Shown piece after piece: positions 1 through 37,101 of a stretch of DNA of 37,101 nucleotides; position 1 is the first letter of the stretch; every line of letters begins with the position of its first letter. The position numbers and the translations under genes were made by a program. The notes under the pieces are model-generated. The model had not been told where the DNA came from and made no database searches. It worked only from the letters and a program-made list of their open reading frames with translations. Source of the DNA: Methanobacteriota archaeon (GTDB lineage Archaea; Thermoplasmatota; Poseidoniia; MGIII; CG-Epi1); NCBI GenBank assembly GCA_002687355.1, contig NYZZ01000018.1, forward strand, positions 1-37,101. Direction: 5' to 3'.

Positions 1-1
1 A

Positions 2-217
2 CTCTTCGTGCTGACTGACATGCCTCGCCGCGTCTACATCTACGATGAGGCGACCTGGGAACTCTACAACCTCGTGGCCACAATTGGCGCCGTAATTGCC
101 TTCCTGGCACAACTGGTTTTCCTCTATAACCTTGTCAGGAGTTTGAGTCACGGCGAGCAGGCAGGTAGTAACCCCTGGGGCGCCAGCACACTGGAATGGA
201 GTGATTCTGATGGATGA
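2..217 (+). CDS. coxA: Heme-copper terminal oxidase subunit I, C-terminal fragment (5' end outside window)
   Basis: MPRR, a hydrophobic helix and NPWGASTLEW match the subunit I C-terminus (GMPRR...NPW...TLEW). Frame is open from the window edge. Confidence 0.8.
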   Translation, partial: LFVLTDMPRRVYIYDEATWELYNLVATIGAVIAFLAQLVFLYNLVRSLSHGEQAGSNPWGASTLEWSDSDG

Positions 218-1292
218 AGTCCCACTCCGGGGCACCCATCACGTAGAACTCTGGGTTGGTAACGCCAAGCAGGCTGCCTATTACTACCGTAAGGCGTTTG
301 GCTTCTCACAGATAGCCTACTCCGGACTGGAAACTGGCAACCGCGAAAATACGTCGTACGTACTTGAGCAAGGCAAGATCAAGCTAGTCCTGACAACACC
401 CCTCAGCAGCAATAATAGGATTACGAACCACCTCAGGAAGCATGGTGACGGAGTACGAGACATCGCGTTCCACGTTGACGACGTGGAGAGCTGCTTCAAG
501 ACAGTCGTAGAAAACGGCGCGGAACCGCTGGCCGGCCCGCATGAGTTGGTGGGTGAACATGGAATTGTCGCTAAGGCCACCATCAAAACCTACGGTGATG
601 TCGTACATTCGTTCATCTGCGATGAAAACTACGATGGTGTTTTCATCCCCGGATTCCGAGAAGATTCCGAGACCGAATACTCCTTCGGCTTCAAATTCAT
701 AGATCATATCGTTGGTAACGTCGAGAAGGGGCAGATGAATCACTGGGCCGGCTTCTATGCTGACGTGCTCGGCTTTACACAACTAATTCACTTTACAGAC
801 AAAGATATCTCGACGAAATACAGCGCGCTAATGTCAAAGGTTATGCAGAACAGCAATAAATACATCAAGTTCCCGATTAACGAACCGGCCGATGGACTGA
901 ATAAATCGCAGATTCAGGAATTCCTAGACTACTACGGAGGTCCCGGTTCACAGCATATTGCACTCCTCACAGATGATATTGTGCATACTTGCACCCAGAT
1001 GAGGAATGCTGGAGTCGAGTTCCTGGAAATTCCCGATGCCTACTATGATGTTCTAAAAGAGCGAGTTGGCGATATTGAAGAGGACATCGAGATACTACGC
1101 CAGTTGGGCATCTTAGTGGATCGTGCCGGCGAGGGCTACCTGCTACAGCTCTTCACCAAGCCGGTCCAGGACCGACCGACCCTCTTCTACGAGATTATCC
1201 AGAGGAAAGGAAGCGATGGCTTTGGGCAGGGCAACTTCCAGGCACTCTTCGACTCAATCGAACATGAGCAGGGATTACGGGGGAATTTATGA
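210..1292 (+). CDS. hppD: 4-hydroxyphenylpyruvate dioxygenase, copy 1
   Basis: [49 protein letters not shown] and GFGQGNF; His/His/Glu iron triad present. ATG at 210 preferred over GTG at 201. Confidence 0.96.
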   Translation: MDEVPLRGTHHVELWVGNAKQAAYYYRKAFGFSQIAYSGLETGNRENTSYVLEQGKIKLVLTTPLSSNNRITNHLRKHGDGVRDIAFHVDDVESCFKTVVENGAEPLAGPHELVGEHGIVAKATIKTYGDVVHSFICDENYDGVFIPGFREDSETEYSFGFKFIDHIVGNVEKGQMNHWAGFYADVLGFTQLIHFTDKDISTKYSALMSKVMQNSNKYIKFPINEPADGLNKSQIQEFLDYYGGPGSQHIALLTDDIVHTCTQMRNAGVEFLEIPDAYYDVLKERVGDIEEDIEILRQLGILVDRAGEGYLLQLFTKPVQDRPTLFYEIIQRKGSDGFGQGNFQALFDSIEHEQGLRGNL

Positions 1293-1879
1293 TGGTCCGT
1301 TCTTCTAGCATAGACAATGGGCGCTTAGAATACACTCTGAGTCCGAAGATTAAGAGGATTCATCATGTGGCATATCGTTGCAAGGATGCCAAAGAAACTG
1401 TCGAATTCTACCAGGATTTACTCAACATGGATTTTCAATTGGCTATCGCTGAGAATAAAGTTCCATCGACAAAAGAACCTGATCCTTACATGCACGTATT
1501 TCTGAACGCAGGCAATGGGAGTGTGCTGGCCTTCTTCGAGCTTCCCAACTCACCGCCTATGGGGAAAGATCCGGCCACACCGGAATGGGTGCAGCACATC
1601 GCCTTCGAGGTTACATCTGGAGATGAACAGCTGGAAATCAAGTTTAAGGCTGAAACACGCGGACTTGAGGTGTTGGGACCGATAGACCACCAGATTTTCC
1701 AGTCAATCTATTTCTTCGACCCAAGCGGACATCGGATTGAGATAGCGACAAATACACGGACTGAGAAAGATTTGCAGCGGCTTAATGCAGTCGCGGAAGA
1801 AATGCTGGAGGAGTGGGACCGGACTAAGCGAGCTCCGCGGCACGCTGCCTGGCTACACGAGAAGGAATTCAAGAACTAA
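1289..1879 (+). CDS. VOC/glyoxalase family protein
   Basis: IHHVAYRC, LAFFE, QHIAF and SIYFFDPSGHRIE give the paired VOC metal-ligand pattern. Overlaps the hppD stop (ATGA). Confidence 0.88.
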   Translation: MMVRSSSIDNGRLEYTLSPKIKRIHHVAYRCKDAKETVEFYQDLLNMDFQLAIAENKVPSTKEPDPYMHVFLNAGNGSVLAFFELPNSPPMGKDPATPEWVQHIAFEVTSGDEQLEIKFKAETRGLEVLGPIDHQIFQSIYFFDPSGHRIEIATNTRTEKDLQRLNAVAEEMLEEWDRTKRAPRHAAWLHEKEFKN

Positions 1880-2137
1880 CAGATGAGTTCGAGGGAAGAC
1901 TGTAGTATCTGCGCGCCTCTGCTAGCTTGTGTCCTGATAATTGTTGTAGATTCGGCCATAACGGAATGGGTGCAGTACATCGCCTTCGATGTTGCATCCG
2001 GAGAGGAACAGCTGAAAATCCAGTCTAGGGCTGAAATGCACGGACTTGAAGTGGTGGGACCGATAGACCAGCAGATTTTCCAGTCAATCTATTTCTTCGA
2101 CCCGAACGAACACAAAGTGAAAATTGCGGCAAACACA
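1567..2137 (+). repeat. Diverged direct repeat: 1567-1756 copied at 1948-2137 (offset 381)
   Basis: Ungapped manual alignment, about 32 mismatches in 190 nt. Shared exact stretch CAGATTTTCCAGTCAATCTATTTCTTCGACCC. Confidence 0.95.
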
Positions 2138-2201
2138 TGAATTCGAGGGAAGACTGTAGTATCTGCAGGCTCCTGCTAGCTTGGGTCCTGATAATTGCTG
2201 T
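1878..2201 (+). repeat. Diverged direct repeat: 1878-1947 copied at 2132-2201 (offset 254)
   Basis: ATGAGTTCGAGGGAAGACTGTAGTATCTGC...GTCCTGATAATTG versus ATGAATTCGAGGGAAGACTGTAGTATCTGC...GTCCTGATAATTG. Confidence 0.95.
1883..2140 (+). pseudogene. Chimeric 85-aa ORF: copy of the next gene's N-terminus fused to a copy of the VOC C-terminal half
   Basis: MSSREDCSIC...LIIVV matches ORF 2137; EWVQYIAFDV...SIYFFDP matches ORF 1289. The putative ligands H (QHIAF) and E (RIE) are changed to Y and K. Confidence 0.75.
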
Positions 2202-2769
2202 GGCAGTTATCACGTTCCCGGACGCTAGTTCCTACAGTGATGGGATTTCGGTTGATGACTCAAAGAATGGATGCGTATGCCACAGTAGCTCGCCAGCTAG
2301 TGACCTCACGGTGACGCTTTCGGGACTGCCCGCTACGTATGATACTGGAGTCAGCTACAATCTGACAGTTACGCTGTTTGGTGGTCCCGAGGTCACGTCA
2401 GATTCGACAAACCAAGGAGGCTTCAACCTCAAGACAAGCGCTGGTGACCTTTCTTCAGTGGATTCGAACACACAAGAAATGGAAGATAGCTCGTTAACCC
2501 ATAACTCGGAAGGCAACAACCAGCGGAGCTGGGAAGTCGAATGGATTGCCCCCCATGATGATTCGTTGAGCGTTAGCTTCCTGTTGAGAGGGAACGCCGT
2601 GAATGGAGATGGTGAACAAAGCGAGGAAGATTACTGGAACGAAGCCGAATATAGTAGCAAGGGCAGTAATTACAAGGAGGCGAATTCAGCCACTCCCAGC
2701 GTCACAATTTCGCTGGCCGTAGTGGCAATTGCTGCTGTGGCCGCTGCCCGGAGGGAACTTCTAGAATGA
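2137..2769 (+). CDS. Secreted Reeler/choice-of-anchor-V-like protein with CxCH motif and C-terminal sorting-like tail
   Basis: Signal peptide, GCVCH, GLPATY...YNLTV, GGFNL, LTH, WIAP, GNAVNGDG, then TPS + hydrophobic stretch + RR. Confidence 0.75.
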   Translation: MNSREDCSICRLLLAWVLIIAVAVITFPDASSYSDGISVDDSKNGCVCHSSSPASDLTVTLSGLPATYDTGVSYNLTVTLFGGPEVTSDSTNQGGFNLKTSAGDLSSVDSNTQEMEDSSLTHNSEGNNQRSWEVEWIAPHDDSLSVSFLLRGNAVNGDGEQSEEDYWNEAEYSSKGSNYKEANSATPSVTISLAVVAIAAVAAARRELLE

Positions 2770-2971
2770 GACAAACCGGACACCCCAGGGAGACAAGTCG
2801 GGGGTCGAGTTGCGTCCCCCGGCCCTCCCAAACAAATCGGATTTAAGTCCTCAGTATTACCCTCGCTATCTTGAGTGAACCTCGTGTATCGGCAGTTAAT
2901 GCCATCTTGTCAGCGACTTCGGCACAGTCACTCTTAAAACCCACAACTGGCAGGGCGGCTGCGGTGACAAC

Positions 2972-4645
2972 ATGCGCACCTACCTAACTCTGGCCATCCT
3001 CTTCGCGGGGATGGCAATGCTCGGCTCCGCACAGGCGGATAACTACGAAATACACATCGATAATTTCGAGTTCACACCTAATGACATAACTATCGTTGCC
3101 GGCGATTCAGTGACCTGGTACAACGATGACAGTGCGTCGCACACCGTCGAAAGTGACGATAACGAATTCAGTTCAGGGAACATGAATACCGGGGACGATT
3201 TTCCCTATATGTTCGATGTGGCTGGCAATTACAGCTACCATTGCGACCATCACTCCTCAATGACCGGTGTTGTCAACGTTGAAAAAGAGGAGGAAGAACC
3301 GGTTGATACGGACGAAGATGGCCTCTCGGACGATGAGGAAGAAGAGCGGGGAACCGACCCGAACGACCCAGACACTGACGGGGATGGCGTCAGCGATTAC
3401 GATGAAGTCATCTGGGGAATTGACCCCCTGAATCCTGATACGGATGGGGATGGCCTCAATGACACTGAAGGATCTGTGTACGGGACCGAACCCGCACTGT
3501 ACGATACTGATGGGGACGGATTTGGCGATGGGGAAGAAGTCTGGAGCGGTACCGACCCTAATGATTCTGAAGACTACCCTGAGGATCAAGGTGGTTTTGA
3601 CTTTGACCCCGTATTCACCGAGCTGGAAATGATTATGGAGACTGTCACCAACGGAGAGCTTACGGCAACAGCCGAGCTTGATGCTCAGGCGGCCAACGAA
3701 TTGCGCTACGGTATCTGGTGGTTGTACGAAACCCTGACCGAAGGTGACATGGATGAAACTAATGCAAGCATTGACCAGACCATGGTGGCAGCATTCAATG
3801 CCTTCATGTCTGGAGGGCAGGCGGAAGTGGACTCAGGCTTCCAGCTCAATGGAGTCAACGCAACGGTGGGTCCGGGAATGCCTACTGTTACTCCAATGGA
3901 TGCGCTGCTCGGCACTCTGGCCGACAACGAAAATGAAACTATGACAATCACGATGTCGCAGACGCTGAGCTTCAATGTCACAGATCCTGGCGACAGCCCA
4001 ACCTACTTCTTTGAGGGCGATGACGCTGGTGATGACGAAAGCCTCCCAGTAGAGCTGAATTATCGATTTGTAGCGCCCGGGGAGTGGGTTGTTGCCTCCG
4101 CTGAAGGCACAAATATTACCATCAATATTGTCAATGGGGTAACTGCCGAGTTCTTACTACCAGCTGGAACATCAGTACCTGATGTCACTATCACACTTGA
4201 AGAACAGGCACCGGCACCTTATGACTGCGAGGATGCAGCGACCCACTGCATTAGCCTAAACGACGACATGACGTTCACACCAAACAAACTGTCAGTAAGT
4301 AAGGGCGACACGGTGGTTTTCGTCTGGGAAGGGAATGCCGACGTACACAATGTTGCGGAAGTTAATGGTGCTAATGATATCGACTACAACGACGGATTCC
4401 GTTCAGGCAATCCAACCTCGGATGATGGCTACTGGATACTCCCAGCCGAAGAAACTGCTGTCGGGGGGACCCTCTACTATGTATGCGAACCGCACGCCAT
4501 GATGGATATGCGTGGCAGTATCACCGTCGGTGAACTGCCGGACGATGAGGGGGAACTGCTCGATGAGGATAGCGGGCTTCCCGGACCAGGGGCTGTGTTT
4601 GCAGGCGCTGCCATTATCGGCGCCGCATTGCGCCGCCGTCGTTAG
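2972..4645 (+). CDS. Surface protein with two plastocyanin/halocyanin-type cupredoxin domains, DTDGDG repeats and a PGF-CTERM-like tail
   Basis: Signal peptide; site 1 HTV...CDHHSSM; site 2 HNV...CEPHAMMDM; ends [23 protein letters not shown]. Confidence 0.88.
3305..3570 (+). repeat. Four tandem ~22-aa DTDxDG (thrombospondin type 3-like, Ca-binding) repeats
   Basis: [36 protein letters not shown], each followed by GxDP or GTEP. Confidence 0.85.
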
Positions 4646-4680
4646 GCGTATTCCAAAATAGCCCCTGCACCTGCGACCCC

Positions 4681-5025
4681 GTGAGCGACTGCCTCTTCTG
4701 CAAGATTCGCGACGGGGAGATTCCGGGAGACCTGGTCTACGAGGGCGACTCGGTGCTGGCGTTCAACGACATCAATCCTCAGGCACCGACGCACGTGCTC
4801 ATCATACCGCGTGAGCACATCGCGACGCTCAACGATTTAGAGCCAAAACACAGTGATGTAGTAGGTGAAATGCACCTCGTAGCGCAGCAGATAGCGCGCG
4901 AGCGGGACCATGCAGAGGACGGCTACCGCACGGTCTTCAACTGCAACGCTGCGGCAGGACAGACTGTGTTTCACATCCATTTGCACCTGCTCGGTGGACG
5001 CAATTTGGGCTGGCCACCTGGTTAA
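4681..5025 (+). CDS. hinT: Histidine triad nucleotide-binding protein (Hint family)
   Basis: DCLFCKI, AFNDINPQAPTH, GQTVFHIHLHLLGG; GTG start. Confidence 0.95.
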   Translation: MSDCLFCKIRDGEIPGDLVYEGDSVLAFNDINPQAPTHVLIIPREHIATLNDLEPKHSDVVGEMHLVAQQIARERDHAEDGYRTVFNCNAAAGQTVFHIHLHLLGGRNLGWPPG

Positions 5026-5043
5026 ATAGTAGTCGTCGAGAAC

Positions 5044-5478
5044 TCAGGCTACTCCGCCACCCATCTCGATGACGCGTTCCCAATGCTCATCCGAGACTGG
5101 CATTACTGATAGTCTGCCGTATTTCACGAGATGGAATTCGACGAACTCCGGCTGCGACTTGACGTGTGCCAGCGTTACCGGTTCCCTCAGTGCAGCCTTG
5201 TGTGCGACATCCACGACTGCCAAGCGATCTTCCTTTTCGACCCCGCAGTCGCAGCCTGCCTGCCAGTGCGGGTAGGGCTCACTCTCGACAGTGACTATCC
5301 CGCGCACACAGCGATCGCTGCCCGTGTGGTAGAAGAACGCCTCATCACCAGACTGGCACTGTCGCAGGAACTTGAGAGCCCAGTTGTTGCCTATCCCAGT
5401 CCAGCGAATGGTGCGATCATTCTCCATCTGCTCCCAGCTGTAGCTGGACGGTTCGGTCTTCAGCAACCAGCGCGCCAT
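5044..5478 (-). CDS. EVE domain protein
   Basis: WLLKTEP..YSW, WTGIGN, GDEAFFYHTG, GRLSVMPV...W. Confidence 0.92.
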   Translation of the reverse strand: MARWLLKTEPSSYSWEQMENDRTIRWTGIGNNWALKFLRQCQSGDEAFFYHTGSDRCVRGIVTVESEPYPHWQAGCDCGVEKEDRLAVVDVAHKAALREPVTLAHVKSQPEFVEFHLVKYGRLSVMPVSDEHWERVIEMGGGVA

Positions 5479-5518
5479 TCAATCCTCGTTGACCGGTGAG
5501 TATTCATCTTCTTTTTCT

Positions 5519-5854
5519 TCAGCCAAAGCCGCCGCCGAAATTGGAGTGGACGGAATCGTCGTGGCCGCCACCGCCGTCATCCTCATCATCGTCCTCAAAA
5601 TCTGGTACTCTGGGCCTTTCGTCCTCAGAATCTGGTATTCCATCACCATCGATGTCACCTTTACCACCTTCTTCCAGAGGTCCTTCAACTTTATTTTCAC
5701 CAGAGTCTTCCGCTGCAGGTGCGCCTTCAGCGACGCCTTCGTCGAATGCTGCTTTCGACTGACCCATGCTCTTGGCGAGCTCGGGCAGTTTCTTCGCGCC
5801 GAAGAGCAGCACGATGATACCGCCGATAATGAGAGCTTCAGTGGTGCCGAACAT
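5519..5854 (-). CDS. tatA: Twin-arginine translocase TatA/E subunit with long acidic tail
   Basis: One TM helix then LLFGAKKLPELAKSMG; GGGAGA just upstream of the ATG. Confidence 0.92.
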   Translation of the reverse strand: MFGTTEALIIGGIIVLLFGAKKLPELAKSMGQSKAAFDEGVAEGAPAAEDSGENKVEGPLEEGGKGDIDGDGIPDSEDERPRVPDFEDDDEDDGGGGHDDSVHSNFGGGFG

Positions 5855-5874
5855 AGTCTCCCAGCCAGTGGGGG

Positions 5875-6636
5875 GTGATTACTGTTTCGGACGCAAGCGC
5901 TAAACTGCGCGCAGGCTGGCAGCCCGTGGACCGTGACGCATGGGCAACCGCTGCCGAGAGCATACAGCGGCACACCGCGCTGCACCTGCTGCTGGCTGGA
6001 ACATTGTTCCTGGGCATGTTCGAACTATCGCCTGCGCTGTTGACCGAGCTGCGCGACCGCCTCCTGCCGCAGGACGCGACGCTGGTCTACCTCTCGCCGG
6101 CGGAATACATGCTGCTGCGCTTCCGGCTCGCTGGATACGCAGCCATCTGCGGACTGGCTCTAACCACCGGCATTGACGCGTGGAGTACCTTGCGAGGGCG
6201 CCTGACAGCGGGCAGGGCTGGCATCGGCTCTGTGGCGATGGTGTTGCTAACAGCGCTGGCGCTCTTTGCGGTTGGTGTCGCGTATGCACAACTGCTGATG
6301 CTACCGCTAGTACTGGAGTACCTGCATGGCGATGCGGCGGCGGCTGGCTTCGCCTCAACCTACTCCCTGAGTGCATTCTACTCGTTCATACTGTTGTTGA
6401 CTGTATCTCTTGGTATCGCGTTCGAGCTGCCGCTGGTGGTACTTCTGGTGCTGCGGCTCGAGCTGGCGACTGGCGCACAACTGGCGCACTACCGGCGGCA
6501 CCTCGCCGTCGCCTTCTTCGTGCTGGCAGCACTCATCACGCCGCCCGATGTCATCTCGCAGTTCCTGCTGGCCGTGCCACTGCTGCTGCTGTTCGAGCTA
6601 TCGCTAGTGGTAGGACGATTCGCCGGCAAGGGCTAA
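5875..6636 (+). CDS. tatC: TatC family protein with divergent N-terminal half (true start possibly GTG at 5926)
   Basis: YLSPAE, GIAFELP, YRRH, AALITPPDVISQFLLAVPLLLLFELS; divergent from tatA. Confidence 0.85.
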   Translation: MITVSDASAKLRAGWQPVDRDAWATAAESIQRHTALHLLLAGTLFLGMFELSPALLTELRDRLLPQDATLVYLSPAEYMLLRFRLAGYAAICGLALTTGIDAWSTLRGRLTAGRAGIGSVAMVLLTALALFAVGVAYAQLLMLPLVLEYLHGDAAAAGFASTYSLSAFYSFILLLTVSLGIAFELPLVVLLVLRLELATGAQLAHYRRHLAVAFFVLAALITPPDVISQFLLAVPLLLLFELSLVVGRFAGKG

Positions 6637-6649
6637 ATCGCCGGGGCGC

Positions 6650-9229
6650 GTGGGGGATTCCTTGTCCACGCCGATGATGAAGCAGTATTACTCCATCAAG
6701 CGCGAGCATCCCGACGCACTGTTGATGTTCCGCATGGGTGACTTCTACGAGACCTTCGGTGAAGACGCGCGCACCGTTTCACGCGAGCTGGACATTGTGC
6801 TCACTGCACGCGACAGGAAGTCGAAGAACCCGGTGCCGCTCGCCGGCATCCCCTACCACGCGCTTGACAGTTACCTGGCGAAATTGATTCGCCGCGGTTA
6901 CCGCGTCGCTATTTGTGATCAGCTGGAGGACCCCAAAGCGGCTCGTGGACTGGTGAAGCGCGGTGTGACTCGCGTCGTCAGCCCCGGTACCGTCGTCGAA
7001 GGCGCGCTGCTCGACGCGGGGCACAACTTCCTCGCCGCCGTGCTCGAGAGTGACGGCCGCTTCGGACTGGCGCTGCTTGACATCTCGACTGGCGACTTCC
7101 GCGCGGCGCAGTTCGCCCGCCGCAGCGGACTCGAGGCGGAGCTGGTGCGACACGCGCCGGCAGAGGTGCTGGTGGCTCCAGCTGAAGAGGCCGAAGACGG
7201 ACTGGCGGAGTGGCTACGTGCACATGGCTTTGCGGTCACCGAGGCGGAACTGGAAGGCTGGTTGCACCCTGTCGCGGCGAAGGCGCTTGAGAAGCGATTC
7301 GGCGCGCTGGAACTGAAACCGCTGGCAACGACCGCCGGCGGCGCGGTGCTCGAATACGCGGGCGCAACACAATTCTCCGAGCTGCAGCACCTGCGGCCAC
7401 CGATCGAGCTTGCTGCGAGCGAGCAGATGGTTCTCGATGCAGTGACACTGCGCAACCTCGAAGTCGTCAGGGCGGTCGGCGACGGTGGAGTGCGCGATTC
7501 ACTCTTCGGTCATCTCAACACAACGGTCACTGCAGGTGGCGGTCGCACGCTGCGTGAGTGGTTGCTACGACCTATCTGTACGCTCGAACCGCTGGCAGCT
7601 CGCCATAGTGCGGTGGGTGAGCTGGTCAACAAAACATTGCCACGGCGTGAAATCCGTGACATCCTCAAAGGTTTCCAGGACGTCGAGCGACTGCTGTCGC
7701 GGGTCGGCCATGGCTCAGCATCACCACGTGACCTGGCTGGACTCGGGCAGAGCCTCACTATCGTCGGCGAGCTACAGCAATTGCTACAGGAAGAGCCTCT
7801 CGAGGCGGAGCTGCTCGCCTCAACCACCAGTGAGATTGATCCGCACCCTGAAGTTTCGAAGCACCTGACGCAGGCACTGGTCGAGGAGCCCCCACTAGTC
7901 CTCCGCGACGGTGGCATCTTCCGCGCCGGCTTCTCCAACAAGCTAGACCAGCTGCGCGGGCAGGCAACGCAGGGGCGCGAGTGGGTCACTGCGCTACAGG
8001 CACAGGAGCGCAAGCAGACTGGCATCTCCAGATTGAAGGTAGGCTACAACCGAGTCTTCGGCTACTACCTTGAAATCCCGAAAAAAGACGCGAAGAAAGT
8101 GCCTGAAAGCTACCACCGCAAGCAAACCGTCGCGACCGGCGAACGCTACATCACTCCCGAGCTGAAGGAGCAGGAATCTGCTATCCTGCGCGCCGACGAG
8201 CGCGCCACTGCTCTGGAAAGCGAGCTGTTCCATGAGTTGCGCGACTGGGTGCTCAAACGGCTGCCATCGCTGCAGTCGACTGCACGTGCCGTCGGCCAGC
8301 TGGATGCACTGGCAGCACTGTCTGAGGTCGCTGAAACGCGCGACTACTGCCAGCCCGAAATGTCCGAGAAGGGTGCACTGCACGTCTCTGATGGTCGTCA
8401 CCCGGTTATCGAGCGGCTGCGCGAAGGCGAGTACATCCCCAACTCGCTGCACCTGGACGACACACAGCGGCAAGTGATGATTCTAACCGGCCCCAATATG
8501 GGCGGCAAGTCAACCTACATGCGTCAGACGGCACTCATCTGTCTGCTGGCGCAGGCTGGCTCGTGGGTCCCCGCAGCGTCGGCACGGCTGCCACTGGTCG
8601 ATCGTATCTTCACGCGTGTGGGAGCGCACGATGACCTGGTCCACGGCCACTCTACCTTCATGGTCGAGATGCTCGAGCTGGCCAACATCCTGCAGAACGC
8701 CACGCCACGGAGCTTGGTGCTGCTGGATGAAATTGGCCGCGGCACCTCCACCTATGATGGGCTCGCAATTGCGTGGGCTGTTGCGGAGCAGCTCCACGCC
8801 GGGCAGGGCGTCAAGACCATGTTCGCGACGCACTACCACCAGTTGACCGACCTGGCTCGGTTGCTAGAGCGCACCTTTAACTCACATATGCAAGCGCGTG
8901 AAGAAGGACACGAACTGCTGCTGCTCTATCGCGTCGCAGAGGGGGCAGCCGATGCGTCATTCGGCGTCCACGTGGCTCAGATGGCAGGAGTCCCGAAGGC
9001 GGTCACAGCACGTGCCAGAGAAGTGCTCGGGAAGCTGGAACAGGACGCGACCGTGGAAATTTCAGCCGCGGGCGGCCCGGTGCAGGCAGTCTTCGACTTG
9101 GCGCAGGCTGCTGCTACTGAACAGAAAGCAGACCCGCTACGCGACGAAATCCGTAAGCTGGACCTGATGAACCTGACACCGTTGCAGGCGCTCGAGAAAC
9201 TGCATGCCCTACAGCAGGAATTGCTCTAG
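6650..9229 (+). CDS. mutS: DNA mismatch repair protein MutS (MutS1)
   Basis: TPMMKQY, FRMGDFYE, TGPNMGGKSTY, STFMVEM, DEIGRG, ATHYH, TPLQAL. Confidence 0.97.
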   Translation: MGDSLSTPMMKQYYSIKREHPDALLMFRMGDFYETFGEDARTVSRELDIVLTARDRKSKNPVPLAGIPYHALDSYLAKLIRRGYRVAICDQLEDPKAARGLVKRGVTRVVSPGTVVEGALLDAGHNFLAAVLESDGRFGLALLDISTGDFRAAQFARRSGLEAELVRHAPAEVLVAPAEEAEDGLAEWLRAHGFAVTEAELEGWLHPVAAKALEKRFGALELKPLATTAGGAVLEYAGATQFSELQHLRPPIELAASEQMVLDAVTLRNLEVVRAVGDGGVRDSLFGHLNTTVTAGGGRTLREWLLRPICTLEPLAARHSAVGELVNKTLPRREIRDILKGFQDVERLLSRVGHGSASPRDLAGLGQSLTIVGELQQLLQEEPLEAELLASTTSEIDPHPEVSKHLTQALVEEPPLVLRDGGIFRAGFSNKLDQLRGQATQGREWVTALQAQERKQTGISRLKVGYNRVFGYYLEIPKKDAKKVPESYHRKQTVATGERYITPELKEQESAILRADERATALESELFHELRDWVLKRLPSLQSTARAVGQLDALAALSEVAETRDYCQPEMSEKGALHVSDGRHPVIERLREGEYIPNSLHLDDTQRQVMILTGPNMGGKSTYMRQTALICLLAQAGSWVPAASARLPLVDRIFTRVGAHDDLVHGHSTFMVEMLELANILQNATPRSLVLLDEIGRGTSTYDGLAIAWAVAEQLHAGQGVKTMFATHYHQLTDLARLLERTFNSHMQAREEGHELLLLYRVAEGAADASFGVHVAQMAGVPKAVTARAREVLGKLEQDATVEISAAGGPVQAVFDLAQAAATEQKADPLRDEIRKLDLMNLTPLQALEKLHALQQELL

Positions 9230-9927
9230 GCTATGTCGAGCAGATAGCTACGCTGCTTCTCATTGCCCTGCTCGTCAAATGCAGTGATGCGTACAGTATA
9301 GCTGCCCGAATCGAGCCCCTCGTCCAGCATGAAATACCAGCCGTATGCGGCTTCGATATCCCACTCATTGTCAGTTGCTAGAGGCTGCAATAACACATAT
9401 GTGCCTCCGGCGACCAGGACGCCTTCTGTACCTTCCTGCAGCGCCAATCGCGCTCCCGTAACTTCGCGGTTGTCGCGCAGATCAACGACAAAAAGTAGTT
9501 GCGTGCCGTCGGGAGGCGACATGGTCGTGTTCCAGTTGTCGCCATCGTCAACGTAGAAATCCAGTCCGCCAACACGCGGAGGCGCAATGTCACTGAAAGG
9601 AGGATTTGAGAGCAGGATGAAGAAGCCTAGCCAAGCGAATACTGAGGTAAGTATTGGACCTGCCCAGTTCTTGCGCTCGAAGCTGCTAGTGTCAATCACC
9701 AGCGGAAGCACCTTCACTATGGAAAAGCAGGCGGCGAAGCCGAATAGCAGCCCGTAGCGCGCCTGCTCTGTCGCAAGCGCAATCTGCCAGCTTGCTAGCC
9801 CCATCAGCAGCGCCCAGACTATGCTGAAAAGTCCGGCTTTCGAGTCACGCACCTCCTTCACGAGCCACTCACTGCGGTCGAACTCGGGAAACTCGAACGA
9901 CGGCTCCGACTTTTTCTTCTTTGCCAT
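9226..9927 (-). CDS. Hypothetical membrane protein (three TM helices plus C-terminal beta-rich domain)
   Basis: FEFPEFD, hydrophobic segments, NPPFSDIAPP. ATG at 9927 lies about 28 nt from a TATA-like element. Confidence 0.8.
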   Translation of the reverse strand: MAKKKKSEPSFEFPEFDRSEWLVKEVRDSKAGLFSIVWALLMGLASWQIALATEQARYGLLFGFAACFSIVKVLPLVIDTSSFERKNWAGPILTSVFAWLGFFILLSNPPFSDIAPPRVGGLDFYVDDGDNWNTTMSPPDGTQLLFVVDLRDNREVTGARLALQEGTEGVLVAGGTYVLLQPLATDNEWDIEAAYGWYFMLDEGLDSGSYTVRITAFDEQGNEKQRSYLLDIA

Positions 9928-9952
9928 AGCACCGCGCGTAGCGCAATAGCCT

Positions 9953-9961
9953 ACAAATAAA
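9953..9961. promoter_or_regulatory. AT-rich element probably serving both divergent genes as TATA box
   Basis: ACAAATAAA in GC-rich DNA, midway between starts at 9927 (-) and 9984 (+). Confidence 0.5.
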
Positions 9962-9983
9962 GCCCCCCGCTCGCGCGGCACCT

Positions 9984-12053
9984 GTGGCCCGACTCCCCGA
10001 TTTCAGGCAGCTCTCCGACAACGTGCGCTCTCTCGACCGCGCCAGAGCGGAGGCGTTTCTTCAAGCGCACTGGCGACTGCTGGTTTTCCTGTTGGTGCTG
10101 CTCCTGCTGGGCGGCTTCTCACCCTCTTCTGGATTTACAAAATTCGCACTGTTGGTCGCCGTTTGGGTCACCACACTGCGATGGGCACAGAATGAGGATA
10201 GACTGGAACCTCTTGGCCTCGATCTCATCTGGGGCCGCTCGTTCCTGATGTGGCGCACTGACCGCGGCAAGCGCTTCATCGAGCGTATGGCGCAGTACGG
10301 CACGATCTGGCGTCGCTTCGGCGATATGGGACTAGTGATGGTCTATGGAACTATGGTGACCATGCTGCTACTGCTGGTGTGGCAGGCGTTCCTGGTTTCC
10401 AGCGTCCCCAAGTCGGCCGCCGTCTCCCCAAAGCTGATGCTAGGTTTGCCAGGCATCAACCCGGTTATCCCTCTCGGCTACGGAGTTGCTGCACTCGCCA
10501 TCGCTGTTGTCGTTCACGAATTCTGCCACGGTATTCTGGCGCGTGTCGCGAAGGTAAAACTGAAGGCACTCGGTCTCCTGTTCTTCGCCGCACCAATCGG
10601 TGCTTTCGTCGAGCCAGACGAGGAAGAAATGATTGCGATGCGGCGAATTGACCGCATGCGACTTTACGCCGTCGGTCCCGCCTCCAATATCACGCTAGCG
10701 TTCCTGTTCGCGCTGCTCTTCTCGTGGGGCATGGTCGCGGCGCTCGAACCAGCTCACGATGGCGCGCTAACTGCCTCTGTCATGGGAGACTATGCTGCCG
10801 GAGAAGCAGGCATCGAGCCATGGATGCTGCTTACCTCGGTCAATGGTACCCCCATCGAGAGTGCCACTGACTTCGGGGAAGAGCTGAACAAGACCTGGGC
10901 GGGACAGAACGTCACTGTACAGGCGCTTGACAAGGGACAGCCACGCAGTTTCGATGTCACCCTAGATGACAAGGGCAGCTACTACCTGCAGTATTACCCA
11001 GATTACTACGAGCCGTGGATGTCGGGCAAGGGGTTCCTCGGCGTCGGCGTGACCGATCAGGCAGCCGTCACTGAAGGACTGGCGCATCCTGCGCAGGACG
11101 GCTGGAGCCTATTGCGCTACATCACGCTACCATTCCTGAAGCTGCAGCCGTTCCCCGAACACTTCACTGCACTCTTCGAGCCGAGTGGACTGCCCGGAGT
11201 CCTGCCGGACGGCCTGTTCTGGATGACGGCCAACCTGTTCTACTGGATTTTTTGGCTGAACCTGATGGTCGGCATGACCAACGCGCTTCCCGCCGTGCCA
11301 CTCGACGGCGGTTTCATCTTCGGCGACTCGGTCGCGGCGCTACTCGACCGGCTGAAGCGGCCGGCACTCTCGGCCGAACGCAAGGAGGAAATCACCGACC
11401 GTCTCGTCTCGGCGCTCGCAATTCTGGTAGTCGCACTGGTCGTGTGGCAGCTGGTCGGCCCGCGGGTGATTGGGACCGATGTAGTATTCCTGCAGGCACG
11501 GTTTGACTCTAGCGCAGAGGAAGGGTGGAATGGCGACAGTTTCGAGTTCGACGCGTCGAGCTCGGTCGGTGGATTCGTCGAATGGGAATGGGATTTCGGC
11601 GACGGAACCACCGCCAATGGCGAGCAGACAAGCCACGCATGGGATACCGGCAAAGCCTATTACGTCGTGCTGACCGCGAAGGACGCAGATGGTAGGCAGA
11701 GTCGTGCCTATCAGCCAATAGTCATCGACCAGCGCTCCGAGAGGAACGACGATGTGGACGCGCTTGACAGCGCCACCGAGGCCATCACCACCAACCCCTA
11801 CAATGACGAGGTACGGGTCGAGATTTCCATCACCGGCGACAACCTGATTTTATCAAGCAGCGTTACCATCACGTTCTCTTCTCCCGAGGGGGAGATACAG
11901 CAGCAATCCATCACCGTCGGCTCCGGTAGTACGCAAGTGCTGGACTGGACCGCCCCGGGCGAGGTAGGTGACTGGGCCATCGAACTGGAGTCAGAGGATT
12001 TCGAGTTTAGCTACGTAGTGGCGTGGGAACTGGATTACCGGCTCTCTGCTTAA
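9984..12053 (+). CDS. Site-2 protease (peptidase M50) with PDZ and C-terminal PKD domains
   Basis: [23 protein letters not shown]; PDZ-like segment [14 protein letters not shown]; PKD motif WEWDFGDG. Confidence 0.92.
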
Positions 12054-12080
12054 TAATTGCATTCATCGCACTCATAACTA

Positions 12081-12088
12081 ATATTAAG
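12081..12088 (+). promoter_or_regulatory. TATA-like box of the hppD2-hmgA unit
   Basis: ATATTAAG about 30 nt before ATG 12116. Confidence 0.55.
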
Positions 12089-12115
12089 GACCCCTTGAGG
12101 CCTGACACAAACCCG

Positions 12116-13204
12116 ATGAGCAAAGACCCGATTCCGCTGAAAGCCATCCACCACGTCGAGCTGTGGGTCGGCAACGCCAAGCAGGCCGCCTACTACTATC
12201 GCCAGGCGTTCGGTTTCTCACAAATCGCCTACGCTGGCCTGGAGACCGGTATGCGCGACCGCGCCAGCTATGTGCTAGAGCAGGGGCGTGTGAGGCTAGT
12301 ACTCTCCACCCCACTCAGCGGTGACAACGGTATGTCTTCACACCTTATGCAACACGGGGATGGCGTACACGACATTGCGTTTCACGTTGATGACGCCGAT
12401 GCTTGCTTCACTGCTGCGGTTGAACGTGGTGCGAAAGTAGCTAGCAAACCGCAGACGCTCAACGATGCAAACGGTTCGGTGCGGCATGCCGCTATACACA
12501 CTTACGGTGACACGCTACACTCGTTCATCTCACACGATGACTACGACGGTCCCTTCCTGCCAGGCTACCACGCTGCACCGGTTGCGGGCGATTCTGTGGG
12601 GCTGCGTTTCGTGGACCATATCGTCGGCAACGTCGAGCTGGGAAAGATGGATGTGTGGGCCGGTTTCTACGCCAACGTCCTCGGCTTCAGCCAGCTACAG
12701 CACTTTAGCGACAAGGATATCTCGACCGAATACAGCGCACTGATGTCCAAGGTAATGGAATCAGATAACGGGCGCATCAAGTTCCCTCTCAACGAACCTG
12801 CCGAAGGGCGACGGAAGTCACAGATTGAGGAATACCTCGATTTCTACGACGGGGCAGGCGTGCAGCACGTCGCGCTACTGACCGATGATATCATCAAGGC
12901 TATCACCAACCTGCGCGCCAATGGTGTCGAGTTTCTGGAAGTGCCTGACACCTATTACGATGACCTACAGGAACGGGTCGGCGTGATTGATGAGGACATG
13001 GAAGCCATTCGCAAGCTGCGCATACTTGTTGACAGGGATGACGAAGGCTACCTGCTGCAACTCTTCACTAAGCCGGTCGAGGACCGGCCAACCCTCTTCT
13101 ACGAGATTATTCAGCGCAAGGGCTCGCGTGGCTTCGGCCAAGGCAACTTCAAGGCGCTGTTCGAGGCGATTGAACGGCATCAGGCCGAGCGGGGAAACCT
13201 CTGA
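12116..13204 (+). CDS. hppD: 4-hydroxyphenylpyruvate dioxygenase, copy 2
   Basis: Same motifs as copy 1 ([33 protein letters not shown]). Start set at ATG 12116 by comparison with copy 1. Confidence 0.96.
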
Positions 13205-14391
13205 TGCACCGCTACCACTGGCTGGGTGAACTGCCGAAGAAACGACACATGGCACTGCGCAAGCCTGATGGCGGTGTCTACTATGAAGAGCTCAAGGGCA
13301 ACAAGGGGTTCGACGGACCCTCCTCGCTGCTCTACCACCTTCACCGTCCCACGGCAGTAGTTGGGACCAAGCTGCTGCGCGAAGTCAAGCTGGAAGAGGA
13401 TCCAGACCGGCAACTACGCATGCGCCACTTCTTCACTGATAAACTGTCGCGCGGCGGCAGCCCCACTATGGATAGGGTGCCGATGCTATTCAACAACGAC
13501 GTCGTGCTCTGGATGGCGTTCCCCGATAAGGAAGACGATTTCTACTACCGCAACGCCCAGGGCGACGAAATCGTCTATGTCAGCGACGGGAGTGGCACGC
13601 TCGAGACGGCCTTCGGGGAATTGGCCTATACTCAAGGTGACTACCTCGTTATTCCACGTGGCATCCTGCATCGCTACCGCCTCGGCAAGGACAAGCAACG
13701 ATTCTTCATCACCGAATCAAAGGGTGAGGTGCGCACGCCAAAGCGCTACAGGAACGAATACGGTCAGCTAATCGAGCGCTCCCCCTTCAGCGAGCGTGAC
13801 TGGCGCGTGCCGGAAAACCTGCAGACCGTTGATAAACAGGAGCCGTCCGTCATCATTGTCAAACAGCACGACCTGCTTACCGAAGTCACGCTAAACCACC
13901 ACCCCTGCGACGTCGTCGGTTGGGACGGCTACTACTACCCGTATGCTTTCAGTATCCACGACTTCGAGCCGATTGTTGGCCGCTATCACGAGCCGCCGCC
14001 AGTCCACCAAACCTTCGAAGGCGATAATTTCGTAATCTGCAGCTTCTGCCCACGGCCGTACGATTTCGGCGAGGACGCTGTGCCTGCACCGTATAACCAC
14101 GCCAACATCATGTCTGACGAAGTCATCTACTACGCTAAGTCAGAGTTCATGTCGCGCAAGGGCATCGAATACGGCTCGATTACACTCCATCCCGACGGTA
14201 TAACTCATGGACCTCACCCCGGCCGCTACGAGGCGAGCATCGGCGCTGAAGCAACAGACGAGCTGGCGGTGATGGTCGATACCTACTACCCACTCAAAGT
14301 TGCCAAACAAGCTCTCGATATCGAGGACGGCGACTATAGTCGTTCCTGGCTTGAGAGCGGAGAGGGCTTCGAGGACGCGCTGGGCACCTAG
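13204..14391 (+). CDS. hmgA: Homogentisate 1,2-dioxygenase
   Basis: YRNAQGDE, IPRG, DVVGWDG, PPPVHQTF, PYNHANIMSDE, HGPHPG, ELAVMVDT; TGATG coupling to hppD. Confidence 0.95.
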   Translation: MHRYHWLGELPKKRHMALRKPDGGVYYEELKGNKGFDGPSSLLYHLHRPTAVVGTKLLREVKLEEDPDRQLRMRHFFTDKLSRGGSPTMDRVPMLFNNDVVLWMAFPDKEDDFYYRNAQGDEIVYVSDGSGTLETAFGELAYTQGDYLVIPRGILHRYRLGKDKQRFFITESKGEVRTPKRYRNEYGQLIERSPFSERDWRVPENLQTVDKQEPSVIIVKQHDLLTEVTLNHHPCDVVGWDGYYYPYAFSIHDFEPIVGRYHEPPPVHQTFEGDNFVICSFCPRPYDFGEDAVPAPYNHANIMSDEVIYYAKSEFMSRKGIEYGSITLHPDGITHGPHPGRYEASIGAEATDELAVMVDTYYPLKVAKQALDIEDGDYSRSWLESGEGFEDALGT

Positions 14392-14401
14392 AGACCTATA
14401 G

Positions 14402-15199
14402 ATGGACGACGAACAAGCCGTTATTTTGCTCCTCTCGGCAATCATGTTCGTGGGGGCATTGGCGTTTGGTTACGTACCACTCGGCCTGCATTTTTCCCAC
14501 AAACGTCTGGAGCAGTTCATGGCAATTAGTGCGGGAGTGCTAATCGGTTCCGCCTTCCTGATTATAATTCCTGAAGGGCTGGAAATTACCTTGGGTGAAC
14601 ATGAGGAGGGGCTAGAGCATGAGGAGGGCCTGGAGCCACTTCTGCTTGGCGGCACTATCCTAGCAGGCTTCACACTAATGCTACTGTTCGAGTTCTTCGG
14701 ACTTCCACATGCGGTCCACCATGAGGCAGATCGGGAATTACTGAGTCTGTCTGCCACAATCGGACTTGTAATCCATTCGGCCGTGGATGGATTAGCACTT
14801 GGCGCTTCGGTCACCAGCGGCACCGAGATTGGACTGATTGTTTTTGCTGCTATTATGCTCCACAAGGGGCCAACCGCTTTCGGCCTCTCTTCATTTCTGG
14901 CACACAACAAGACCGAAAAAACACGGTCGCAACTCTATCTGTTGCTCTTTGCACTTACGTCGCCGATTGCAGCCATCCTTGCGTTCTATACTTTGCGCGA
15001 CAGTGCGCTGGCTAGTGACGTGAATGTCGGGCTGGCACTGCTCTTCTCAGCTGGTACCTTCCTCTATGTTGCGACTGTTGATGTCTTGCCCGAAGTGCAC
15101 AGCCACGAACACAATGATGAATCACCTACCGGTTTCGTCGTGCTCGGGATGCTGCTGGTGCTGTTAATCGCCCTGCTAGGCCCCGGCCACGGCCACTAG
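14402..15199 (+). CDS. ZIP family metal transporter (ZIP9-like)
   Basis: IIIPEG, GLVIHSAVDGLALG, AIMLHKGP, FSAGTFLYVA; His-rich loops. Confidence 0.93.
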   Translation: MDDEQAVILLLSAIMFVGALAFGYVPLGLHFSHKRLEQFMAISAGVLIGSAFLIIIPEGLEITLGEHEEGLEHEEGLEPLLLGGTILAGFTLMLLFEFFGLPHAVHHEADRELLSLSATIGLVIHSAVDGLALGASVTSGTEIGLIVFAAIMLHKGPTAFGLSSFLAHNKTEKTRSQLYLLLFALTSPIAAILAFYTLRDSALASDVNVGLALLFSAGTFLYVATVDVLPEVHSHEHNDESPTGFVVLGMLLVLLIALLGPGHGH

Positions 15200-15205
15200 G
15201 TTCCA

Positions 15206-16024
15206 ATGCCGCCTGCCTTCATCTACGGTACCGCCTGGAAAGAGCAGCACACTGCTGGACTAGTTGAACTGGCGCTCAAGCAAGGATTTCGTGGTATTGA
15301 TACTGCCAACCAACGCAGGCACTACTTCGAAGCGGCGGCGGGCGAGGCGATTGCGCGAGAGATTGCGGCCGGCACAGTCACCCGCGAGGAACTGTTCCTG
15401 CAAACCAAGTTCACCCACCGACCGGGGCAGGACCAGCGCCTGCCTTACGACCCGAGGGCACCCGTTAGTGAACAAGTGCGGCAGTCCTGTGCCAGCTCGT
15501 TCGAGCACCTGCACACCGACTACCTAGATTCGTACCTGCTGCACGGACCCAGCCAGAGGCCAGGGCTGGCGGAACAGGACTGGGAAGCATGGTCAGCGAT
15601 AGAGGCGCTGCACGCTGATGGCAAGGTGCGAGCGGTGGGAGTAAGCAATGTCGACTACACGCAGCTGGAATTGCTGCTCAGCCGTGCCAACGTTAAGCCA
15701 CAATTCGTCCAGAATCGTTGCTTCGCTGTAAGAGGCTGGGACTTACAGGTAAGACAAGTCTGTCAAAATCATGGCATCACCTATCAGGGGTTCAGCCTGC
15801 TGACTGCCAACCAGGAAATATGGCACAGCCGCCGTGTTGCCGAGATTGGGAACGTTCACAACCTTTCCGCGGCCCAAATTATCTTCTGTCTGGCAATGGA
15901 TCTAGGCATCCTGCCACTGACAGGGACCTCAAACGCAAGTCACATGGCGGACGACCTAGTCTGCAAGCCGGGAATTCTAACGTCCGCGGAAGTCCGGGAA
16001 CTGGCCCCCGATGTCGTTGAATGA
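15206..16024 (+). CDS. Aldo/keto reductase
   Basis: YGTAWK, GFRGIDTA, FLQTKF, YLDSYLLH, GVSN; D/Y/K/H tetrad recognisable. Confidence 0.92.
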   Translation: MPPAFIYGTAWKEQHTAGLVELALKQGFRGIDTANQRRHYFEAAAGEAIAREIAAGTVTREELFLQTKFTHRPGQDQRLPYDPRAPVSEQVRQSCASSFEHLHTDYLDSYLLHGPSQRPGLAEQDWEAWSAIEALHADGKVRAVGVSNVDYTQLELLLSRANVKPQFVQNRCFAVRGWDLQVRQVCQNHGITYQGFSLLTANQEIWHSRRVAEIGNVHNLSAAQIIFCLAMDLGILPLTGTSNASHMADDLVCKPGILTSAEVRELAPDVVE

Positions 16025-16026
16025 TG

Positions 16027-16782
16027 TCATAATACCATTTTACCGAACAAGATGGCAATCGCGATAAGGATTACACCTCCAAGAAATTTCTGCATTGTGC
16101 GCGGTTCGTACTTGTTCGCACCTAGAGAGGAGCCTGCGGCGCCGCCGACAAGGACCGCCAGTGCCAAGGGGAGAATTGTGACAGGATCCGGGAAATTTCC
16201 TACCCGGGCAGCGAGTCCGGCACAGGAATTCAGCCAGATGAATATTGCCCCTGTAGCGGCAGCCTCCTTCTCGGTTCCCAGTCCCAGGATAATAATCAAA
16301 GGTACCAGATAGATTCCGCCGCCGATTCCCACGGCACCAGCAACAAAGCCGAGGATGCCACCAATCAGAAGCGATACAGCTAATTTTCCCGAAGAAGTGA
16401 GATTTAAGCGTAATTCCGGTCTGTCCCACACGTAAACGCGGAGCGCGACGAGGACCAGCGTTGCCATAAGCAAGAGAAAAAAGATATCTTTCTGAAAATG
16501 CAGTGAGCCCCCAACATATGCCATCGGTATGGAAGTTATTAGAAATGGGGACAGTAACCTGATTCGGCCGTGGCCGCCACGCAGAAAATTAATTGAGGCA
16601 ATGCTCGTTACAATCAGATTCAGAATTAGTGAAATAGTTGGAATTAACAGGTAATGCACTCCAATAATTGCCATCAGCGCCGTGTAGGATGAGCCACCGC
16701 CAAGTCCCACGGATGAATATAGGAAAGCAACTATGCAGAAGGCTAAAGCCAAAAAATACAGATTCGGGATTAATTCGTCCAT
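16027..16782 (-). CDS. TauE/SafE (TSUP) family permease
   Basis: Internal repeat SSVGLGGG / GAVGIGGG; multiple TM helices. Confidence 0.9.
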   Translation of the reverse strand: MDELIPNLYFLALAFCIVAFLYSSVGLGGGSSYTALMAIIGVHYLLIPTISLILNLIVTSIASINFLRGGHGRIRLLSPFLITSIPMAYVGGSLHFQKDIFFLLLMATLVLVALRVYVWDRPELRLNLTSSGKLAVSLLIGGILGFVAGAVGIGGGIYLVPLIIILGLGTEKEAAATGAIFIWLNSCAGLAARVGNFPDPVTILPLALAVLVGGAAGSSLGANKYEPRTMQKFLGGVILIAIAILFGKMVL

Positions 16783-16890
16783 TTATTGTTTTCACCTTGC
16801 AAAACGGAGACTGGGTAAAAGATAACGGGCATTAACTCTTCAAGGTTGAACACCTGAAAGCCTAATACCGCCTGTCTGAAGTCAGCGCCG

Positions 16891-17787
16891 ATGCGTCCTG
16901 AACGTGCGCTACTAAGCAAAATAGTAGATTACGCCGGGCTATTCCCGCCCGCGCAATTGCCGCTAGAAAAAGCAGTGTGTGAATACGCCGCGCACCTTGG
17001 TGAGGAGGAAGCATGGATGCTGGGGCGCTTTATCATTCCTGCACAGCGACTGGAAGAGCTAGAACCGCATCTTGTTATCTTTTCGAAACCGTTGCGTATC
17101 GTTGCATTGGGCAAAGGCGGTCGCTCCGAAGACGAGTATTTAAAAAATCTTAACCAAGACTTAACTGCTATCAAAACCTTCCGCGCCGCTCAAAACACAA
17201 CTATCAGCATCGATAGCTTTGAGGCGCGACTGCCGCCTCTGCCAGTCACCAACACATTCATTGCCAATGTGGCCAACCAATTGCGCGAAGCTGGACTGAA
17301 GCAATCGCACGAATTCGCTGTCGATGGCTGTCTCGAGTCGACCATGGCGGCGCTCGCCGCGGCTGGCGCGGGAGCGAAGCTGCGCTGCGGTGGCGTGACT
17401 GCCGACACCGTTCCGGCGCCCGAACAGGTAGCGCGCTTCATCGTCGCCGCACGTGACGCCGGTGTGCCGGCCAAGTTTACCGCCGGACTGCACCATCCAG
17501 TACGGCATTTCAGCGATGACATCCAGACCGAAATGCATGGTTTCCTGAATCTATATGTCGGTGGAATGCTAGCACACACAACAAACTTCGGATGGCAGGA
17601 GCTGGCTGGCATCATCGCCGACCAGTCACCCGACGCGTTCGCACTGACTGGCGTCGGAGTCGAGTGGCGTGGCCGGCTGGTCCGTAGCGAGGATGCGGCG
17701 CGGCTACGTGAAAACGCGCTGCTTGGACAAGGGAGTTGCTCTTTTGCCGAGCCGGTAGCTGACCTGCGCAATATGGGGTGGCTCTGA
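16891..17787 (+). CDS. Conserved hypothetical protein coupled to fahA
   Basis: DYAGLFPPA, KLRCGG, KFTAGLHHPVR, MHGFLN, GSCSF.EP; TGATG overlap with fahA. Confidence 0.8.
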   Translation: MRPERALLSKIVDYAGLFPPAQLPLEKAVCEYAAHLGEEEAWMLGRFIIPAQRLEELEPHLVIFSKPLRIVALGKGGRSEDEYLKNLNQDLTAIKTFRAAQNTTISIDSFEARLPPLPVTNTFIANVANQLREAGLKQSHEFAVDGCLESTMAALAAAGAGAKLRCGGVTADTVPAPEQVARFIVAARDAGVPAKFTAGLHHPVRHFSDDIQTEMHGFLNLYVGGMLAHTTNFGWQELAGIIADQSPDAFALTGVGVEWRGRLVRSEDAARLRENALLGQGSCSFAEPVADLRNMGWL

Positions 17788-19064
17788 TGGCTAGCGAAGC
17801 TAACAACCCAGCGTTGCGGTCATGGATTGAAGTTGAGACGAATTCACACTTTCCAATCCAGAACTTGCCATTCGGAATTTGCCGCTCCCCTGCCGGGGGC
17901 GATCTGCACGTCTGTTCTGCCATTGGGGAGTTCGTTATCGACCTAGCAGCGCTAGACGAGGTCGGAGCTTTCGATGACACACCAGTCGCCGGCACCGAAG
18001 TATTTCATGAACCGACGCTGAACGCTTTCATGGCGCTCGGCCGAGAAGCGTGGTCGGCAACCCGGCAGGCGCTGAGCCAGTTACTGCGCGACGATTGCGA
18101 CGAGCTACGCGATAATACTGAACTGTGCGGACGAGCGCTGCAGCCTGCCAACGAAATAGAGCTACAACTGCCAGTAGATGTCGGTGACTACACCGACTTT
18201 TACTCATCTCGTGAGCACGCTACTAACGTCGGGACTCTATTCCGTGGCGCCGATAACGCACTGCTGCCAAACTGGCTGCACCTCCCTGTTGGCTACCACG
18301 GCCGCTCTTCCTCAATTGTCGTCAGCGGCGCCCCAGTGCGACGACCGCAAGGGCAAACGCGTCCCGATGATAAACAACCTCCCGTGTTTGGTACCAGTAA
18401 CATGGTCGACTTCGAGCTGGAGATGGGGTTCTTTGTCGGTCCTGGCAACGTGCTCGGCAAACCTGTTCCCGTCGGCGAAGCAGAGGAGCACATCTTCGGG
18501 ATGGTACTGGTCAATGACTGGTCAGCGCGCGACATCCAGAAGTGGGAATACCAACCGCTCGGCCCCTTCCTAGCGAAGAACTTTGCGACAACCGTCTCGC
18601 CTTGGGTCGTGACGCTAGATGCACTGGAGCCATTCCGCTGTCGCGGCCCTGAGCAAGAGCCACGACCGCTGGCCTATCTTCAGTGCAACGACGGTGCGTT
18701 CGATATTGCCCTGGAAGTGTGGCTGACGCCTGACGGGGCAACAGCAACGCGAATCTGTGAGAGCAATTTCCGTTATCTTTACTGGTCAATGGCGCAGCAA
18801 CTAGCGCACCATACTGTCGGCGGCTGCAATCTGCGTACTGGTGACCTGCTCGCTTCCGGCACTATTTCAGGGCAAACTAATGGCAGTCGGGGTTCACTAC
18901 TCGAACTTGCGTGGCGTGGAGAGGAACCACTGAGCCTCGATTCGGGCGAGCAACGCAGCTCGGTGCAGGACGGAGATACCGTTACGCTGACCGGCTGGTG
19001 TCAAGGCGACGGCTACCGCATCGGTTTCGGCGAGTGTTCTGGCCAGCTGCTGACCGCACACTGA
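17787..19064 (+). CDS. fahA: Fumarylacetoacetase
   Basis: FPIQNLPFG, DYTDFYSS.EHA, YHGRSSS, DFELE, NDWSARDIQ.WE..PLGPF, SGTISG. Confidence 0.97.
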   Translation: MASEANNPALRSWIEVETNSHFPIQNLPFGICRSPAGGDLHVCSAIGEFVIDLAALDEVGAFDDTPVAGTEVFHEPTLNAFMALGREAWSATRQALSQLLRDDCDELRDNTELCGRALQPANEIELQLPVDVGDYTDFYSSREHATNVGTLFRGADNALLPNWLHLPVGYHGRSSSIVVSGAPVRRPQGQTRPDDKQPPVFGTSNMVDFELEMGFFVGPGNVLGKPVPVGEAEEHIFGMVLVNDWSARDIQKWEYQPLGPFLAKNFATTVSPWVVTLDALEPFRCRGPEQEPRPLAYLQCNDGAFDIALEVWLTPDGATATRICESNFRYLYWSMAQQLAHHTVGGCNLRTGDLLASGTISGQTNGSRGSLLELAWRGEEPLSLDSGEQRSSVQDGDTVTLTGWCQGDGYRIGFGECSGQLLTAH

Positions 19065-19097
19065 CCCTTCGCGCGTAAGGCGCGTTCGAGCTAGCGC

Positions 19098-19106
19098 TTA
19101 TATAAA
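19098..19106 (+). promoter_or_regulatory. TATA box of aglB
   Basis: TTATATAAA, an archaeal consensus match in a GC-rich intergenic gap. Confidence 0.7.
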
Positions 19107-19159
19107 CCAGCGAGTGGCGCCCCTTCCGGCCGCCTCGGGCAGCCGGCGCAGGACTCAAC

Positions 19160-22100
19160 ATGGCTCGTCGCACGCGTAGGCGCCGTGAGAGCGCACGCAG
19201 TCGCCCGCTACTACATCCCAGCGCAGCTGCCGCCGTCACACCGACTGCTACGCCAGTCCGAACGCGTGAACCGGTCGAACCGCTCCACTGGCCCAGTGTA
19301 CTATCGCTACTCGGTATTTTCCTGCTCGCACTCACGCTGCGGACTGCCTGGACACTTGAGCCAGCGACCGCCGACGGCTTCCAGCTAACTGGAGGCAGCG
19401 ACCCATACTACCACAAGTGGGTGGTTGACCATGTCAGCGCGACTGGCGAGCACCTAGTCCACGATGATATGCTCAACTACCCCTATGGGGCGAACAACAA
19501 CCGGCCGCCGCTCTTCGACTGGTCCATTGCCATTGCGGGGCTAGCGCTGGCGCCCTTCTTCGGTGACGTTGAGGAGTCGACCTGGTGGGCGATGGAGGTG
19601 CTGCCCGCAATCTACGGTGCACTCATTGTCTTTCCCATTTACGCTATCGGTCGTGCACAGTTCGGCCGGCAAGCGGGACTACTAGCAGCGCTCTTCATTG
19701 CAGCCAACTCAGGGCATATTTCGCACTCGACCCTCTCGCTGGCTGATCACGACTCCTACATCGCGTTCTTTGGAACCTGCGCCTTCTTTTTCTTCATGCG
19801 AGCGCTCACTGAAGGGGGCGATGCCCGCTGGATTGCAGACTGGCGCTCTGTCGAGAGTGTCCGCAGTGGCTTCGCAAACTTCCTGCACTCCGAGCGGCTG
19901 GCGCTCGGCTACGCTGGACTTACGGGCATGACTTTGGCGCTGATTGCGCTAAGTTGGAAGGGATTTCCCTACCTGATGGTCATCATCGCCACCTATCTAG
20001 TACTGCAAATGGTCGTCAACCAGTTTCGAAGAGTCGACAGCCTGACCACTGCGATGCTCGGTATTGTCGCACTTTCGCTGCCACTCCTGATCTCATTTCC
20101 CTACTACCACCATATGGGGTTCATCGAAACCTGGTGGGACGCACCTGCCTACGTCCTGCTCGCCTTTATCGGCGCATCGGCACTGCTGGTGCCAACACGG
20201 GACCTGCCGTGGCTGCTGGTGCTAGGTGGCACTGCCACAGTCGCTACCATCGGTTACCTGCTGCTCACCTATGTCTTCACCGAACTAGGATTTCTGCTCT
20301 TCAGCGGGCAGGGCTACTTCGTCCGTACCAAGCTATTCGACACTATTGCTGAGGCGCAGCCACCCACCTTCGCCAATTTTGTCTTTTCCTTTGGGCCAAT
20401 CTCTGTCTGGTTCGGCTTCTTTGGACTGGCTTGGATGGCATGGCAGCTTTCCGGCGGTCGCACCTGGAAGAAGGACTACCTCTTCATCCTGACATGGTCG
20501 GCGGTTGCACTCTACATGGCGCAGTCCGCCATCCGCTTCATCTTCAACGCTACGCCAGTGATGGCATTGCTCTCGGGCTGGGTCACCTGGCAGCTCATCG
20601 AGCGTGCCGACTTCGGTGCGGTGCTGCAGGCATGGCGGCACTACTGGGGTCGCTATGGGCCGACCGTTTTCTTCCTAGCGCTTGGCTCGCTGTTGACAGG
20701 AGTTCTGTCTATTTTCGTGGTCGGGCTGCTGGAAGGCTTTCTGATTGGTATTCTACTGCTGGCACTGGTGCTGCTCCTCGGCGTCATGGCGGCAGGCGAA
20801 GACCAGTACCGTTTACGTGACCGCCTAAGCGGACTGCGACGCGCGTTCGAGATTAAACGACCGGCAATCGCGTTCGTAGTTGTAGGACTGCTGTTGCTTC
20901 CAAATGGCTTTCAGGGCTACGACGCCGGTATCCCCTACGAATCCAAGAAAGATCATGATACTGCAGTCTACGATTTTCTGCGCTACTCGCTGCTGCGACC
21001 GGATGAGTATCAGTACGCCGAGCGCGCCAATACCACTCTCTATCCTGACGGCGTAGTTGGGATGTATAATCGCACTGATAGCAGCGAGTTGTGGTATCTG
21101 GGGCTCAGTGGCCCGTCTTTCCCGGCCGACTACTGGATTGAGGGGCTAGAGTGGCTGGCGGAGCAGGACACTCACCTGCCGCCCCAGCAGCGACCTGGGT
21201 TCATTTCTTGGTGGGATTACGGCTTTTGGGCCATCGACATCGGAGAGCACCCGACCGTGGCAGACAATTTCCAGTACGGCTACCAGATGGCGGGCAACTT
21301 CATCGCTGCCCAATCAGAACAGGAGGCCATGGCGCTGATACTCTACCGCCTCATTGAACCAGAGGTGGACCGCAAGGGTGACCAGCGTTTCTCACCTCCA
21401 GTACGCGAGGTACTGCTACAGCACTACAGCGAGGATCAAGTGACGCAACTGGAGCATATCATCGCCAACGCGAGCGACTATATCCCTGACGATGACCCGG
21501 AGCTTAACCGACGTAACGCCGCCATCCGCGCCGGACGACCCATCTTGATGTCACAGCCGACCGATGTATTGGCTGACGCCATCTACGGCATCGAACAAGT
21601 GACTGGGCACTCCATTCGCTACTTCGCCGCCGACACGCGCCTTATGCCCTACTCGGCCGATAATACCGGTATCCTCTACGCGCCGGTAACACTCGCCGAT
21701 TACGAAATTGGAGATTTCGTCGAGGTGCAAGCTGTTCTCTCTAACGGCGAAACACTCGGCTTCACCGACGCTACAGAGATGCTGAAGCAGGACCCCACCC
21801 TGACCGTTACCGCACAGGAACTGACCTACAAAGAACGCTTCCTGAACTCTATGTTCTACCGTGCCTTCATCGGCTGGTCTGGTCCTGACCTAGGACGACC
21901 AATCGAAGATGGGATTCCCGGTATCTCCGGTGCGCTGGGTAGCGATCGTAACCTGCCCCCTATCCCGGCCTGGAACCTAACCCATTTCCGGTTGGTCGAG
22001 TTCAATAGCGGACTGCGCATCCTGAAATACTACGACGGCGCTGAAATATCTGGTGTTGTACGTACCCCCGACGGGGCGCCAGTACCGTACGCCAACCTGA

Positions 22101-25100
22101 CGCTAGTCGATGAGCTCCGCACCCCGCACGCGACCACCACCACCGACGACTATGGTCGCTACAGCCTGCTGGCGACTGCCGGTAACCACTCGCTGGCGGT
22201 CTCACTCGGAGGCTGGGAGAGCGACCAGGAAAAACTCTTCCTCACATCCAACAACTTGCTTACCATCCGCGAGTCGCTGCTAATCTCGGAGGCTCAGGCT
22301 ACCCGCCAGACGGATTGGCAAATTGAGTTAGACTTGGAGGTCGAACCGGCCAGCGTCAGCGGTCGACTCTTTTGGGACAAAACCGATGGAGAGCAGCCAC
22401 TCACTGGCGTCAGCGTTACTGCCCGGCAAGAATCTACAGACCGTGAATTCAGTGCGCTTAGCGATGGTGACGGTAACTACGTGCTGGAAGGTCTGGCCCC
22501 GAGTGAATACGTAATCACTGCCGACTACCGCGGTCACACGCTCGAGCTGGCGAGCTACGAGGGCGGTGCTGCGCTGCGTGCAGGACAGGCAGTAACGGCC
22601 GACGGCAGGTTCGCACCGGCACTGGTGTCGGGACGACTAGACTTCTCGCCGGAACTGACAGCGCGCCCGGTAGGGCTAATCCTTCACGACCACACCAACG
22701 GAACACTGATGGAACAGACCACTAGTGGAATGTTCGACTTCGGTGAACTACTTCCGGGCAGTTATACACTACAGCTGCTAGCTGACGACCTGCACAGCGA
22801 GTGGGGTAACAATACCCTGCCACTCGAGCTGGAAGCAGGAGATTTTGTGAGTCAGAACCTGAGTCTAGTGGGCGGCTTCCGACTGGAAGGGGTACTCACC
22901 AGCGGCGGTCAACCAATCTTTGATGAACAAATTTCCATCAAGGAAGTGAGTGGACAGCGCACTGCCGAGGTTTTCAGCACCGCCAGTGGCTATTTCACCA
23001 CAGTTCTACCGCACGGCCTATACGATTTGTACACCTTACAGGAGCATGGCGACGCTGTTACAGTCTATCTGGACCGAGTAGATAGTGAAAGCTATAGCGG
23101 GCCACTGGACGCGAGGCTAGTGGCAGGGAGTCGTGTCAGTGGCACGCTATTCATAGATTTGAACGGTAACGGACTTCACGATCACGACCTAGACGAAAAG
23201 ATAGCTGGTGGCATCTCGGTGCACTTCGACTCGCCCTACGGGAAGATTGAGGTTCCAACCAATTCTTTAGGTGATTACGAAGCGATTCTGCCACAGGGAG
23301 ACTTCACTGCCCACGCACTGAAAATGGACGAGAGGGGCGCGATGGCAGTGTTGCGGGTAATACAGGTGGAATACGGCAGCACGACTGCCGACTTGCCGTT
23401 GCTCCCGGCACAAGACTTGATGGTGCGGCTATATGAACAGCACCTAGGACAGGACCTGCCAGCTGATGGGTTGCTACAGCTGGAAGGCGACGGAGGTAGT
23501 CTCTCTACCTGGGTAACCGAAGCGGGCGGCGCTCTGATTTTGCCGTCAGGCAGCTACCGCCCGACGCTTGAGAAAAACGGCTACCACCTGATCGATGGGG
23601 AACGCTTCCAGCACTACGCAATACAGGAAGTTGTGCTGGAAATAGAGCGCGACCCGGTCGAAGTGAGTGGGCAACTGCTCTACTCCGGTGCGCCCGTAGG
23701 TGAATTCCAGATTAGCTTTATCCCCCTTAGTCAGCCCGAATATTACTATTTAAATTTCAGCACCGACGCATATGGCAATTTTGCGGTGCAACTACCACCC
23801 GACCAGTATCTCTATAGATTCAGCCGCGAAGTCGACGGCGTACGCTATCTAGCAGAGGGGCTGCTAGAACTAGAACTGGCTTCGCCGCCAGTTGCACTCG
23901 GAGTTGTCGAGACGGAGCTAGCGCTACATGTTGCAGGCCACGCCATTGGCGGAGCCGTGTCACAAGGAGGACAGCTGCATTTCACAGATACCGAGGACTC
24001 GGAACGCATTATCACGCTTGAGGCGACTCGCATTGACGGCTTCAATGGATGGGTCCCTCCGGGCGAATGGTGGGTACAATTCAATGATTTTTCGAACAGC
24101 AACCACTGGAGTTGGTTATCGACACTTCAGCTGGATACGCCGGTGGAGTTGGAGTTGGGGTTGACGCAGGGTCACTACCTGCACGGCGCGCTGCTATCGG
24201 GGCCAACTGGCCAAGTAGTCGAGGAGCCAGTAACCCTACAACTCAGCTCACCCGGTGGCACCCTGTTTATCGACGTGGAAGGTGGGGACTTCGATCCGCG
24301 CGATCTGCCGCCCGGCGAATATCTGCTTGATGCTGAACCAGAAGGCTTCCTGCCCTACTCGCAGGCAATCGAAATCGATGGTGCAACCTTCATGACAATA
24401 GAACTTGTGCCTGAGCCGGTCCCTCTGACGCTAAACCTGAGCTACCGCAACGCAAGCGGGAGCAAGCTGCCGCTAGCAGCAGGCATTAATCTAACACTCA
24501 GCCGCGAGGGGTATAGCCAAACCTGGACCACTGACGAGAACGGCAGCTTGACGCTGCCAGAGCTAATCCCAGCACGCTACGACTTGCTTGTCGACGCACA
24601 GCCCGGTGGAGGTGGCGACCGATTCAGCTTAGATCGCAGTCTGAACCTGCGCCCCGGACAAGGACACCAATACTTCGACTACACTGCTAGCTGGGAAGTA
24701 CAGGTGCAGGGTCGTGTGTTCTACGACCGCGACTTTGACGGCAAAACCGATGTAAACGAGCTGCTCCCCGATGCACAGGTCGAGTTTCATGATATGGCAG
24801 GTGCGACGATCATTGCTAGTCTGCAGACCAACGCTAACGGTGACTTCACTACCTGGCTGGTGCCTGGAAATTACTTGCTCTGGACCCGCTCCAGCACGGA
24901 CGCTAGCTACGTACTGCTTGAAACCCTAGAACTTGAAGGCTCTCTTGATCAAGATTTCTCGCTACAGCGTGGAGTCCACTATGCGCCCACCTTCCTGCGT
25001 GGCGACGACGGGAGTCCACTACCGGACCGGACTGTGACAGTCAGTGGCGGCCCAACGCCACTCGAGCTGCAGGCCAGCGACGGCACTCTCGAGCTACTGC

Positions 25101-26008
25101 TACCGGCAGGCGAGTATCATTTGGAGGCTGAATGGACCGAGCTGGAGTCTAGCCCCGACTGGATTTACGTTCTGGACCGCGATGAAACACTGACGCTGGA
25201 ACGCGACGGCGAGGTGTCGACTATCGAGCTGGAGCGGCAGCTGCTCCGAGGGGTCGACATCGTACTTGACCAGCAAATGGCCACGGGCACACTGGGGCAA
25301 TCGATTGACTTCGTGTTCAACTTGACTGGCAGCGGCTACCGCACTACTACCTTCAGCGCCTCGGTCTCGGACGCGCCAGCCAACTGGACCGCTAACTTCG
25401 GCTCGGGAGGACAGGTAACCGTTGCACAGGGCGAGACCGTGCAAACGATGTTGACCGTGATTCCCGACGACGGAGTCGTGCCTGGTGCATTCACCTGGTG
25501 GCAGGTTAGCTTCACCTGGACTGGCAGTGGCGAGCAAGACCCGCTTACCTACAACTACGAGCTACAGGTTATGCCACAGCAGCGACCGGCCCCTGATTTC
25601 ACAATTAGCGAGGTGACTTGGTCACCCTTTGAGTCTATCGTTACGGGGAGCGAGGTAACGCTGCGCGCGACAGTGCAAAACACCATCCATAATTCCGGGA
25701 CTCACTTTCCGCAGGTGACATTTTACGCGGGTGACGAAATCATCGAGATGACTAGTGCCGAGTTCGACGGTGAAAGCGAGTGGCTAGTCGAGACCACCTG
25801 GACGGCTGATGAGGGAAACACCGTAATTCGAGTTATGATCGACCCCGAGTCGCTGTTCGAGGAGCAAGATGAGACAAACAATGAACAACTGCTGACGCTG
25901 GCCGTCTACACACCAGTCGAAGAGAGTGAGGAGACGCCTTGGATACTAGGAGCTGCTGTCGTGCTGCTGCTAATGATTGCCTACTTCGCGTTCCGGTTAC
26001 GTCGCTAG
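19160..26008 (+). CDS. aglB: Oligosaccharyltransferase AglB/STT3 with long C-terminal beta-sandwich extension, CARDB-like domain and terminal TM anchor
   Basis: DPYYH, ADHD, TIAE, SWWDYG, ADNFQ; repeated (V/I)SG...G.(Y/F)...L.PG.Y units; PDF.I...IDP....E.DETNN; final TM helix + RLRR. Confidence 0.93.
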   Translation: MARRTRRRRESARSRPLLHPSAAAAVTPTATPVRTREPVEPLHWPSVLSLLGIFLLALTLRTAWTLEPATADGFQLTGGSDPYYHKWVVDHVSATGEHLVHDDMLNYPYGANNNRPPLFDWSIAIAGLALAPFFGDVEESTWWAMEVLPAIYGALIVFPIYAIGRAQFGRQAGLLAALFIAANSGHISHSTLSLADHDSYIAFFGTCAFFFFMRALTEGGDARWIADWRSVESVRSGFANFLHSERLALGYAGLTGMTLALIALSWKGFPYLMVIIATYLVLQMVVNQFRRVDSLTTAMLGIVALSLPLLISFPYYHHMGFIETWWDAPAYVLLAFIGASALLVPTRDLPWLLVLGGTATVATIGYLLLTYVFTELGFLLFSGQGYFVRTKLFDTIAEAQPPTFANFVFSFGPISVWFGFFGLAWMAWQLSGGRTWKKDYLFILTWSAVALYMAQSAIRFIFNATPVMALLSGWVTWQLIERADFGAVLQAWRHYWGRYGPTVFFLALGSLLTGVLSIFVVGLLEGFLIGILLLALVLLLGVMAAGEDQYRLRDRLSGLRRAFEIKRPAIAFVVVGLLLLPNGFQGYDAGIPYESKKDHDTAVYDFLRYSLLRPDEYQYAERANTTLYPDGVVGMYNRTDSSELWYLGLSGPSFPADYWIEGLEWLAEQDTHLPPQQRPGFISWWDYGFWAIDIGEHPTVADNFQYGYQMAGNFIAAQSEQEAMALILYRLIEPEVDRKGDQRFSPPVREVLLQHYSEDQVTQLEHIIANASDYIPDDDPELNRRNAAIRAGRPILMSQPTDVLADAIYGIEQVTGHSIRYFAADTRLMPYSADNTGILYAPVTLADYEIGDFVEVQAVLSNGETLGFTDATEMLKQDPTLTVTAQELTYKERFLNSMFYRAFIGWSGPDLGRPIEDGIPGISGALGSDRNLPPIPAWNLTHFRLVEFNSGLRILKYYDGAEISGVVRTPDGAPVPYANLTLVDELRTPHATTTTDDYGRYSLLATAGNHSLAVSLGGWESDQEKLFLTSNNLLTIRESLLISEAQATRQTDWQIELDLEVEPASVSGRLFWDKTDGEQPLTGVSVTARQESTDREFSALSDGDGNYVLEGLAPSEYVITADYRGHTLELASYEGGAALRAGQAVTADGRFAPALVSGRLDFSPELTARPVGLILHDHTNGTLMEQTTSGMFDFGELLPGSYTLQLLADDLHSEWGNNTLPLELEAGDFVSQNLSLVGGFRLEGVLTSGGQPIFDEQISIKEVSGQRTAEVFSTASGYFTTVLPHGLYDLYTLQEHGDAVTVYLDRVDSESYSGPLDARLVAGSRVSGTLFIDLNGNGLHDHDLDEKIAGGISVHFDSPYGKIEVPTNSLGDYEAILPQGDFTAHALKMDERGAMAVLRVIQVEYGSTTADLPLLPAQDLMVRLYEQHLGQDLPADGLLQLEGDGGSLSTWVTEAGGALILPSGSYRPTLEKNGYHLIDGERFQHYAIQEVVLEIERDPVEVSGQLLYSGAPVGEFQISFIPLSQPEYYYLNFSTDAYGNFAVQLPPDQYLYRFSREVDGVRYLAEGLLELELASPPVALGVVETELALHVAGHAIGGAVSQGGQLHFTDTEDSERIITLEATRIDGFNGWVPPGEWWVQFNDFSNSNHWSWLSTLQLDTPVELELGLTQGHYLHGALLSGPTGQVVEEPVTLQLSSPGGTLFIDVEGGDFDPRDLPPGEYLLDAEPEGFLPYSQAIEIDGATFMTIELVPEPVPLTLNLSYRNASGSKLPLAAGINLTLSREGYSQTWTTDENGSLTLPELIPARYDLLVDAQPGGGGDRFSLDRSLNLRPGQGHQYFDYTASWEVQVQGRVFYDRDFDGKTDVNELLPDAQVEFHDMAGATIIASLQTNANGDFTTWLVPGNYLLWTRSSTDASYVLLETLELEGSLDQDFSLQRGVHYAPTFLRGDDGSPLPDRTVTVSGGPTPLELQASDGTLELLLPAGEYHLEAEWTELESSPDWIYVLDRDETLTLERDGEVSTIELERQLLRGVDIVLDQQMATGTLGQSIDFVFNLTGSGYRTTTFSASVSDAPANWTANFGSGGQVTVAQGETVQTMLTVIPDDGVVPGAFTWWQVSFTWTGSGEQDPLTYNYELQVMPQQRPAPDFTISEVTWSPFESIVTGSEVTLRATVQNTIHNSGTHFPQVTFYAGDEIIEMTSAEFDGESEWLVETTWTADEGNTVIRVMIDPESLFEEQDETNNEQLLTLAVYTPVEESEETPWILGAAVVLLLMIAYFAFRLRR

Positions 26009-26133
26009 GAAATCGTAAGTTCCTTGACTTCGTAGTTCTCCGCGCGCTTGTCGATGTACTCAATAAGGTCGGAAACGTGCGGCGATTCTAGCATAATTTC
26101 GCCACTCTCATGGTCAACAATGCGGAAGGGCAT
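26005..26133 (-). CDS. Small 42-aa hypothetical protein (absent from ORF track)
   Basis: MPFRIVDHESGEIMLESPHVSDLIEYIDKRAENYEVKELTIS; fills the aglB-thyA gap, has an upstream TATA and shares CTAG with the aglB stop. Confidence 0.7.
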   Translation of the reverse strand: MPFRIVDHESGEIMLESPHVSDLIEYIDKRAENYEVKELTIS

Positions 26134-26150
26134 GAGCCCCCTTACATCGA

Positions 26151-26162
26151 TTATTATATATT
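26151..26162 (-). promoter_or_regulatory. TATA box for the 42-aa ORF
   Basis: Reads AATATATAATAA on the minus strand, 18-29 nt upstream of ATG 26133. Confidence 0.6.
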
Positions 26163-26213
26163 GGTTTCGAATTTCACGCCCAATTCCTTAATTCCGCTAT
26201 GATATGGGGGGGC

Positions 26214-27092
26214 GTGAGGCAGTATCTGGAGCTGGTAAAGGAAGTCCTCAACCGAGGAACACGCAAGGCAAACCGTACTGGCGTCGATACCGTTTCAGCA
26301 TTCAATATCAACTACTCTGTCGATATGGAAAGTGGTTTTCCGCTACTGACAACCAAAAAAATATCGTGGAAGAACATTGTTGTCGAGAATCTCTGGTTCC
26401 TCTCGGGCGACCTGCATATCGGGCTAATGCAAAAGCACGGATGTAAAATCTGGGATCCGTGGGCCGATGACGCAGGCTACGTGCCGAGCGCCTACGGGAA
26501 TTTCTGGCGCAACTTTCCGGTCCACGACGGTGACCATGCTAGCTTCAACGACCAAGTGCGCTACGTGCTGCAGACATTGCGTGAAAGTCCTGACAGCCGG
26601 CGCATGGTCATCTCAGCTTGGGCACCTGGTAACGCGCAGAGTAGCGCACTGCCACCCTGCCACCTCATGTTCATTTTCAACGTCCAGTACACTGAAACAG
26701 GTGAGCCTAGGCTCTGCCTGCACCTCACGCAACGTAGCTGTGATGTTGCGCTAGGGGTGCCGTACAATATTGCCGGCTATGCATTCCTGCTCCACCTTTT
26801 CGCTCATTTAGTGGGAATTCAGCCCGGCATCTTCGGTCACTCGCTAGTCGATGCGCACATTTACACTGCCAAGCCAGACGGTTCGATGGCCGAATACGAC
26901 CACGTTCCGGGACTGCAAGAGCAGCTGCTGCGTGAACCGCGACCGCGACCGCAACTCACAATCAACCCGGCGCTTGCAACGTTCGATGACGTGCTAGCAC
27001 TATGCGACGCCGACCTTGAGTCAATTCTAGCTGCATTCCGGATTGATGACTATGATCCACACCCTGCCATTGCCTTCAAGGTCGCAGTGTGA
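26214..27092 (+). CDS. thyA: Thymidylate synthase
   Basis: QYLEL, RTGVDT, FPLLTTK, ALPPCH, QRSCD, GVPYN, AHIY. GTG 26214 preferred by family N-terminus (MxQYL). Confidence 0.96.
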   Translation: MRQYLELVKEVLNRGTRKANRTGVDTVSAFNINYSVDMESGFPLLTTKKISWKNIVVENLWFLSGDLHIGLMQKHGCKIWDPWADDAGYVPSAYGNFWRNFPVHDGDHASFNDQVRYVLQTLRESPDSRRMVISAWAPGNAQSSALPPCHLMFIFNVQYTETGEPRLCLHLTQRSCDVALGVPYNIAGYAFLLHLFAHLVGIQPGIFGHSLVDAHIYTAKPDGSMAEYDHVPGLQEQLLREPRPRPQLTINPALATFDDVLALCDADLESILAAFRIDDYDPHPAIAFKVAV

Positions 27093-27553
27093 GCGGAACC
27101 CTTCTGGCGGCAATCTCGCCCGATATGGTTATCGGCCGTGATGGAGGAATTCCATGGCACTACCCGGGCGATCTGCGGCGATTCAAACGACTGACATTGG
27201 GCCACACGATCGTGATGGGGCGCCGCACCTGGGAATCACTGCCAAAACGGCCGCTGCCGGGACGGCGTAACCTAGTACTCACTTCACGCAACCTCGACGG
27301 GTGTGAGTGCTTTAGGTCGCTCGCTAAAGCAGTGGCGGCTATAGATGGTGAAATGTTCTTCATCGGTGGTGCACAGCTATACCGTGAAGCGCTAAGTGTC
27401 GCTGACCTCATTGACCTTACATTGGTGCCTGATGAGGTACCGATGGAGGGGAGTGTGCTGTTTCCGCCGATTCCTCCGGAGTGGGAACCAGGGCCAGTTG
27501 AGCCGCATCCCGACGAGCCGAAGCTGCGGTTGCAATGCTGGGCACGGCGCTAG
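27089..27553 (+). CDS. folA: Dihydrofolate reductase
   Basis: IGRDGGIPW, DLRRFK, VMGRRTWES, RPLPGRRN, IGGAQLY; GTGA overlap with thyA. Confidence 0.95.
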   Translation: MSGTLLAAISPDMVIGRDGGIPWHYPGDLRRFKRLTLGHTIVMGRRTWESLPKRPLPGRRNLVLTSRNLDGCECFRSLAKAVAAIDGEMFFIGGAQLYREALSVADLIDLTLVPDEVPMEGSVLFPPIPPEWEPGPVEPHPDEPKLRLQCWARR

Positions 27554-28326
27554 CCACTACGCCAGTCGGGGTCGTTGCGCAGCACCCACAACGGGCTGCC
27601 AATGATGTAAATGGCGGTGAACAGTGTCGCCACGGTCCACAACAGTTCCCACACAGCGTAGCGCTGCCACGCGGCTAGGATAGCGAGCTGTAGCAACAGC
27701 ACTGCTCCGAAAATAGGCAGCAGCATCTGCCCACGTGCCTTCAGAAGTGGTAACGTCGTAACCATAGCGAATGCCATCAGTCCAAGCAGAGCTGGCGGCC
27801 ATGTCGCTGTGTTGCCGGTGAGCCAGGAAAAACGTAGACAAACAATTAGCACCAAGACCATCATCGCTGGTGTTGGCATCCCTGAGAAATGGCGCAACTG
27901 CTCCTCACGCTCATACGTGAAGCGCGCCAACCGCAACACTCCTAGCAAACCAACCAGTAACGCACCTGTCAAAGCCAGCATATTTGGCACGTCCCAGTCA
28001 CCACTGAGTGAAAGCGCCGGACCGCGCGACAGCTCGTACCAGAGTGTATAGATGAGTGCCGTCGGTGCGAGGCAGAAGCTAACCATGTCAGCCATTGAGT
28101 CTAGCAGTGGTCCGAAGCGGTGGCTCGAGCCGTAGCGGCGCACAAGCATTCCGTCGATGCTGTCAAGAAACGCTCCGGTCACTAACAGTAGCATTCCAAT
28201 CAAGATTGCGCTGCGCGTCCCATCAAGGAAGTAGGTAATCGCTAGCAGGCCACACCCTGCGTTGCCGAGTGTAGCCAGGTCGCCATATGATATCTGAAGC
28301 AAGGGTCGGAAGAGCTTGCGCAGCAT
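27550..28326 (-). CDS. pssA: CDP-alcohol phosphatidyltransferase, phosphatidyl/archaetidylserine synthase type
   Basis: DLATLGN...G, DSIDG...R...FG..LDSMADMVSF..AP, LRLARF, FSGMPTP. Confidence 0.9.
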   Translation of the reverse strand: MLRKLFRPLLQISYGDLATLGNAGCGLLAITYFLDGTRSAILIGMLLLVTGAFLDSIDGMLVRRYGSSHRFGPLLDSMADMVSFCLAPTALIYTLWYELSRGPALSLSGDWDVPNMLALTGALLVGLLGVLRLARFTYEREEQLRHFSGMPTPAMMVLVLIVCLRFSWLTGNTATWPPALLGLMAFAMVTTLPLLKARGQMLLPIFGAVLLLQLAILAAWQRYAVWELLWTVATLFTAIYIIGSPLWVLRNDPDWRSG

Positions 28327-29873
28327 TACGGCCTCGTCAGGCGCGCCACGGTCTGGCCTGCTTGCAGCTTCTGTCCTGGCGTGACTACCATCTTGGCCTT
28401 CCCCGGTAATTCCAGATCAACTCGCGAACCGAGGTGGATTATGCCAATACGCTCGCCCTTCACCAGTTGCTGCCCTTCGGAGAGGTAGCTAGTGATACGC
28501 CGGGCTAATGCGCCAGCAACCTGTATCACCACTACTAACCCGATAGCGGTCTCGAGCTCAGTACGCAGCTGCAAGTTGACGTCCGCATCAGCACCATAAG
28601 CAGGGTTGAAGCCAACTCCAGAACGGTGCTGCGCCACGACACGACCATCCAGCGGCGCGCGGTTGACGTGGACGTCCAGCGGTGACATGAAAATTGAGAG
28701 TTGTGCACGCCCGCCCTGCTCGTTAACGGAAAGCACCGTCCCGTCAGCGGGGCTGACGACATCATCCTCAATCAGCCGTTGCGGGTCGCGATGGAACCAA
28801 AGTAACCCGCTACCAAGCACTAACAGCGTCGCCGCAGCCCAGCCAGCTCCACGTAATGGCATATCAGACGGCAATCCCGTGGCAGCGGCGAACGGCACCA
28901 GCGCCAGCCCCAGTGCGGCGGCAGCATAAATCCAGCCCGGAGTACCAGCAGCGAAAGGAGGCGTGCGCCTTCCCGACGGTGGTTCACGCCATGGCAGGTC
29001 CATCACCCCTAGAATGGCGTCCTGCATCTCTGGCAGGTAGTGGAACACGATATACGCCAGCGCAACTAGCGCAATCAGGCTGCCACCTTTCCCTATCCAA
29101 GCGTGCGCGTAGTAGAATGTATCCTCTCCCCACACATTCTGGTAGGTAAGCCAGATAACTACGGCGTTCCGAATCAGATTGAGCAAATAAATAGTGGGCA
29201 CAGTCGCCAAGAACGCGTAAAGACGGCGCTGACGCGGTGCGCTAGTACAGAGCACGCCGCCAACGAAGATTATCATCGACTGCAACGCAGTGCACGCCAG
29301 TACGATGCTGACCGGGGATGACATCGGGTCGCGCCACTCAGCCTCGACGGGGACGCTCACGCCCTGATGCGTTGAGCCAATACGGTACCAACGCGAGCCG
29401 GAACCGTAATCCAGTGCTTCCAGCGCAGTCGGATAGCCGAATATATCAAGCAGCCAAACCGATTGCTCTGCCACTACTAGGATTAGCCATCCTGCCAGTA
29501 GCGGGATTCGCTCAACCAGGAAATATATTCCACCGGCGACTATGGTCATCGCTACTAGCCAGCGCAACGCAGGGTATTCCTGCTTCCAGTAAATAGTAAG
29601 CCAATGATGGTATGCAAGGTAGCCAAAGAACGGCAGCGCCATAGCGCAAAAAAATGCGTTGACGGGATCGTTAACTGGAAGTGTCGCGTAGTATGCGACC
29701 TCACTCCACCAGAAACCACCCAACGCCAGCCATCCAACCATGCAGAGCCGGTGGCCAGCAGTAACCGGCAGCCTACGTCCTGCAAATGCATGGGGGCCAC
29801 TTGAGAGCCAGTAGCCTGCCGTGAGTAGCAGCAACGACCCAATGGCGAGTACCTCACTGGCCGGTATCATCAC
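28326..29873 (-). CDS. artA-psd: Fusion of archaeosortase A (N-terminal) and phosphatidyl/archaetidylserine decarboxylase proenzyme (C-terminal)
   Basis: ArtA part: IVLACTALQSM (C194), LNLIRN (R235), FYYAH..IGK. Psd part: FHRDP, SPADG, SIFMSPLDVHVNRAP, QVAGALARRI, GERIG...LGSRVD. One uninterrupted frame. Confidence 0.92.
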   Translation of the reverse strand: MMIPASEVLAIGSLLLLTAGYWLSSGPHAFAGRRLPVTAGHRLCMVGWLALGGFWWSEVAYYATLPVNDPVNAFFCAMALPFFGYLAYHHWLTIYWKQEYPALRWLVAMTIVAGGIYFLVERIPLLAGWLILVVAEQSVWLLDIFGYPTALEALDYGSGSRWYRIGSTHQGVSVPVEAEWRDPMSSPVSIVLACTALQSMIIFVGGVLCTSAPRQRRLYAFLATVPTIYLLNLIRNAVVIWLTYQNVWGEDTFYYAHAWIGKGGSLIALVALAYIVFHYLPEMQDAILGVMDLPWREPPSGRRTPPFAAGTPGWIYAAAALGLALVPFAAATGLPSDMPLRGAGWAAATLLVLGSGLLWFHRDPQRLIEDDVVSPADGTVLSVNEQGGRAQLSIFMSPLDVHVNRAPLDGRVVAQHRSGVGFNPAYGADADVNLQLRTELETAIGLVVVIQVAGALARRITSYLSEGQQLVKGERIGIIHLGSRVDLELPGKAKMVVTPGQKLQAGQTVARLTRP

Positions 29874-29906
29874 TCCGCGCGACGCCTCCCCGCTAAAAAA
29901 GACTCT

Positions 29907-30632
29907 TCAACTGAAATGAGCACATGCCGCTGCGTACGATTCGGGGTCGCCGATGTCAAACCATGTCCCGGCATAGGCAATGCCGCGCACTCTTGCACGG
30001 CTGCTGCGCCATGCCAAGAAATGTCCTAATGCATCGCGCTGTCCGCCGTCATCGAGGAACTCATCGAGAGCGCTGACACCACTAGAGGAGAGCAGCCAAC
30101 AGGCAGTCGCCGCCAGAGTAGAACGTGGTACGGACGGTTTCTCGACAAAATCGACAATGACGCCGTCCTCCAGCGTGGCGATGCCATAGAGTTGCGCTAG
30201 CTCTCGATTCTGGACGTCGTAGAGCGCAATGATGTCGTCGCCGGTGGCCTCGTACAACCCTACTAAGCGGCTGAGATCAAAGTCAAAAAGATTGTCGCCG
30301 GCGGCGATGAAAAGCGGTCCTGTCAGATGCTGTGCCTCTACCAATTGCCATAGGGCGCCCAGTGCGCCTGGCTTCTCGCCTTCGCTGTGCGCCTGCTCGA
30401 CTGTCAGCTCTACTTGCAGCGGACCGTTGTAGCTGGTGATGAAGGCATCGAACTGGCTAGCAAAGGCTGCGTTAACCGCGAGAATCACACGATTGGGAGC
30501 GACGGCCTCGAGCGAGCGCAGTACGTGCGCTAGTAGTGGTTCGCCTGCGACAATGAGTAGCTGCTTAGGGGTATCGCTTACCAGCTCCCCCATGCGGCTC
30601 GCAAAGCCACCCGCCAGAACGATTGCGTCCAT
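29907..30632 (-). CDS. Sugar-phosphate nucleotidyltransferase (NDP-sugar synthase family)
   Basis: AIVLAGGFASRM...PKQLL, AGDN, FVEKP, WFDIG. Confidence 0.9.
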   Translation of the reverse strand: MDAIVLAGGFASRMGELVSDTPKQLLIVAGEPLLAHVLRSLEAVAPNRVILAVNAAFASQFDAFITSYNGPLQVELTVEQAHSEGEKPGALGALWQLVEAQHLTGPLFIAAGDNLFDFDLSRLVGLYEATGDDIIALYDVQNRELAQLYGIATLEDGVIVDFVEKPSVPRSTLAATACWLLSSSGVSALDEFLDDGGQRDALGHFLAWRSSRARVRGIAYAGTWFDIGDPESYAAACAHFS

Positions 30633-31519
30633 CAGAGCGATATCTTGCCGCCGGCCATCAGTTCCTTGATAGCATCATCGGCAGCCTCAGCGAGCTTCGT
30701 GTCATCGTATAGCGCCTGCTTCACGGCCTGATGGCGGTCGCGTACCTGTTTCCAGCGCGCCTGCTGCTCCTCGCGCGTCACCTTACGGTGCTGTCGCAAG
30801 TGATCAAGCATCTCCATCGCGCGTTGGTGCTGGTGGTCTGCTCGCTGGCGAATATCGACAAATTCCTGATGTTTCTTGTCTGCCTCTCCAGAGAGATGCG
30901 ACGCCTCCTGCATCATTTCGGTCATCTTGTCGTATAATTTTGAATTGAGCTTCGCCAATCGCACCACTTCCTGATGGTGCTGGTCCGCCTCACTGAAGTG
31001 AGTGTCGATTGACTCGTCGAGCTCGCCCACCTCGGCATGCAGGTGTTCCTGCTCCTCCAACGACACCTGTTGCTCGTTCAGGCTGCGACGCAGGATGGAA
31101 ATACGATCAAGCAAGTCGCGCTCCCGGGCAATTGACATTTCGGTTGTCTCGAGTCGTCGCTCGGATGCCATGATTTCCGACATTAGTGCCTGAACTGTGT
31201 CACGTAGCCCCCCCGAGCCCCGGCCGTTCTTCCGCTTCGCCTTCTTGGCGGCAATTAGCTTGTGAGCCTGGTTACGCAGCCGGTCCCGGGTCTGCATACT
31301 CTGGCCCTTGGCGCGCGAGTTGGACTTCATTTCCTCGCGCAGCGCTAGAATCTGTTCCATCACCTTATGGCGCTGCTCATGCAGTGCATCGCGTTCGTCG
31401 CGTAACATGCGCGACTCGTTATTGAACTCATTGCGGCGCTCTACGAAGCGCTGGAATTGCTCTTCTGAGCGCTGTATTTCGGTTTTAGGCTTGCGCTGCC
31501 CCTTCTTACGTTGCGCCAT
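30632..31519 (-). CDS. Archaeal long coiled-coil protein (COG1340-like)
   Basis: E/R/K/Q-rich heptads, ETT.MS...E..L, ADxxHQE, ends GGKISL; TGATG overlap with the next gene. Confidence 0.8.
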   Translation of the reverse strand: MAQRKKGQRKPKTEIQRSEEQFQRFVERRNEFNNESRMLRDERDALHEQRHKVMEQILALREEMKSNSRAKGQSMQTRDRLRNQAHKLIAAKKAKRKNGRGSGGLRDTVQALMSEIMASERRLETTEMSIARERDLLDRISILRRSLNEQQVSLEEQEHLHAEVGELDESIDTHFSEADQHHQEVVRLAKLNSKLYDKMTEMMQEASHLSGEADKKHQEFVDIRQRADHQHQRAMEMLDHLRQHRKVTREEQQARWKQVRDRHQAVKQALYDDTKLAEAADDAIKELMAGGKISL

Positions 31520-31544
31520 TGGAAGCGGGGGACGGCTAGCGCGG

Positions 31545-31554
31545 TAATATAAAA
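31545..31554 (-). promoter_or_regulatory. TATA box
   Basis: TTTTATATTA on the minus strand, 26-35 nt before ATG 31519. Confidence 0.65.
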
Positions 31555-31602
31555 TCAACCTCTCAGACAGGAGGTGTGCTGTTTGAACTATATCGCCGGG
31601 AA

Positions 31603-32565
31603 CTATGCGAAGGGGTTGAGTACATGGTAGATTGAGTCATTAATCGGCCCTACTTCCAACGGCATTTCCTCCCCCGTAAATGTTTCGACTACCTCGATAT
31701 AGCGGGAAGCTGCCTCCACCCGTATGTCGTCAGTCAGTGTGGGCGGCTTTCCTTTGCCAGTAAATCCCTGATTTGCGAGCCAGGTTCGCACGTATTCCTT
31801 GTCGAACTTGCGTGGCTCTTCCTCCTTTTCGAAACGTGCCTCGTAATCCTCCGCCAGCCAGTAACGGCTGGAATCGGGCGTGTTTACTTCGTCCATCAGC
31901 ATAATCTTGCCTTTGGAAATGCCAAATTCGTACTTGGTGTCTACGAAAATCATCCCCTGCTCGGCCGCGCGCTTGACACCGCGGTGGTAGAGTTGCATCG
32001 AAATCTTTGAGAGTTCACGGAATAACCCCGGGTCAATCACACCGCGGCGGTAGAGTTCCTCAGGTGCAACAGATTCATCATGGTCGCCCTGCGCCGCCTT
32101 GGTTGAAGGAGTTATTATCGGCTCGGGGAGCTGCTCGTGCTTGCGCATGCCGTCCGGTAACTCATTACCACAGAAGTCGCGGTCGCCCTGCTCGTATGCA
32201 GTCCAGATTGATGTAGATGTTACACCTGTTAGGTAGCCTCGCACGACCATCTCGACTTGAATAGGATCGCAGCGTCGCACCGTCCACAGATTGGGGTGCG
32301 GTCGTCGTAGTACATGGTTGGCGACTATATCGGCTGTTTCCCCGAACCACCAGTCAGCTAGCTCGACCAGTGCTTGCCCTTTGAAAGGAACCGTTCCCAA
32401 CACACGGTCGAAGGCAGAGATGCGGTCAGTGGTAACCATTGTAATCGTCTCCTCCTTGATGTAATTGTCGCGCACCTTGCCACGGTAGAGTTCACCCTGG
32501 TCTTCGTAACTGGTTCCCTCCAGAGTATGGGGGAGCTGCTGTCGCAGGATGTCGCGGGCGACCAT
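31603..32565 (-). CDS. purC: SAICAR synthetase
   Basis: GKVRD, TDRISAFD, EMVVRGY, TPSTKA, DTKYEFG, DEVNTPDSSRYW, DKEYVR. Confidence 0.97.
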   Translation of the reverse strand: MVARDILRQQLPHTLEGTSYEDQGELYRGKVRDNYIKEETITMVTTDRISAFDRVLGTVPFKGQALVELADWWFGETADIVANHVLRRPHPNLWTVRRCDPIQVEMVVRGYLTGVTSTSIWTAYEQGDRDFCGNELPDGMRKHEQLPEPIITPSTKAAQGDHDESVAPEELYRRGVIDPGLFRELSKISMQLYHRGVKRAAEQGMIFVDTKYEFGISKGKIMLMDEVNTPDSSRYWLAEDYEARFEKEEEPRKFDKEYVRTWLANQGFTGKGKPPTLTDDIRVEAASRYIEVVETFTGEEMPLEVGPINDSIYHVLNPFA

Positions 32566-32669
32566 GTCACCCCGAAGGTGGGAGTGGGACTAAAAGCGGT
32601 ATCGGTAGGTGTAGCACAAGGCTGAAAAACTACAAGTGACTCTTGCGCAAGGTTATCGTGCTGAGTGAC

Positions 32670-33302
32670 ATGCTGAGGCGCCGCAGCAACAAACTGCTGC
32701 GCCCACTTGGGGTTTTTATGGGTCGTGTAGGGATTCGCCCTAACAACCTCACCTTCCTCGGACTGGCGCTGACCGTTGCTGCAGCGTGGCAGCTGTACGC
32801 ATCGGACCACGATGGGAAGCCTGTCGCCATTCTGCCTGGAGTAGCACTGATGTTGCTGGCTGGGCTGGCTGATGGCGGAGATGGATTGGTGGCGCGCGCT
32901 GCTGGCCAGACAAGCGTGCGCGGCGGCTTCCTTGATGCGCTGACCGACCGCTACTCAGACAGTCTGATCTTCGGCGCGCTGCTGCTGGGCGGCTGGCTGG
33001 TGCCACTGCCACAAGCACCCGCGATAACAGGCGAGGCGTGGGCACTGGCGGCGCTCATCGGTGCGCTGCTAACCTCTTACTCACGCGCGGCCGCCGAGCG
33101 GCTCGGCGTGAGCCAGCAGGCAGTGGGCCTCATCGAGCGACCGGAGCGCATCATTCTGCTTGGCTTCGGTATGCTAGCAGGAGAATTGGCAGGTGAACCC
33201 GCAATCTGGACTACGGTAACGCTGGCGATGCTGGCACTGCTCGGAAACCTTACAGTGGCGCAGCGACTCGTACATTTCTGGCGAAATGCGTCTGAAACAT
33301 AA
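32670..33302 (+). CDS. CDP-alcohol phosphatidyltransferase (PgsA / archaetidylinositol-phosphate synthase-like)
   Basis: PNNLT, DGGDGLVAR...GGFLDALTDRYSD, SYSRA.AE, GLIERPER. Confidence 0.9.
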   Translation: MLRRRSNKLLRPLGVFMGRVGIRPNNLTFLGLALTVAAAWQLYASDHDGKPVAILPGVALMLLAGLADGGDGLVARAAGQTSVRGGFLDALTDRYSDSLIFGALLLGGWLVPLPQAPAITGEAWALAALIGALLTSYSRAAAERLGVSQQAVGLIERPERIILLGFGMLAGELAGEPAIWTTVTLAMLALLGNLTVAQRLVHFWRNASET

Positions 33303-33312
33303 TTTAAATATA
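33303..33312 (+). promoter_or_regulatory. TATA box of pgpA
   Basis: TTTAAATATA 19-28 nt before ATG 33331. Confidence 0.6.
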
Positions 33313-33330
33313 GGTCGTCAGTGGAACATC

Positions 33331-33804
33331 ATGCCTGATTGGCGAGGGCTGGCTGCTACTTGCCTTGGACTAGGGCATTCACCATTCGCTCCCGGCACAG
33401 CCGGCAGTAGTGGTGCGCTGGTACTGGTCTGGGTGATTATAGCTTATGGCGGAACACAGGGTGGCTATGCGCTGCTAGCAATCGCTATCCTGCTCTACCC
33501 AACTGGTCGCAGCTTGGCTGAATGGGCCGAACAGGAGTGGGGCGATGACCCCGGGCGTTTCGTGCTGGATGAGGTGGCAGGCTACCTGCTAGGTGCCGCC
33601 ATTGTTTGGCTTGCTACTGCATCATCCCCAGATGTAACCGAGCTAGTGGCACTGTTCGTCCTGTTCCGCGCCTTTGACATCCTGAAGCCATGGCCGATCT
33701 CGCGGCTTGAGGAACTCAAGGGTGGTGACGGGGTGATGCTAGATGATGTTGCAGCCGGTATACTGGCTGCTGTCGTGCTACTTCTGCTCCCTATTCTGTT
33801 TTAG
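33331..33804 (+). CDS. pgpA: Phosphatidylglycerophosphatase A
   Basis: APGTAGS, DP...VLDEVAG, FRAFDILKPWPI, GVMLDD. Confidence 0.95.
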   Translation: MPDWRGLAATCLGLGHSPFAPGTAGSSGALVLVWVIIAYGGTQGGYALLAIAILLYPTGRSLAEWAEQEWGDDPGRFVLDEVAGYLLGAAIVWLATASSPDVTELVALFVLFRAFDILKPWPISRLEELKGGDGVMLDDVAAGILAAVVLLLLPILF

Positions 33805-33819
33805 CCAGCCCTGCTTGCG

Positions 33820-34329
33820 ATGCCAATGGCCGAAATCGTTCTCTATTTGCATATCATCGGCGCCATTGCGCTCTTCAGTGGATTGGTGGCGGCTGCTGTG
33901 GCGATGTTGCGCATGGAGCGCGCTGCTGGTGAAACGCGGCGCGAGCTGGCGTCAATGGCGCGGGCGATGGCGTCAATGGCGGCAGGAGGCGGCGCACTGA
34001 CGCTGCTATTCGGGCTCTATATGGTACTCAACGAACCGTGGCCTAACTTCGGTGATGCGTGGATTGACAACTCACTTGGGCTATTGCTAGTGATTGTTGT
34101 AGTTATCCCGCTGGTAATAGTGCCGCGGCTACGTGCGATTGCCGAGGGAGGCGGGACCATGGGCGACCCTACGCTCTGGATTACTACTGCTGCTATGCTA
34201 GGAGGATCTTTCGGCATCGAGTACTTGATGGTTGCGAAGCCACTAGCACATGGCAGCGACGATGGCGTGCTGCTGCTATTTCTGCTACTTGGTGCAGGTG
34301 CGGGCTGGCTGCAAACCAGAGAAGCCTGA
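33820..34329 (+). CDS. Membrane protein, DUF2269-like
   Basis: LH in helix 1, GLYMV, LMVAKP near the C-terminus; four to five TM helices. Confidence 0.65.
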   Translation: MPMAEIVLYLHIIGAIALFSGLVAAAVAMLRMERAAGETRRELASMARAMASMAAGGGALTLLFGLYMVLNEPWPNFGDAWIDNSLGLLLVIVVVIPLVIVPRLRAIAEGGGTMGDPTLWITTAAMLGGSFGIEYLMVAKPLAHGSDDGVLLLFLLLGAGAGWLQTREA

Positions 34330-34344
34330 GTTTCGTTTTTTACC

Positions 34345-34361
34345 CGCCCCCACTGGGGGCG
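34345..34361. promoter_or_regulatory. Perfect 7-bp inverted repeat between the TATA-like tract and the purS start
   Basis: CGCCCCC-ACT-GGGGGCG, preceded by TTTTTTAC and ending 2 nt before the ATG. Confidence 0.5.
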
Positions 34362-34363
34362 TA

Positions 34364-34606
34364 ATGACTGAGATTGAGATTCGTGTCGGTCTCAAGCCGG
34401 GCATGGCTGACCCTGAAGGCGCCAATGTCCAGAAAGCACTGGGATTGCTAGGCTTTGAGTCTGTAGAGGGTGTGAAATCGGCGCGCTGCTACCGCGTCTT
34501 GCTCGAGCTGCCAGAAGATAAAGCGCTCAAAGAAGCGGAGCGCATGTGCCAGCGGCTGCTTGCTAACCCTGTAGTGCATGACTACTCTATCTCGGTGGTG
34601 GAATGA
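34364..34606 (+). CDS. purS: FGAM synthase subunit PurS
   Basis: LKPGMADPEG...AL..LGF, MC.RLLANPV; ATG 34364. Confidence 0.95.
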   Translation: MTEIEIRVGLKPGMADPEGANVQKALGLLGFESVEGVKSARCYRVLLELPEDKALKEAERMCQRLLANPVVHDYSISVVE

Positions 34607-36894
34607 AACTACAGCCGCTTGAGGGCGTGGAACAGGCATTCACGGTACCGCTCGATGGAGACCTCAAGGCAGCCGCCGAAGTGCTAGGGCTGGGACTCTC
34701 GGTCACTGAGCTTGAAAAGGTACGCGACTATTTTCGCGCCGAGAAACGGGTGCCAACCGATATCGAGCTGCAAGCGATTGATCAGGCATGGTCCGAGCAC
34801 TGTTGCTACAAATCATCGCGCCCCGTTCTCGAGGAAACCGTTTTCGGACTTGATGTACCGCGCAAGGTCTTCGTGCGGGAAGATGCAGGTGTGATGGAAT
34901 TCGATGCCGACCACTACTACGTTGTTGGCCTTGAGTCACACAACCACCCTTCGGCACTCGACCCCTATGGCGGGGCGGCGACTGGTATCGGCGGAATCCT
35001 GCGCGACGTGGTCTGCATGGGTGCACAGCCAATTGCCTTGGTCGACCCGCTGTTCTTTGGGGAACTAGATCTCCCTCGCGCTGAGCTGCCTGAAGGCGTC
35101 AAACATCCACGCTACCTGATGGGAGGGGTTGTAGCTGGTATCCGCGACTACGGTAACCGTGTGGGAATACCTACAGTGGCTGGGCAAGTGGTATTCCACC
35201 CCAACTACACTGGCAACCCACTGGTGAACGTGGGCTGCATTGGTGTGATGCCGAAAGCAGAACTGATTCGCAGCCGAGCTGGCGGACCGGGTGACGTCTA
35301 CATCCTCGCCGGTGGCCGTACCGGCCGCGACGGCATCCACGGAGTGACGTTTGCGTCACGCGAACTGGAAGCAGGCTCCGAGAGCGACATTGGCGCGGTC
35401 CAGCTGGGGGATCCGATTACCAAGGAACCACTGATGCACCTCTGCCTCGAACTGAACCGAGCCGAACTACTGACCGGAATGAAGGACTTGGGCGGTGGCG
35501 GTCTCTCGTGCGTAGTCGGTGAACTGGCGCTGGATGGTGGCTGCGGTGCGCGCGTAGATTTGGAAAAGGTGCCACTCAAGCAGCCGGGAATGGCACCATG
35601 GGAAATCTGGGTTTCGGAATCACAGGAACGTATGATGTTTACCGTGCAACCTGAAAACGTCACGGAAGTGCTCGAACGATGCGCAGCGTGGGATGTTGAG
35701 GCGACCGAAATCGGAGAAGTCGTCCCCCAGAAGCGAACGTGCGTCGACTGGCACGGCACGACTGTGCTGGACCTCGACCTTGAGTTTACAACCAAGGGCC
35801 CTGCCTATCAGCGACCGGCGCTTGAACCGCAGACGCCCGAGCCTGTAGCAGCAGTAATGAAGCAACCAGACGACCTCGGAGCATTACTGCTCGAGCTGCT
35901 GGCGACCCCCGAGGTATGTTCGCGCTCGTGGATCATCCGACAATATGACCATCAAGTACGCGGATCTACTGCGCTTAATCCACTACAGGGACCGGTCGGG
36001 AACGAAGGTCCTGGAGATGCTGCCGTGCTGAAGCCTGTGGCGGATAGCTGGCGCGGACTGGCGCTGACGAGCGACGTCAATCCCTGGCTGGTGGAAGCTG
36101 ACCCCCACGCAGGAACACTACTGGCGATTGCCGAAGTATGCGGTAATCTCGCCGCTGTAGGTGCACGTATCGATTCGCTCGCCGATTGTCTTTGCTTTGG
36201 AAATCCAGAAAAACCTGAAGTGATGGGGCAGTTTCGCGCTACCTGCGAAGCGCTAGGTGAAGGCGCGCTGGCGCTTGGGGTACCGTATATCTCAGGCAAC
36301 GTTAGTTTCTACAACGAAACTTCCCAAGGTGCTGTACCGCCAACACCTGTGTTGATGGGGATTGGGCTCGTTGATGATATTCGTAACTGCGTCACGAGTG
36401 ACCTGAAACTAGAGGGGGAACTCTGGATTGTCGGTGCAACCCATGACGAATGGGGCGCTAGCCTCGCTGCAAGGCATCTTGAATTCGAGGGAGGAACGCT
36501 GCCAACGGTCGATTTCACGACACTGATTCCGCGTATGGAGGCATTGATAGATGCAATGGAGGCTGGTGAAGTAGTCGCATGCCACGACCTCTCGGCCGGA
36601 GGCCTCGCAATTGCACTGGCCGAGATGTGCCTGTCCGGTAACGGCGCAGCTATTGAGCTGTCCTCGAACTTGGATGCAATGGCCACTCTCTTCAGCGAGT
36701 CTGCTGGACGCTGGCTAGTACAGATTGCTCCGGGGCGTGAAGCAAACTTTGCAAAGCGTTTCGAACACGCGCAACGGCTCGGTACGCCCGCTGATAAGCT
36801 ATCGATAACATCCAATGACAACACACTGCTGGAGCTATCGCCGGCAGCACTGCGAGAGGCCTGGGAAGCCCCACTCTGGGAACGACTGGCCTAG
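34603..36894 (+). CDS. purL: FGAM synthase subunit PurL
   Basis: WSEHCCYKS, ESHNHPS, TGRDGIHG, DLGGGG, SESQERM, QYDH, SGNVSFYN, HDLSAGG. Confidence 0.97.
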   Translation: MKLQPLEGVEQAFTVPLDGDLKAAAEVLGLGLSVTELEKVRDYFRAEKRVPTDIELQAIDQAWSEHCCYKSSRPVLEETVFGLDVPRKVFVREDAGVMEFDADHYYVVGLESHNHPSALDPYGGAATGIGGILRDVVCMGAQPIALVDPLFFGELDLPRAELPEGVKHPRYLMGGVVAGIRDYGNRVGIPTVAGQVVFHPNYTGNPLVNVGCIGVMPKAELIRSRAGGPGDVYILAGGRTGRDGIHGVTFASRELEAGSESDIGAVQLGDPITKEPLMHLCLELNRAELLTGMKDLGGGGLSCVVGELALDGGCGARVDLEKVPLKQPGMAPWEIWVSESQERMMFTVQPENVTEVLERCAAWDVEATEIGEVVPQKRTCVDWHGTTVLDLDLEFTTKGPAYQRPALEPQTPEPVAAVMKQPDDLGALLLELLATPEVCSRSWIIRQYDHQVRGSTALNPLQGPVGNEGPGDAAVLKPVADSWRGLALTSDVNPWLVEADPHAGTLLAIAEVCGNLAAVGARIDSLADCLCFGNPEKPEVMGQFRATCEALGEGALALGVPYISGNVSFYNETSQGAVPPTPVLMGIGLVDDIRNCVTSDLKLEGELWIVGATHDEWGASLAARHLEFEGGTLPTVDFTTLIPRMEALIDAMEAGEVVACHDLSAGGLAIALAEMCLSGNGAAIELSSNLDAMATLFSESAGRWLVQIAPGREANFAKRFEHAQRLGTPADKLSITSNDNTLLELSPAALREAWEAPLWERLA

Positions 36895-36926
36895 ACGCTT
36901 TTATCAACCCCTTTGATGGCGGCGAG

Positions 36927-37101
36927 ATGACGCTCGCAGCGACGTTGATACTGCTGATTTTCATAGTTGCCTTTGTACTAATTTTAGGAGAATTTGTCCA
37001 CCGTACTTTAGCTGCATGGGGAGGAGCTGTAGCTATGCTTATTGTCGGAAAAATATATGGTACCTTAGATTGGTGCTCTGGACATGGTAGTAATCATTGT
37101 G
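36927..37101 (+). CDS. ArsB/NhaD/SLC13-type membrane transporter, N-terminal fragment (runs off window)
   Basis: MTLAATLILLIFIVAFVLILGEFVHRTLAAWGGAVAML contains the HRT.AA..GA motif; TTTTATC about 25 nt upstream. Confidence 0.7.
   Translation, partial: MTLAATLILLIFIVAFVLILGEFVHRTLAAWGGAVAMLIVGKIYGTLDWCSGHGSNHC

Follow-up and report, generated by a model that had tools for sequence, protein, structure and literature searches.

A conserved archaeosortase A-phosphatidylserine decarboxylase fusion encoded with pssA in an uncultured Marine Group III archaeon

We found that an uncultured Marine Group III archaeon encodes archaeosortase A (ArtA) and phosphatidylserine decarboxylase (Psd) in one gene, and its product is probably a bifunctional membrane protein. 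The fused artA::psd gene (28326..29873, minus strand) lies in the window, the whole 37,101-nt contig that was analysed, and forms a single 515-aa frame with a GTG start at 29873; homologues begin MIPASE, which makes the ATG at 29870 (514 aa) the more probable start. Both domain models matched this one protein above their cut-offs: TIGR04125 (archaeosortase A) scored 146.7 bits (cut-off 75) over residues 41-293, and PF02666 (Psd) scored 111.2 bits (cut-off 22) over residues 358-510, corresponding to profile positions 6-197 of 198. Hence, the single 515-aa ArtA-Psd frame proposed in the first-pass annotation is borne out, as is its expectation of both HMM hits on one protein. The two-domain match far exceeds chance: the best 120 database relatives all align over 98-100% of the query, and both Pfam labels are present in 117 of them. 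The databases already contain the architecture, which NCBI and UniRef name 'archaeosortase A' and JGI names 'phosphatidylserine decarboxylase'. As the first-pass annotation had supposed, no described ArtA-Psd fusion was found in the literature searched. Among PDB sequences, neither the protein nor an alignment profile found a relative.

Two Marine Group III genera (g1 and g2) carry the fusion at full length in 34 of the 41 species genomes, and it is retained across them down to 53% identity. Among the other seven, one is fused and broken by a run of Ns, three are contig-end fragments and three (70-76% completeness) gave no match. Reads across the linker had been named earlier as the check on the frame, and in contigs from another study the junction is crossed with no insertion or deletion. 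A DNA-run contig from that study spans 28381-29289 with zero differences, and a 252-nt RNA-library contig covers 28842-29093, where it has 15 substitutions and is free of gaps, such libraries being ones that may contain DNA. Run X15 covers 29237-29900 only, so it lies outside the junction. Assembly error is ruled out as the source of the fusion.

The junction (residues 282-313, 28935..29030, minus strand) consists of an amphipathic stretch and a Pro/Arg linker, DLPWREPPSGRRTPPFAAGTPG. ATG, GTG and TTG are all absent in frame over 28941-29000, in agreement with the earlier reading of a linker that offers the second part no start codon. Downstream of the linker, an in-frame GTG (Val326) and ATG (Met338) lie inside the membrane hairpin, and Met338 is not conserved. 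Seven junction residues (Asp292, Leu293, Pro294, Arg296, Pro306, Ala308 and Pro312) are invariant across 26 fused proteins. In five pairwise comparisons, dN/dS was 0.00-0.12 for the junction and 0.01-0.09 for the ArtA domain. Purifying selection thus acts on the junction codons. When the junction is set against the unfused sister family, its REPPSG corresponds to the tail of ArtA and its AGTPGW to the N-terminus of Psd.

The same three genes occur as an unfused artA-psd-pssA operon in 24 other Thermoplasmatota genomes, where 17 of the 24 artA/psd pairs have a 4-nt stop/start overlap. Similarly, the sister Marine Group III family has artA-psd-pssA unfused, with 4-nt overlaps. Comparison of these loci indicates that the fusion derives from the artA-psd-pssA operon, through loss of the stop between overlapping genes. 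We found a second ArtA-Psd fusion of 444-447 aa in Thermoplasmata MAGs (P0128, L028-L030), and its independent origin is supported by the AU test (p 9.6e-11). For the loci of P0128 relatives, a first scan with P0128 gave nothing, and an alignment-based scan named the MAGs. In the sister genus g3, the artA-psd gene is split again. Given this reversal, and since most Thermoplasmatota genomes examined are unfused, the fusion is not required; as a derived state that arose twice and was reversed once from a common operon, it is not an obligatory machine.

Long open frames around psd in four other Thermoplasmatota genomes were considered as further fusions and rejected. Three of these loci (L055-L057) each contain an ordinary 210-216-aa Psd, and the 558-aa longest ORF of the fourth (L058) has an Arg/Pro-rich stretch before an ordinary Psd part, which is probably stop-poor high-GC DNA. 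No triple ArtA-Psd-PssA fusion was found among the best 120 relatives, which are all at most 578 aa. Of the best 150 representatives, the three longest scanned (578-604 aa) have pentapeptide repeats at the N-terminus rather than a PssA part.

This history bears on whether the fusion is neutral, with a stop lost between overlapping coupled genes and a product that works as two separate proteins would, with no kinetic or regulatory gain. The frequent 4-nt overlap means that one small change can fuse the pair, and a new span would be unnecessary, since ArtA ends on the side of the membrane where Psd begins. The two gains and one reversal also fit neutrality, as does the second fused lineage, in which pssA is unlinked. 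We nevertheless consider neutrality unlikely, if the most serious competitor to a bifunctional protein, because the fusion has been kept across two genera at such divergence and because the constraint on the junction, with its seven invariant residues, equals that on the ArtA domain. Moreover, ArtA cleavage in Haloferax depends on PssA and PssD, according to the available text of PMC7157517, which makes some coupling plausible.

The archaeosortase A domain (residues 1-300, 28974..29873, minus strand) has about eight hydrophobic spans and also matches the signature model TIGR04178 (62.9 bits, cut-off 23). The predicted catalytic residues are conserved in both domains of the fused protein. In the ArtA domain, Cys194 (TGC, 29292-29294, minus strand) and Arg235 (CGG, 29169-29171, minus strand), both assigned in the first-pass annotation, are kept along with Asn232 in 67/67 ArtA-containing alignment rows. 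Its third position, H257/K261, held for the histidine only: His257, in the loop after span 7, is kept in 34/34 aligned rows after a motif filter dropped 6 of 40, and the conserved lysine of that loop is Lys262 in the same numbering (33/34 rows). The Cys/Arg/His-Lys set as a whole departs from the residues given as critical for Haloferax volcanii ArtA in the review PMC9263693, namely Cys173, Arg214 and Arg253. The Cys194-Arg235 spacing of 41 residues is the same as that of C173/R214 in this source. Natronococcus ArtA, the haloarchaeal sequence compared in place of a Haloferax one, has an Arg 7 residues ahead of the conserved His, where the fused protein has Glu250.

The Psd part begins with a two-span membrane hairpin by hydropathy (residues 314-360, 28794..28934, minus strand), and the stand-alone Psd proteins of the unfused sister family are headed by the same hairpin. 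Its catalytic domain follows (residues 361-515, 28329..28793, minus strand). His402 (28668-28670, minus strand) is kept in 95/95 rows, Gly482 in 93/95 and Asp377 (28743-28745, minus strand) in 91/95, and at least 30 further Psd columns are conserved. The serine of the HLGSRVD motif, Ser483, which had been placed earlier as the cleavage site at codon 28425-28427, is indeed TCG there (minus strand) and is kept in 95/95 rows. We take the Gly-Ser site, Asp and His, as in bacterial Psd, to be the self-cleavage triad that gives the pyruvoyl group. Judged by this motif, cleavage at Gly482-Ser483 would leave residues 483-515 as a 33-aa alpha chain with the sortase joined to the beta chain, as first suggested.

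The fused protein fell below the archaetidylserine decarboxylase equivalog cut-offs, scoring 136.4 bits against 230 for TIGR00164 and 143.6 against 240 for NF038088 (the 'protein sorting system' type), so its Psd is filed under the Pfam family only. These missed cut-offs would be in line with a dead or regulatory Psd part, such as a lipid sensor or scaffold, in a protein where the sortase alone is catalytic. That is highly improbable given the conserved residues and columns above and a domain dN/dS of 0.11-0.22. In addition, the fused ORF is the sole PF02666 match in 5/5 relatives' genomes of 91-97% completeness, and pssA is retained alongside. A bifunctional protein remains our preferred reading.

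Immediately downstream is pssA (27550..28326, minus strand), which encodes a 258-aa CDP-alcohol phosphatidyltransferase and putative archaetidylserine synthase (PF01066, 45.9 bits, cut-off 22). Its sequence carries DSIDGMLVRRYGSSHRFGPLLDSMAD, in which Val replaces the Ala of what we take to be the family motif, D-x2-D-G-x2-A-R...G-x3-D-x3-D. The more specific NCBIfam cut-offs were missed (TIGR00473, 81.8 bits against 107; NF038086, 61.7 against 200). The DNA at the boundary reads ...CCG TAA TG CTG..., and base 28326 is common to the TAA of the fused gene and the ATG of pssA, which is the TAATG overlap noted at first pass. The fused gene is followed by pssA in 10/10 family loci examined. Translational coupling of pssA to the fused gene is supported.

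On the other side, 33 nt upstream of the fused gene, a sugar-1-phosphate nucleotidyltransferase gene (29907..30632, minus strand; PF00483, 85.4 bits) is possibly in the same transcription unit. Its start is overlapped by the stop of a gene for a DUF7121 coiled-coil protein (30632..31558, minus strand). Both neighbours are kept in genome G012, where the nucleotidyltransferase gene adjoins artA. Outside the operon, and as context, the opposite strand encodes a protein of 2282 aa whose N-terminal part is an oligosaccharyltransferase of the STT3 type (19160..26008, plus strand). The best family for this protein is the 'archaeosortase A system-associated' oligosaccharyltransferase model TIGR04154, at 214.7 bits and below the cut-off of 450.

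The genome also encodes candidate sortase substrates. Surface-type proteins (CARDB, cupredoxin, PKD/WD40) end with LPGF or LPxxS, a hydrophobic span and then RRRR. In a script search, a literal PGF was present in four ORFs and LPxxS-type variants in at least four more, in every case ahead of a hydrophobic span and an Arg-rich end. Of seven candidates scanned, five carry extracellular-type domains and the remaining two lack a Pfam match. The PGF-CTERM model TIGR04126 gave best scores in the genome of 17.0 and 15.3 bits, under its cut-off of 24.5. One of the literal-PGF ORFs adjoins the genome's second archaeosortase-family gene.

The comparisons above show that the fusion exists, how well it and its key residues are conserved and where it came from; the biochemical steps that follow are inferred. 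The N-terminal archaeosortase A, a cysteine transpeptidase, would trim a PGF-type C-terminal signal from secreted surface proteins and leave a lipid anchor. The C-terminal part would be the proenzyme of an archaetidyl/phosphatidylserine decarboxylase, made up of a two-span hairpin of its own and a catalytic domain in the cytoplasm, and its serine lipid would come from PssA, made from the translationally coupled downstream gene. The predicted self-cut would yield the 33-aa pyruvoyl alpha chain and a beta chain that stays on the sortase, and Psd would produce ethanolamine lipid in the inner leaflet, beside the sortase helices. This lipid would then have to get to the outer leaflet, where the Cys194 acyl-enzyme may be resolved by the lipid's amine, giving a protein joined to lipid through an amide bond, as has been proposed for Haloferax.

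We explored the membrane topology by hydropathy and charge. Five hydrophobic spans separate the loop preceding Cys194 from the Psd catalytic domain. Loop Lys+Arg values were 3.1 for loop 211-218 and 0.19 for loop 335-344, and the linker is basic, as is the beginning of the Psd domain. Together, hydropathy and the charges across the C-terminal half likely place the sortase residues Cys194, Arg235 and His257 near the outer side of the membrane and the Psd domain in the cytoplasm. The N-terminal half of ArtA is ambiguous by the positive-inside rule (Lys+Arg totals of 10.2 vs 10.5); a reading that counts spans 4 and 5 as a single crossing would be compatible with this half.

This topology weighs on direct hand-over, in which the tethered Psd would give archaetidylethanolamine to the sortase site without mixing into the bulk membrane. 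The covalent tether, with the beta chain remaining on ArtA after cleavage, is in line with it, as is a fused gene that is the only Psd in the 5/5 near-complete relatives. Little free archaetidylethanolamine was found in Haloferax, and its authors suggested immediate use (PMC7157517, available text). However, the odd number of spans and the charge pattern put the active sites on opposite sides of the membrane, the lipid head group would have to cross the bilayer, and a flippase-like part is not evident. Hence, with the sortase cysteine predicted close to the outer side and the decarboxylase on the cytoplasmic side, an arrangement that the first-pass annotation had itself named as refuting channelling, the earlier idea that the amine lipid passes straight to the transpeptidase is not supported, and we regard direct hand-over as improbable. 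It is equally doubtful that the ethanolamine lipid is made for anchoring alone, by a sole Psd tethered to the sortase, and that the ArtA helix bundle guides or flips it from the inner leaflet to the outer Cys, which would make synthesis, flipping and transpeptidation one machine. For the bifunctional protein, the likelier gain is a fixed 1:1 stoichiometry and a lipid supply co-localised with the sortase, rather than a closed channel.

One protein thus joins the enzyme that would clip and anchor surface proteins with the maker of the proposed anchor amine lipid, which supports a suspected link between these steps. The Haloferax work, in the text available, could only suggest association of the enzymes and archaetidylethanolamine as the nucleophile (PMC7157517). 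The natural fusion, with its two origins, adds independent evidence from genome comparison for ArtA and the decarboxylase working side by side, and the fused protein is a single-chain object for questions of structure, complementation and lipid crossing. The artA-psd-pssA operon now extends to further Thermoplasmatota, beyond the methanogens with a described linkage, and its carriers include abundant marine plankton with an unstudied envelope.

The closest functional parallel is Haloferax volcanii, where ArtA processing needs PssA and PssD, all three proteins co-localise and a complex was suggested by the authors (Abdul-Halim et al. 2020, PMC7157517, available text). The same three enzyme families take part, and the proposed chemistry is the same, with a Cys acyl-enzyme resolved by the archaetidylethanolamine amine; archaetidylethanolamine as the Haloferax protein anchor is a model only in this source (PMC7157517). 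Unlike the three separate genes and proteins of Haloferax (PMC7157517), ArtA and the decarboxylase here are one polypeptide, the pssA start overlaps its stop, and the ArtA is only distantly related to that of Haloferax. In Methanosarcina, the artA-pssA-pssD neighbourhood (Haft et al. 2012, via PMC7157517) likewise links the sortase to two lipid genes; the text available reports linkage and no fusion, and the order differs from the artA-psd-pssA of Thermoplasmatota, mostly with 4-nt overlaps. In the sister Marine Group III family, as in other Thermoplasmatota, the unfused operon has orthologous genes, the same order and the same Psd hairpin, and differs by a stop codon between artA and psd; the sister-family ArtA also has an acidic Asp/Asn-rich tail of about 110 aa that is absent from the fused form. 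The second fusion, in the Thermoplasmata MAGs, has the same domain order and the same Cys/Arg/His and Gly-Ser motifs (TIGR04125, 104.7 bits), and differs in its 32% identity, shorter outer loop, other junction sequence and pssA on another contig. Finally, the bacterial rhombosortase/GlyGly-CTERM system similarly removes a C-terminal signal and attaches a glycerophosphoethanolamine-containing moiety; its protease is non-homologous, and the Discussion of PMC7157517 mentions no fusion of it to a lipid-synthesis enzyme.

The fused artA::psd gene occupies 28326..29873 on the minus strand as 515 open codons, and the pssA ORF (27550..28326, minus strand, 258 codons) follows it directly. We found that the product, P0001, scores above cut-off for archaeosortase A (ArtA; TIGR04125, 146.7 bits, cut-off 75, residues 41-293), for the exo/archaeosortase signature (TIGR04178, 62.9 bits, cut-off 23) and for phosphatidylserine decarboxylase (Psd; PF02666, 111.2 bits, cut-off 22, residues 358-510), placing both domains in one frame as the first-pass annotation had read them. 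The pssA product is a CDP-alcohol phosphatidyltransferase (PF01066, 45.9 bits, cut-off 22) whose top NCBIfam models are serine-lipid synthases, every score being below its own cut-off. The DNA also confirmed the finer details claimed for the locus: the TAA of the fused gene and the ATG of pssA have a base in common, the Ser of HLGSRVD is encoded by TCG at 28425-28427, and no in-frame ATG, GTG or TTG occurs in the linker DNA scanned (28941-29000). The earlier description was correct apart from minor slips. Convergent with pssA lie thyA and folA (DHFR; 26199-27553, plus strand), which overlap each other by 4 nt.

Relatives of the fused protein numbered 178 in a word-indexed search of 5.8 billion proteins; among the best 120 of these, every one is 512-578 aa long with 98-100% query coverage and 53-95% identity, and 117 of the 120 carry both Pfam labels. 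They are named 'archaeosortase A' (NCBI, UniRef) or 'phosphatidylserine decarboxylase' (JGI), and the NCBI and UniRef entries are assigned to Marine Group III CG-Epi4, Poseidoniales and Thermoplasmatota. Both families are present in 95-99% of the members of two ESM Atlas clusters called 'Archaeosortase A' (95 and 110 members). One 278-aa database protein, P0218, has an unrelated N-terminal part followed by the 86 C-terminal residues of a Psd of the type found in the window's own genus (81% identity) and is probably a chimeric contig.

We examined 45 species genomes of the window's own order, Marine Group III. In the window's own genus (g1, 9 genomes), 7 have the full-length fused gene and 2 have contig-end fragments (the match of G007 stops at the contig end). 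Genus g2 (32 genomes) has 27 full-length fused genes, one fused gene broken by an N-run (G009), one contig-edge fragment and 3 genomes of 70-76% completeness with no match. The genes are split in both genomes of g3, and adjacent yet separate in both genomes of the second family, g4. A match at E ≤ 1e-40 was found in none of the class's other 206 genomes (205 from the two Marine Group II families).

At least 97% of the sampled words of the stretch occur in 13 DNA runs from 8 studies, some of which are possibly the assembly's source. A DNA run from another study has contigs that match the stretch without difference, and one of them (28381-29289) bridges the junction. Contigs of an RNA library with 90-99% likeness cover 27 of 30 bins of the stretch, and one of 252 nt reads through the junction ungapped, with 15 substitutions, which hints that the fused gene is transcribed. 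The junction (residues 282-313, only 32 codons) had a dN/dS of 0.00-0.12 in five pairwise comparisons within g1; the ranges were 0.01-0.09 in ArtA, 0.15-0.34 in the hairpin and 0.11-0.22 in Psd. The finding is well supported as real: a natural 'Rosetta stone' fusion that joins archaeosortase A to the decarboxylase of the pathway supplying its lipid.

The catalytic residues named in the first-pass annotation (C194, R235 and H257 of ArtA, and the LG/SRVD self-cleavage site of Psd) proved to be conserved. All 67 ArtA-containing rows retain Cys194, Asn232 and Arg235, and His257 and Lys262 are conserved in 34 and 33 of 34 aligned rows, which include a methanogen and a haloarchaeon. Cys194 and Arg235 are 41 residues apart, the same spacing as that given for Cys173 and Arg214 of Haloferax ArtA in the text of PMC9263693. 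On the Psd side, all 95 rows have His402 and Ser483; Gly482 is present in 93 of them and Asp377 in 91. No PF02666 match other than the fused ORF occurs in the window's genome (70.7% complete) or in any of 5 relatives of 91-97% completeness.

By hydropathy, the ArtA part of P0001 has about eight spans; a basic linker comes next, and two further spans precede the Psd domain. Averaged over 26 fused proteins, Lys+Arg counts were 3.1 for the loop at residues 211-218, 1.0 for the loop at 245-263, 3.3 for the linker (282-313), 0.19 for the loop at 335-344 and 2.4 for the start of the Psd domain (from residue 361). We took the Psd domain as cytoplasmic, since this is expected for an enzyme acting after PssA; hydropathy and charge would then put the linker inside and the 245-263 loop, with His257 and Lys262, outside. 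Span 6 would carry Cys194 at its outer end, and span 7 would carry Arg235 in its outer half. Charge did not settle the orientation of the N-terminal half of ArtA. By hydropathy, five spans also separate the Cys loop from Psd in a second fused lineage, that of the database protein P0128. With the ArtA C-terminus and the Psd N-terminus on the same side, the fusion would have required no new span. The predicted active sites face opposite sides, so the lipid product would have to cross the bilayer before use by ArtA, and this tells against the earlier proposal that the amine lipid passes straight to the transpeptidase. Hence, the evidence favours co-localisation and stoichiometric coupling, and does not favour direct channelling.

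In the sister family, g4 (G025 and G026), the order is artA (482-483 aa), psd (217-221 aa) and pssA (340-361 aa), with a 4-nt overlap between each gene and the next. Its ArtA (L014:2861-4312, minus strand; L015:221-1669, plus strand) has an acidic tail of about 110 aa, rich in Asp, Asn and Gly, which starts ...REPPNG, and its Psd starts M..ARGTPPWI. Both motifs are matched in the linker of the fused protein, REPPSGRRTPPFAAGTPGWI. Hence, both the acidic tail and the stop codon were lost in the fusion. The G025 ArtA also has, between its Cys and Arg spans, an extra insert of ~70 aa that contains two added hydrophobic stretches. Other Thermoplasmatota genomes supplied 24 unfused artA-psd pairs, of which 17 share a 4-nt overlap, 5 are separated by 1-42 nt and 2 have a longer overlap by longest-ORF calling; pssA is downstream of psd in the unfused Thermoplasmatota loci examined for it. 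Of 14 Marine Group II genomes, 8 gave both an ArtA match and a Psd match, and in those 8 the two lay at different places.

In a full scan of 1.84 billion representatives, the best 150 hits included no more than two clusters with a full fusion: the one to which the window's protein belongs, and P0128 (444 aa, 32% identity). The P0128 lineage, made up of Thermoplasmatota/Thermoplasmata/Euryarchaeota MAGs, carries the fusion in all 3 genomes searched (G076, G086 and G094; 444-447 aa, without stops) and has its pssA-like gene on a different contig from the fusion; in its nearest family the genes are adjacent with stops between. We built a tree from an alignment of 38 rows and 509 columns in which the ArtA and Psd parts were concatenated (careful IQ-TREE search, UFBoot/SH-aLRT supports; the g3 row is a composite of two g3 genomes). 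The Marine Group III fused clade (100/100) is sister to the unfused sister family (96/92), and the second fused lineage (100/100) falls in another clade with 22 unfused rows (97/95). The best tree uniting all fused rows was 71 log-likelihood units worse (p-AU 9.6e-11), and three changes of the fused state are required.

The third change is a reversal in genus g3, which is nested within the fused clade (100/99). The split pieces (L017:2389-3222 in G010 and L016:2503-3411 in G012) come from fission of the fused gene: the stand-alone Psd (277 aa, 71% identical to a fused g2 protein) begins with ~25 residues of the N-terminal span of ArtA, joined directly to the linker motif PFAKGMP, and the ArtA-only protein (302 aa) ends within the linker, its gene in ancestral synteny. 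G012 keeps the thyA-folA/artA arrangement despite the departure of psd-pssA. Because one genus has reversed and many relatives are unfused, the benefit of the fusion may be small.

Candidate substrates in the window's genome are CARDB, cupredoxin, PKD/WD40 and YHYH proteins whose C-termini show LPGF or LPxxS followed by a hydrophobic span and RRRR; the curated model of the PGF-CTERM sorting signal scores under its cut-off there. An STT3-type 2282-aa protein (19160-26008, plus strand) has an N-terminus best matched by TIGR04154, the 'archaeosortase A system-associated' oligosaccharyltransferase (214.7 bits, below the cut-off of 450). After this oligosaccharyltransferase-like part comes a very long extracellular part, and the C-terminus (ETPWILG, a hydrophobic span, RLRR) resembles a sorting signal that lacks PGF. 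A second, unclassified exo/archaeosortase-family gene (C36:33660-34463 of the same genome, equal to L003:1456-2259; minus strand, 268 aa, TIGR04178 29.4 bits) reached no specific subfamily cut-off and has a counterpart in 5 of 5 near-complete relatives. An ORF ~470 nt from it has a product ending in VPGFESS, a hydrophobic span and RMKRDNE, and the two are possibly a dedicated sortase-substrate pair. In G009, a convergent 129-aa ORF directly after pssA (L067:2585-2974, minus strand) ends in LLPGPSF, a hydrophobic span and RRKK, making it a small candidate sortase substrate adjoining the operon. Another archaeosortase architecture was seen in P0139, P0180 and P0213: these ArtA homologues are 578-604 aa long and carry an N-terminal region of pentapeptide repeats.

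A natural ArtA-decarboxylase fusion is not mentioned in the portions covered of PMC7157517 (its Discussion among them), of an archaeal lipid synthesis review (PMC9385802) or of a 2025 Haloferax review (PMC12186497). Full-text searches found no literature on archaeosortase together with Poseidoniales or with Marine Group II, none combining it with Thermoplasmatota among the matches listed, and no use of the word archaeosortase among the Marine Group III matches listed. According to Abdul-Halim et al. 2020 (PMC7157517), artA, pssA and pssD are syntenic in Methanosarcina; in Haloferax, ArtA, PssA and PssD co-localise at midcell, and ArtA-dependent cleavage and lipidation require both separately encoded lipid genes, in agreement with the first-pass annotation. 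The three Haloferax proteins come from three separate genes, whereas the window has ArtA and the decarboxylase in one frame. The ArtA-Psd fusion is a variant of the already known ArtA/PssA/PssD system.
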